Shown in pieces: positions 1 to 21,334 of a DNA stretch of 21,334 bases. Source of the stretch: a virus (lineage: Duplodnaviria; Heunggongvirae; Uroviricota; Caudoviricetes); IMG/VR virus record IMGVR_UViG_2531839668_000009; one strand, given 5' to 3'. Each line of letters begins with the position of its first letter. Positions within the stretch are counted from its first letter, which is position 1. Both the position numbers and the translations under genes were made by a program. A model generated the notes under the pieces. It did not search any database. It worked only from the letters and a program-made list of their open reading frames with translations, and was not told where the DNA came from.

Positions 1-8561: not shown

Positions 8562-9039
8562 CGAATTTCTCCCGTGTAGAGGAACAGAGTTAAAAAGCCG
8601 GAAGCGGAATCAAATCACAGGATGACCATCTGCCAGTGGCTGGTCGTAAAAAAAAGGCCGCGCCATGCGCAGCCGAAAATAAAGGGATAACGATGATAGT
8701 TTGAGAAAAACAGAAATAACACTTTTGTGGCAAAGCATGGTGCCGGGTGCCTCCCGGTGAATTCAGTATCAGCACCTGAATCCGCGATTACCCCATATTC
8801 CTTCTTGCTGATTGCCCCACCGCACAGGGGGATTCACCATGCAGAAGTGTTTTTAATAAACAGCAAACAAAAAAATCAAGCATTATGCAGGCTGTTTCTT
8901 TTTATCACCGGCCACAGCAATACCATAATGCCGCAGACCAGCACCCCATCCGCCAGCACCGACATGATTCTGCTGGTGAAATCCACCATCACCACCAGAA
9001 ACAGCAGGAGTGCAGCCACAGTCAGGCGCAGTTTTACCG

Positions 9040-9472
9040 TCACAGGTAATTCTCCAGACGAAGACCCAGAACACCGGCAATCTCTTCCAGCACCTTGCGC
9101 TCTTCCGGCTCAATTTCGCCGTCTGCCTCCGCAATGGCCACCGCCACATCCAGCACATCTTCCGCTTCACGCGTATCGTGTTTCACATCCTCGATCTCAC
9201 GTAACGCCGCACGACGACCAGTTTTAAAGTTCGTATCCAGCTGACCGATAATGGTTGCGCTAATCGCATTAATTTCTGACGTAAACGCGTACAGCGCAGG
9301 CTGATTACGCAGTACCTGTTCGATCTTCGCTTTCTAGGAAGCCTCACATTCACCATCTGCACAGGCCACCAGGTATGCGGCGTTAATCACCACCTGTGCC
9401 AGATCGCGTTTTTCAAACTTTTTAATTTCCGTTGCCGCTCTGCGGGCTTTTTTTACCAAAAATACCAAACAT
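9040..9472 (-). pseudogene. TerB-domain-like protein gene disrupted by a frameshift in an A7 tract and an in-frame TAG
   Basis: ATG at 9472 with AAGGA RBS gives MFGIFGKK then shifts frame at the A7 run (9448-9454). The body frame contains two acidic DG-x-E motifs (ADGECEAS, ADGEIEPEERKVLEEIAG), has an amber codon at 9334-9336, and ends ...GLRLENYL. Confidence 0.5.
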
Positions 9473-9641
9473 CGTGACGTTCCTTTGGGTGGGTGAGCCA
9501 ACGCCCGGGAGCGATCTGCCCACAGAGAAAGTCACACTGACCACTCCATAAGCTCCCCCCGAAAGGCTCTGTGGTTGGTATGCGCCGGGCGTGGTGCGGA
9601 TACAAAAAAGGTCCGCAAAAGCGAGCGAGGGAAAATAAGTG

Positions 9642-9718
9642 TGGTGCGTTGTACTGGGTTCGAACCAGTGACCGATTGCTTAGAAGGCAATTGCTCTGTC
9701 CGGCTGAGCTAAAAACGC
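9642..9718 (-). tRNA. argO: tRNA-Arg (anticodon UCU)
   Basis: Hand-folded cloverleaf on the - strand: acceptor stem with one mismatch, GGTTCGAACC T-arm, anticodon loop CTTCTAA, CCA end encoded. Symbol is by analogy with the Stx-phage ileZ-argN-argO cluster. Confidence 0.75.
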
Positions 9719-9731
9719 AGAATACCGATAA

Positions 9732-9808
9732 TGGACCGCCATCGGAGACTCGAACCCCGCGAAACCAGCTTCGAAGGCTGGCGTTCTATCCCGATGAGCT
9801 AATGGCGG
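9732..9808 (-). tRNA. argN: tRNA-Arg (anticodon UCG)
   Basis: Hand-folded: perfect 7-bp acceptor stem, T-arm CGGGG/TTCGAGT/CTCCG, anticodon loop CTTCGAA, CCA encoded; one mismatch in the D-stem. Confidence 0.7.
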
Positions 9809-9815
9809 TATGTGA

Positions 9816-9891
9816 TGGTGGCCCTTGCTGGATTTGAACCAGCGGCCTGGCGATTATGAGTCGCTCGCTCTCACCACTGAGCTAAAGGGCC
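9816..9891 (-). tRNA. ileZ: tRNA with CAU anticodon (Ile2-lysidine type or Met)
   Basis: Hand-folded: GGCCCTT acceptor, D-arm GCTC/GAGC, anticodon loop CTCATAA, T-arm GGTTCAAATCC, CCA encoded. Ile2 assignment is by analogy with ileZ of Stx-type phages. Confidence 0.7.
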
Positions 9892-10003
9892 GGGCGCAGG
9901 ATAATAACGTTACGAAATCAATGTTGCAAGCATTCAAGAATCACCTGGTTAAAAATTACCCTTGCTTCCTCCACCAGCGCATTCACCATGTCTATCCGAG
10001 ATA

Positions 10004-10030
10004 AGTGGCACAAAAAAACCCGCTTGTGGG
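10004..10030 (-). terminator. tR'-like intrinsic terminator downstream of the late promoter
   Basis: On the - strand: CCCGC-loop-GCGGG followed by a 7-U tract, located between the candidate late regulator gene and the tRNA cluster. Confidence 0.6.
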
Positions 10031-10084
10031 CGGGTTTTGTTTGCTTTTGCCATCACGTACAAAATCGGCAAAATATCAGATTTG

Positions 10085-10120
10085 CATGAAATATATGCCT
10101 TTCAATCTACTTTTGCAACA
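10085..10120 (-). promoter_or_regulatory. Candidate late promoter (pR'-like): -35 TTGCAA, 17-bp spacer, -10 TATATT
   Basis: Sigma-70-like hexamers read on the - strand about 60-70 nt upstream of the tR'-like terminator; any Q-utilisation site would lie here. Confidence 0.4.
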
Positions 10121-10163
10121 CTTTGCTTTGAAAATGCCGCCTTTTGTTTTGAACGCGTTCTCA

Positions 10164-10702
10164 TTACAAACAATAAAGCCTCACTAGCGCAATATTTTTT
10201 GTGCGCTGCTTCAGTATGCTGGTGGCGGTCTGTTCTCCCGGTATGATGTCGCTTTCACGGTATACGGAGCGGATTTTTTCCGCACGCAACCCCAGCGAAC
10301 GACGTAATACCGCTTCCGGTAGCGCGTCCGCCACCTGATTGCGGACCGCCCACCAGGATAATTCAGCCAGAGATAATTCACGCTCCTGCGTACCGCTTAT
10401 TGCGTGACGGATGATGTCAATCATCCAGGCGGCCAGATTCTGTTGAGCAAGTTGATCCAGTGAATCAGATGTCTGCTCCCGCAGCTGGTTGTCGCAGTGC
10501 CAGCACAACACCATCGCGCCGGTACCCGGGATTCACCTTCGCCAGCCAGAAACCAGGTGTGACCAGTTTTATCAACGACGCCATTTCTTTTGAGTTCCCA
10601 CAGCTCGTTGACAGCCTCTTCACGACTGATTCCAAGGCGAGCTGCCACCACATGTGAAGAGGCTTTTTTCAGTGCTTTCAGTGCGTCAGATACGGTTTCC
10701 AT
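10164..10702 (-). pseudogene. Candidate late-gene regulator at the Q antiterminator position, split by a frameshift
   Basis: Two overlapping - strand ORFs (10421..10702, 93 aa; 10164..10514, 116 aa) in different frames. The second frame opens at 10532, so the shift lies in about 10512-10535, around GGTACCCGGG. Q identity is positional only; no Q zinc-finger motif recognised. Confidence 0.4.
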
Positions 10703-10723
10703 TAAAATTTCCTCCGGACAAAA

Positions 10724-11470
10724 TTACTTCACAACCCTCATATTGCTGACATTTGGACGCCAGCTATCCCAGTTAAACGTCACCCATCGACCACCGTTCA
10801 TGGTCATGCGGTCCATAATCCTCTCACCAAGAAGCGTACTCATTGCGGCATGATTCAGGTTTGTTAACATCCCGACACTGCACAGTGATGCTGTCCGGCG
10901 ATCAATTATCTGGTGTAATACCACCTGCTCGTTTTTCGTCTCCCGCTGAACGCCTATTTCATCCAGGACCAGCAAATCAACACTGCAAAGCTCCTGTAAA
11001 AATTTTTCCCCGGATTTGCCGTTGTCGTAGCTGTCATGCAACACGCTCATGACATCAGACACGGTGACGATAATCACGCTGCGCCCCTTCGCCATCAGCC
11101 GGTTACCCATCGCCGCTGCAAGGTGATTTTTCCCGGTGCTGGTTTTACCGCTGAACACAAAATTCGTGCACCCGGTCATCAGTTCGTCAGCTATGGATTT
11201 GGCCTGGCTCAGCGCGTATTTTTGCCCGTCGTTCTGCACCTGATAATTCGCAAACGAGCATTTGCTGTGCAGAGGCTGGATGCCCGAACGATTCAGGATT
11301 TTTTCCACCCGCAACTGGTGATTCTGGCGGTTAATCTCCTCGCTGCGTTTTCGTCCTTCAGCAAGTTGCCATTCCCGCCACTCCTCCACCGTCCGGTACG
11401 GTGGAACCGACGCCTGTGGTGCAAGTCTGCGAATACGTTCAAGAACCCCGGCTGCCGCAATGTTTTTCAT
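10724..11470 (-). CDS. DnaC-like replicative helicase loader (IstB-type AAA+ ATPase, YdaV-like)
   Basis: 248 aa; Walker A-like FSGKTSTGKNHLAAA and Walker B-like LLVLDEIG; immediately downstream of the O-like initiator. Confidence 0.8.
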   Translation of the reverse strand: MKNIAAAGVLERIRRLAPQASVPPYRTVEEWREWQLAEGRKRSEEINRQNHQLRVEKILNRSGIQPLHSKCSFANYQVQNDGQKYALSQAKSIADELMTGCTNFVFSGKTSTGKNHLAAAMGNRLMAKGRSVIIVTVSDVMSVLHDSYDNGKSGEKFLQELCSVDLLVLDEIGVQRETKNEQVVLHQIIDRRTASLCSVGMLTNLNHAAMSTLLGERIMDRMTMNGGRWVTFNWDSWRPNVSNMRVVK

Positions 11471-11476
11471 GCCACA

Positions 11477-12703
11477 TCACCCCCTGAATCCCGGCGGAAT
11501 TTCGGTATCCGGTTCAGAAATATGATTCACACAACGCTGGTTGTTCGTGCCGCTTACCGGGAGCAACCAGGGGTTTTCAAAATTCCGGTCCGGCCCAAAA
11601 AACGTCGTCGCTCGCTGAACAAATTCCGTTCCCGCTTTCCCGGTCGCCGCCAGGTATCTCGCGTAACGCCTCACACCATCCAGCATGGTCTCTGGTGGCA
11701 CCCCCTCGCGCAATCTGGCCTTCCAGGCACTGAATGCGGATTTCTTCGGGTTTGCTCCGGCACGCAACGGGTACTCCCGCCAGACCTGTTCGAACACATC
11801 CGGATAATCCACTCGTCCCACAGACAGCCCGGTGTTTTCCGGGACTACCCGATCGGCTTCCCGCTGAATGGCGGAATCGGCTTCAGGCTGCTGCAGTTGG
11901 TGTGATTGCTTCGGCCTTGCGGTCATCACCTGCTGCACAGCGCCCGAATCGGCTTTCAGCGCATACGCTGAATCGGCTTCCGGTGTCGTGCCTGCTGGCT
12001 GACCAGGATTGACGGTCTGAACATCCCCTGCCTGGTTCGTGGTGTTTTTTTTGCCATGAACCATAGTGTTTTTGTCCTGTTCCTGTTCTTTCTCCTGCTC
12101 CTGTTCCTGTTCTTGGCTTCGAAGCCCCTTAAAAGCCCCTTCGAAGCCCCTTACCGAATTTCGGCTATTATTCCGCCTCACATCCAGATGGAAATCCGTT
12201 TTATATCTGTCGTAAAACACTGACAGAAAAGCGTTTTCAGGTAATGATGCATACTCATTCCTGACACCTGCACAACGGTTATCGCCAGGCTTCAACGTTT
12301 CCCCAACCTGCCAGGCTGCCATTTCATGGACCCAGACCATCTCTGCATCATGGTCATAGCTACAAAAACCAGCTTCAACAGCCCTTTTAAGCCCCTTTGA
12401 AGCCCCTTCCAGACCAAGCCCGGTTTCATGAGCAAGGTATAAAACTGGCAGGTAATACAAACCCAGCATATTTGCGTGAGGGGATGTCATCAGGTAAAAA
12501 GCAACAACTTGCGCTTCTGCACCCGCCTTTCTAAGTTCTCTCCCCGTTTCTCCCAGCCAGAATCGCGGAGAAACTTTTGCGTAATCACGCATGGCTACCT
12601 CATCTGGTGCCGAACCTTCCTCCGGATATAATCTGTGGTTCCCAATCGACAGAACCAGAGGAGGTTCGACATGTATTTTTTGAAAAGCCTTTATCAGGCT
12701 CAT
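11477..12703 (-). CDS. Replication initiation protein, lambda O functional analogue (YdaU/DUF1376-like)
   Basis: 408 aa with internal low-complexity SQEQEQEQEKEQEQ linker and iteron-like DNA repeats inside the gene. An alternative start at 12592 (MRDYAKV) has a better RBS. Confidence 0.7.
   Translation of the reverse strand: MSLIKAFQKIHVEPPLVLSIGNHRLYPEEGSAPDEVAMRDYAKVSPRFWLGETGRELRKAGAEAQVVAFYLMTSPHANMLGLYYLPVLYLAHETGLGLEGASKGLKRAVEAGFCSYDHDAEMVWVHEMAAWQVGETLKPGDNRCAGVRNEYASLPENAFLSVFYDRYKTDFHLDVRRNNSRNSVRGFEGAFKGLRSQEQEQEQEKEQEQDKNTMVHGKKNTTNQAGDVQTVNPGQPAGTTPEADSAYALKADSGAVQQVMTARPKQSHQLQQPEADSAIQREADRVVPENTGLSVGRVDYPDVFEQVWREYPLRAGANPKKSAFSAWKARLREGVPPETMLDGVRRYARYLAATGKAGTEFVQRATTFFGPDRNFENPWLLPVSGTNNQRCVNHISEPDTEIPPGFRG
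12117..12410. repeat. Two clusters of three AAGCCCCTT-type direct repeats flanking an AT-richer segment (candidate ori iterons)
   Basis: Cluster 1 at about 12117-12152 and cluster 2 at about 12378-12410, with a simple CCTGTT repeat run and an AT-rich stretch between; all inside the O-like coding sequence. Confidence 0.45.
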
Positions 12704-12809
12704 GTATTAAATGTTGCAGCAACAAACCGCTGGTGTAACAGCCCCGAAATGCTCCCGGATTACAGAGCCTGGCTGCGCGCCGAAACATACCTTCGTCTCG
12801 ACATATTGA

Positions 12810-13319
12810 TTAGCAGACTTCAAAAAGAGACTGCATCCATTCATAACCTTCAGGGTATCGACGCTGTTCGCATTCTGGTATCGCGCCATAGTGCTCTCTC
12901 AATAATTGAAGTGCGTCATCTCTCTTTTTCTGAACTGATTTTCTTGCTTCAACCAGCTCTGGAATCAGCGAATATCCCACCGGAAGTGATCCAATACCCA
13001 CCTCATGTTGACGAGCAGTTACAAGATGTGCCATACAACCAGCGTGCTGGATTGACTCCCTGCTCAGAGGCTGAATGGGATCACTCTCTGCTGAAGAAAT
13101 ACCAAGATTTGTATAATCCTCAATAAGCCCGGCACACGCTTCTGCATCAGCCAGCTTTATTCTGGTTTCCTTGCGCTGTTCTCTGGCTGACAAACGCCAG
13201 AGCAGCGCATTAGCTTTATGTATCAACCACTCTGCCAGCTCCACATCAGATAAACCGCCACGCCAGATGTGCGGACTGTTTTCGTAAACGCTCAGTGTCA
13301 ATTTTTTGTCATTACTCAT
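12810..13319 (-). CDS. Hypothetical protein between the YdaT-like and O-like genes
   Basis: Track ORF 12810..13370 begins at a GTG overlapping the YdaT-like gene; the first ATG (13319, MSNDKK) starts 14 nt after the YdaT-like stop. A + strand ORF (12635..13126) overlaps, and the - strand is preferred by operon context only. Confidence 0.4.
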   Translation of the reverse strand: MSNDKKLTLSVYENSPHIWRGGLSDVELAEWLIHKANALLWRLSAREQRKETRIKLADAEACAGLIEDYTNLGISSAESDPIQPLSRESIQHAGCMAHLVTARQHEVGIGSLPVGYSLIPELVEARKSVQKKRDDALQLLREHYGAIPECEQRRYPEGYEWMQSLFEVC

Positions 13320-13332
13320 ATTTATTACCCAA

Positions 13333-13758
13333 TTAATGCACAGCCAGAGTGTTTCCTGCCGGGCCACCACGATTCATCTGATCGAACAGAACGATCGCTG
13401 ATGCAACGAAATCATCAATATCTTTCACCAGCCGTTCCTTCGTCTCTACCAACTCCCGAAAATAAGCGGAACTGTGGCTGCGCATTCGGGCCACCAGCGG
13501 AGGCGGCATCGCTTTTTCGATCGCTGGTAACAACGCCTGAATTTTTTTAACCGCATCAGGAGTGTCTTTCTCCACCCAGCGGAAAATTTTCTGAGTATTG
13601 CGAGCCATGGCTTCCGGATGGCTGTCGTCATACAGTTCCGGGAACGTCATTCCCAGCTCGAAATACGCTTTGGTAATTTTCGCAGCCGGTACTTTTTCGC
13701 CGTCCGGATGCGCCCAGGCATTCATCGCCATGCGGATGTGTTCATGCTTGATTTTCAT
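13333..13758 (-). CDS. YdaT-like protein (Rac-prophage YdaT family, proposed CII-like regulator)
   Basis: 141 aa, ATG with GGAGG RBS, directly downstream of the Cro-like gene as in Rac ydaS-ydaT. Confidence 0.6.
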   Translation of the reverse strand: MKIKHEHIRMAMNAWAHPDGEKVPAAKITKAYFELGMTFPELYDDSHPEAMARNTQKIFRWVEKDTPDAVKKIQALLPAIEKAMPPPLVARMRSHSSAYFRELVETKERLVKDIDDFVASAIVLFDQMNRGGPAGNTLAVH

Positions 13759-13761
13759 GAA

Positions 13762-14043
13762 TCAACCTCCATCAGCCTTTTTGGTGTTAAGTTCATATTT
13801 GTGACGTGAAGGGGACGTGATTCCCGTGTATTCGGGCCATATAAGCTCCCAGTCATTAGGTCTCAATTCTCGTCTTGTAACATGTCCCCCAGTTTCTGCT
13901 TCTATCATCAACGCACGAACAGGAGACACAGGTGAAGTTCCAGATGCCATTTGGGACAAGAAAGACGGAGACACACCAAGATTGGTCGCAAATTTTTTTG
14001 CTTCTCCAGTTTTTAATGATTTGATGAATTCCTTTAGCGTCAT
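13762..14043 (-). CDS. Cro-like HTH regulator (YdaS/DicC type)
   Basis: 93 aa, divergent from the repressor gene, first gene of the rightward operon. Confidence 0.65.
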   Translation of the reverse strand: MTLKEFIKSLKTGEAKKFATNLGVSPSFLSQMASGTSPVSPVRALMIEAETGGHVTRRELRPNDWELIWPEYTGITSPSRHKYELNTKKADGG

Positions 14044-14145
14044 AATTTTTATCTCAGCACATTTAGAACAAGCAAAAGTTTATTTGCAACTAAATAAACT
14101 AGTCAAGTATTTGCTTGTTTTGCGATTACTAAAGATAATGCATGT
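14044..14145. promoter_or_regulatory. Divergent immunity promoter/operator region
   Basis: About 100-bp AT-rich intergenic region between the divergent Cro-like and repressor genes, with an inverted repeat ACAAGCAAA ... TTTGCTTGT. Confidence 0.5.
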
Positions 14146-14517
14146 ATGGAAACAAAAGAGATTCGGCGTTTACGCCTCAAAGAGTGGTTCAAAGACAGGA
14201 CTTTGCCGCCTAAAGAGAAAAGTTACTTATCTCAGTTAATGAGCGGTAAAGCTACGTTTGGCGAAAAGGCAGCTAGACGTATTGAGCAAACATATGGGAT
14301 GCCTGGGGGGTATCTTGATATGGAACCTGAAGATACAACAGAATCTCCGTCATCAAGAACTATGGCATTAACGCCTAACCAATTGGAATTGTTGCAAATA
14401 TTTAGTGCTTTTCCTGACGCTGAGCAGCAGGAAATCATAAAAGAGCTAAGAAACAAAAAAGAGGCAATGGAAGATCTTGTTGCACGTTGGTTGGCGCGGC
14501 AGGGTCGCCGAGCCTGA
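14146..14517 (+). CDS. Prophage repressor, DicA/RacR type
   Basis: 123 aa; N-terminal HTH and a C-terminal block (LTPNQLELLQIFSAFPDAEQQEIIKELRNKKEAMEDLVARWLA) resembling the DicA C-terminus. Confidence 0.7.
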   Translation: METKEIRRLRLKEWFKDRTLPPKEKSYLSQLMSGKATFGEKAARRIEQTYGMPGGYLDMEPEDTTESPSSRTMALTPNQLELLQIFSAFPDAEQQEIIKELRNKKEAMEDLVARWLARQGRRA

Positions 14518-14547
14518 CGGGATACTTACTAAAACAAGAGATATCAG

Positions 14548-15009
14548 ATGGGCGTACTCGAAATTAGTGCTCTTAGAATTAAGATGCTTCTATTGGCAAA
14601 AGGCTGGAGCCAAGCAGAACTTGCGCGCAGAATTGGTATTGCTCAACAATCCGTCCAAAGGTGGGCTTGTGGCATCTCAAGCCCTACAGCAGCCAACCTA
14701 GATAAACTATCTGATGTGACTGGATTTCCTCAGTATTGGTTTTTCTTACCATTAAATGAAGAAAATAAGGACAGGGCACAGGATATATTAAAAATAACCC
14801 CTACGCAAAAGGAACTACTTCAAACATTTGAGGCATTTCCAGAGGAAGAGCAACAGCAAATGCTTAAAGATATGAAAGAGAAAAAAGAGACAATGGATCG
14901 TATAGTTGCAAAGTGGCTAGCAGCACAACAAAAAGTTCCTAGGCAGGATTACCAGCACTTACAAGACGAGGTTCACCATGAACACGGCCCTTTCACCAAT
15001 GGTTTCTGA
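14548..15009 (+). CDS. Second XRE-family HTH regulator, PaaR2-like, paralogous to the upstream repressor in its C-terminal domain
   Basis: 153 aa; classic XRE HTH (LAKGWSQAELARRIGIAQQSVQRW) and a C-terminal block ITPTQKELLQTFEAFPEEEQQQMLKDMKEKKETMDRIVAKWLA homologous to the upstream gene; 3' end overlaps the antitoxin start. Confidence 0.65.
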   Translation: MGVLEISALRIKMLLLAKGWSQAELARRIGIAQQSVQRWACGISSPTAANLDKLSDVTGFPQYWFFLPLNEENKDRAQDILKITPTQKELLQTFEAFPEEEQQQMLKDMKEKKETMDRIVAKWLAAQQKVPRQDYQHLQDEVHHEHGPFTNGF

Positions 15010-15169
15010 ATTTGAAACCGTCGAGCAAGAAAATAGTTATAACGAATGGCTGCGTGCAAAAGTGGCCGCAAGCCTTGCTGATCCACGTCCAGCCATTCCC
15101 CATGACGAAGTTGAACGCAGAATGGCTGAACGCTTTGCTAACATGCGCAAGGAACGGAGCAAACAGTAA
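14978..15169 (+). CDS. paaA: Antitoxin of the ParE-family toxin, PaaA2-like
   Basis: 63 aa; immediately precedes the toxin with TAA-ATG juxtaposition. Size and sequence agree with my recollection of PaaA2 from the paaR2-paaA2-parE2 modules of O157 prophages. Confidence 0.65.
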   Translation: MNTALSPMVSEFETVEQENSYNEWLRAKVAASLADPRPAIPHDEVERRMAERFANMRKERSKQ

Positions 15170-15457
15170 ATGTTACCGGTTTTATGGCTCGAAAGCGCAG
15201 ATGCCGACCTAGATAATATAACCAGCTATATTGCACGTTTTGACATAGATGCGGCAGAACGTTTGTGGAAACGCTTAAGGACTTGCGTCCTGCCATTATC
15301 TGAACATCCGTATTTATACCCGCCAAGCGACAGAGTGCCTGGTTTGCGTGAAACTGTAGCTCACCCCAATTACATCATTCTGTACCGCGTGACAATTTCA
15401 GGCATTGAAATTGTTAACGTAGTTCACGCCCGCCGACAGTTCCCTGTAACACCTTAA
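15170..15457 (+). CDS. parE: ParE/RelE-superfamily toxin
   Basis: 95 aa; typical RelE/ParE-fold pattern (…YRVTISGIEIVNVVHARRQFP). Confidence 0.75.
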   Translation: MLPVLWLESADADLDNITSYIARFDIDAAERLWKRLRTCVLPLSEHPYLYPPSDRVPGLRETVAHPNYIILYRVTISGIEIVNVVHARRQFPVTP

Positions 15458-15467
15458 TCCCCCTAAG

Positions 15468-15490
15468 CCCCTCTCAAGAGGGGTTATTCT
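15468..15490 (+). terminator. Intrinsic terminator after the toxin gene (CCCCTC-TCAA-GAGGGG then TTATTCTT)
   Basis: GC-rich 6-bp stem with a tetraloop and a T-rich tail, 10 nt after the parE stop. Confidence 0.6.
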
Positions 15491-15512
15491 TGCCAAAGAG
15501 TTAAGTTAAATA

Positions 15513-15540
15513 TTGACTGTTTAGTTTATTTTTGTATAAA
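15513..15540 (+). promoter_or_regulatory. Candidate sigma-70 promoter of the dicB-type operon (TTGACT, 16 bp, TATAAA)
   Basis: Near-consensus hexamers just after the TA terminator, followed by an untranslated leader of about 170 nt before the YdfA-like ORF. Confidence 0.4.
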
Positions 15541-15720
15541 CTGATTTTACCAACCCACTCCGCCCCACAGAACGCAGGGCAATACCTAGAGTTACCAGGC
15601 AGTGGTCAGGGGTTAAGTAGCCAGCCCGAGGCGTAAGAACATGACGGCGGGAACACTTTGTATAACAGCGCAGCAGGTTTTTAGTTCCGCGACCCGGCGT
15701 TAAGGGTAAATGAGGTCAAC

Positions 15721-15873
15721 ATGGATATGCTCAATCTTGGCAACAACGAATCTCTGGTATGCGGAGTATTCCCCAACCTGGACGGCACGTTCACCGCGAT
15801 GACGTATACCAGAAGCAAAACGTTTAAAACGGAAGCTGGCGCGCGTCGCTGGTTAGCAAGAAACTCTGACTGA
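15721..15873 (+). CDS. YdfA/YdaF-family small protein
   Basis: 50-aa ORF found by hand (below track cutoff): MDMLNLGNNESLVCGVFPNLDGTFTAMTYTRSKTFKTEAGARRWLARNSD; position matches ydfA downstream of dicA in Qin. Confidence 0.55.
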   Translation: MDMLNLGNNESLVCGVFPNLDGTFTAMTYTRSKTFKTEAGARRWLARNSD

Positions 15874-15971
15874 TGAAGGTTAGTAATTAAAGAGTTCTCC
15901 ACAGGCGAAGTGGAATACGTTCGCCGGACACGGGTAAGCATCCGGCATGCTCTTTAACAATCTGGGTATTC

Positions 15972-16418
15972 CTAACCACAAAGGAATCGCATCAATTTGG
16001 ATTTTGCAGACAGTTTCTCTTGTTGTTCTACGGAGATTCCTATTTTGATCTGGGTTTTTAAGATTGCGATATCTTTAAGCGACGACCAAATATTATCATC
16101 TGTTTTTTCCAGGAGCTTTAACTGCATTTTCAATTCCGAATCGGAATATTTTTCTGCATCATCATAAAGCTGCAGATATTCTGCGGATTTTCTCATTGCG
16201 TTACCTGACTTTTGTCCGAATCCGTAAATCGTTTGAACGGTTGCTATCACAACAATGAGAACTCCAGAAACTTCAGGAATAAATCCACCAATGACAGATG
16301 AACCGAGGATAATACTCACCACTGAGAGAAGTTTATCGAGACGACCAGTCGCTACAGAGAATAGTTGTTCAAGAAAATAACCATATAAAACCCTGTCAAG
16401 AATATCATCCCGGTCCAT
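15972..16418 (-). CDS. Hypothetical membrane protein encoded antisense within the early-left operon (SieB position)
   Basis: 148 aa, ATG with AGGTGA RBS; two hydrophobic helices (LLSVVSIILGSSVIGGFIPEVSGVLIVVIATVQTIYGF) then a charged helical C-terminal region; AT-rich relative to neighbours. Confidence 0.55.
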   Translation of the reverse strand: MDRDDILDRVLYGYFLEQLFSVATGRLDKLLSVVSIILGSSVIGGFIPEVSGVLIVVIATVQTIYGFGQKSGNAMRKSAEYLQLYDDAEKYSDSELKMQLKLLEKTDDNIWSSLKDIAILKTQIKIGISVEQQEKLSAKSKLMRFLCG

Positions 16419-16477
16419 ATATCATCACCTGCTTGTTTGATTGTTGCTGTTCCCCCTCTCCTCTGAAGGAGCTGGAG

Positions 16478-16666
16478 ATGGTTTTGGTCGAATGTTTTTC
16501 TCAGGTATATGTTTCCTGGTATTCGGAATGTCCGACCTGTCCGCAGGCTTACCAGTACCTGAACAATTCTTTTGAACCACCATATAAAACACCTTCCTGT
16601 TGTTGGGGATATCCAGATTATACAGATTTCCTGTCGTTGGGGAACGACGGAAACCACCTCGCCTGA
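16478..16666 (+). CDS. Hypothetical Cys-rich small protein (62 aa)
   Basis: Internal ATG of track ORF 16433..16666 with a GAAGGAG RBS about 8 nt upstream; contains CPTC and SCC motifs; the 3' part overlaps a 16-bp direct repeat. Confidence 0.35.
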   Translation: MVLVECFSQVYVSWYSECPTCPQAYQYLNNSFEPPYKTPSCCWGYPDYTDFLSLGNDGNHLA

Positions 16667-16893
16667 CGTGGTTAAAAGCAGGCACACAACGCGAAAGCGT
16701 ACGGCGAAGCTCTTTCCCTTAGAAGGCTTGTCGTTAGATTTCTTCGAACGTGCGCTTCCGGTTGTGGCAATCCGCGAAATGGCGCGGCGGTAAGTATGGC
16801 GGGGTTATTCCTTCCCCAGTTGAGGACACCGGGTTGTCAGGTTGACCATACGCTTAAGTGACAACCCCGCTACAACGCCCTCTGTTATCAATA

Positions 16894-16951
16894 TTCTGGT
16901 GACATTTGGCGGTATCAGTTTTACTCCGTGACTGCTCTGCCGCCCTTTTTT
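16894..16951 (+). ncRNA. dicF: DicF small regulatory RNA
   Basis: TTCTGGTGACATTTGGCGGTATCAGTTTTACTCCGTGACTGCTCTGCCGCCC followed by a T-run matches the DicF sequence as I recall it, with a terminator hairpin at its 3' end; sits upstream of dicB as in Qin. Confidence 0.8.
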
Positions 16952-17121
16952 AAAAGTGAATTTTGTGATGCGGTGAATGCGGCTCAGCGCACGCGGAACA
17001 GTTAAAACCAAAAACAGTGTTATGGGTGGATTCTCTGTATCCGGCGTTAATTGTTAACTGGTTAACGTCACCTGGAGGCACCAGGCACCGCATCACAAAA
17101 TTCATTGTTGAGGACGCGATA

Positions 17122-17310
17122 ATGGAAAAGTTATCATGTAATGCCAGCACGTCTGAACTTCGTTTCGAAATTGGCGTTATCACTGGAGACAAAACATTTA
17201 TTGAAGACGCCATTAAGCAGAGAAAACTCGAGCAGGACCTGTTAAATGAAGTATGCATTCCTTCAATGCTGGCTCGTCTGGACCTGCTGCAAAAAGGATA
17301 TAAACAATGA
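17122..17310 (+). CDS. dicB: DicB cell-division inhibitor
   Basis: 62 aa with a GAGGA RBS; shares FEIGV, EDAI and SMLARL blocks with K-12 DicB as recalled; track ORF 17017..17310 starts further upstream but the internal ATG is preferred. Confidence 0.8.
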   Translation: MEKLSCNASTSELRFEIGVITGDKTFIEDAIKQRKLEQDLLNEVCIPSMLARLDLLQKGYKQ

Positions 17311-17498
17311 ATACAACATTTGCACTCGTTCTGACAGTTTATCTTGTTTCCGGCGAATCTCTTGAGCTGGTGACTGGCTTATACGGTTCAATGAAAGAAT
17401 GCATGGCTGCAGCAGCAGAACAAAAAATTCCCGGTAACTGTTATCCGGTAGATAAAACTACTCACACTAATAATAACGAAATACCGGCAGGACTTTAA
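17307..17498 (+). CDS. ydfD: YdfD-like small membrane protein
   Basis: 63 aa, start overlaps the dicB stop; hydrophobic N-terminus (MNTTFALVLTVYLVSG). Confidence 0.65.
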   Translation: MNTTFALVLTVYLVSGESLELVTGLYGSMKECMAAAAEQKIPGNCYPVDKTTHTNNNEIPAGL

Positions 17499-17591
17499 AA
17501 CAGCACCGTAATTAATATCCGGTTTCATTTTTATATGCCAGCAATGGCAGGGATTTGTTCACCCTTAAATCTGTAATGAGGTTAAAACAAA

Positions 17592-20027
17592 ATGAGTAAA
17601 GTCTTTATTTGCGCCGCCATTCCGGACGAACAGGCAATAAAAGAAGAGGGCGCAGTTGCTGTAGCCACTGCCATTGAAGCCGGTGATGAACGCCGCGCCC
17701 GTGCCAAATTTACCTGGCAATTCCTGGAGCAATATCCTGCTGCTCAGGACTGCGCTTATAAATTTCTTGTCTGCGAAGATAAACCCGGCATGCCCCGCCC
17801 TGCTATCGACTCCTGGGATACCGAATATATGCAGGAAAACCGCTGGGATGAGGAATCCGCTTCCTTTATTCCGGTCGAACCAGAATCCGATCCTATTAAC
17901 GTCAATTTTGACAAGCTGTCCCTTGAAGTACAGAACGCGGTCCTGGTTAAGTTCGGTACATGTGAAAACATCACCGTTGATATGGCGATTGACGCGCAGG
18001 AATTACTGCAAGAAGACGTGGCTACCTTTGACGGACATATCGTTGAAGCACTGATGAAAACGCCTGAAATTAACGCTATGTATCCGGAACGCAAACTGTT
18101 CGCTATCGGATGGGTTAAACACAAATGTAAGCCGGGTACCAAATGGCCCGAAATTCAGGCTGAATTACGTAACTGGAAAAAACGGCAGGACGCAGAGCGC
18201 AAAGAGACTGGAAAATACACGTCTGTTGTTGATCTTGCCCGCGCCAAAGCCAACCGACAGCACACTGAAAACCCAGCAGAAAAAATCCCTCCTGTAACTG
18301 CCGCCATTCATCGCGAATACAAGCAGACATGGAAAACCCTGGACAGGGAGCTGGCCTACTATCTCTGGCCTGGTGATGCGGATGCCGGAAACATTGACGG
18401 CAGCATCCTTCGCTGGGCTAAAAATGAAGTTATCGCCAGAGATCGCGAAGACTGGAAGCGCATCTCCGCATCAATGCGCAAACAACCTGATGCGCTTCGC
18501 TACAGCCGCCAGACTATTTTTGGCCTTGTCCGTGAACGTCCGATCGACATTCACAAAGACCCTGTGGCACTGAACAAATACATTACTGAATACCTGACTA
18601 CAAAGGGCGTGTTTGAAGATGAAGGAAGAAATCAGAGCGCAACTGATACTCTCTCGTCGCCAGTACCAGAAACTGATGCAGTGGAAACGGCAATTCCGGA
18701 CAACGAAAAAACCGAATGCAAAGTGGAAGTCGAACCATCTGTAGAGCGTGAGGGGCCGTTCTACTTCCTCTTCACCGACAAGGATGGCGAAAAATACGGT
18801 CGCGCAAACAAACTTTCTGGTCTGGACAAGGCGCTGGCTGCCGGGGCTACTGAAATCACGAAAGAAGAATATCTTGCCCGCAAAAACGGAACATACACGG
18901 ACTTACCGCAAAATGTGGATACCGCTGAAGATTCCGTACAACCGGAGCCGGTAAAAGTTACCGCTGACGAAGTAAACAAAATTATGCAGGCAGCCAATAT
19001 CAGCCAGCCTGACGCCGATAAATTGCTTGCTGCATCACGTGGTGAATTTGTTGAAGGGATTAGCGATCCGAATGATCCGAAATGGGTGAAGGGGATTGAA
19101 ACCTGCGATTCTGTGAACCAGAACCAGTCAGAAACGGAACAGAACGACCAAAAAGCGGAACAAAACAGCCCAAATGCGTTACAAGACGAGCCAGAAACGA
19201 AACAATCCGAACCAGTAGCGCAACAGGAAGAGGAAAAAGTCTGTACCGCCTGCGGTCAGAGTGGTGGCGGCAACTGCCCTGATTGTGGCGCGGTGATGGG
19301 CGACGCAACCTGCCAGGAAACATTCGATGAAGAAAATCAGGCTGAAGCTCAGGAGGAAATGGAAGGCAGTGGCGGCGATCACTACCACACCACAGATAAT
19401 GAAAGTGGCGAGACAGCAAATCCCTTAATTAAGGTGAACGGTCATCGTGAAATTACATCCACCAGCAGGTTGTGGCACCATCTGATGATTGACCTTGAAA
19501 CAATGGGAAAAAATCCTGATGCCCCGATTATCTCAATAGGTGCAATATTTTTCGATCCGCAAACCGGAGAGATGGGGCCAGAATTCAGCAAAACTATCGA
19601 TCTGGAAACTGCTGGCGGAGTCATTGATCGGGACACCATTAAGTGGTGGCTGAAACAGTCACGCGAAGCGCAATCCGCCATTCTTACCGATGAAATCCCG
19701 TTAGATGATGCACTGCTGCAATTACGGGAATTTATCGACGAAAACTCCGGTGAATTTTTTGTTCAGGTCTGGGGTAACGGTGCAACTTTCGACAACGTGA
19801 TTTTACGCCGTTCATATGAACGGCAGGGGATCCCCTGCCCATGTCGTTACACCAATGATCGCGATGTAAGAACGATGGTTGCTCTGGGACTGGTGATGGA
19901 TTTCGACGCAAGAACGACTATTCCATTCGAAGGTGAACGCCATAACGCTCTGAACGATGCACGTTACCAGGCGAAATACGTTTCAGCCATCTGGCAAAAA
20001 ATGCTCCCGAGTCAGGCTGATTTTTAA
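17592..20027 (+). CDS. Large early-operon protein with C-terminal DEDDh (DnaQ/Rv2179c-like) 3'-5' exonuclease domain (YdfE-like)
   Basis: 811 aa. C-terminal about 180 aa carry Exo I (MIDLETMG), Exo II (VWGNGATFDNVIL) and Exo III (HNALNDARYQAKY) motifs. Upstream are an acidic low-complexity linker and a Cys4 motif (CTACGQSGGGNCPDCG). The N-terminal 550 aa have no motif I recognise. Confidence 0.7.
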   Translation: MSKVFICAAIPDEQAIKEEGAVAVATAIEAGDERRARAKFTWQFLEQYPAAQDCAYKFLVCEDKPGMPRPAIDSWDTEYMQENRWDEESASFIPVEPESDPINVNFDKLSLEVQNAVLVKFGTCENITVDMAIDAQELLQEDVATFDGHIVEALMKTPEINAMYPERKLFAIGWVKHKCKPGTKWPEIQAELRNWKKRQDAERKETGKYTSVVDLARAKANRQHTENPAEKIPPVTAAIHREYKQTWKTLDRELAYYLWPGDADAGNIDGSILRWAKNEVIARDREDWKRISASMRKQPDALRYSRQTIFGLVRERPIDIHKDPVALNKYITEYLTTKGVFEDEGRNQSATDTLSSPVPETDAVETAIPDNEKTECKVEVEPSVEREGPFYFLFTDKDGEKYGRANKLSGLDKALAAGATEITKEEYLARKNGTYTDLPQNVDTAEDSVQPEPVKVTADEVNKIMQAANISQPDADKLLAASRGEFVEGISDPNDPKWVKGIETCDSVNQNQSETEQNDQKAEQNSPNALQDEPETKQSEPVAQQEEEKVCTACGQSGGGNCPDCGAVMGDATCQETFDEENQAEAQEEMEGSGGDHYHTTDNESGETANPLIKVNGHREITSTSRLWHHLMIDLETMGKNPDAPIISIGAIFFDPQTGEMGPEFSKTIDLETAGGVIDRDTIKWWLKQSREAQSAILTDEIPLDDALLQLREFIDENSGEFFVQVWGNGATFDNVILRRSYERQGIPCPCRYTNDRDVRTMVALGLVMDFDARTTIPFEGERHNALNDARYQAKYVSAIWQKMLPSQADF

Positions 20028-20094
20028 TGTTCAACCCATATCGCCGCCCACCAGCTATAGTGGCGGCGGTCATGCTGTAAAGGCACGTGACCAC

Positions 20095-20337
20095 ATGTAC
20101 GAATTAACTCTATCTCCAGCAGAGATTAAAGAGATCACGAAATACGAGCGATACACAAAACAGCAACACCAGTTAAGACTGCACGGCATCCCATTTGTAA
20201 TCGGCCCTAAAAACGAACCCATAGTTCTCCGCAGGGATATTCCACACGGTCTGACAACGATGCCAAAAACATCTGAACTGGTTTCTGCTGAACCCGATTT
20301 TGAGGCGCTGAACAATGGGAAGACCAAGAAAAAATAA
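20095..20337 (+). CDS. xis: Excisionase (Xis-like)
   Basis: 80-aa internal ATG of track ORF 19957..20337 (MYELTLSP...), basic C-terminus, 3' end overlapping the integrase start as in lambda xis-int. Confidence 0.5.
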   Translation: MYELTLSPAEIKEITKYERYTKQQHQLRLHGIPFVIGPKNEPIVLRRDIPHGLTTMPKTSELVSAEPDFEALNNGKTKKK

Positions 20338-21334
20338 AAAAGATAATGTACTGCCACCGCGGGTTAGATCGAATGGTTACAGTTACGTGTGGAAACCCGA
20401 AGGAAGTACAAGAAGTATAGGGCTAGGAAGAGTGCGGAAAACCAGCGTAGCTAAAGTCTGGCAAAATTATGAACTGGAAAAAGCAAAACTCCACAACATA
20501 ATGACCGTAGCTAAATTGTGGCACATGTTTATGGACTCCCCTGCATTTACAGAACTGGCCCCCCGAACCCAAAAAGATTATCGACAACATCAGAAGGCGT
20601 TGCTGATGGTATTCGGAAAAGTGCTTGCTGATAATGTCAAAACTGAGCAGGTAAGAATTTTCATGGATAAACGAGGGCTTGAGAGCAAGACCCAGGCAAA
20701 TCATGAACTGGCAAGCCTGAGTCGAGTATACGGGTGGGGATATGAGCGTGGGTATGTGAAGAATAACCCATGCAAAGGAGTCAGAAAATTCTCTCTTAAA
20801 GCCCGCACTGTTTACATCACCGATGAACAGTATGCGGCGATATATGCGGAAGCAATTCCACAGTTACGCATTGCAATGGAGATTTCCTATCTCTGTGCGG
20901 CAAGACTCGGTGATGTGCTTGAGTTGAAATGGCAGGATATTATGGATAAAGGGATCTACATTGAGCAAAACAAAACCGGCACCAAACAAATCAAGGAATG
21001 GTCACCGCGATTACGTACAGCGATCCAGTTAGCCCGAAATGTATCTTCCTGTACATGCGAATATGTGATCAATACAACCAAAGGCGGGAAAGTCATAGCT
21101 AAAACGCTGAATAACTGGTGGAATCAGGCTAAACGCGCAGCCGAGCAAAAAGTTGGCGTTCCGTTCGGGTGCAATTTTCACGACATAAAAGCCAAGGGGA
21201 TCTCAGATTACGAAGGCAGCAGTCGCGACAAACAAATTTTCAGCGGGCATAAAACAGAAAATCAGGTGTTGATTTACGATCGTAAAACAAAAATCACACC
21301 AACACTGGATTTGCCGCTCGTGGTTAGCAAGTAG
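20315..21334 (+). CDS. int: Lambda-family tyrosine integrase
   Basis: 339 aa; N-terminus MGRPRKNKKDNVLPP...NGYSY and core block ELKWQDIMDKGIYIEQNKTGTK resemble lambda Int (MGRRRSHERRDLPP...; EMKWSDIVDGYLYVEQSKTGVK); C-terminal H/R/Y region present; stop is the last codon of the window. Confidence 0.85.
   Translation: MGRPRKNKKDNVLPPRVRSNGYSYVWKPEGSTRSIGLGRVRKTSVAKVWQNYELEKAKLHNIMTVAKLWHMFMDSPAFTELAPRTQKDYRQHQKALLMVFGKVLADNVKTEQVRIFMDKRGLESKTQANHELASLSRVYGWGYERGYVKNNPCKGVRKFSLKARTVYITDEQYAAIYAEAIPQLRIAMEISYLCAARLGDVLELKWQDIMDKGIYIEQNKTGTKQIKEWSPRLRTAIQLARNVSSCTCEYVINTTKGGKVIAKTLNNWWNQAKRAAEQKVGVPFGCNFHDIKAKGISDYEGSSRDKQIFSGHKTENQVLIYDRKTKITPTLDLPLVVSK

Follow-up and report, generated by a model that had tools for sequence, protein, structure and literature searches.

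Results

Organization of the cargo slot

The window, by which we mean the whole 21,334-nt stretch of DNA analysed, carries on its minus strand a pseudogene of the TerB family, tciA, followed by an intact gene, tciB, and a match to the STnc100 family of small RNAs (Table 1). As an earlier sequence-only reading had described, tciA lies between a tRNA cluster and a NanS-p-like gene. Its further proposal, that this is the slot in which Stx phages carry their toxin genes or other morons, is borne out by the Stx2 phage Stx2a_WGPS6, in which the order is Q, ileZ, argN, argO, stx2A, stx2B and an esterase-like ORF. Homology between the window and this phage ends about 50 nt past argO and restarts 87 nt past stx2B, inside the STnc100 match; from these breakpoints it follows that window positions 9592..8861 replace stx2AB exactly. 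The STnc100 match begins 5 nt beyond the tciB stop codon and forms the 3' edge of the cargo slot in common with Stx2 phages, where an STnc100 prediction lies directly after stx2B (PMC12711010). A 2026 preprint ties the STnc100 family to the PasD sRNAs (10.64898/2026.05.13.724894).

The GTG start codon of tciB overlaps the TGA stop codon of tciA (GTGA) and is preceded, at about 9 nt, by a GGAG of its own. No sigma-70-like promoter was detected between argO and the tciA ATG; the sole minus-strand promoter candidates lie upstream of the tRNA cluster, at 10118-10090 and 9929-9901. None of the three tRNAs in the cluster is a suppressor, and the interval 8500-10300 is free of tandem repeats. A poly-G run at 9561-9566 (G6 in the minus sense), about 90 nt upstream of the tciA ATG, varies in length between loci that are nearly identical in other respects (most have G7, L007 has G8 and L005 has G13), which could be either homopolymer assembly error or true variation in leader length.

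Table 1 Features of the tciA locus and its surroundings in the window
Feature	Position	Strand	Basis or remark
SASA family carbohydrate esterase gene, NanS-p-like, 616 aa	6711..8561	minus	downstream neighbour
Terminator-like GC hairpin followed by T8	8656..8674	minus	
STnc100-family sRNA match	8699..8871	minus	Rfam, 100.8 bits, E 2.9e-21
tciB-like gene, DUF3927, 55 aa, intact, two hydrophobic segments	8876..9043	minus	PF13064, E 1.7e-16; PHROG 1470 'TciB-like', E 1.8e-29
Segment without homology to Stx2 phage, standing for stx2AB (tciA pseudogene and tciB)	8861..9592	minus	pairwise comparison
tciA-like (TerB family) pseudogene, ancestral ATG to TGA stop	9040..9472	minus	frame reading and profile matches
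48-aa GTG-initiated C-terminal ORF beyond TAG, second DG-x5-E motif only	9040..9186	minus	matches PHROG 3920
In-frame TAG (CTA on plus strand) replacing GAG, Glu46 in 143-aa numbering	9334..9336	minus	alignment to intact homologues
16-codon ORF (MFGIFGKKSPQSGNGN, then stop) opened by ATG in the A7 allele	9422..9472	minus	translation
A7 run (T7 on plus strand)	9448..9454	minus	one A longer than intact ATG-initiated homologues
TTG in body frame, 12 nt 3' of AAGGA	9466..9468	minus	start codon in PGAP and Sakai (ECs_2749) annotation of A7 alleles
ATG start codon of tciA pseudogene	9472-9470	minus	sequence reading
AAGGA, Shine-Dalgarno-like, 8 nt 5' of ATG	9481..9485	minus	sequence reading
Three tRNA genes: CAT anticodon (annotated ileZ/tRNA-Ile), Arg-TCG, Arg-TCT	9642..9891	minus	
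Remnant of antiterminator Q, last 84 nt	10102..10185	minus	prophage without its own Q

Reading frames of the tciA pseudogene

The ATG of tciA opens a frame that is closed by TAA at 9424-9422, as the A7 run places the ATG and the body of the gene out of register. The body frame ends at TGA 9042-9040 and reads ...KKARRAATEIKKFEKRDLAQVVINAAYLVACADGECEAS, TAG, KAKIEQVL...AEADGEIEPEERKVLEEIAGVLGLRLENYL; the TAG, 37 codons beyond the A7 run, is its sole in-frame stop, and no additional stops occur 3' of it. Thus the observations of the sequence-only reading, an ATG with a good ribosome-binding site that is out of frame with the body through a run of seven A, a single in-frame TAG and two acidic motifs (DGECEAS followed by TAG, and DGEIEPEE), all hold on the minus strand. 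The first DG-x5-E motif has TAG as its Glu codon and exists in the ancestral reading, not as encoded, while the second, DGEIEPEE, is intact. An uninterrupted frame for the full TerB domain is not present, given the A7 frameshift and the TAG at codon 46. A TTG of the body frame begins four bases past the start of the ATG. Past the TAG, the first canonical in-frame start is GTG 9186, 50 codons on, with GAGG 2 nt before it; in alignment to 2JXU, the 48-aa ORF that it opens spans only the last third of the TerB fold. PHROG 3920, a family of 48-aa proteins of 'unknown function', corresponds exactly to this GTG-initiated C-terminal leftover of broken tciA genes, and appears to be made up of pseudogene fragments.

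Family identity of the body frame

For the family tests, both lesions of the body frame were repaired (A6 and GAG), giving a 143-aa protein. This protein matched Pfam TerB (PF05099) at 45.7 bits (cut-off 24.4, E 9.5e-12), PHROG 632 'tellurite resistance' from end to end (1-143/143, E 2.1e-68) and chain A of the Klebsiella TerB structure 2JXU, with residues 15-137 on chain residues 21-144 (E 4e-7). Pfam, PHROG and PDB are therefore in agreement on the TerB-like nature of the gene, and the objection that the body frame might not be conserved coding sequence fails, the family matches extending over the whole domain; judged by these three matches, the coding capacity and conservation of the body frame are genuine and not a matter of chance. 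The N-terminus MFG[IFLM]F.KK is kept in about 100 homologues (Escherichia, Klebsiella, Salmonella, Serratia, Pantoea and Erwinia phages), and Glu, the last residue of D-G-x5-E, stands at the position of the TAG in the homologues inspected from several genera.

The TciA family is widespread and extends to large lytic phages of Erwinia, Vibrio, Pseudomonas and Salmonella, virulent jumbo phages among them, which argues for a role of intact TciA that is useful to the phage during infection and not to the lysogen alone. We considered whether tciA belongs to a defence system and rejected this, as PADLOC gave one weak sub-domain match only (E 0.006) and the NCBIfam search a sub-threshold DjlA match only. 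The literature on prophage tciA, tciB and ECs2749/ECs_2749 yielded no experiment on the gene or the intact cassette; that on TerB in prophages and on tellurite morons offers descriptive mentions only, and the names tciA and tciB turn up mostly as Trypanosoma genotype names and in P1 gene tables. A search for expression data on the tciA locus likewise returned none.

Effect of the A7 run

Both lesions had been proposed to be inactivating. The TAG certainly is; the A7 run is a true frameshift relative to the conserved ATG and MFGxF, its inactivating effect is probable, and a body-frame TTG exists by which the frame might be entered. PGAP reports no frameshift for A7 alleles and places the start at TTG 9468-9466, and A7 alleles without the TAG are annotated as intact 142-aa proteins beginning MVFLVKK (ECs_2749, WP_001303558.1). 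Among the homologues compared, however, this N-terminus is confined to E. coli A7 alleles, and the TTG, 12 nt from the Shine-Dalgarno-like AAGGA, competes with the ATG at the ideal 8 nt. The pN/pS ratio of the body is 0.31 within A7 alleles, a value from a small sample with about three differences per pair in each of the synonymous and non-synonymous classes, against 0.11 for A6 alleles and 0.02 for alleles of the homopolymer-free FKKKT type; this pattern may reflect relaxed constraint on A7 alleles. On the basis of the TTG spacing, the restriction of MVFLVKK to A7 alleles and the ratio of 0.31, we regard the A7 run as probably inactivating; for the window allele its status is immaterial, because the TAG comes after it in any case. 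In the window allele, Cys also stands in place of the Tyr or Phe of almost every other homologue, and in L010 and L013 the Asp of the second DG motif is changed to Glu.

The A7 run had further been read as a slippage site that might permit expression. A slippery run is indeed located at the frame junction, where a +1 shift or the loss of one A restores the body frame, but a complete shifted product is not to be had; slippage is moot for the window allele because any frame-corrected product still meets the TAG 37 codons on. Nor did a test for programmed frameshifting find the two-frame arrangement to be conserved: a single frame is used by the homologues from other genera and by E. coli alleles of other types, and the A7 form is limited to one E. 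coli allele group.

Distribution of the lesions in E. coli genomes

Our survey covered 20,395 records from 5,426 complete E. coli genomes, produced by many laboratories and on many sequencing platforms. A tciA homologue occurs in 805 of the 5,426 genomes (809 records), at 2,778 places in total and a median of 4 places per genome. The exact 65-mer around the TAG was found in 521 records and the exact 71-mer around the A7 run in 554, as against 8 records with A6 in that 70-nt context; alleles of this group normally have A7, and the tract is stable and not switch-like. At least 40 of the complete-genome records listed carry the 571 nt around the gene without a single difference. Of 60 rows sampled at even spacing, 8 matched these 571 nt at 100%, which extrapolates to roughly 100 of the 809 records. 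An intact gene with A6 and a sense codon had been named as the outcome that resequencing might reveal; since hundreds of independent complete genomes carry them, the lesions are not sequencing errors.

The window shows 99.977% identity to a prophage, itself defective, in E. coli O157:H16 str. 98-3133 (NZ_CP051001.1). The five differences between them, none inside the tciA pseudogene, are single-base homopolymer indels at 3914 and 6554 (an A run and a C run) and SNPs at 2422, 2445 and 6987, and on account of these two indels and three SNPs the window is a different assembly version or a sister isolate relative to NZ_CP051001.1. That record holds 2 tciA-like places. RefSeq labels the gene a pseudogene with 'internal stop' in NZ_CP051001.1 and in other genomes, and the span corresponding to 9040-9468 a pseudogene of a 'tellurite resistance TerB family protein' with internal stop.

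The TAG allele occurs in O157:H7, O55:H7, O145, O121, O111 and O157:H16 strains and on several haplotypes. In many O157:H7 chromosomes (among them those of strains 2159, 9000 and ECP19-798) a TAG copy and an A7/GAG copy are found together in separate prophages, and strain PV15-279 has two A7+TAG copies plus a 145-aa copy of the FKKKT type (P0006). We had considered TAG and GAG as alternative alleles of one prophage within O157:H7; that reading was dropped, as many genomes hold both in different prophages, and with it any conclusion on which of the two is ancestral. Chromosomal position is an unreliable guide to orthology here because of prophage-mediated inversions. Proteins of the same gene population in the database carry more damage, including other 5' frameshifts, an in-frame deletion and truncations. 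Two rare E. coli protein variants of the A7 type (P0004 and P0012) have Trp (TGG), one base from nonsense, at the TAG position and may be pseudo-revertants.

Allele types and possible gene conversion

Typing of 18 sampled loci at the A run and codon 46 revealed all four combinations of A6 or A7 with TAG or GAG. A7 with TAG is the state of the window, L001, L003 and L005-L007; A6 with TAG that of L008 and L012; A7 with GAG that of L004, which is identical to the allele of strain Sakai, and of L009-L011; and A6 with GAG that of phage JLK-2012 (L002) and L013. A third type, TTCAAAAAGAAAACC, has no homopolymer and is represented by L014-L018. The intact tciA genes are those of JLK-2012, L013 and L014-L018. 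Over the gene body, the window differs from Sakai and L004 only at 9340 and 9336 (GCT TCC TAG versus GCA TCC GAG). This two-base patch is identical to the FKKKT-type paralogues, the flanking differing sites being 9346 and 9313. The patch is compatible with a short gene conversion, with a tract of at most 32 nt, between paralogous prophage copies and in either direction.

Condition of the surrounding prophage

The prophage that carries the cassette is itself decayed. It contains no head or tail genes, tail-fibre fragments excepted, and its Q remnant is fused to a fragment of a DUF968 gene (10102-10526, minus strand). Between Q and the tRNA genes, a promoter-like site (10118-10090) and a hairpin (10015-10038) have been kept; in Stx phages, such a layout of promoter and hairpin between Q and the tRNAs yields a short pR' transcript. 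Amid the remnant of the late and tail region lie a gene for an NleB-family type III effector (137-1117, minus strand) and one for a PerC/Pch-family regulator (3536-3850, minus strand), flanked by tail-fibre fragments and by ISCro1, an element of the IS66 family that lies directly beyond the edge of the window; the virulence cargo has outlasted the phage structural genes. The integrase gene is situated beside yccA. In the immunity region, a match to the DicF antisense RNA (77 bits; 16894-16945, plus strand) precedes dicB, with a RelB/RelE pair and a YdaT-family gene near it.

Discussion

The feature is very probably a non-functional tciA relic in a two-gene tciA-tciB moron cassette that has spread by hitch-hiking. 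In this explanation, tciA, for a small single-domain TerB protein, and tciB, for a small membrane protein of two segments, form a cargo cassette of lambdoid prophages that extends from the ileZ-argN-argO cluster to the STnc100 sRNA and occupies what is the stxAB slot in Stx phages. The extra A that turned A6 into A7 uncouples the ATG from the body, such that ribosomes starting there yield a 16-residue peptide, and a G-to-T change has converted Glu46 of the first DG-x5-E motif to TAG. The body frame might still be entered at TTG 9468, by +1 slippage on the A run or through transcriptional loss of one A; because the TAG stands at codon 46, every such product stops after 44-45 residues and lacks about two thirds of the TerB fold. 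We infer from these reading frames that functional TciA is not made from the window allele. The tciB gene and the downstream sRNA may still be expressed, translation of tciB being possible because it has its own GGAG; transcription of the whole slot in this prophage would need Q from another prophage or a local promoter. The allele would then persist and spread as a hitch-hiker in a recombining late region of the prophage, not through function. By analogy with known TerB proteins, the intact cassette may pair a cytoplasmic metal-binding TerB module with a membrane partner, and it may act in envelope stress or in sensitivity to phages or colicins.

Against a dead gene one may set the lack of further stops in the downstream body frame, the rare variants with TGG in place of TAG, and a pN/pS below 1 among A7 alleles; the small sample and recombination with intact alleles can account for the last of these. 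To the idea that the lesions stem from sequencing or assembly, with A6 and a sense codon in the true gene, we attach next to no probability: homopolymer length errors are common, two homopolymer indels separate the window from NZ_CP051001.1 elsewhere, and A6 does occur in the same context in 8 records, but the identical 571-nt segment in at least 40 listed records (about 100 independent genomes by extrapolation) and the hundreds of exact matches to the TAG 65-mer and the A7 71-mer speak against error, and a G-to-T substitution is no homopolymer error. It is very unlikely that the gene is expressed after all, from TTG 9468 or by A7 slippage and then by readthrough of the TAG or re-initiation, to give a working TerB protein or two fragments. 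Annotators use the body-frame TTG for A7 alleles without the TAG, the A7 run permits perfect +1 re-pairing of tRNA-Lys, and GTG 9186 does open a C-terminal ORF of 48 aa. However, the tRNA cluster offers no suppressor, the ATG is better spaced from the Shine-Dalgarno-like sequence than the TTG, the TAG eliminates the conserved Glu of the first motif, and re-initiation would have to await a start 50 codons past the TAG, with GAGG only 2 nt before it, for a remainder that covers only the last third of the TerB fold. We likewise consider it highly improbable that tciA is phase-variable, with the A run serving as a contingency switch between an on and an off state. All four combinations of tract length and codon 46 exist, and what separates L008 from L005 and L007 is essentially one A and the length of the upstream G run, which fits an occasional slippage mutation; yet the tract is stable, with A7 in 554 records and A6 in 8, recombination among a median of 4 copies per genome can also yield the four combinations, and homologues in other genera have no such run.

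The remaining alternatives invoke selection. The great abundance of the TAG allele, together with its presence on several haplotypes and beside either tract length, could hint at selection rather than drift. Adaptive loss, whereby inactivation of tciA would have been selected in EPEC and STEC lysogens, can draw on the TAG 65-mer in 521 of the 809 records with any tciA and on the many serotypes and haplotypes in which the TAG is found. Loss of function is nevertheless incomplete at the genome level, because TAG copies co-occur with open-frame copies, as in O157:H7 genomes 2159, 9000 and ECP19-798 and in PV15-279 with its FKKKT-type copy, and the spread is accounted for just as well if the allele hitch-hikes with a late-region module that recombines; we give adaptive loss only a small chance. 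A similarly slim prospect is that what preserves the locus is its RNA or a small, regulated output of protein: the A7/TTG form would be a weakly expressed tciA, the transcript would serve as leader or precursor of tciB and the STnc100/PasD-like sRNA, and the TAG would be favoured as it sheds a costly TerB protein and keeps the RNA. We therefore retain the explanation of a non-functional relic spread by hitch-hiking.

Taken alone, this locus matters little, being one more decayed cargo gene in a decayed prophage. Public annotation already labels it a pseudogene, and the broken allele is common among pathogenic E. coli. What is new here is small, namely the A7 frameshift hidden behind an annotated TTG start, the allele counts and the exact bounds of the stx/tci slot. 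With the frameshift masked by the TTG in the PGAP and Sakai annotations, records of the A7 allele group, which about a tenth of complete E. coli genomes carry, show an intact gene or nothing more than an 'internal stop', despite the lost conserved start. Moreover, the slot that argO and STnc100 delimit takes either tciA-tciB or stxAB as exact alternatives, and the shared slot provides a clean frame for studying cargo exchange in STEC prophages.

Among known systems, ECs_2749 of strain Sakai ('TciA/TerB-like protein', prophage Sp14, O157:H7) is the same allele as WP_001303558.1. It shares with the window the slot (Q, ileZ-argN-argO, tciA, tciB, esterase), the A7 run and a late region that is 99.4-99.8% identical over window positions 2617-10186. 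In contrast to the window, Sakai has GCA TCC GAG in place of the TAG codon and its context, is annotated as an intact 142-aa protein from the TTG, retains its Q gene and has an unlike prophage early region. TciA/TciB of phage JLK-2012 (JQ347801) represent the intact form of the same two-gene cassette between a tRNA cluster and an esterase gene, with 93.7% DNA identity in tciA and the same GTGA overlap of tciA and tciB. An intact homologue had been predicted to show A6 and a sense codon, and JLK-2012 has both: it reads A6 and TCA GAG against A7 and TCC TAG in the window, and its ATG opens a 143-aa product. The neighbouring tRNA genes of JLK-2012 differ, being those for Asn, Thr and Gly.

More distant is TciA of phage P1, a full-length homologue with 40.6% identity that also adjoins tRNA genes and has a partner gene in the PHROG named after TciB. 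P1, however, is another type of phage, its genes form a three-gene operon, and they were named by homology only; P1 tciA, tciB and tciC are non-essential for plaque formation by CRISPRi (PMC10695390). TerB of the terZABCDEF tellurite-resistance operon (2JXU) has the same domain with aligned acidic DG...E motifs, whereas the phage genes stand alone with a DUF3927 partner and the window copy is truncated. Finally, the stxAB cargo of Stx-converting phages occupies the identical position but is unrelated, so that the correspondence between stxAB and tciA-tciB is one of positional equivalence, not homology.

Follow-up and report, generated by a model that had tools for sequence, protein, structure and literature searches.

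We analyzed a 21.3-kb stretch of phage DNA (the window) that carries a putative replication initiator gene on its minus strand (Table 1). The product of this gene, WP_001205821.1, is labeled 'hypothetical protein' by PGAP and matches the PHROG 1701/3729 replication-initiation families (E=5e-148). A previous reading made from the letters alone (the sequence-only reading) had extended the gene to 12703. The start is most likely the ATG at 12592, because the PGAP protein has 371 aa and every homologue begins with MRDY. The gene next to it matches Pfam IstB_IS21 (E=6.8e-18), as well as Bac_DnaA, and PHROG 50, 'DnaC-like helicase loader' (E=8e-82). These first two replication genes are shared with Shigella phage 75/02 Stx, which is of the Eru4 type. 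The replication module had been suggested to be functional. Its open reading frames are indeed intact, but the prophage is degraded, with remnants of Q and DUF968.

Table 1. Features of the initiator locus and their positions in the window
Feature	Position	Strand	Basis or remark
Replication initiator gene (putative), 371 aa	11477..12592	-	ORF and translation; PGAP; PHROG match
DnaC/IstB-like AAA+ helicase-loader gene	10724..11470	-	Directly downstream of the initiator gene
Iteron cluster A (putative)	12389..12408	-	Two exact 9-mers, 12400-12408 and 12389-12397
Degenerate third unit of cluster A, ACAGCCCTTTT	12378..12388	-	Out of register by 1 nt
Iteron cluster B (putative)	12122..12152	-	Three exact 9-mers, 11-bp period
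Conserved junction CGAAGCCAAGA (half-unit GAAGCC)	12111..12121	-	Between cluster B and the (QE)n run
CCTGTT/GAACAG simple repeat, peptide QEQEQEQEKEQEQ	12067..12112	-	Tandem Repeats Finder
Lower-GC stretch, candidate DNA-unwinding region	12160..12260	.	Between the clusters, adjoins cluster B
Inverted repeat, hairpin with A/T-run loop	12033..12063	.	Terminator-like scan; just past the linker

The initiator protein is laid out as an N-domain (residues 1-142), a disordered linker that contains a (QE)n run, and a C-terminal module common to other Rep proteins. The AF2 model predicts a winged helix for the N-domain, with pLDDT >90 for residues 4-142 and helix 3 at residues 60-73; pLDDT is <50 for residues 143-165. 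The whole protein had no match in Pfam-A at E<=0.01, and the N-domain had none in Pfam and NCBIfam even at E<=10. A Foldseek search of the PDB returned generic winged-helix matches, all with E>0.1, none being a specific relative among initiators; the structural neighbors of the N-domain among these weak matches were only winged-helix DNA binders, with the plasmid initiator 4pt7 listed. The label of PHROG 1701 denotes a DnaD-like helicase loader. We rejected this assignment, as no Pfam DnaB_2/DnaD match was found and the PHROG name is a family label only. Beyond the linker, the C-terminal regions of homologues are unrelated. Megablast found the C-terminal half in ~2400 genomes and the N-terminal half in ~470, and the junction at which the two modules are exchanged lies at the linker (boundary at query position 596, which is 12072 in the window).

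Repeats resembling iterons had been noticed inside the initiator gene, and this was confirmed. The window contains five exact copies of AAGCCCCTT, starting at 12122, 12133, 12144, 12389 and 12400, all on the plus strand and all within the gene, compared with 0.12 expected (shuffle mean; none of 100 shuffles reached five). The period is 11 bp in both clusters, as determined with Tandem Repeats Finder, and a repeat search of the window aligned the two clusters as a single family. On the coding strand the unit reads AAGGGGCTT and begins at gene nt 185 and 196 in cluster A and at gene nt 441, 452 and 463 in cluster B. Thus, of the two clusters of three that had been described, cluster B has its three exact units, but cluster A has two and a degenerate one, whose codons (69-71) vary across the family without conservation in homologues. 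When one mismatch was allowed, the 9-mer occurred 8 times in the window versus 5.2 expected, without enrichment; only the exact, phased copies are informative.

Since the period is 11 bp, successive copies of the 9-mer shift frame, and they fall in all three frames, encoding RGF, EGA(S/F) and KGL. The repeat is therefore at the level of the DNA and not of the peptide. Cluster A is read as GAA-GGG-GCT-TCN-AAG-GGG-CTT (EGASKGL) and encodes part of helix 3 in the AF2 model, and cluster B is read as RGF-EGAF-KGL and encodes the disordered segment after the N-domain. A recurring KGL motif had been proposed as the product of the repeats; KGL is encoded by just two of the five exact copies, the others giving EGA(S/F) or RGF through the frame shift.

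The two clusters had also been said to flank a CCTGTT run and an AT-richer stretch. The stretch does lie between them, but the run adjoins the outer left side of cluster B. In 60-nt windows, the GC content of the stretch is 33-40%, versus 53% for the whole gene, and in 85% of 65 homologues gene nt 341-420 fall 6-8 GC points short of the mean of the gene. This family-wide dip may, in part, be a by-product of a protein sequence rich in F/Y/D/K/N. The run encodes an acidic, flexible linker of 4 to >20 units among homologues that is conserved as a peptide only (synonymous entropy 0.89). At the junction next to it, synonymous sites are frozen (CGA 97%, AGC 98%, CAA 84%). Promoter and terminator scans were at chance level except for the hairpin just past the linker, which gave z=-5.1 in ssDNA folding. 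Phages Tritos and POCJ13 keep a hairpin at this place with changed stem bases, and it is possible that the hairpin is an accessory origin element. No DnaA box was found in the initiator gene or nearby, and no Rfam family matched inside the gene.

We compared 77 homologous loci from Gamma- and Betaproteobacteria and some MAGs, with gene GC contents of 39-67%. The repeats might have been absent from homologues, as the sequence-only reading had considered; 66-68 of the 77 loci carried them at the two corresponding places in the gene, and cluster A had at least two units at matching positions in 66. Per kb, the motif occurred 25.7 times in the two regions of the clusters versus 0.19 times in the flanks (386 kb), a 136-fold difference. 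Normalised codon entropy was 0.26 for 15 repeat codons versus 0.82 for 66 other conserved codons (Mann-Whitney p=1.6e-8). The frozen codons are GGG (99%), AAG (100%), GGG (88%) and CTT (90%) in cluster A, and GCC (100%), CCT (93%), AAG (100%) and CCC (93%) in cluster B. Gly63, for example, is GGG in 99% of the sequences, and at Gly58 and Gly75, which are also conserved, four codons are in use, of which the most frequent reaches 35-36%. The peptide EGASKGL of cluster A is nearly invariant in the protein alignment of the family. Cluster B has 2-3 units in homologues, which are inverted in 50 loci; 5 loci have them in direct orientation and 13 have a mixture. Where the cluster is inverted, the peptide EAPSKPL replaces EGAFKGL and the duplex motif is kept. 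Non-coding copies were also found: Acinetobacter and two other loci carry tandem units, in either orientation, at -45 to -10 from the ATG. The synonymous constraint, the orientation flips and the non-coding copies show that selection acts strongly on the units as DNA, independently of what they encode.

A single 9-mer is common to almost the whole subfamily of the window, across Beta- and Gammaproteobacterial hosts and at ~55% protein identity. In a second subfamily, 31% identical, these gene positions are taken by AAAGGGTTT (AAAGGGTTY), the only variant seen; its period is again 11 bp and its peptide is ERVSKGF. The two motifs differ at two dyad-symmetric bases (AAG..CTT to AAA..TTT), as expected if the binder has two-fold symmetry. 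On these sequence comparisons, the units were shown to be specific to this initiator family, in either orientation, and to change with the subfamily of the N-domain. The distance between clusters A and B varies from 244 to 302 bp by whole codons, ruling out a strict helical register between them.

These data suggest that the 9-mers are iterons and that, together with the lower-GC stretch, they quite probably form a phage replication origin within the initiator gene. We infer the initiator as the binder, the melting site and the origin activity each on this basis. The AAGCCCCTT units would be double-stranded sites for the winged-helix N-domain of their own initiator, with one unit for each turn of the helix. 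The initiator would be made after transcription from the early rightward promoter, and its N-domains would fill the two arrays, ~250 bp apart, to build an O-some-like complex. The AT-richer DNA adjoining cluster B would then unwind, and the C-terminal module, with its DnaT-like tail, would load host DnaB together with the neighboring DnaC-like ATPase. Iteron origins are generally recognized by at least three similar, helically phased, replicon-specific repeats, and the gene holds five exact units with an 11-bp period. Our literature search returned no relevant report linking the 9-mer motif to iterons or replication.

In lambda, iterons and an AT-rich tract make up the origin, which is found in the middle of gene O (PMC7466680). 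The same paper describes origin cloning for P27 on an R6K-type conditional replicon. The resemblance to this origin that had been pointed out holds as a design, in that intragenic iterons, an adjoining lower-GC stretch and a helicase-loader gene follow one another. As in lambda and Stx-phage O genes, the putative origin is in the coding sequence of its own initiator with the repeat array adjoining the AT-richer tract, the gene for the loading partner is directly downstream in an early rightward operon after cro/cII-like genes, and part of the array is within a protein linker tolerant of sequence change. The predicted winged-helix fold, the PHROG initiator match, the DnaC-like gene and the lambda precedent all speak for an origin. 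Iterons of lambda are 19 bp long, and lambdoid O proteins vary in iteron specificity. In the window, 9-bp units recur every 11 bp, there are two arrays instead of one, one array encodes a helix of a folded DNA-binding domain, the partner is a DnaC/IstB-like AAA+ protein and not lambda P, and the iteron is almost invariant in the subfamily. The shortness of the units and the near-uniformity of the 9-mer speak against an origin, as do the modest size of the GC dip and the cluster spacing. The protein itself has no O homology (no Pfam match). The terms 'O-like' and 'ydaU-type', applied to it by the sequence-only reading, describe its position only, as it has homology to neither lambda O nor Rac YdaU.

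Rac YdaU (DUF1376)/YdaV occupies the same slot, with ydaS/ydaT-like genes ahead of it and a DnaC-like gene behind. YdaU shares the C-terminal tail ..PD..IPPGFRG and has intragenic repeats of its own (AGATGTTCAA), whereas the N-domains are not homologous. BLASTP against K-12 YdaU aligned the last 19 residues only and no DUF1376/PF07120-type match was found, so homology to YdaU was rejected. A literature search on oriJ/ydaU found no mapped origin sequence. In the Rep protein of E. coli phage Tritos, the C-terminal half has 96% nucleotide identity to that of the window protein. Like the window gene, the Tritos gene has two intragenic arrays with 10-11 bp spacing followed by an acidic repeat linker, but its repeats are GTCACG (9 versus 1.8 expected) instead of AAGGGGCTT and its N-domain is different. 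That a different N-domain on a shared C-module has its own two arrays speaks for an origin.

In the Eru4 Stx phages (Shigella phage 75/02 Stx and POCJ13), tblastn gave 79.6% identity to the N-domain over 137 residues, the C-terminal module aligns, and the genes that come next are a DnaC-like and a DUF1627 gene. The 9-mers recur in POCJ13 at gene nt 185/196 and about 441/452, but its cluster B is inverted and has two units. In the one paper that our search found to classify the Eru4 type, the initiator protein is listed as of 'unknown function', without description of an origin (PMC8951638). Replisome organisers of the G38P type also resemble the window protein in having a winged-helix N-domain (AF2 for the window protein), a variable C-terminus and a separate loader gene. 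The oriL origin of SPP1 is located within gene 38. G38P binds oriL and acts with a separate helicase loader (PMC5615212). Phage_rep_org_N (PF09681)/TIGR01714 gave no match to the window protein, for the N-domain even at E<=10, and only weak matches to Tritos Rep (E=0.12 and 0.016). Plasmid Rep proteins of the RepA/pi type have a winged helix, short helix-phased direct repeats and possible autoregulation near the promoter, as the window protein may, but every fold match is weak (E>0.1). Plasmid iterons usually measure 17-22 bp and are located outside the rep gene.

The units could instead be operators, through which the initiator or another phage regulator tunes transcription or translation of the replication operon while initiation occurs elsewhere. 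Plasmid iteron-binding Rep proteins commonly autoregulate through such sites near the start, and the upstream units in Acinetobacter and the two other loci overlap the Shine-Dalgarno sequence, a position that suits an operator at least as well as an origin. We nevertheless consider a purely regulatory role unlikely, given that upstream copies are absent from the window and from most family members, where the units lie 185-470 nt into the coding sequence, and that two phased intragenic arrays, a low-GC stretch and a loader gene make up the layout of the lambda origin. The two roles are not mutually exclusive and can coexist. Another explanation is that cluster B, CGAAGCCAAGA and the GAACAG run are kept as patches of homology for swapping C-terminal modules. 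The E. coli mosaic junction at the distal end of the run, the unequal spread of the two halves among genomes, the unrelated C-termini of homologues and the frozen CGA-AGC-CAA at the junction are all in keeping with this. But it leaves cluster A, which lies within the folded domain, unexplained, along with the 11-bp phasing, the flips, the upstream copies and the subfamily-2 variant at both positions, and the (QE)n run is free at its synonymous sites. We thus regard such patches as a very improbable cause of the repeats; recombination would be a secondary consequence at most.

It was also conceivable that, as RNA or single-stranded DNA, the two clusters pair with each other, giving a long-range stem that acts as a regulatory structure of the mRNA or as a hairpin origin. 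A duplex of ~20 nt would be possible in the 50 of 77 loci where cluster B is the reverse complement of A, but the window and its enteric relatives have direct repeats that make no stem, 13 loci are mixed, and the 73% complementarity between A and B in the window is due to palindromic flanks. The spacer dinucleotides showed no compensation (14 observed versus 12.7 expected, p=0.36), and Rfam has no family inside the gene. We rejected the idea that the clusters are kept complementary for pairing, and such a role is highly improbable. The frame shift bears on the remaining possibility, that the DNA merely follows codon-level KGL/EGA protein repeats, as the sequence-only reading had allowed. EGASKGL is nearly invariant and KGL occurs twice in the window protein, as such repeats would require; however, the 11-bp period uses three frames, synonymous freezing is limited to the repeats across gene GC contents of 39-67%, cluster B keeps its DNA motif when the peptide becomes EAPSKPL, and copies exist outside coding DNA. 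Protein repeats are not sufficient, and this explanation, to which we assign next to no probability, is already contradicted by the tests run here.

If the 9-mers are iterons of the initiator, their position raises a further idea, namely that the codons of the very helix that may read the binding site also spell out that site. Helix 3 may be the 'recognition helix' on the basis of canonical winged-helix geometry, and we regard this idea only tentatively, leaning somewhat against it. Should helix 3 contact the iteron, a change in specificity would have to alter protein and site through shared nucleotides. This would explain why the 9-mer is frozen across hosts, and also the paired change of flank bases in AAAGGGTTT. 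The cluster-B flips (GGG to CCC within AAG...CTT) would then represent quasi-palindrome template switching between the arrays.

Taken together, the best reading of our analysis is a lambda-like design in an uncharacterised protein family that is not homologous to O or YdaU. It provides a likely origin and a predicted origin-binding role for a large family without a Pfam model: a profile search gave 1755 clusters (50% identity) at E<=1e-30, named 'hypothetical protein' or 'DNA-binding protein' by PGAP. The family covers the Eru4 replicon of Stx1-converting phages, including the isolated phages 75/02 Stx and POCJ13, and is also found in Klebsiella, Acinetobacter and Burkholderiales prophages and in Ralstonia phage NK-7. 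Acinetobacter YMC/09/02/B1251 is, like POCJ13 and 75/02 Stx, an intact member. The 20-nt signature AAGGGGCTTNNAAGGGGCTT is usable for annotating such origins, and the prediction is open to direct test, since the units can be mutated without changing the protein. The initiator gene would thus represent a clean natural case in which the same nucleotides code for a protein and for a DNA site.

The initiator gene lies in a lambdoid early-right operon, 3′ of a Cro/YdaS-like gene and a CII/YdaT-like gene. Its mechanical ORF runs 37 codons 5′ of a conserved MRDY start; homologue proteins are without this extension, which is probably an untranslated leader. The PGAP product WP_001205821.1 (‘hypothetical protein’) of E. 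coli E2865 and O157:H16 str. 98-3133 is exactly the 371-aa form, and the latter genome is 100% identical to window 8500-16500. PHROGs assigned the protein to the replication-initiator families phrog_1701 (E=5e-148) and phrog_3729, and its first 160 residues are covered by no Pfam or NCBIfam model. On the opposite strand, between the CII/YdaT-like and initiator genes, sits a gene for an ECs1072 family phage-associated protein; transcription reaching the initiator gene would need to read through this convergent gene. The sequence-only reading had taken the repeats to suggest a functional replication module. The initiator and loader ORFs are indeed intact, but from the loader gene to the tRNA genes nothing is left except gene fragments, so the prophage has lost its nin/Q region and is defective in late gene expression. 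With the prophage degraded, any claim of function can extend no further than the replication module.

Coordinates of the features discussed (window positions, or positions in a comparison locus where an L-number is given)
Feature	Coordinates	Strand	Remark
ORF with initiator gene	11477-12703	-	start most likely ATG at 12592; product 371 aa
5′ extension of ORF	12593-12703
IstB/DnaC-like AAA+ gene	10724-11470		directly downstream of initiator gene
DnaT-like tail	11477-11551		last ~24 residues (..NHISEPDTEIPPGFRG); NCBIfam E=0.002
EADS repeat	11852-11983		four copies of (G)AATCGGCTTC, coding strand GAAGCCGATTC, peptide EADS
Inverted repeat	12033-12063		A/T-run loop
CCTGTT run	12067-12112		adjoins outer side of first cluster
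Cluster B, exact units	12122, 12133, 12144
AT-richer stretch	12160-12260		GC 33-40% (60-nt windows) vs gene 53%
Degenerate sixth unit	12378-12388
Cluster A, exact units	12389, 12400
ECs1072 family gene	12671-13126	+
Fragments of hypothetical gene, DUF968 gene, Q antiterminator	10102-10702		PGAP, identical O157:H16 98-3133 sequence
Three phage tRNA genes	9645-9891	-	Rfam, above gathering score; annotated Arg, Arg, Ile in identical genome
sRNA STnc100	8699-8871	-	Rfam, above gathering score
DicF antisense RNA	16894-16945	+	Rfam, above gathering score
RelB antitoxin / RelE-ParE toxin pair	14978-15457		beside HTH repressor-like immunity-region genes (PGAP, identical sequence)
Tritos Rep GTCACG arrays	L082 3135-3181, 3405-3441		N-terminal half of Phage_rep_org_N-type Rep gene; then DKDTDKDT linker
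AGATGTTCAA-type repeats, K-12 Rac ydaU	L165 3261-3563		five or six, inside gene
Extra upstream units	L011 340-380; L018, L029, L031, L036, L041, L062 ~2955-2990; L073, L026		one to three, overlapping ribosome-binding site

The 9-mer AAGCCCCTT occurs in five exact copies in the 21.3 kb, all inside the initiator gene, against a shuffle mean of 0.12 (0/100 shuffles reached five), and Tandem Repeats Finder gave a period of 11 in both clusters. Two clusters of three had been proposed: cluster B does hold three exact units, but cluster A holds two and a degenerate one. Likewise, the AT-richer stretch lies between the clusters as claimed, whereas the CCTGTT run does not. The recurring KGL peptide was seen once per cluster, the other copies reading V-RGF and EGAF (cluster B) or EGAS (cluster A). 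With a period of 11 the reading frame shifts from copy to copy and one 9-mer is read as different peptides, showing that the repeat exists at the DNA level.

We next consider conservation. Homologues of the N-domain (residues 1-142) are many, at 53-80% identity, and a profile search gave 1755 clusters (50% identity) at E<=1e-30. We retrieved 80 genomic loci; most come from Gamma- and Betaproteobacteria, and a few are MAGs assigned to other phyla. AAGGGGCTT (<=1 mismatch) was found at gene nt 185 and 196, the cluster A position, in 66/77 loci, and 2-3 phased units (<=1 mismatch) at ~nt 429-487 in 68/77, so that both clusters are present in homologues at matching gene positions. Matches numbered 25.7 per kb in the two cluster regions vs 0.19 per kb in 386 kb of flanks, and the units were unchanged across gene GC of 39%-67%. 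Codons were aligned for 69 sequences, redundancy having been removed at 85% nucleotide identity, and those of cluster A (GAA 100%, GGG 99%, AAG 100%, GGG 88%, CTT 90%) and cluster B (GCC 100%, CCT 93%, AAG 100%, CCC 93%, CGA 97%, AGC 98%) were frozen. The conserved residues Gly58, Gly75, Ala54 and Thr57, outside the repeats, each used four codons, the commonest at 35-37%. Normalised codon entropy was 0.26 for the 15 repeat codons vs 0.82 for 66 others (Mann-Whitney p=1.6e-8). Since both nucleotides of the spacer between units are free to vary, the unit is defined as 9+2.

The orientation of cluster B is not fixed. It matches that of cluster A only in the window and 5/77 homologous loci (Raoultella, Citrobacter, Proteus, Rahnella); 50 of the 77 carry it reverse-complemented, and in 13 the array holds units of both orientations. 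The peptide tracks the DNA, direct copies giving (R/E)G(F/A)xKGL and inverted ones EAPSKPL, so that inversion keeps the duplex motif and alters the protein, as would be expected of a double-stranded binding site; neither a peptide nor an RNA element would be expected to behave in this way. Tandem units are present in non-coding DNA too, at -45 to -10 from the start codon and in either orientation, in prophages and phages of Acinetobacter and in two other loci; these upstream units suggest autoregulation or a third origin array. A distant subfamily, Klebsiella phage ST13-OXA48phi12.4 (31% identity) and 80 IMG/VR relatives, carries AAAGGGTTY units with the 11-bp period at matching gene positions (nt 176-194, 408-426), followed by a (QE/QD)n linker. 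AAAGGGTTY differs from AAGGGGCTT at two dyad-symmetric positions (AAG...CTT to AAA...TTT), changes that fit recognition by a two-fold symmetric binder.

A confident AlphaFold2 model from a 66-sequence alignment (mean pLDDT 84; >90 for residues 4-142) shows a winged helix (H25-36, E45-47, H50-57, H60-73, E77-80, E85-88) plus three helices, with residues 143-165 disordered. Foldseek against the PDB returned weak matches only (E>0.1), nearly all winged-helix DNA-binding domains (MarR, CAP, CzrA, plasmid initiator 4pt7). Helix 3 is the canonical recognition helix of a winged helix, and cluster A, being codons 62-68, encodes helix 3 of this model. The predicted disordered linker corresponds to cluster B and the (QE)n run.

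The window gene is a mosaic. Its C-terminal half (11477-12072), found in ~2400 E. coli genomes, is ~96% identical to that of Tritos-type ‘replisome organiser’ Rep genes, and the N-terminal half, repeats included, is found in ~470. The Tritos Rep has a different N-domain with its own GTCACG arrays (nine copies vs 1.8 expected; eight of nine in two arrays at 10-11 bp spacing) next to an acidic DKDT repeat linker, a plan like that of the window gene. The repeats thus go with the N-domain rather than the C-module, a behaviour shared with the iterons of lambdoid phages. The (QE)n run is kept as a peptide (SQEQEQEQ...) by almost every homologue, although the third positions of its CAR/GAR codons vary (entropy 0.89) and it may have as few as 4 or >20 units; it coincides with the module-exchange junction. 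We take it to be a flexible, acidic linker and likely recombination hotspot, not a sequence-specific site. Within the linker of the widely shared C-module, the EADS copies are in frame (start-to-start 24/72/24 nt) and match the iteron with its flanks, GAAGCCCCTTC, at 9/11 positions; they may reflect repetition of the peptide or be degenerate binding sites. The inverted repeat (ssDNA folding z=-5.1, + strand) follows the (QE)n linker closely, where the shared C-module begins, and resembles a terminator when read on the antisense strand of the gene. Phages Tritos and POCJ13 keep a hairpin with differing stem bases (TGGTTC/GAACCA vs GGTCC/GGACC), and the element may serve the origin in an accessory role or act as an antisense terminator. 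The extreme C-terminus, ..PDTEIPPGFRG, is common to Rac YdaU and resembles the end of primosomal protein DnaT; such a tail, which the Klebsiella subfamily and Tritos Rep have as well, may serve all of them for docking to the DnaC-like loader or to the primosome of the host.

Taken together, these data are best explained by an iteron-built origin of replication embedded in the initiator gene. Sequence comparison shows DNA-level selection, gene-family specificity, orientation independence and co-change with N-domain type, and the N-domain has a predicted DNA-binding fold. Reading frames, synonymous sites and inversions all contradict the view that the repeats merely encode a recurring peptide. 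Pairing of cluster A with cluster B fails on three counts: in the window both clusters are direct repeats, orientation is mixed in thirteen loci, and spacers show no compensation (14 observed vs 12.7 expected, p=0.36). If the units were a recombination patch, this could explain the junction and nothing beyond it. The upstream copies in Acinetobacter lead us to retain, at modest probability, a reading of the units as operators only. In the embedded origin, the initiator would bind the units, melting would occur in the lower-GC stretch, and the C-module with the DnaC-like protein would load DnaB.

In phage SPP1, oriL is located within gene 38. The likeness to ori-lambda within gene O holds at the level of design: in lambda, too, the central part of O contains iterons and an AT-rich tract (PMC7466680), and SPP1 G38P/oriL is a further example (PMC5615212). 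Rac YdaU (DUF1376) is unrelated to the window protein except at the C-terminal end; the repeats inside its gene are candidate iterons of a Rac origin. Our literature search found no paper pairing the AAGGGGCTT motif with iterons. The one classification found for this replicon, ‘Eru4’, takes as its type Shigella phage 75/02 Stx, whose protein, 79.6% identical to the window's N-domain, was called of ‘unknown function’ with the origin not described (PMC8951638). Systems of this kind are well known; the window gene adds a new, uncharacterised one. What sets it apart is its 9-bp units at 11-bp period in two arrays ~250 bp apart, one of them over the codons of the modelled helix 3, and units that, judging from the homologues, flip freely and are near-invariant across host classes.

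What the first reader, a model, noticed from the sequence alone, without database searches (positions are those of the whole stretch)
14146..15457. Three-component toxin-antitoxin module (regulator, antitoxin, ParE toxin) in the rex position, with a regulator paralogous to the prophage repressor
Directly downstream of the DicA/RacR-type repressor and on the same strand lie a second HTH regulator, a 63-aa antitoxin and a 95-aa ParE-family toxin with overlapping or abutting reading frames, matching the paaR-paaA-parE type described in O157 prophages. The two regulators share a roughly 45-aa C-terminal block (L-T/S-P-x-Q-x-ELLQ-x-F-x-AFP...WLA) but have different HTH domains. This raises the possibility of hetero-oligomerisation or coupling between immunity control and toxin expression.
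Basis: partly seen in the sequence, partly recalled or inferred. Interest (0 to 1): 0.5.

Follow-up and report, generated by a model that had tools for sequence, protein, structure and literature searches.

The report
Tandem prophage repressors upstream of PaaA2-ParE2
This is the lysogeny-control region of a defective lambda-like E. coli prophage carrying the already characterised PaaA2-ParE2 toxin-antitoxin pair; its one unusual feature is a second, foreign repressor gene between the prophage's own repressor (PaaR2) and the antitoxin, which has no predicted binding sites in its own prophage.

Summary
The four ORFs exist as described. The 63-aa and 95-aa proteins are PaaA2 (59/63 identical to the EDL933 protein) and ParE2 (82/92). 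The C-terminal similarity of the two regulators is real (BLASTP 5e-17; 25/49 identical in the core).

The first regulator (123 aa, 14146-14517) is the PaaR2 orthologue, which is the published CI analogue of prophage CP-933P. The second (153 aa, 14548-15009) is an extra DicA/Gifsy-class HTH_3 repressor, here called RB.

Homologues of RB are the sole CI-position repressor in other E. coli, Salmonella, Klebsiella and Rahnella prophages. There they sit beside clustered 15-bp ACA-N9-TGT operators. This prophage has none at OR or OL. A natural variant of the same immunity type (NCTC9112) lacks RB yet has near-identical OR and OL.

The tandem arrangement occurs in 17 of 5426 complete E. coli genomes, in at least five diverged lineages. 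RB is under purifying selection (dN/dS 0.13-0.24) and its recognition helix is invariant.

The TA and immunity switch are already known. The orphan second repressor is a new variant. Most likely it supplies a second immunity specificity in trans. Mixed oligomers with PaaR2, or a passenger gene, remain possible.

The parts
13333..13758 (-). ydaT, the CII analogue of the immunity region
   Evidence: Pfam YdaT_toxin 1.2e-9. PHROG 163, CII-like activator, 4e-46. 121/141 identical to CP-933P YdaT.
13748..13765 (.). YdaT operator OM (TTGATTTTCATGAATCAA) at the ydaS/ydaT junction
   Evidence: Exact match to the published 5'-TTGATTN6AATCAA-3' motif (PMC9986795). It is the only zero-mismatch hit in the window.
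13762..14043 (-). ydaS, the Cro analogue
   Evidence: Pfam YdaS_toxin 1.3e-9. 63% identical to CP-933P YdaS. Divergent from the repressor gene.
14044..14145 (.). OR region. It holds a PR-like promoter on the - strand (TTGACT-18-TAAACT, 14106 to 14077) and a PRM-like -10 (GATAAT, 14134-14139) placed 6 nt before the ATG of the first repressor. It also holds GTTTA(G/T)T-type repeats.
   Evidence: The PRM-proximal half is nearly identical to CP-933P. There are no ACA-N9-TGT sites.
14146..14517 (+). RA: the PaaR2 orthologue, a CI analogue that is probably translated leaderless
   Evidence: PDB 7nkv E 1.6e-31. 76.7% identical to EDL933 PaaR2 overall, 88% over the N-terminal domain. Its C-terminal domain matches the DicA model at 4e-8. 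AF2 model: helices 77-87 and 91-122 with pLDDT above 90. dN/dS 0.03-0.14.
14518..14547 (+). 30-nt spacer with a Shine-Dalgarno-like AAGAG; no promoter, operator or terminator was detected
   Evidence: The spacer varies in length (19-35 nt) among tandem loci.
14548..15009 (+). RB: an extra DicA/Gifsy-class repressor with an HTH_3 N-terminal domain, a helical-hairpin C-terminal domain and a non-conserved 22-aa tail
   Evidence: HTH_3 7e-12. DicA model 1.4e-15, below cut-off. 37.7% identical to the Gifsy-1/-2 repressors. Homologues are the sole CI-position repressor elsewhere. dN/dS 0.13-0.24 and helix QQSVQRW invariant. AF2 model, pLDDT 76.6.
14978..15169 (+). paaA2 antitoxin
   Evidence: PF21217 73.7 bits. 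3zbe 1.3e-34. 59/63 identical to EDL933 PaaA2.
15170..15457 (+). parE2 toxin
   Evidence: PF05016 58.5 bits. 5cw7 1.2e-54. 82/92 identical.
15470..15483 (+). Weak terminator-like hairpin after parE2
   Evidence: It is the only terminator-like site in 13700-16000, and shuffles give a mean of 2.7 such sites, so it is weak evidence.
15513..15542 (+). PL-like promoter with the same TTGACT-18-TAAACT hexamers as PR and GTTTAGT/GTTTATT repeats between them (OL)
   Evidence: It mirrors the published PL933P description. The core is identical in the RB-less NCTC9112 locus.

Best explanation
The locus is the immunity region of a CP-933P-like defective lambdoid prophage.

A PRM-type promoter most likely drives one operon of four genes:
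- RA, the PaaR2 orthologue. It is the CI analogue and probably starts on a leaderless mRNA.
- RB, a second CI-class repressor of the short, non-cleavable DicA/Gifsy type.
- PaaA2 and ParE2, the addiction module in the rex position.

RA, with YdaS (Cro analogue) and YdaT (CII analogue), runs the switch at OR and OL, as shown experimentally for CP-933P.

RB was acquired from a heteroimmune ('B-type') immunity region together with the RB-paaA junction and the 5' end of paaA. Its family recognises 434-like 15-bp operators. RB's own predicted site is ACAC-N7-GTGT, and this prophage has none at its promoters. RB is therefore an orphan repressor in cis. It is made whenever the lysogenic promoter is on.

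Its most likely role is to act in trans as a second immunity specificity, repressing incoming or co-resident phages that carry B-type operators. The adjacent addiction module would help keep the block in place.

Shown here: gene identities, the three architectures, the operator patterns and their absence in this prophage, the RB-less sister locus, and purifying selection. Taken from the literature: the PaaR2/YdaS/YdaT switch, leaderless paaR2 and PaaR2 octamerisation. Inferred: co-transcription, RB's operator specificity, and its function in trans.
For: Identities.

Published switch: PMC8630535 and PMC9986795. The conserved cis elements are present here: GATAAT-N6-ATG, identical PR and PL hexamers, and the exact YdaT operator.

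Three architectures in E. coli:
- EDL933: paaR2-paaA2-parE2.
- TUM1881 and L025-L029: RB-type regulator-paaA-parE.
- Tandem, in 17 of 5426 complete genomes, plus metagenome and draft contigs. The exact RB sequence occurs on at least 1000 contigs.

RB homologues in Salmonella, Klebsiella and Rahnella sit alone at the CI position, with varied cargo downstream.

In the Salmonella and Klebsiella loci, three ACA-N9-TGT sites are spaced 24-25 bp apart at OR and two at OL. The other RB-type loci have one to three sites each. The window has 5 in 21 kb against 5.2 expected, and none at OR, the spacer or OL.

The residue at the position of 434 repressor Gln33 tracks the fourth operator base: Q goes with ACAA/ACAG, R or K with ACAC. 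There is no exact ACAC-N7-GTGT in the window. One-mismatch hits number 9 against 7.1 expected, and none is at a promoter.

NCTC9112 has the same YdaS protein accession. Its OR differs at 3 of 107 nt and its PL core is identical, yet it has no RB.

The RB-paaA junction and the PaaA N-terminus (MNTALSP) are B-type.

Purifying selection holds across diverged tandem lineages. RB dN/dS is 0.13-0.24, and 0.07-0.21 over its HTH domain. Helix QQSVQRW is invariant in 10 loci.

No terminator or convincing promoter lies between RA and parE2.
Against: - No experiment or direct computation shows that RB binds any DNA. Its operator is inferred from relatives only 50-66% identical.
- No sequenced phage in the phage collection has a close RB-type repressor. 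The best hits are 38% over the full length and 53% over the N-terminal domain, with a different recognition helix.
- None of the 17 tandem genomes carries a TUM1881-type immunity region, so no target is in hand. The expected overlap was only about 0.1, so this is uninformative about exclusion.
- A frameshifted copy of both regulators exists (L024).
- The RB C-terminal tail varies in length and sequence.
- The low dN/dS could partly reflect recombination with functional donors that have not been sampled.
- Co-transcription is inferred from sequence only.
Confidence: 0.45

Rival explanations
1. RB is the dedicated regulator ('PaaR') of a self-contained three-component RB-PaaA-ParE module. The module merely sits downstream of, and is read through from, the prophage repressor gene. 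RB would autoregulate TA expression, perhaps together with the PaaA-ParE complex.
For: In B-type E. coli prophages an RB-type regulator directly precedes paaA-parE. The RB-paaA junction in the window is of that B-type. Hallez et al. 2010 (cited in PMC8630535 and PMC3141249; the abstract is recalled from my own knowledge) reported that PaaR2 and the PaaA2-ParE2 complex are both needed for full repression.
Against: In those B-type prophages the regulator is itself the CI-position repressor, with operators at OR and OL. It is not a TA-internal regulator. Homologues in Salmonella, Klebsiella and Rahnella have no TA downstream. In the window no promoter, operator or inverted repeat lies between RA and paaA. 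The RB-less NCTC9112 locus keeps the same OR and OL and the TA.
Confidence: 0.15
2. Hetero-oligomerisation. RB co-assembles with RA through the homologous helical-hairpin C-terminal domain. Mixed oligomers would alter the cooperativity or looping of the PaaR2-type octamer and so retune the switch and TA expression. This resembles SinR/SlrR-type partner switching.
For: The C-terminal domains are 51% identical. Both models predict the same topology, a short helix followed by a long helix. PaaR2 octamerises in solution (PMC8630535). The two proteins would be made from one mRNA. The full-length RB model also aligned to full-length SinR (1b0n), but poorly (rmsd 13.4 over 96 columns); that the SinR tail is a helical oligomerisation hook is my own knowledge.
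Against: The tandem partners are no more alike than non-partners (49-51% in all four cross-comparisons). There is thus no sign of co-adaptation or gene conversion. The most constrained part of RB is its DNA-binding domain (dN/dS 0.07-0.21, against 0.16-0.38 for the C-terminal domain). A purely C-terminal-domain role does not predict that. No interaction was or could be tested here.
Confidence: 0.2
3. Passenger gene. RB is a functionless remnant of an immunity-region recombination, kept only because it lies between the repressor and an addictive TA in a decaying prophage.
For: The prophage is defective: the Q antiterminator and DUF968 genes are partial and TerB is a pseudogene. The RB tail differs in frame and length among lineages. 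A copy with both regulators frameshifted exists. An RB-less locus of the same immunity type exists.
Against: RB is intact in all 17 complete genomes and in at least five lineages diverged to a dS of up to about 0.4. Its dN/dS is 0.13-0.24 and its recognition helix is invariant. Linkage to a TA protects against deletion, not against point mutations.
Confidence: 0.15
4. Antirepressor decoy. Short DicA/Gifsy-class repressors are inactivated by small antirepressors that can cross-react between heteroimmune phages. RB would titrate antirepressors made by other prophages and so protect RA-mediated lysogeny.
For: RB belongs to the DicA/Gifsy class. Cross-acting antirepressors are documented for that class (PMC3121763; PMC10448788).
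Against: No antirepressor gene or LexA box was found in the window. It is unknown which repressor domain antirepressors bind. The strong constraint on the RB recognition helix is not required for a decoy.
Confidence: 0.05

Closest known systems
paaR2-paaA2-parE2 / ydaS-ydaT immunity region of cryptic prophage CP-933P (Sp12) of E. coli O157:H7 (Hallez 2010; Jurenas 2021, PMC8630535; Prolic-Kalinsek 2023, PMC9986795)
   Same: Same gene order and orientation of ydaT, ydaS, OR, paaR2, paaA2, parE2 and PL. PaaA2 is 94% identical, ParE2 89%, YdaT 86% and the PaaR2 N-terminal domain 88%. The GATAAT-N6-ATG start, the PR and PL hexamers and the YdaT operator are all the same.
   Different: An additional 153-aa HTH_3 repressor gene lies between paaR2 and paaA2. 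The PR-proximal half of OR and YdaS are diverged (63% identity), so this is probably a different immunity specificity. The RB-paaA junction is of a different (B-type) ancestry.
DicA (Qin prophage) and the Gifsy repressors GtgR and GfoR: short lambdoid repressors that are not cleaved in the SOS response
   Same: RB has the same size class and the same architecture of an HTH_3 domain plus a small helical C-terminal domain with no S24 peptidase. It is 37.7% identical to the Gifsy-1/-2 repressors and about 28% to DicA. The DicA model matches it over residues 19-130. Its homologues occupy the CI/DicA position.
   Different: RB scores below the DicA family cut-off (57 against 101 bits). Here it is the second gene of the operon, not adjacent to an operator region. 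No cognate antirepressor was identified.
Phage 434 repressor and its ACAA-N6-TTGT operators
   Same: RB aligns with the 434 DNA-binding domain. The 434 contact residues Gln17, Gln28, Gln29 and Ser30 are conserved (the contact roles are from my own knowledge of the 434 complex). The RB family has ACA...TGT palindromes in threes at OR and twos at OL.
   Different: The operators are 15 bp (N9 between ACA and TGT), not 14 bp. The position of Gln33 is Arg in RB. The C-terminal domain is unrelated to the 434/lambda S24-type domain.
Lambda cI-rexA-rexB: a lysogenic operon in which the repressor is co-transcribed with a host-affecting module
   Same: The repressor comes first and is transcribed from PRM. 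Accessory cargo lies downstream, before PL. Both the lambda cI and paaR2 mRNAs are leaderless.
   Different: The cargo here is a type II TA plus a second repressor. Neither repressor has a RecA-cleavable domain.
SinR/SlrR (Bacillus subtilis): XRE-type repressors with homologous C-terminal helical hooks that form heteromers (own knowledge; analogy only)
   Same: Two HTH repressors with a shared small helical oligomerisation domain and different DNA specificities. SinR/SinI (1b0n) was the second-ranked fold match of the RB model, but the full-length alignment was poor (rmsd 13.4).
   Different: There is no sequence relationship in the C-terminal domain, and no evidence of RA-RB interaction.

Membership tests
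PaaA2 antitoxin family (Pfam PF21217) | Sequence match above the Pfam gathering score, and close identity to the solved PaaA2 | tested here: met
   73.7 bits against a cut-off of 27. 3zbe E 1.3e-34. 59/63 identical to EDL933 PaaA2.
PaaA2 antitoxin family (Pfam PF21217) | A small antitoxin with no DNA-binding domain, encoded immediately upstream of a parE gene | tested here: met
   63 aa, with PaaA2 as the only Pfam hit. Its stop codon abuts the parE ATG.
PaaA2 antitoxin family (Pfam PF21217) | Neutralises its cognate ParE2 and is degraded by ClpXP | not testable with these tools
   Needs an experiment.
ParE toxin (Pfam PF05016), ParE2 subgroup | Sequence match above the gathering score, and close identity to the solved ParE2 | tested here: met
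   58.5 bits against a cut-off of 23. 5cw7 E 1.2e-54. 82/92 identical.
ParE toxin (Pfam PF05016), ParE2 subgroup | Toxic activity when not bound by the antitoxin | not testable with these tools
   Needs an experiment.
PaaR2 (CI analogue of CP-933P), tested for the 123-aa protein RA | The PaaR2-type N-terminal DNA-binding domain | tested here: met
   PDB 7nkv and 8c3l, E 1.6e-31 and 4.9e-30. 53/60 identical to EDL933 PaaR2, whose N-terminus MQKKE was confirmed by protein sequencing.
PaaR2 (CI analogue of CP-933P), tested for the 123-aa protein RA | CI position: divergent from ydaS across a roughly 100-bp operator region, with a leaderless start 7 nt after a -10 box | tested here: met
   A 102-nt intergenic region with GATAAT-N6-ATG, as in EDL933. 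The transcription start itself was not measured here.
PaaR2 (CI analogue of CP-933P), tested for the 123-aa protein RA | Binds OR and OL, represses PR and PL, and octamerises | not testable with these tools
   Shown only for EDL933 PaaR2 (PMC8630535).
Three-component paaR-paaA-parE operon as defined for O157:H7 | A single regulator gene immediately upstream of paaA-parE | tested here: not met
   Two regulator genes precede paaA. RB lies between the PaaR2 orthologue and paaA. EDL933 and NCTC9112 show the canonical three-gene form.
DicA subfamily (NCBIfam NF007257), tested for RB | Score above the curated cut-off | tested here: not met
   57.3 bits against 101, aligned over RB residues 19-130. 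RB is DicA-like in architecture but is not a DicA subfamily member.
CI-type immunity repressor of its own prophage, tested for RB | Cognate operators clustered at the prophage's OR and OL | tested here: not met
   The family operators, ACA-N9-TGT, are clustered at OR and OL where homologues are the sole repressor, and are absent from the window's OR, spacer and OL. OR and OL are unchanged in the RB-less NCTC9112.
LexA/lambda-CI type cleavable repressors (S24 peptidase C-terminal domain) | Presence of a Peptidase_S24 domain | tested here: not met
   Neither regulator has a PF00717 hit. Relatives of the RA N-terminal domain fused to S24 do exist elsewhere.

The most novel reading that the evidence does not exclude
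RB is an 'immunity moron': an orphan repressor captured from a heteroimmune phage and expressed from the lysogenic promoter. It would extend the lysogen's superinfection immunity to a second phage group, those with ACAC-N7-GTGT operators. It is physically locked to the PaaA2-ParE2 addiction module, which would penalise its loss. A more speculative extension is that mixed RA/RB oligomers let arrival of B-type operator DNA perturb the resident switch and ParE2 expression.
Probability: 0.3. Interest if true: 0.55.

Novelty: new variant of a known kind. Interest (0 to 1): 0.38.

Why it matters
The TA module and its embedding in a lambda-like switch are already characterised, so most of the finding is a re-discovery.

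The new element is a conserved second CI-class repressor with no predicted operators in its own prophage, lying directly upstream of the addiction module. If it works in trans, it would be a simple way for a cryptic prophage to broaden host immunity against other temperate phages. It would also add a concrete selective rationale for TA modules in immunity regions, namely stabilising captured immunity genes.

The case also corrects annotation. In this arrangement the protein annotated 'hypothetical protein' is the PaaR2 orthologue. The 'helix-turn-helix domain-containing protein' is not the PaaR of the published system.

A natural RB-less sister locus (NCTC9112) and B-type prophages (TUM1881, RM8082 and others) are available, which makes the hypothesis directly testable.

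Tried and rejected
- A scan of the 185,579 species-representative genomes with RB peptide patterns found no relative. I used the protein database and exact-protein contig look-ups instead.
- A first guess at the B-type operator (ACTTT-N-AAAGT, or ACACTTWWAAAGTT), taken from TUM1881 alone, gave only chance hits in the window. I replaced it with the family-wide ACA-N9-TGT pattern.
- I looked for short-range inverted repeats in 13700-15760 that could be an internal RB operator. There were none of 12 nt or more.
- I considered Stx2-phage and phi467 CI as RB targets, because their N-terminal domains are 53% identical to RB's. I rejected this: their recognition helix is SAQSVQYW and their OR lacks ACA-N9-TGT. 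Their downstream 'second regulator' belongs to an unrelated family.
- The fold search of the RB model against the PDB gave close matches (rmsd about 1-3) only to the HTH domain; full-length alignments were poor. The C-terminal domain has no solved relative (sequence search).
- A search with the C-terminal domain alone against 1.84 billion representatives found only 11 proteins. That is too few to map domain combinations.
- I tested for co-residence of a TUM1881-type immunity region in the 17 tandem genomes. There is none, but the expected number was only about 0.1, so the result is uninformative.
- A LexA-box search of the window found none.
- De Bruyn et al. 2019 on PaaR2 oligomerisation is not held in the library.
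- I could not retrieve the PaaR1 sequence of O157:H7. Whether RB is PaaR1-like is left open.
Full report
**1. What is there**

The window matches a prophage next to yccA in E. coli O157:H16 strain 98-3133 at 100% identity over the 3.5 kb compared, window 13000-16500. Around the finding the genes are:
- ydaT, 13333-13758, minus strand
- ydaS, 13762-14043, minus strand
- a 102-nt intergenic region
- a 123-aa ORF, 14146-14517, plus strand, here called RA
- a 153-aa HTH_3 ORF, 14548-15009, plus strand, here called RB
- a 63-aa ORF, 14978-15169, plus strand
- a 95-aa ORF, 15170-15457, plus strand

The 63-aa protein is PaaA2. It scores 73.7 bits on PF21217, matches PDB 3zbe at E 1.3e-34, and is 59/63 identical to the EDL933 protein. 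The 95-aa protein is ParE2. It scores 58.5 bits on PF05016, matches 5cw7 at E 1.2e-54, and is 82/92 identical.

The two regulators share a C-terminal block. BLASTP gives E 5e-17, the core is 25/49 identical, and hhalign gives probability 98.5%.

**2. Which regulator is which**

RA has no Pfam hit. Its first 63 residues match PDB 7nkv/8c3l, 'Phage repressor protein CI', at E 1.6e-31. That PDB chain matches the N-terminal residues of the protein encoded upstream of paaA2 in EDL933. Its N-terminus, MQKKE, was verified experimentally as that of PaaR2 (PMC8630535).

RA is 76.7% identical to PaaR2 overall and 88% over the N-terminal domain. It keeps the same -10 box followed by six bases and the ATG (GATAAT-N6-ATG), the arrangement that makes paaR2 leaderless.

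RA is therefore the PaaR2 orthologue. In the published system PaaR2 is both the prophage's CI analogue and the 'third component' of the TA. The rest of the CP-933P switch is also present:
- a PR-like and a PL-like promoter with identical hexamers, TTGACT-18-TAAACT (14106 to 14077 on the minus strand; 15513-15542 on the plus strand), as described for PR933P and PL933P
- GTTTA(G/T)T-type repeats inside both
- an exact copy of the YdaT operator, TTGATTN6AATCAA, at the ydaS/ydaT junction, 13748-13765

**3. RB is an extra gene**

EDL933 has paaR2 followed directly by paaA2-parE2. Strain TUM1881 and many other E. coli have instead an RB-type HTH_3 regulator of 132 aa, 65% identical to RB. It is divergent from a different ydaS and is followed by paaA-parE.

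The window type has both regulators in tandem. This is true of 17 of 5426 complete E. coli genomes. It is also true of every contig found for the relatives at least 88% identical to RB whose contexts were examined (P0002, P0003). The exact RB and RA sequences each occur on at least 1000 contigs of the large collection.

Homologues 50-60% identical to RB in Salmonella, Klebsiella and Rahnella are the only gene at the CI position. They sit opposite ydaS-ydaT, with unrelated cargo downstream.

RB is 37.7% identical to the Gifsy-1/-2 repressors and about 28% identical to DicA. The NCBIfam DicA model matches RB over residues 19-130, but matches only the C-terminal domain of RA. Both scores are below the curated cut-off. 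Both proteins fall in phrog_5736.

The N-terminal domain of each also occurs elsewhere fused to an S24 peptidase domain. Both proteins are therefore modular CI-class repressors of the short, non-cleavable DicA/Gifsy type. That class is inactivated by antirepressors rather than by RecA-stimulated cleavage (PMC3121763, PMC10448788).

The shared C-terminal domain is a trait of that class. RA and RB within the window are 51% identical there. PaaR2 of EDL933 and the TUM1881 regulator are 50% identical there.

AlphaFold models give the same C-terminal topology in both proteins, a short helix and then a long helix (RB 85-95 and 99-128; RA 77-87 and 91-122). No solved structure covers this domain.

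**4. RB has no operators in its own prophage**

Where RB-family proteins are the sole repressor, 15-bp ACA-N9-TGT palindromes cluster at OR and OL. In the Salmonella and Klebsiella loci there are three at OR, 24-25 bp apart, and two at OL. This compares with about 1.3 expected by chance in the whole 5.4-kb locus. The Rahnella, TUM1881 and related loci have one to three exact sites each.

RB aligns with the 434 repressor DNA-binding domain, and 434 residues Gln17, Gln28, Gln29 and Ser30 are conserved. The residue at the position of 434 Gln33 tracks the fourth operator base. Q goes with ACAA or ACAG. R or K goes with ACAC...GTGT. RB has R, so its predicted site is ACAC-N7-GTGT.

The window contains no exact copy of that site. 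One-mismatch copies number 9 against 7.1 expected, and none lies in OR, the RA-RB spacer or OL. ACA-N9-TGT occurs 5 times in 21 kb against 5.2 expected.

Strain NCTC9112 is a natural control. It has the same YdaS protein accession. Its OR differs at 3 of 107 positions and its PL/OL core is identical. Yet it goes straight from RA to paaA-parE. The presence of RB is therefore not accompanied by any new cis element.

**5. Origin**

Homology between the window and NCTC9112 stops exactly at the RA stop codon. The RB-paaA junction and the PaaA N-terminus (MNTALSP) resemble TUM1881. The A-type junction has GGAGG and gives MNRALSP.

A block comprising RB, the junction and at least the start of paaA was therefore imported from a B-type immunity region. 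The right-hand crossover was plausibly within the TA genes, which are 82-95% identical between the types. The left-hand join was illegitimate.

The event is old. The window's RB is only 69% identical in DNA to the nearest stand-alone relative. The tandem loci themselves have diverged to 88% DNA identity (GF60).

**6. Is RB maintained?**

RB is intact across four compared tandem lineages, with dN/dS 0.13-0.24. Its HTH domain is the more constrained part (0.07-0.21). RA gives 0.03-0.14. The recognition helix QQSVQRW is invariant in all 10 tandem loci examined.

Against this, one assembled contig has frameshifts in both regulators. The RB C-terminal tail is also unstable. The 153-aa form differs by a 1-nt indel near the stop from the 131-aa SCU-171 form, and runs 32 nt into paaA; I did not establish which state is ancestral. 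Other lineages end at 131, 132 or 139 aa.

**7. Mechanism**

Most likely, PRM transcribes RA-RB-paaA2-parE2 as one unit. No terminator and no convincing promoter lie between the genes. A Shine-Dalgarno-like AAGAG precedes RB. The only terminator-like hairpin, at 15470-15483, follows parE2.

RA, YdaS and YdaT would operate the switch as published. RB would be produced in every lysogenic cell but would have nothing to bind in cis.

The best-supported role is a second immunity specificity acting in trans on phages with B-type operators. TUM1881-type immunity regions occur in 36 of 5426 genomes. They come from the same bovine and chicken strain collections as some tandem strains, but never from the same genome. 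The expected overlap was only about 0.1.

The rivals are as follows:
- mixed RA/RB oligomers, which are plausible from the shared domain and PaaR2 octamerisation, but show no sign of co-adaptation
- a passenger gene, which the purifying selection argues against
- an antirepressor decoy

**8. Verdict**

The TA module, its rex-like position and its coupling to the immunity switch are already known. The tandem, orphan second repressor is a new variant of that known system. I found no description of it in the searched literature. Interest is moderate, and the hypothesis can be tested directly with available natural strains.

Noticed in passing
window 16894-16945 (+): DicF antisense sRNA (Rfam RF00039, 77 bits against a gathering score of 48). 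It lies upstream of dicB (about 17122-17310) and downstream of the PL-like promoter. PL therefore presumably drives a ydfA(DUF1391)...dicF-dicB operon, as in Qin.
   Followed up: partly
window 8699-8871 (-) and 9645-9891 (-): STnc100 sRNA (RF02076, 100.8 bits) and three tRNA genes, annotated Arg, Arg and Ile in the identical RefSeq record. They lie in the late-region leader, as is typical of Stx-phage-like prophages.
   Followed up: no
window about 10100-10700 and about 9040-9470 (from the annotation of L001): The prophage looks defective. The antiterminator Q and a DUF968 gene are annotated as partial, and a TerB-family gene has an internal stop. It is thus a cryptic prophage like CP-933P.
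   Followed up: no
window 14930-15009: A 1-nt length difference from strain SCU-171 (AAAGTT-CCTAGG against AAAGTTACCTAG) means RB has no stop after residue 131 here. It gains a 22-aa non-conserved tail that is translated across the paaA2 ribosome-binding site and start codon. This could alter translation of the antitoxin.
   Followed up: partly
L030 (E. coli NCTC9112, NZ_LR134079.1 3376279-3377150): A natural sister locus of the same immunity type that lacks RB. The YdaS accession is identical, and OR and OL are near-identical. It would serve as an isogenic-like control.
   Followed up: yes
L013 2426-2489 and 3485-3523; L016 2426-2489 and 4083-4120; L021 4074-4117: The stand-alone RB-family repressors have 434-like 15-bp ACA-N9-TGT operators. 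The fourth base co-varies with one recognition-helix residue: Q with A or G, R or K with C. This is a small specificity code for the family that I did not find described in the papers read here.
   Followed up: partly
L020 1501-2765 (phage phi467) and L019 1474-3013 (Stx2d phage Stx2_112808): These phages also have a second HTH regulator directly downstream of an S24-type CI, in the rex position. It belongs to an unrelated family, with one or two C-terminal HTH units. Second regulators after cI may be a recurrent theme.
   Followed up: partly
L024 948-1591 (Logan contig SRR22784864_3337): A tandem locus in which both RA and RB carry frameshifts. The 78-aa RB fragment represents a cluster of 198 sequences. 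I did not resolve whether this is real decay or assembly error.
   Followed up: no
window 15972-16418 (-) and 12635-13126 (+): Two ORFs lie on the strand opposite to their neighbours. One is a 148-aa hypothetical protein with no Pfam hit, between DUF1391 and dicF. The other is a 163-aa ORF (12635-13126); RefSeq annotates an 'ECs1072 family phage-associated protein' of about 151 aa within it, between the replication genes and ydaT. Both look like morons of unknown function.
   Followed up: no

Follow-up and report, generated by a model that had tools for sequence, protein, structure and literature searches.

The antisense gene for a 148-aa membrane protein that lies within the dicB-type operon of the window (the whole stretch of 21,334 nucleotides of Caudoviricetes DNA that was analyzed) may well be the effector of a small moron cassette of lambdoid prophages. 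Read along the minus strand, this cassette appears, with middling confidence, to be ordered as a sieB-type promoter within a structured-RNA element, a 52-aa micro-ORF, the 148-aa gene with its two transmembrane helices (2TM), and a terminal hairpin. The cassette is probably an uncharacterized anti-phage module of prophages; as to its function, we infer that it is most likely expressed in the lysogen and acts in exclusion or abortive infection, a reading to which we give about an even chance. The features of the locus are as follows:

15721-15873, plus strand: DUF1391 (ydfA-like) ORF
15923-15946, no strand assigned: GC-rich hairpin (GCCGGA, 12 nt, TCCGGC) at the distal end of the cassette, seen in the sequence
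15948-16673, minus strand: entire insert of 726 bp, as compared with dicB-operon phages that have no cassette (BLAST breakpoints against loci L015 and L016)
15972-16418, minus strand: 148-aa membrane-protein ORF with an ATG start
16425-16583, minus strand: 52-aa hydrophilic, proline-rich micro-ORF (MVVQKNCSGTGKPADRSDIPNTRKHIPEKNIRPKPSPAPSEERGNSNNQTSR), with its own Shine-Dalgarno (SD) sequence, AGGAAGG, at 16592-16598
16612-16685, plus strand: conserved 74-nt element, a hairpin with a GGGG loop and two interleaved helices (GCCTG/CAGGC and ACCAC/GTGGT) in an H-type pseudoknot topology
16617-16622, minus strand: TATAAT, the predicted -10 hexamer for transcription of the cassette, assigned from its homology to the mapped sieB promoter of P22
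16894-16945, plus strand: DicF (Rfam, 77 bits)
17122-17310, plus strand: dicB

The coordinates of the neighboring features confirm the position given in the initial annotation, between the ydfA-like ORF and dicF; ydfB and ydfC, which it had not mentioned, are absent from the locus. Comparison with relatives identifies the gene as part of an indel, as the region 15948-16673 is missing from related phages with the arrangement ydfA-ydfB-ydfC-dicF; Tritos and vB_EcoM-606R7 carry 30 bp at that place instead. The earlier description of a gene inserted in the operon holds for the insertion but not for a lone gene, as the micro-ORF, the distal 148-aa gene, and the RNA element form one unit. Locus L014 contains a family member of 25% identity, together with its own micro-ORF, between the same anchors as the window cassette, and L060 likewise has a 25%-identical allele in this slot with the same anchors. 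A 73-aa ORF on the plus strand (16572-16793) was dismissed as spurious, because it has no family match and spans the insert boundary.

The description of an antisense 148-aa gene product with two transmembrane helices and a charged helical tail was borne out by the ORF, hydropathy, and structural modeling. The two hydrophobic segments fall at approximately residues 30-48 and 50-68, with a 2-residue loop between them; by charge count, the N-terminal 29 aa contain 4 K/R and 6 D/E, and the C-terminal 79 aa contain 14 K/R and 12 D/E. The AF2 model based on 110 sequences (pLDDT 88.4), which we used in place of a poor one based on 7 close sequences (pLDDT 59), is all-helical, including the C-terminal tail. 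As modeled, the protein would reside in the inner membrane, with an N-terminal amphipathic helix, a 2TM hairpin (approximately residues 30-68), and a helical cytoplasmic tail. The gene does have its own ribosome-binding site (AGGTGA at 16425-16430, with the ATG 6 nt further on), and its GC content is below that of its neighbors (0.385, vs. 0.503 for the ydfA-like gene, 0.516 for the distal flank, and 0.479 for the window as a whole).

The ORF is conserved as coding, to judge from the substitutions that separate it from a 90%-identical allele (dN/dS = 0.074; dN 0.030, dS 0.40), which indicate purifying selection, and from the breadth of its family. An exhaustive profile search recovered approximately 145 cluster representatives, an unannotated family found in temperate phages of Enterobacter, Salmonella, Serratia, Providencia, Citrobacter, and E. 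coli, as well as in P2-like phages of Vibrio. Length is conserved across the Enterobacterales and Vibrio, and the genes are usually antisense in the early-left region, adjoining the repressor. Searches of Pfam, PHROGs, PADLOC, the PDB, and NCBIfam revealed no homology to a housekeeping or structural family: the 148-aa protein has no match in Pfam (E ≤ 1) or among PDB sequences, and its sole match in PHROGs is phrog_6315, a group of unknown function. A search for known defense systems in PADLOC-DB v2 (2023) was equally negative (0 families at E ≤ 1).

Weak but consistent similarity in sequence and predicted fold suggests that this family, which has no Pfam model, is remotely SLATT-like. SLATT proteins are predicted pore-forming effectors of defense systems, such as DRT10. 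Among 110 family members, the NCBIfam models SLATT_4 and SLATT_1 match 44 and 14, respectively, all below cutoff, with at most 6 matches for unrelated families; SLATT_fungal also gives weak matches. The window protein scores 15.6 bits against an NCBIfam SLATT model with a cutoff of 55, and the best family members reach 23-24 bits; the Pfam SLATT_4 model matches 1 of the 110 (E = 0.04). One bridging member, P0164, aligns to the SLATT_1 and SLATT_4 profiles over nearly the whole length of each profile (E ~5e-5). In a Foldseek search of BFVD, the top matches are SLATT-annotated, with probabilities of 0.99-1.0 and TMq values of 0.5-0.71, but with E-values of only 0.02-0.1; the PDB contains no solved SLATT structure for comparison. 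We do not claim SLATT membership, because no protein with a precomputed SLATT domain from Pfam was retrieved when the 110-sequence profile or P0164 served as the query.

Like SLATT effectors, members of the family are approximately 150 aa long, consist of a helix, a 2TM hairpin, and further helices, and occur in the conflict contexts of mobile elements. They differ from them in scoring under every curated cutoff and in their predicted regulation, which would depend on a sieB-type promoter and an antisense element. They also differ in their partners. Known SLATT effectors act with a signal-producing partner (SMODS, SLOG, RT, or TIR), whereas no such partner adjoins the cassette in the window or in 14 related loci, and the sole conserved partner is a proline-rich peptide of 22-52 aa.

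The micro-ORF that encodes this peptide ends 6 nt upstream of the 148-aa gene, and its stop codon overlaps the SD sequence of that gene. Each of the 14 distinct loci that we examined has an equivalent ORF of 22-52 aa with an (I/V)P..RPxPxPxP-type motif, which ends 5-19 nt ahead of the 2TM gene and is retained beside 2TM proteins that are only 20-45% identical. The annotations of phages PSTNGR2lys and EKP1 list this ORF as a CDS; in the literature, we found no description of the micropeptide or of the 148-aa protein family. Of 23 complete genomes with allele B, 5 have naturally lost the micro-ORF through a 118-bp deletion. In this lineage, the segregating changes in the 2TM gene are 0 synonymous and 7 non-synonymous (V61D in TM2 among them), plus one frameshift, compared with 10 synonymous and 8 non-synonymous where the micro-ORF is intact (Fisher one-sided p = 0.013). 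As a sign that the two ORFs are coupled and that the 2TM gene decays in the deletion lineage, this signal is only suggestive, because recent variants of the window-type allele also comprise 3 synonymous vs. 7 non-synonymous changes, some of them at invariant residues.

Upstream of the micro-ORF lies the structured element (16612-16685), whose pairing is favored on the plus strand: 93.7% of alignment cells are paired, vs. 88.1% on the minus strand, and within the hairpin the difference is larger (92.9% vs. 80.0%). Eight pairs show compensatory changes, with 0 of 500 shuffles as high; slid controls give 23-47%, and a 12-sequence alignment of the element is 92.2% paired. The case for structure rests on covariation, because the single-sequence folding energies are not significant (z = -1.3 and -0.9). 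The element matches no family in Rfam. A covariance model of it, R1, does find counterparts in lambda (59 bits) and P22 (61 bits), in both phages just upstream of sieB. In the P22 record (L066), the R1 match spans 917-989, and the sieB promoter (956-986) and RNA start (993) lie inside or just 3' of it.

By homology with this mapped promoter, the TATAAT at 16617-16622 is the predicted -10 hexamer of the cassette, which implies a putative RNA start near 16610 on the minus strand; 8 of 9 cassette leaders have a TAnnnT hexamer in this position. A generic sigma-70 scan did not call this promoter because its -35 region is poor. We also considered the TATAAT as an extended -10 downstream of an mRNA leader structure and rejected this reading, as the P22 comparison shows the sense RNA to start downstream of the hairpin and pseudoknot. 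The element overlaps the predicted cassette promoter on the minus strand. On the plus strand, antisense to the cassette genes, it is a candidate for the body of an RNA similar to sas, the 105-nt cis-antisense RNA of sieB.

The sieB-slot analogy drawn in the initial annotation is therefore deeper than position, the upstream element itself being homologous. In P22 and lambda, SieB/Esc/sas likewise occupy an antisense slot inside the early-left operon near the immunity region (lambda sieB, J02459 34482-35036; P22 esc, annotated at 1096-1602 of L066). The homologous element there includes the promoter and RNA start mapped for P22 sieB, and both systems share a motif that occurs in the hairpin and again at the 5' end of the mRNA. 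SieB, which is regulated by sas in cis, also resembles the 148-aa protein in its gross architecture, with an N-terminal 2TM hairpin and a cytoplasmic C-terminal domain. However, the proteins themselves have no detectable homology. The Pfam SieB model (PF14163) is silent on the window protein but recognizes its positive controls, lambda SieB (1e-29) and P22 SieB (4e-29), and an hhalign comparison of the family profile with lambda SieB gives a probability of 0.2%; together, these results rule out a SieB homolog and place the protein outside the SieB family. The window gene also differs in that it has no conserved in-frame internal start for an Esc-like product among close homologs, where neither M75 nor M98 is conserved, and the sieB loci lack the proline-rich micro-ORF of the cassette.

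A plausible mode of action for an exclusion or abortive-infection module can be outlined. In the lysogen, the early-left (dicB) operon would be repressed and the cassette would be transcribed from its own promoter, like sieB in P22 and lambda. The 2TM protein would span the inner membrane, its two ends facing the cytoplasm, and would be kept inactive or scarce; the proline-rich peptide could act on the effector as a labile inhibitor or partner or, alternatively, could set its dose as a translational leader. Upon infection by a second phage, the 2TM protein might oligomerize or open, so that membrane integrity or energization collapses and the infection is aborted. When the prophage is induced, strong early-left transcription running antisense through the cassette would produce a structured antisense RNA over the promoter and leader. 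This RNA could shut the module off and so provide self-immunity, comparable to sas RNA and Esc for P22 SieB. Lambdoid prophages have another lysogen-expressed, membrane-acting abortive-infection system in lambda RexA/RexB, the activity of which depends on the ratio of the two products. The rexAB genes share a transcript with cI, RexB contains four TM helices, and RexA/RexB have no sequence or architectural similarity to the cassette.

Several other explanations fit parts of these data. We consider it unlikely, although it is the foremost of the rivals, that the cassette is a type I-like toxin-antitoxin or addiction module, in which a 2TM membrane toxin, translationally coupled to the micro-ORF in hok-mok style, is repressed by a cis-antisense RNA; prophage maintenance or post-segregational killing would then be primary and exclusion at most a side effect. 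The cassette resembles hok/mok/sok in that a membrane protein lies downstream of a leader ORF with which its translation appears tightly coupled, the micro-ORF stop overlapping the SD sequence of the membrane-protein gene, and in that structured RNA is favored on the strand antisense to the leader and its SD sequence; the signs of decay where the micro-ORF is deleted also agree with such a module. Yet, at 148 aa, the effector is three times larger than that of hok/mok/sok (type I toxins have <60 aa), and its soluble tail of 79 aa forms a cytoplasmic domain. There is no overlap between the leader ORF and the effector gene, and the motif of the leader peptide is itself conserved. The antisense transcript is a candidate, and a search for a canonical sigma-70 promoter for a separate antisense RNA found none. 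Moreover, loci L043 and L061 have lost the micro-ORF but keep an apparently intact 2TM gene, and sieB, which the homologous chassis drives in P22 and lambda, is known as an exclusion gene. Next in rank, and likewise unlikely, is a non-defense accessory role in lysis timing, membrane stress, or lysogenic physiology, with the micro-ORF as a cis-acting, polyproline, EF-P-sensitive translational leader. Most micro-ORFs have a PP dipeptide 2-6 codons before the stop, where a stalled ribosome could cover the downstream SD sequence, but this geometry is not conserved, since the window-type micro-ORF has no PP and its proline motif lies 13-18 codons from the stop. The predicted N-in, C-in topology with two TM helices would fit class II holins or antiholins, but a lysis cassette of class II holin, lysozyme, and Rz is already present elsewhere in the window. 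A class II holin was rejected for the 148-aa gene itself, which lies outside the lysis cassette, antisense within the early-left region instead of the late operon, and encodes a protein twice holin size. The swapping of 25%-identical alleles in one slot is, furthermore, typical of conflict genes.

We rate lower still the prospect of superinfection exclusion at the entry step, in which an inner-membrane protein would block DNA injection or a membrane receptor and the cell would survive, as with P22 SieA, T4 Imm, and HK97 gp15. A small prophage inner-membrane protein in a moron slot, with no enzymatic partner nearby, is compatible with such a block. However, the predicted periplasmic loop is approximately 2 residues and nearly all of the mass is cytoplasmic, which would leave little surface for the ejection apparatus, and the protein resembles SLATT effectors rather than known injection blockers. 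SieB, with which the regulatory chassis is shared, acts after injection and aborts lytic development, as Ranade and Poteete are said to have found in 1993. It is very improbable that the gene is a functionless, decaying remnant of a cryptic prophage. The prophage does contain several pseudogenes, the ORF of O145 strains is cut short by an IS3 insertion, and some alleles have frameshift or TM-disrupting changes, but against these stand the low dN/dS between alleles, the span of the family across the Enterobacterales and Vibrio with its length and partner ORF conserved, and the 89 E. coli genomes with the ORF, of which 72 have it intact.

If the cassette excludes phages, as we favor, it would add a compact and widespread prophage defense in the Enterobacterales and Vibrio, including pathogenic E. 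coli O157, O145, and related strains. It would also be the first SLATT-like membrane effector without an enzymatic signal generator, and a conserved proline-rich micropeptide, one usually overlooked in gene calling, would gain a role. A broader proposal, possible but tentative, is that the sieB upstream region, with its promoter and hairpin-pseudoknot antisense RNA, serves as a portable chassis for interchangeable exclusion cargos in lambdoid and other temperate phages, and that the cassette pair represents a new kind of abortive infection: a stand-alone SLATT-like pore gated by a coupled proline-rich micropeptide, acting as inhibitor or sensor, and not by a nucleotide second messenger. The cargos seen behind a sieB-type upstream region are SieB, a 171-aa unknown protein, a Zn-ribbon micro-protein, and the pair of micro-ORF and 2TM gene. 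Such a chassis would tie the 30-year-old sieB/sas regulation to a wider class of cassettes, and the ~74-nt covariance model offers a handle with which the sieB slots of temperate phages could be searched for more, as yet undescribed, exclusion genes.

The hairpin at the distal cassette end (15923-15946) falls within a 72-bp block that the window has in common with Tritos and 606R7, both of which are cassette-less. In L014, the cassette is flanked by direct repeats of this hairpin. The hairpin may be a bidirectional terminator or a recombination anchor. R1 has a weak match at this same end of the window cassette, at 15880-15948 on the plus strand.

The window is a 100% match to the lambdoid prophage adjoining yccA in E. 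coli O157:H16 strain 98-3133. The region around the gene considered here, a 148-aa membrane-protein gene (the 2TM gene) carried with a 52-aa micro-ORF on an insert that we call the cassette, contains the following features:

Start of the region, minus strand: cro-like gene and YdaT-like gene
14146-14517 and 14548-15009: two tandem HTH repressor-like genes
14978-15457: relB/relE (ParE-family) toxin-antitoxin pair, between the repressor-like genes and ydfA
15721-15873: DUF1391 (ydfA-like) gene, preceding the cassette
15948-16673: cassette, 726 bp
15972-16418, minus strand: 2TM gene
16425-16583, minus strand: micro-ORF
16612-16685, plus strand: 74-nt structured element
16894-16945: DicF (Rfam, 77 bits), beyond the cassette
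17122-17310: dicB, after DicF
After dicB, in this order: DUF1482 gene, large exonuclease gene, xis, int

A match to the STnc100 sRNA (101 bits) and three tRNA genes lie at 8699-8871 and 9645-9891 (minus strand), upstream of the prophage late/lysis region.

The cassette is a moron of two genes, with a promoter of the sieB type and a structured-RNA region, inserted antisense in the early-left operon and exchanged among phages at a fixed slot; it encodes a SLATT-like 2TM protein with both ends cytoplasmic, tightly coupled to a conserved proline-rich micro-ORF. Its boundaries follow from comparison with phages Tritos and vB_EcoM-606R7 (L015 and L016), in which the gene order is ydfA-ydfB-ydfC-dicF-dicB. 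Window positions 15548-15866 match the ydfA region of these phages, 15876-15947 the 72 bp behind ydfC, and 16674-17356 dicF-dicB, while the 726 bp of the cassette have no counterpart, 30 bp being found at that place instead; the gene is, as the initial annotation proposed, an insertion in a dicB-type operon. The window lacks the ~400-bp segment with ydfB and ydfC (15866-15876 versus L015 1748-2153 and L016 1553-1958), two genes that separate ydfA from dicF in related phages as well as in Qin-type operons. Another E. coli prophage (L014) carries a 25%-identical family member between the same two anchors, and a further locus (L060) has the same dicB-side arrangement; the site is thus a hotspot of cassette exchange.

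The descriptive statements of the initial annotation on the 2TM gene are all confirmed. The antisense ORF is present with an ATG start and its own ribosome-binding site (AGGTGA, 6 nt upstream), and its GC content of 0.385 is lower than that of the window (0.479) and of both neighbours (~0.50). Kyte-Doolittle windows place the two hydrophobic segments at residues ~30-48 and ~50-68, with Pro-Glu between them; the protein is charged on both sides of this pair, predicting an N-in/C-in topology with almost no periplasmic exposure. The ORF is a real gene. Of 5426 complete E. coli genomes, 89 contain its DNA, 72 of them at full length. It occurs as two alleles, one of at least 99% and one of ~90% identity, between which dN is 0.030 and dS 0.40 (dN/dS = 0.074). 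In the locus of the 90% allele (L005), an extra 124-aa plus-strand ORF lies between ydfA and the cassette. An IS3-family element has taken the place of all sequence upstream of window position 16327 in E. coli O145 RM9872 (L004) and around a dozen O145 genomes, cutting the 2TM gene short after ~30 codons; the micro-ORF, RNA element, dicF, and dicB remain intact.

We searched 1.84 billion cluster representatives exhaustively with a profile and obtained 145 relatives, 62 of them at E<=1e-10. Almost all are 150-180 aa long and stand alone, with named members in Escherichia, Salmonella, Enterobacter, Citrobacter, Serratia, Providencia, and Vibrio. Two deposited phages encode a homologue, Providencia phage PSTNGR2lys (45% identity) and phage EKP1 (30%). 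The protein itself is named "hypothetical protein" in RefSeq (WP_000373334.1), matches a PHROGs family of unknown function (phrog_6315), and has no match in Pfam, PADLOC, or PDB sequence searches.

The closest resemblance is to SLATT proteins, predicted pore-forming effectors of defence systems such as DRT10, in which they are under the control of a reverse transcriptase (RT) and a noncoding RNA. The window protein matches NCBIfam SLATT_4 weakly (E = 0.011), scoring 15.6 bits where the cut-off is 55. When 110 family members were scanned singly, 44 matched SLATT_4 (best 2e-5), 14 SLATT_1, and 3 SLATT_fungal; no unrelated family was matched by more than 6. The alignment of a bridging member (P0164) covers positions 20-126 of 132 in SLATT_1 and 18-137 of 154 in SLATT_4, at E of about 5e-5. 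The AF2 model built from the 110-sequence alignment is confident (pLDDT 88.4, pTM 0.78) and consists of a long N-terminal helix continuing into TM1, TM2, and four cytoplasmic helices; its Foldseek matches among viral predicted structures are mostly SLATT-annotated, with probabilities of 0.99-1.0 and TMq up to 0.71, at E-values of only 0.02-0.1. Profile searches with the family profile and with P0164 retrieved no protein with a precomputed Pfam SLATT domain. The family is certainly an architectural analogue of SLATT and probably a remote relative; we describe it as SLATT-like, yet do not file it as a SLATT member. No partner of the DRT10 kind was found here.

The micro-ORF, missed by the initial annotation, encodes a hydrophilic peptide, MVVQKNCSGTGKPADRSDIPNTRKHIPEKNIRPKPSPAPSEERGNSNNQTSR. 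It is preceded by a Shine-Dalgarno (SD) sequence, AGGAAGG, and its TGA stop sits within the SD of the 2TM gene. In all 14 distinct loci examined, an ORF of 22-52 aa with a good SD ends 5-19 nt ahead of the 2TM gene and contains a motif of the (I/V)P..RPxPxPxP type followed by a charged tail (Serratia MNNRPTPGSQVPYRPTTPTPRPPAKP, Enterobacter MSDENTDYFEKHMPVKQRPPVPPKED, Vibrio MGNPDKFKDHRPPKPTPPKEDRK). Because the 2TM partners are only 20-45% identical, it is the peptide motif that is conserved, not the N-terminus of the micro-ORF or the DNA. Between motif and stop there are anywhere from 0 to ~13 codons, and a Pro-Pro dipeptide is lacking in the window allele, which argues somewhat against purely geometric ribosome stalling and somewhat favours a micropeptide that may act as a ligand.

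Coupling of the two genes is also hinted at by a natural deletion. In 5 of 23 complete genomes with the 90% allele, 118 bp between two CAAGCAGGTG repeats are lost, taking out the proline motif and joining the first micro-ORF codons out of frame across the 2TM gene start. The 2TM gene of this lineage segregates no synonymous and 7 non-synonymous changes (L11F, V61D in TM2, A74T, I98T, E104G, Q133H, and G148C; residue 98 is I or T here and M where this allele has its micro-ORF intact), and one contig (L055) carries a frameshift; with an intact micro-ORF the same allele has 10 synonymous and 8 non-synonymous changes (Fisher one-sided p = 0.013, from a small sample). This suggests functional coupling, via relaxed selection or selection to inactivate, but as a hint only, given the sample size and the 3 synonymous versus 7 non-synonymous recent variants in the window-type allele.

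Upstream of the micro-ORF, cassettes of E. coli, Salmonella, Enterobacter, Serratia, and Providencia share the ~74-nt element, which matches no Rfam family. It comprises a hairpin whose loop reads CCCC (GGGG on the opposite strand) and two interleaved helices, GCCTG/CAGGC and ACCAC/GTGGT, with the topology of an H-type pseudoknot; the motif CCCCAAC(G/A)AC is present in the hairpin and repeated directly ahead of the SD. The helices covary: Serratia has GCCGGG/CCCGGC in place of the first, and the second is ACCTC/GAGGT in the Providencia phage and CTAC/GTAG in Salmonella. Vibrio loci have analogous helices (GCTGAT/ATCAGC and CCAG/CTGG). Counting pairs on both strands of a seven-sequence alignment, we found 88.1% of cells paired (hairpin 80.0%) on the cassette-sense strand and 93.7% (hairpin 92.9%) on the opposite, window plus strand, because eight A.C mismatches turn into G.U pairs. 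Eight pairs show compensatory double changes, none of 500 shuffles equalled the alignment in pairing or covariation, and pairing in slid controls was 23-47%. The better pairing of the plus strand argues that the functional RNA is most likely read in the direction of the dicB (early-left) operon, antisense to the cassette.

A covariance model of the element (R1) finds it in every searched enterobacterial cassette locus of this leader type (61-88 bits), and only its pseudoknot part in locus L059 (27 bits); there was no significant match in the Vibrio loci or in L003, L014, L058, and L060. R1 also matches lambda at 34395-34467 (L017 1396-1468, 59 bits), ending 15 nt ahead of sieB, and P22 directly before sieB (L066 917-989, 61 bits), in both cases in the same orientation to the downstream gene as in the window. 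In a 12-sequence alignment with lambda, P22, and second copies of the element, 92.2% of cells are paired and 7 of 15 pairs show compensatory changes, which none of 500 shuffles reached. A weak match within the YdaT-like gene region (13533-13601, minus strand; 17.5 bits, E about 0.01), found likewise in Tritos and vB_EcoM-606R7, is probably due to chance.

In the curated P22 record the sieB promoter (L066 956-986) and RNA start (993) lie within the element or directly 3' of it, and the motif CCCCTACAG occurs both in the hairpin and at the mRNA 5' end. By homology, the cassette -10 is TATAAT at 16617-16622 (minus strand), with RNA starting near 16610, so the hairpin and pseudoknot would precede the start of the sense transcript and could exist as RNA on the antisense strand only. 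A TAnnnT hexamer occupies the -10 position in 8 of 9 leaders; viral contig IMGVR_UViG_2698536392_000012 (L020, ~3040-3060) has a 9-bp tandem duplication, CTGTATAAT-CTGTATAAT, exactly there. In P22, whether translation of sieB gives SieB or Esc is switched by sas, a cis-antisense RNA of 105 nt. We regard the element as a good candidate body for an RNA of the sas type; the conserved, covarying element before sieB in lambda and P22, which overlaps the annotated P22 sieB promoter, may correspond to sas. A search for a canonical promoter that would drive a separate antisense RNA was negative, and the element could just as well belong to the early-left transcript. Second copies precede other same-strand cargos, a 171-aa gene without a Pfam match in PSTNGR2lys (element L002 3916-3988, gene 4019-4534) and a ~66-aa CxxC...CxxC zinc-ribbon ORF in an Enterobacter prophage (element L006 4870-4947), suggesting a reusable expression chassis for morons.

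The slot likewise corresponds to that of sieB, as the initial annotation held: lambda sieB (J02459 34482-35036, plus strand) is also antisense, between ral and N. By the available tests the 148-aa protein is not a SieB homologue, with an hhalign probability of 0.2% and no match to the Pfam SieB model, which detects lambda and P22 SieB at ~1e-29.

For the exclusion or abortive-infection role proposed initially, we envisage that a lysogen would express the cassette from the sieB-type promoter, the 2TM protein would damage the membrane and abort infection by a superinfecting phage, and the micropeptide would restrain the effector or set its dose; induction of the resident prophage would bring antisense transcription and turn the cassette off. 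This role carries about half of the weight, the remainder being divided among a toxin-antitoxin or addiction role, a block to entry, an accessory role outside defence, and decay. Prophage exclusion genes that occupy the sieB slot are already known as a kind; what is new is that a stand-alone SLATT-like protein is combined with a proline-rich micropeptide and a sas-type element. Our literature search found no paper on this family of proteins, on the micropeptide or, apart from P22 sieB/sas, on the shared chassis.

Several other loci bear on the mobility and setting of the cassette. The L014 insert is flanked by direct repeats of a hairpin, GCCGGA-N12-TCCGGC (~3799-3828 and 4485-4572), which in the window is present at the distal end of the cassette only, with a weak R1 match (14 bits, 15880-15948); the hairpin may be a recombination anchor for cassette exchange. 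In a different phage type (L058 3001-3456), a family member and its micro-ORF are co-directional with their surroundings, not antisense, and are flanked by an RNase T-like exonuclease gene on one side and baseplate genes on the other, so the cassette is not confined to the sieB slot. Vibrio P2-like prophages with the cassette encode other defence-type proteins beside the CI repressor gene (L013 6233-7816; L057 5207-6465), SNIPE/T5orf172 in one and GmrSD_N then HEPN in the other, and their immunity region looks like a defence hotspot.

Follow-up and report, generated by a model that had tools for sequence, protein, structure and literature searches.

The DicF-DicB-YdfD system is among the longest-known prophage modules and is able to stop the division of E. 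coli. In the cryptic prophage Qin of E. coli K-12, it forms part of the dicBF operon, which has the gene order ydfABC-dicF-dicB-ydfDE-intQ. The DicF RNA of K-12 occurs as 190-nt and 53-nt species depending on RNase III and RNase E, and no internal promoter for dicF was found (10.1101/2023.04.14.536235); a 72-nt species derived by RNase III has also been described (PMC9438474). Pairing with ftsZ through the 3′ region of DicF is documented by compensatory mutations in K-12 (PMC5069750). The same early-left cassette precedes the exonuclease, xis and int genes in lambdoid prophages of EHEC and EPEC, which have multiple dicF copies, and in the viable phages Tritos and mEp460. The genome of phage Tritos, where DicF is annotated, shows the order CI, ydfABC, DicF, dicB, ydfD, exonuclease, xis, int. 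According to reviews, the DicF copies of EHEC are linked to virulence regulation.

Layout of the window and its relatives

The window, that is, the whole stretch of 21,334 nt that was analysed, is 99.98% identical to a degraded prophage that E. coli O157:H16 98-3133 carries at serT/yccA, and the host of the prophage is an O157:H16-type E. coli. It contains, in this order, a DicA-like repressor, a candidate promoter, ydfA, dicF, dicB, ydfD, an exonuclease, xis and int (Table 1), which matches the layout of phage Tritos. For the region 16894-17498, the identity to known sequences, the family assignments, the conserved RNA fold and the gene context are observed directly, and the region is very probably a genuine dicF-dicB-ydfD segment of a lambdoid early-left ("dicBF") operon with a mechanism of the Qin type.

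Table 1. Features of the window that are relevant to the dicBF-type operon
Feature	Position	Strand	Evidence
Cro/DicC-like regulator, divergent from repressor genes	13762-14043	-	Pfam YdaS_toxin/HTH, 38.1 bits; phrog_35 (transcriptional repressor)
DicA-like (CI-like) HTH repressor	14548-15009	+	Pfam HTH_3
Candidate early-left (dicBp/pL-like) promoter	15513-15542	+	Promoter scan, position, palindrome, mosaic boundary
ydfA homologue (DUF1391, 50 aa), opening the operon	15721-15873	+	Pfam PF07151, 98.5 bits
Antisense ORF, 148 aa	15972-16418	-	phrog_6315 (function unassigned)
Putative 5′ portion of the 190-nt precursor of DicF	16756-16892	+	K-12 processing, ~99% identity to K-12
DicF sRNA, 53 nt	16893-16945	+	Rfam RF00039, alignment with K-12 dicF
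T6 run, the U-tract of the intrinsic terminator of DicF, marking the 3′ end of 53-nt DicF	16946-16951	+	Direct sequence reading
Structured dicF-dicB spacer, dicB leader	16954-17105	+	Sub-threshold match to Rfam STnc100, covariance model, fold z-score
dicB, cell-division inhibitor homologue, 62 aa	17122-17310	+	Pfam PF05358
ydfD homologue, 63 aa, DUF1482, hydrophobic N-terminus	17307-17498	+	Pfam PF07358
Exonuclease, 811 aa, Rv2179c-like 3′-5′ exonuclease domain at the C-terminus	17592-20027	+	Pfam PF16473, 216 bits; phrog_2082
Excisionase (DUF4224-type), 80 aa	20095-20337	+	phrog_1266, 83 bits; PGAP DUF4224
Tyrosine integrase, 339 aa	20315-21334	+	Pfam Phage_integrase

The genes of the window and those of Qin share their order and their orientation relative to the DicA-like repressor. 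Identity to the Qin sequences is ~98-99% for the dicF precursor, dicF itself and the dicF-dicB spacer, and ydfA, dicB and ydfD are homologous. The window differs in that it lacks ydfB and ydfC, in place of which it carries an insert with an antisense ORF, and in that its exonuclease, xis and int genes are intact, whereas those of Qin are pseudogenes or disrupted by IS2. Its immunity region is also unlike that of Qin, and an additional RelB/RelE pair is present. From the copies of EHEC and EPEC prophages and of viable phages the window is distinguished by a rarer dicF allele (A1/A12) and a rare DicB allele.

The DicF-DicB-YdfD module of the window is an ordinary one and already known. Of the 5426 complete E. 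coli genomes, 4719 (~87%) contain the non-coding block of 372 nt, with a median of two copies and up to ten per genome, and it is also present in viable phages. Among 104 distinct loci, this block is 92-99% conserved compared with 45-80% for the flanking coding sequences, and the conservation plateau begins at about position 16753.

DicF, DicB and YdfD

The first-pass annotation had reported a near-exact DicF with its terminator, followed by homologues of dicB and ydfD, and all these assignments hold, the limits 16894-17498 being exact to the base. The Rfam covariance-model search placed a DicF (RF00039) match at 16894-16945 on the plus strand, covering positions 1-52 of the 52 in the model with 77.0 bits (gathering threshold 48, E 9.5e-16), which is far beyond chance. 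Alignment of 16893-16945 with K-12 dicF (NC_000913, 1649382-1649434) gave 51 identical nucleotides out of 53. The only differences, U1A and G12A, both fall within the 5′ single-stranded part of the RNA (nt 1-14). Nucleotides 13-53, which hold the part that pairs with ftsZ and the hairpin of the terminator (16908-16944 by the Rfam structure and the MFE fold), are the same as in K-12, so the ftsZ-pairing region, in which mutations had been named as a possible refutation, has none. The U-tract that follows is T6 compared with T5 in K-12. The gene lies downstream of ydfA, and dicB begins 177 nt farther on.

The DicF-ftsZ duplex predicted by RNAduplex, at -36.6 kcal/mol for the allele of the window and -38.5 kcal/mol for that of K-12, is essentially unchanged. 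The 5′ region of DicF is complementary to xylR mRNA, and there the G12A substitution puts a central A-C mismatch into the duplex of 13 bp and shifts the predicted pairing energy from -20.3 to -14.5 kcal/mol. This allele probably keeps the control of ftsZ and weakens the control of xylR. It is a rarer allele, its exact 59-mer being present four times among the 131 instances, with the window and the reference genome counted in. NleB and a regulator of the PerC/Pch family are encoded on the same element. Pairing of DicF with the PerC/Pch leader (3536-3850, minus strand) was considered too and dropped as uninformative, the RNAduplex energy ranking 155th among 404 background windows.

The product of dicB matches Pfam PF05358 over its full length (1-62 of 62) with 131.8 bits against a cut-off of 27, and it retains all 24 residues that are invariant across six allele types. 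The gene is preceded by a Shine-Dalgarno sequence, GAGGA, at 17110-17114, and a near-identical gene in the near-identical genome record is called dicB by PGAP. The YdfD homologue belongs to DUF1482 (PF07358, 69.2 bits against a cut-off of 25) and to phrog_1092, and it has the hydrophobic N-terminus MNTTFALVLTVYLV. The stop codon of dicB and the start codon of ydfD overlap as ATGA, as in K-12. The identity to the K-12 proteins is 55% for DicB and 63% for YdfD, the latter being termed a "lysis protein" in RefSeq. As both alleles are far from those of K-12, division inhibition through MinC and ZipA and inhibition of ManYZ as activities of DicB, and lysis as that of YdfD, would hold for the alleles of the window by analogy only.

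By homology to Qin, the whole mechanism can be outlined as follows, expression and processing sites in this prophage being assumed to be those of K-12. Relief of repression by the DicA-like protein would allow transcription from the pL-like promoter at ~15513-15542 through ydfA. RNase III would cut near 16756 to give the 190-nt precursor, and a cut by RNase E at ~16892/16893 would create the 5′ end of DicF. Termination at the intrinsic terminator (16908-16951) would yield the 53-nt DicF, whereas the read-through RNA would be cut by RNase III in the leader helix (16954-17105), releasing a 72-nt DicF and the dicB-ydfD mRNA. With Hfq, the unchanged 3′ region of DicF would pair with the ribosome-binding site of ftsZ and block the synthesis of FtsZ. 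DicB, acting with MinC via ZipA, would block assembly of the Z-ring, and YdfD would promote lysis.

The dicF-dicB spacer and the STnc100/PasD family

The spacer between dicF and dicB is predicted to fold with a z-score of -5.1 into a closing helix of 19-21 bp (16954-16976 with 17085-17105) that encloses four hairpins, of which three internal ones are conserved and one is short and variable. The long helix agrees with the reported RNase III site and is the probable RNase III substrate yielding the 72-nt DicF. Among the dicF-linked copies, 99.1% of the cells in the helices are paired, the changes mostly preserve wobble pairs, and the structure is specific to one strand owing to its G-U pairs. 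The wobble-preserving changes and the strand-specific G-U pairs point to selection acting on the RNA.

The spacer matches the Rfam family STnc100 (RF02076) with 37.4 bits and an E-value of 5e-6, below the gathering threshold of 47, over positions 21-154 of the 206 in the model. The part of the model with its own 3′ terminator (~170-206) was not found in the spacer, where the match ends at position 154 and the Shine-Dalgarno sequence and start codon of dicB follow directly. The window also holds a bona fide STnc100 copy at 8735-8842 on the minus strand (100.8 bits). A covariance model, R1, trained on 43 dicF-linked spacer copies only, matches this copy with 42.3 bits and an E-value of 1.7e-10, and the match is thus reciprocal. 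Both elements have the closing helix, the order of the internal hairpins and two sequence motifs, GGUGAAU and UCACCNGGAGGCACCNGGCACC, in common, and the differences between their stems are compensatory, as with CCUGG/CCAGG in one and CCGGG/CCCGG in the other. An antiterminator of the HK022 put type was considered as another identity of the spacer and rejected, the best R1 match in the HK022 genome having 12.8 bits and an E-value of 0.06, with no Rfam family at E<0.1.

It might be argued that the spacer is a mere RNase III hairpin, and that the long stem common to both and a fortuitous motif, instead of common descent or function, account for its likeness to STnc100. The score below the gathering threshold is in line with this, and with R1 the antisense strand reaches ~38 bits through the long stem alone. 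Besides, covariation among the dicF-linked leader copies amounts to two pairs with double changes, and pair-count measures do not exceed those of shuffles. As this covariation is too weak by itself, the structural argument is drawn from the comparison between the two classes, where the match is reciprocal, takes in the internal hairpins as well as both motifs, and is accompanied by the compensatory stem differences. The mere-hairpin explanation also has to account for the same element preceding kil in an Stx phage, for which STnc100 is the sole Rfam match, and it is considered doubtful. In its structure, the dicF-dicB spacer is related to the prophage sRNA family STnc100/PasD.

The two relatives differ in their genomic location. 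STnc100 was reported as PasD-related, near esterase genes and downstream of stx2, and STnc100/PasD belongs to the late operon, while the spacer lies in the early-left operon between a terminator and the gene of a division inhibitor. The kil loci of Stx phages, such as that of Shigella phage 75/02 Stx, contain the same leader element after a terminator hairpin and directly before a small division inhibitor, which is the same position in the operon as here. However, the inhibitor of that locus is a Kil-like protein of 79 aa and not DicB, and the hairpin at the position of dicF differs in its loop and is not identified as DicF.

Tentatively, these observations can be joined in the suggestion that the spacer is more than an RNase III site, namely an unrecognised early-operon branch of the structured RNAs STnc100/PasD and a portable leader, and that A12-like alleles of DicF retune the targets of the RNA. 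Such a leader may sit right after an intrinsic terminator and before host-targeting genes, namely dicB, kil of the Stx phage and the NanS-p esterase gene of the late operon, where it may control how the RNA of the gene behind it is processed and translated. With A12 and other natural alleles, DicF may keep ftsZ as a target while its action on xylR is weakened.

The promoter, the insert and the state of the prophage

The first-pass annotation had also proposed that the module is driven from a candidate promoter at 15513-15540, reading TTGACT-16-TATAAA. The candidate reads TTGACT-18-TAAACT in our scan and matches 9 of 12 hexamer positions between the repressor gene and ydfA; such matches occur at chance frequency (seven found, 6.9 expected). 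The same hexamers with the same spacing are located at 14106-14077 on the minus strand, upstream of the cro-like gene. A palindrome, AGTTTAT-N6-ATAAACT, covers the -10 element at 15523-15542 (0.06 expected by chance), and its half-sites are found at both promoters, although the spacing of the arms differs. Prophages with other immunity types are homologous from 15548-15553 onward, which sets a mosaic boundary at about +1. Position, mosaic boundary and likeness to the divergent promoter make a promoter at 15513-15542 plausible, and a rare insert lies between it and dicF. The DicA-like protein, 31% identical to K-12 DicA in an alignment of 113 aa (E 2e-15), is the presumed repressor of this promoter. 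The first gene of the operon has 86% nucleotide identity to K-12 ydfA, and ydfA precedes dicF in 106 of 112 loci.

The insert (729 nt, 15945-16674 by the BLAST breakpoints against K-12) is located between the candidate promoter and dicF, where K-12 has ydfB and ydfC. Its antisense ORF has no Pfam match, and a role in defence was rejected, phrog_6315 being the sole match and PADLOC giving none. The insert might uncouple the cassette from the promoter at 15513 by terminating transcription or colliding with it, in which case DicF and DicB would be poorly made or expressed from another start. The convergent orientation of the 148-aa ORF, two terminator-like hairpins on the plus strand (16133-16147 and 16170-16186) and the rarity of the arrangement, with the ORF in 3 of 112 dicF loci, fit such an explanation. 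Nevertheless, the terminator-like sites are weak and no more frequent than by chance (four found, 4.3 expected), and several EHEC and EPEC lineages share the arrangement with the insert at 99-100% conservation. As to another start, no promoter-like site was found on the plus strand of 16419-16893 at the threshold of the promoter scan, and K-12 likewise has no internal promoter (10.1101/2023.04.14.536235). Uncoupling of the cassette is thus unlikely.

Downstream of ydfD, the exonuclease gene is intact, its counterpart in K-12 being the ydfE pseudogene, and the homology to K-12 extends to the IS2 insertion. The earlier description of int and xis as apparently intact is borne out by full-length ORFs for both, and the stop codon of the integrase ends at the last base of the window. 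The integrase aligns with λ Int from end to end, over residues 1-319 (E 5.6e-20). Comparison at the λ catalytic positions R212, K235, H308, R311, H333 and Y342 showed that R, K and both H are conserved and that a Tyr stands where expected, whereas Lys occupies the position of R311 (FHDIKAKG). Integrase relatives with 58% identity carry FHDLKAKG, and the Lys is therefore a trait of the clade. The state of the prophage is different. The near-identical genome record has Q and the tail-fibre genes as pseudogenes and an IS66 element abutting the left end, and it annotates no head or tail-shaft genes. The term "intact" thus fits the ORFs and the RNA of the dicF-dicB-ydfD module and not the degraded prophage as a whole.

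This degradation raises the question of whether the module itself is a decaying relic, in which the RNA has been kept by frequent recombination between prophages and the divergent dicB and ydfD lack the activities of K-12. Besides the defects of the prophage, the low identities of both proteins to K-12 and the rarity of the window-type DicB allele among the sampled loci would agree with decay. On the other hand, the dicB and ydfD ORFs have exact length and retain the ATGA overlap and the Shine-Dalgarno sequence, all invariant positions of DicB are present, and both products are well above the Pfam thresholds. The pattern of changes in the leader helices argues for selection on the RNA, and viable phages carry the same module. 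It is very unlikely that the module is such a relic, and its reading as a genuine dicBF-type segment is preferred.

As a finding, the module carries little weight, being nearly ubiquitous in E. coli, and its practical use lies in annotation, since dicF is left out here by PGAP. The side observations could guide work on how toxic prophage genes are restrained. For such work it is noteworthy that the non-coding block is better conserved than the genes it serves, that the leader is common to kil loci and related to STnc100, and that a DicF allele exists with a predicted loss of xylR pairing.

Identity of DicF, dicB and ydfD

A scan of the whole window with Rfam models assigned the plus-strand RNA at 16894-16945 to DicF (RF00039) with 77.0 bits (E 9.5e-16; gathering score 48), the entire model being covered. 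Alignment of the 53-nt form (16893-16945) to the annotated dicF of E. coli K-12 MG1655 revealed differences at nt 1 (U to A) and nt 12 (G to A) only. From nt 13 to nt 53 there is no difference, and a run of six T (TTTTTT, 16946-16951) comes after the hairpin. The near-exact DicF with terminator and the downstream dicB and ydfD homologues described in the first-pass annotation (16894-17498) are thus borne out, with exact coordinates; all three elements aligned with their K-12 counterparts, and both proteins have Pfam matches (see the table). The ATGA stop/start overlap of dicB and ydfD is the same as in K-12, where YdfD bears the RefSeq name "lysis protein". The DicB type of the window is rare, yet none of the 24 residues that are invariant in six allele types is changed in it.

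Balasubramanian et al. demonstrated with compensatory mutations that DicF pairs through its 3′ region with the ribosome-binding site of ftsZ and through its 5′ end with xylR (PMC5069750). The ftsZ-pairing region is unchanged in the window, and therefore the mutations there that would have spoken against an intact DicF were not found. The predicted duplex with the ftsZ leader has an energy of -36.6 kcal/mol vs -38.5 in K-12. DicF nt 5-17 and xylR codons 3-7 form a perfect 13-bp duplex with G12A (window 16904) at its middle, and this substitution changes the predicted DicF-xylR energy from -20.3 to -14.5 kcal/mol, leaving the ftsZ-pairing region untouched. The A12 allele recurs in nature, in 16 of the 131 dicF instances gathered from one-genome-per-species contigs and IMG/VR viral contigs, and is also the Rfam consensus letter.

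Features of the window discussed in the text
Feature	Coordinates	Strand	Description
NleB type III effector	~137-1117	-	
PerC/Pch-family regulator	3536-3850	-	
STnc100 (RF02076) copy	8699-8871	-	100.8 bits; late region, just upstream of a SASA/NanS-p-type esterase gene
Three tRNAs	9642-9891	-	anticodons CAT (tRNA-Ile per PGAP), TCG (Arg), TCT (Arg)
Cro/DicC-like gene	13762-14043	-	divergent from the two tandem regulator genes
Regulator gene 1	14146-14517	+	phrog_5736; C-terminal ~75 residues common to regulator 2 (36% identity)
Regulator gene 2, DicA-like with HTH	14548-15009	+	31% identity to DicA over 113 residues (E 2e-15)
RelB / RelE-ParE toxin-antitoxin pair	14978-15457	+	between repressor genes and pL-like promoter
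Candidate promoter	15513-15542	+	TTGACT-18-TAAACT
ydfA	15721-15873	+	first after candidate promoter
729-nt insert	15945-16674		in the place of K-12 ydfB/ydfC
148-codon ORF in insert	15972-16418	-	phrog_6315 (unknown function); hydrophobic central stretch
dicF-dicB spacer	16954-17105		152 nt
dicB	17122-17310	+	62 codons; Pfam DicB 131.8 bits (1-62 of 62); 55% identity to K-12 DicB
ydfD homologue	17307-17498	+	63 codons; DUF1482 69.2 bits; 63% identity to K-12 YdfD
Integrase	20315-21334	+	full length

The conserved block and its STnc100-like leader

In the alignment of 104 distinct 900-nt regions around dicF, taken from the 131 instances, identity to the window is 92-99% from ~16753 to 17112 and 45-80% on both sides, including the interiors of dicB and ydfD. 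In K-12, RNase III yields a 190-nt DicF precursor and RNase E generates the 5′ end of the 53-nt form, and the same study detected no internal promoter (10.1101/2023.04.14.536235). The left edge of the block fits the 5′ end of this precursor (16945 minus 189 = 16756), and on the right the block ends at the dicB ribosome-binding site. The 372-nt block is present in 4719 of 5426 complete E. coli genomes (median two places per genome, maximum 10) and in 59 phage records, viable phages among them; the DicF-DicB-YdfD module is already known and nearly ubiquitous. Downstream of the leader, as the spacer between dicF and dicB may be called, loci differ: the next gene encodes DicB of one of four or more allele types, a Kil-like protein or another product.

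More distant occurrences were also noted. Salmonella enterica CP191473 (~3640-3700) carries a dicF-like sequence whose 3′ hairpin is conserved and whose 5′ end differs; an ORF comes directly after it, without the STnc100-like leader. Contigs of MAGs named Veillonella parvula and Collinsella sp. (unrelated Firmicutes and Actinobacteria) carry E. coli-type dicF with leader, and are most likely mis-binned enterobacterial prophage DNA. In Aeromonas phage AP1 (MT713136.1, 249906-250149), an unannotated spot near the end of the 254-kb jumbo-phage record matches window 16883-17129 (dicF plus leader) at 96.8%, which could reflect contamination, an assembly artefact or recent transfer.

The leader folds into a closing helix of 19-21 bp, inside which are three conserved hairpins and a fourth, short and variable (z-score of -5.1 vs shuffles for DicF plus spacer). 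According to a review of 3′-derived sRNAs, a 72-nt DicF arises from RNase III processing of the full-length RNA (PMC9438474). Adding 19 nt to the 53-nt end gives ~16964-16966, within the 5′ arm of the closing helix, and therefore this helix is most likely the known RNase III substrate.

The sole other Rfam match in the region was to the prophage sRNA family STnc100 (37.4 bits, E 5e-6), below its gathering score of 47; such a likeness was not found described in the literature searched. STnc100, which has no established function, has been reported as a relative of PasD that occurs near esterase genes, 75 nt downstream of stx2. In the full STnc100 copy elsewhere in the window, the inner terminator stem present in the Rfam model is missing. 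A covariance model trained solely on 43 distinct dicF-linked spacers matched this copy with 42.3 bits (E 1.7e-10). The long stem by itself gives about 38 bits on the antisense strand, and the match is meaningful because it covers the internal hairpins too. Both RNAs share GGUGAAU and UCACCNGGAGGCACCNGGCACC, and their stem differences are compensatory; the copy is a structural relative of the leader. Among dicF-linked copies, stem changes are mostly wobble-preserving (e.g. C-G, U-G and U-A at one pair), double changes are few, and pair-count measures do not exceed those of shuffles; fixed G-U pairs make the structure strand-specific. A reading of the spacer as an HK022 put antiterminator was tested and rejected.

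Shigella phage 75/02 Stx (region ~4040-4290) has the same leader directly 5′ of a Kil-type division inhibitor. Its dicF position is occupied by a terminator hairpin that has the DicF base (UUUGGCGG...CCGCCCUUUUU) and another loop, which Rfam does not call DicF; this may be an sRNA on a DicF scaffold with a different seed.

The region upstream of dicF

The first regulator gene, in which no Pfam HTH match was found, is by sequence a paralogue of the DicA-like gene with the C-terminal half in common. Two repressor paralogues in one immunity region are unusual. A small hairpin with a T-rich tail lies 3′ of the toxin-antitoxin pair (15470-15483).

The promoter proposed in the first-pass annotation (15513-15540, TTGACT-16-TATAAA) is plausible. 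Matches of such quality occur in the region at chance frequency (7 found vs 6.9 expected), so the match by itself proves nothing. The location of the candidate, between the repressor side and ydfA, corresponds to that of dicBp in K-12. A promoter-like site 5′ of the cro-like gene (14106-14077, minus strand) has identical hexamers and spacing, and AGTTTAT/ATAAACT inverted repeats overlap both sites, with different arm spacing. Homology to EHEC prophages of other immunity regions starts at 15548-15553, close to the expected transcription start, as would be expected of a promoter and operator that are part of the immunity module.

Between ydfA and dicF, ydfB and ydfC of K-12 are missing. Of the 112 dicF loci that extended far enough upstream, 106 have ydfA and three have the insert. 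The antisense ORF of the insert had no Pfam or PADLOC match, a scan for its promoter found none, and a terminator scan found two weak plus-strand terminator-like hairpins in the insert. This rare antisense insert may lower the transcription that reaches dicF, which is the main reservation peculiar to the window copy.

The prophage and the proposed working of the module

Four complete E. coli genomes, O157:H16 98-3133 first among them, match the 2.3 kb around the module at 100% identity; over its full length the window is 99.98% identical to 21.3 kb of the 98-3133 chromosome. The counterpart is a lambdoid prophage adjoining yccA, with a tRNA 3′ fragment just past the integrase. PGAP annotates, on one strand, NleB, tail-fibre fragments, a PerC-family regulator, a lysis cassette, the SASA (NanS-p type) esterase, three tRNAs, truncated Q, replication genes, the immunity region, ydfA, dicB, the DUF1482 gene, a 3′-5′ exonuclease, a DUF4224 excisionase and the integrase; dicF is unannotated. 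The prophage is defective, with an intact early-left arm: Q, DUF968 and tail-fibre genes carry an incomplete label, the annotation of this stretch includes neither head nor tail-shaft genes, and an IS66 element adjoins the left end. The tRNA cluster downstream of truncated Q resembles Stx-phage-like late regions.

The integrase and excisionase appear intact, as had been supposed. The former aligns end to end with lambda Int, with R212, K235, H308 and H333 conserved and Tyr at the expected place; the latter matches phrog_1266. The attachment sites lie outside the window. Catalytic Arg311 of lambda Int is replaced by Lys (FHDIKAKG). Relatives at 58% identity carry the same Lys (FHDLKAKG), so the substitution characterises an entire clade of lambda-like integrases and is no recent lesion.

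NleB and the PerC/Pch-family regulator are located on the same element as dicF. In EHEC, translation of pchA is reportedly activated by DicF; for the leader of this regulator, a simple calculation of the duplex with DicF was not discriminating.

The operon layout is common to the window, K-12 Qin and the viable phage Tritos, whose record annotates DicF. The analysis itself establishes sequence identity, membership of the families, conserved structure and context, and we infer the expression, cleavage sites and activity of the window's particular alleles from the Qin mechanism. Loss of DicA-like repression would fire the pL-like promoter, and RNase III and RNase E would carve DicF from the polycistronic RNA, its 3′ end being set by its own terminator or a second RNase III cut. 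DicF with Hfq would then block ftsZ translation, and read-through transcripts would yield DicB, inhibiting the Z-ring, and YdfD, causing lysis. DicB also protects from phages (PMC6832061). The original observation is confirmed and its interpretation supported, with the caveats given. For this widespread module, two leads seem worth recording: the STnc100-like nature of the dicB/kil leader and the predicted allele-specific pairing with xylR.

Follow-up and report, generated by a model that had tools for sequence, protein, structure and literature searches.

A RecE-type scaffold joined to a DEDDh exonuclease domain in a full-length YdfE-family prophage protein

Introduction

RecE (exonuclease VIII) of the Rac prophage is a large protein encoded in the early-left operon before xis/int, in which a head of the Pfam Exonuc_VIII type is eventually followed by an acidic linker and a C-terminal PD-(D/E)XK nuclease with 5'-3' polarity, while the RecE-type genes themselves are followed by recT. 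T4 DexA (PDB 8KEL/8KEN), a 3'-5' exodeoxyribonuclease (PMC12153337), belongs with the Rv2179c-like Pfam family to the DEDDh (DnaQ-like) nucleases; DexA, Rv2179c and the E. coli enzyme EcD are all small standalone enzymes. The early-left region of lambdoid phages also harbours genes for DnaQ-like 3'-5' nucleases, of which, according to Zheng et al. 2025 (PMC12315714), some lie within Rec modules and others are 'sporadic' and very near int; the latter are left outside the Rec module there, and a fusion to a RecE/YdfE scaffold is not mentioned in the text consulted. Finally, the Qin prophage of E. coli K-12 carries the pseudogene ydfE (b1577), in the order dicF-dicB-ydfD-ydfE-int, which was truncated by IS2 such that everything beyond about aa 256 is gone (including any nuclease).

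Here, an 811-aa open reading frame is described from a Qin/mEp460-type lambdoid prophage (defective in this strain), located in a window of 21,334 nt, i.e. the whole stretch of DNA that was analysed; all features given below are on the + strand. An initial annotation had noticed the open reading frame, its DEDDh C-terminus and the absence of an annealase, all of which is confirmed. Its interpretation held with respect to the nuclease type, the missing recT/bet partner and the dicBF-type operon, but not for an N-terminus devoid of motifs, nor for a role outside recombination. The family was already annotated as 'exonuclease', and DnaQ-type nuclease genes near int are known from lambdoid phages (PMC12315714); the value of the finding lies mainly in the modular scaffold. 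No functional study of the protein was found in the literature on Rv2179c, ydfE and mEp460.

Results

The coding sequence (17592..20027 in the list of open reading frames) starts with ATG, with GAGG 10 nt upstream, and its product is 100% identical to RefSeq WP_000048584.1 ('3'-5' exonuclease') and covered end to end by PHROG 2082 ('exonuclease'). K-12 ydfE, whose locus is orthologous, matches aa 1-256 with 84% identity, and both YdfE_N (PF27430) and YdfE_C (PF27432) are listed in precomputed tables for homologues that are 90-97% identical. Judged from its sequence, the gene is the full-length form of ydfE, intact and very common in E. coli prophages: the family was matched in 4789 of 5426 complete E. 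coli genomes, with a near-full-length copy in about two-thirds, and a search for full-length homologues yielded E. coli sequences alone, all at least 90% identical. The dN/dS over the whole coding sequence is 0.21 (versus the mEp460 homologue). It is a real gene of ordinary appearance.

Upstream in the same operon are the DicF sRNA (16894..16945; Rfam RF00039, 77 bits), dicB (17122-17310; Pfam DicB, E 7e-39, and RefSeq annotation) and, immediately before the gene, a ydfD-like DUF1482 gene (17307-17498; Pfam DUF1482, E 2.8e-19, and RefSeq annotation), and no convincing terminator was found between these and the 811-aa open reading frame. The gene belongs to an early-left operon of the dicBF type, as had been proposed. 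Xis (DUF4224; 20095-20337; PHROG excisionase, E 1.9e-23) starts 67 nt after the stop codon and is followed by a tyrosine integrase gene (20315-21334; RefSeq annotation). The position thus resembles that of RecE, and also that of the 'sporadic' near-int DnaQ genes of Zheng et al. 2025 (PMC12315714). Unlike RecE-type genes, it is not followed by recT: none of the early-left open reading frames matches an annealase family, the interval from the stop codon to xis contains no gene, and no annealase is listed for the whole prophage in the RefSeq annotation of a 99.98%-identical record. The same was true of the relatives of the same architecture that were examined, viable phages included, and the adjacent annealase that defines an 'exonuclease + annealase' pair (SynExo/EATR; RecT, Bet, Erf, Sak, Sak4) is therefore missing. 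The window contains 7 Chi sites versus 0.68 expected, which fits the lambdoid class without a Rec module but rich in Chi (Zheng et al. 2025, PMC12315714).

The C-terminal quarter of the protein (aa 629-801; 19476..19994) is a DEDDh domain, matching PF16473 (Rv2179c-like 3'-5' exonuclease) over profile positions 1-177 of 177, with an E-value of 3.4e-64 and a score of 216.2 bits (cut-off 27). The Exo motifs are located at aa 632-639 (MIDLETMG), 726-738 and 784-793 (HNALNDARYQ), and supply the D-x-E of Exo I, the D of Exo II and the H-x4-D of Exo III. Upon alignment with six diverged relatives, the catalytic residues (D634, E636, D734, H784 and D789) were present and invariant, and the domain has a dN/dS of 0.12. 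In the alignment to T4 DexA, D634 is matched to the catalytic D7, E636 to the glutamate at the second position after it, and D734 to D119; because this alignment stops short of DexA H186/D191, the assignment of H784 and D789 rests on the H-x4-D motif. The proposal that the domain is of the DEDDh/DnaQ type rather than of the lambda-Exo/RecE fold is further borne out by the absence of any match of lambda-Exo or RecE-type nuclease models to aa 629-801. PF12684, which is present in RecE and its RecE-type relatives, has no match in the 811-aa protein, nor did phmmer find anything in it matching RecE 564-866.

The closest solved relative of the domain is T4 DexA (PDB 8KEL; profile E 1.6e-14), and among solved structures the sequence searches detect this DNase alone and no RNase. 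A 3'-5' polarity and a DNA substrate are predicted. Compared to DexA, the domain lacks extra loops, and while D169 is kept as D770, W152 (the proposed 5hmC reader) corresponds to T754 here and to Y in common alleles. An exonuclease of the 5hmC-recognising HREX/EcD type is thus not indicated, as both the W152 equivalent and the small standalone architecture are missing. Identity with EcD itself (Kang et al. 2025) was rejected, since the EcD primers encode MIDTET... and ...TIPETY, and no open reading frame of this MIDTET/PETY type occurs in the 55 loci retrieved with the DEDDh domain.

The survey of relatives' loci was based on the DEDDh alignment (55 loci retrieved). Among relatives, four effector types were found on the same scaffold: the DEDDh nuclease, a RecE-type nuclease, a Rad52-fold annealase domain (class 3) and a further domain (class 4). 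Versions with the RecE nuclease are adjoined by recT, whereas DEDDh versions, in all cases with an available downstream flank, lead directly to xis and/or int, even in a Rac-like operon. Viable phages carry the gene with no annotated annealase. Standalone relatives of the DEDDh domain neighbour phage genes for SSB, ERF, a Sak4-like ATPase, Rad52 and RdgC. The 'RecE-2' proteins of Zheng et al., which have no nuclease domain, may correspond to the fusions with an annealase or class-4 domain.

The N-terminal 550 aa had been considered free of recognisable motifs, which does not hold: next to the YdfE families and the ydfE match described above, aa 279-613 (including the Cys4 ribbon) align to RecE 294-591 with a BLASTP E-value of 2e-47 and 37% identity. 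The comparison with K-12 ydfE and RecE that had been suggested thus shows the N-terminal ~610 aa, which are non-catalytic, to be a modular scaffold of the YdfE family, shared with RecE from aa 279 to 613. The head (aa 1-225; 17592..18266) consists of a small alpha/beta domain and then a helical domain, and is of the YdfE_N type, unlike that of RecE. It is followed by a helical middle domain (aa 240-345; 18309..18626; pLDDT about 95), which is common to RecE and all scaffold classes and was found by phmmer in most representatives; the alignment to RecE begins inside this domain (aa 279, RecE 294) and covers its C-terminal part, and the seed matches RecE 293-351 (phmmer). A small domain of a beta-hairpin and a helix ('REGPFYF...GRANK...EITKEEY', aa 386-435; 18747..18896; pLDDT about 95) is kept in all four effector types where the YdfE_N head is present, while two helices with the conserved motif LLAASRGEFVEGISDPNDPKW (aa 458-500; 18963..19091; pLDDT 70-86) are nearly identical in RecE and recur in each effector class, in many of the representatives. 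Structure prediction covered the scaffold and the class-3 domain, and a structural search with the scaffold gave no informative match.

The zinc-ribbon-like Cys4 motif that had been noticed before the nuclease was found at C551-x2-C554-x8-C563-x2-C566 (CxxC-x8-CxxC, aa 551-574; 19242..19313), as supported by the motif positions and by its being nearly identical to RecE 522-545. Pfam DZR matches it weakly (E 0.26), AF2 confidence is low there, and only some relatives carry one, i.e. it is an optional module. The blocks 'LLAASRGEFV.GISDPNDPKWVKGI' and GISDPNDPKW are likewise near-identical in the RecE alignment. Residues 502-615, around the Cys4 motif, are predicted to be disordered and acidic, and the acidic linker that had been reported corresponds to aa 575-628 (19314..19475; pLDDT below 50). 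As RecE homology runs out near aa 613, this linker is likely the junction of a domain swap. Purifying selection acts on the structured domains (dN/dS 0.12-0.14, with 0.14 for the ribbon), against a dN/dS of 0.89 for the linker.

With regard to NCBIfam NF007259 (the ExoVIII/RecE equivalog), the protein scores 229.5 bits, where the cut-off is 1269, at model positions 271-600 of 877. It shares the middle region of RecE, yet with this score and without the PD-(D/E)XK domain it is not a RecE equivalog.

Discussion

Following these results, the 811-aa protein is best described as a domain-swapped variant of RecE, which shares with RecE its large size and a C-terminal nuclease placed behind an acidic linker, but in which this nuclease is DEDDh (3'-5') instead of PD-(D/E)XK (5'-3'). 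The reading that we favour, at a probability of roughly 45%, is that the scaffold delivers the DEDDh nuclease to DNA ends, independently of an annealase. Upon prophage induction or infection, the protein would be produced from a pL-type transcript, after which the scaffold might bring the nuclease to DNA-end or replication-recombination intermediates, or to a host partner, common to the RecE and annealase fusions. The DEDDh domain could then trim DNA 3' ends through two-metal catalysis. Host RecBCD/RecA would presumably be relied on, given that no phage annealase is present and that the phage is of the type that is Chi-rich and has no Rec module. As nothing informative matched the scaffold structurally, the 'delivery' role proposed for it is deduced solely from the domain combinations.

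Because the same scaffold elsewhere bears a RecE nuclease (with recT) or a Rad52-fold annealase, the scaffold and DEDDh protein would seem tied to DNA-end/recombination metabolism more than to host takeover. This goes against the earlier suggestion that it acts in host takeover, anti-defence or nucleic-acid processing rather than in recombination, and nothing was found that specifically favours host takeover, anti-defence or RNA processing. On the other hand, DnaQ-type 3'-5' exonucleases usually inhibit homologous recombination, and near-int genes of this type are explicitly not counted as members of the Rec module (Zheng et al. 2025, PMC12315714), while K-12 transcripts reaching ydfE are undetected under laboratory conditions (PMC10448788), all of which counts against delivery to DNA ends.

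It could instead be that the nuclease serves exclusion, defence or nucleotide scavenging in the manner of DexA or EcD, by degrading DNA of the host or of competing phages (e.g. cytosine-modified T-even phages), and that, as with DicB, it is retained in defective prophages through a benefit to the cell. In a prophage that is clearly degraded, the gene has indeed stayed intact under purifying selection, and it is widespread in E. coli (4789/5426 genomes); its closest solved homologue is DexA, degradation of 5hmC DNA and protection against T4 have been reported for EcD, a DexA homologue of E. coli (Kang et al. 2025, PMC12153337), and the adjacent DicB is known to affect phage infection (cited in PMC10448788). 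EcD is, however, a different, standalone protein that is absent from the loci retrieved, the W152 position has changed (even though D169 is kept), and PADLOC gave just a generic Cas-associated DEDDh match (E 1e-4), on which membership of a defence system was rejected. Moreover, the gene occupies a repressor-controlled lytic operon rather than the position of a lysogen-expressed moron, and the RecE-type scaffold is left unexplained, which makes this role unlikely.

A 3'-5' exoribonuclease like the family founder Rv2179c, which would trim or degrade operon transcripts, DicF precursors or host RNAs during lytic growth, seems still less probable. The name of PF16473 does derive from an exoribonuclease, and homologues are often labelled '3'-5' exoribonuclease' by NCBI, which counts against a DNA substrate, and the gene is co-oriented with DicF, an sRNA that is matured by RNA processing. 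Yet the only solved structure detected is a DNase, the scaffold originates from a DNA recombination nuclease, and the neighbours of the relatives are genes of DNA metabolism. Least probable of all is an inert by-product of mosaic recombination, in which an unrelated DEDDh gene took the place of recT and of the nuclease of a RecE-family gene, without selection for a joint function. Such an origin is suggested by the junction inside a disordered, fast-evolving linker, by the K-12 and Shigella copies being pseudogenes, and by the DEDDh domain being mostly a standalone gene beside int, from which a simple deletion could fuse scaffold and nuclease. However, the fusion occurs with two different heads in several genera and is retained in viable phages, and the low dN/dS in every folded domain and the invariant catalytic residues are hard to reconcile with inertness.

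A more general, and doubtful, possibility is that the RecE/YdfE scaffold is an interchangeable delivery module of enterobacterial lambdoid phages, fitted with a nuclease of either polarity (5'-3' or 3'-5'), a Rad52-fold annealase or the class-4 domain, of which the DEDDh version would provide an annealase-independent DNA-end route of opposite polarity. The long-unexplained N-terminal two-thirds of RecE would then gain a function (i.e. a common binding partner across four effector classes). The architecture itself shows the 'function-unknown' part of this recombineering workhorse to be a scaffold open to reuse, on which nucleases of both (predicted) polarities as well as an annealase have been placed in evolution. 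It offers an experimental handle on the role of the RecE N-terminus, and is relevant to the handling of DNA ends in lambdoid phages that lack a recombination module of their own. The gene is part of the well-studied dicBF operon and has a match in almost nine out of ten complete E. coli genomes. The names 'exodeoxyribonuclease VIII' and 'exoribonuclease' for the YdfE family are transferred annotations that should not be trusted, and the same goes for the label 'exonuclease' on PHROGs of the annealase fusions.

A DEDDh exonuclease domain behind a RecE-like scaffold

The 811-aa open reading frame at 17592-20027 (+) is real according to the ORF list, and its C-terminal part (aa 629-801) matches Pfam PF16473, the 'Rv2179c-like 3'-5' exoribonuclease domain' (E 3.4e-64), which bears out the DnaQ-fold 3'-5' exonuclease proposed in the initial annotation. 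Models of lambda-Exo and RecE-type nucleases gave no match (Pfam, phmmer), in line with the claim that the domain is of neither type, and the proposed DEDDh motifs were found upon alignment: D634, E636, D734, H784 and D789 do not vary across six relatives, the most distant of which is 57% identical. D634, E636 and D734 pair with their catalytic counterparts in T4 exonuclease A (DexA), while H784 and D789 form an H-x4-D motif; the DexA alignment ends short of DexA H186/D191. DexA (8KEL/8KEN), a 3'-5' exodeoxyribonuclease, is the sole solved structure that sequence searches detected (E 1e-9 for the domain as a single query, 1.6e-14 for a profile). In this allele, a substitution cluster lies within the nuclease domain at 19839-19907 (aa 750-772; PCPCRYTNDRDVRTMVALGLVMDFD versus the common E. 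coli PCPWRYYNDRDVRTIVELGKAIDFD), including the loss of one Trp and of a Tyr aligned with DexA W152.

What did not hold is the description of the N-terminal 550 aa as being without recognisable motifs, since ~610 residues (the scaffold) are recognisable by homology to K-12 ydfE, RecE and YdfE_N/YdfE_C. The K-12 Qin pseudogene ydfE, interrupted by IS2, corresponds to the first 256 aa at 84% identity, and aa 279-613 align to RecE 294-591 (BLASTP, E 2e-47), with near-identity across 'LLAASRGEFV.GISDPNDPKWVKGI' and the zinc ribbon 'C.ACGQ.GG.NCPDCGAVMGDAT'. The match to the NCBIfam RecE model is confined to model positions 271-600, with a score far under the cut-off, and YdfE_N and YdfE_C, two more recent Pfam families, are found in close homologues. 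An AF2 model of the scaffold, with 40 diverse sequences as input, is confident at aa 1-210, 240-345 and 386-435 and moderately so at 458-500, the rest being disordered, including the surroundings of the ribbon. The Cys4 motif (C551, C554, C563 and C566) and the acidic disordered linkers (AF2 model) are both present, as annotated.

Alternative effectors and gene context

The scaffold family is narrow: when aa 1-620 were searched exhaustively by phmmer, 1.84 billion representatives yielded only 239 matches, and members with a traced source come from Enterobacterales. Domain mapping of the long representatives revealed three layers, i.e. alternative heads, shared middle modules and alternative C-terminal effectors. 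There are two heads (YdfE_N type or RecE/Exonuc_VIII type) and at least four effectors, including DEDDh, a RecE-type PD-(D/E)XK nuclease (PF12684), a Rad52-fold annealase and a fourth domain, each of the four being found with both head types. The fourth is a conserved C-terminal domain of ~140 aa, ending 'LTYQQQLTIAAL.GLCANPA', for which no match exists in Pfam or PADLOC; it is carried by P0126, P0146, P0216, P0226, P0227, P0236, P0246, P0251 and P0270 (e.g. at 7001-9109 of locus L009), with KilR on one side and xis/int on the other. Another representative, P0201 (703 aa), joins the RecE N-terminal scaffold in frame, within the zinc ribbon, to RecT sequence, and is apparently a deletion product joining recE and recT.

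Gene context tracks effector type. In the RecE-nuclease versions, recT comes next (K-12; locus L011). In the one annealase-fusion context examined, a Gp157-like gene comes next, ahead of xis/int, and a separate exonuclease is lacking. The DEDDh versions have xis and/or int directly next wherever the downstream flank is present (the window, the viable phages mEp460 and HannyBb, E. albertii, Kluyvera and even a Rac-like SieB-KilR-YdaE operon), and the DEDDh version is therefore not half of an exonuclease-annealase pair. Consistent with the claimed lack of an annealase partner, family searches of the early-left ORFs and the RefSeq annotation revealed none in the prophage, and no gene intervenes between the stop codon and xis.

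RefSeq, PHROGs and Pfam already carry annotations for the gene family, but literature searches on YdfE found no functional work; a 2023 paper gives DicF, DicB and YdfD as the only characterised members of this operon (PMC10448788). Within the literature examined, two features seem to be undescribed so far: the swap, in this protein, of the nuclease on a RecE scaffold for one of opposite polarity, and the presence of a Rad52-fold annealase on the same scaffold.

Possible function

A genome scan with the DEDDh domain gave 55 loci; in 43 of these the domain stands alone, as a gene (180-290 aa) that often lies just upstream of int. Among 118 same-strand ORFs at most 3.5 kb upstream of these (Pfam) were YfdQ/DUF2303 (11), DUF551 (5), ParB-HTH (5), SSB (3), YfbR-like (3), RdgC (2), DUF2800 (2), ERF (2, plus one by phmmer), Sak4-like AAA_24 (2), Rad52 (1) and an Enc34 ssDNA-binding protein (1), a neighbourhood of phage DNA metabolism; a recognised annealase was near in only ~6 of the 43 loci. 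This survey matches Zheng et al. 2025 (PMC12315714), who already describe DnaQ-type nucleases both inside certain lambdoid Rec modules and, as 'sporadic' genes, close to int. Standalone homologues of ~189 aa (loci L028, L032, L049, L062 and others; 55-59% identical) are widespread in Enterobacterales prophages, typically ~270 nt upstream of int, with a YfdQ/DUF2303 gene upstream in 11 of the 43 loci.

The best reading, to which we give a probability of roughly 0.45, is that the protein may be a 3'-5' DNA exonuclease brought to DNA ends by its RecE-type scaffold. During lytic growth, the scaffold would deliver the nuclease to DNA ends or recombination-replication intermediates, where it would work without a phage annealase. 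Counted in favour are the seemingly exclusive association of the scaffold with recombination effectors, the nearest solved relative being a DNase, and the DNA-metabolism neighbours of the standalone relatives. Counted against it are the tendency of DnaQ-type exonucleases to suppress recombination and the naming of the family for an RNase; that the protein would itself be an exoribonuclease we consider improbable. Somewhat less so, though still unlikely, is a DexA/EcD-like exclusion or scavenging nuclease: such activity was shown for another E. coli homologue, EcD (Kang et al. 2025, PMC12153337), which, unlike the protein here, is standalone, and the 811-aa protein lacks the tryptophan with which DexA is proposed to read 5hmC.

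An unselected fusion is the least probable alternative. The protein appears to be selected and functional, even in a decayed prophage, because its gene is also carried by isolated phages and elements (mEp460_ev081, HannyBb, Tritos, PhiR42_1 and PPompW), is matched in 4789 of 5426 complete E. coli genomes (3464 at ≥80% coverage) and has a low dN/dS versus the mEp460 copy (head 0.12, ribbon 0.14, nuclease 0.12) outside the linker (aa 581-628, 0.89).

Prophage and Chi sites

Across all 21,334 bases, the window shares 99.98% identity with E. coli O157:H16 strain 98-3133 (NZ_CP051001.1), in which its counterpart is a lambdoid prophage integrated beside yccA. The truncation of its Q and DUF968 genes shows this prophage to be defective; head genes are absent, and the tail-fibre remnants are fragments only. 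The window holds seven Chi sites (GCTGGTGG; 4794, 5379, 9971, 10218, 13491, 19459 and 20048, six on the minus strand), versus 0.68 expected from shuffles, none of 100 reaching seven. Of these, one falls within the exonuclease gene and another just past its stop codon; HannyBb has seven in 45 kb. The window's density fits the large, Chi-rich lambdoid class without a Rec module that uses host RecBCD, as described in the 2025 paper (PMC12315714).

The early-left operon runs from repressor-like HTH genes through relBE, DUF1391, DicF (Rfam, 77 bits), dicB, a ydfD-like DUF1482 gene and the 811-aa ORF to xis (DUF4224) and int. The relB/relE-type toxin-antitoxin pair lies at 14978-15457 (+), and between it and DicF is a 148-aa ORF at 15972-16418 (-), PHROG 6315, with no function assigned. 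The minus-strand intervals 137-1117, 8699-8871, 9645-9891 and 10104-10704 contain, besides the truncated Q and DUF968 genes, the gene of an NleB-family type III effector, a 101-bit match to the STnc100 sRNA and three tRNA genes (Ile, Arg, Arg).
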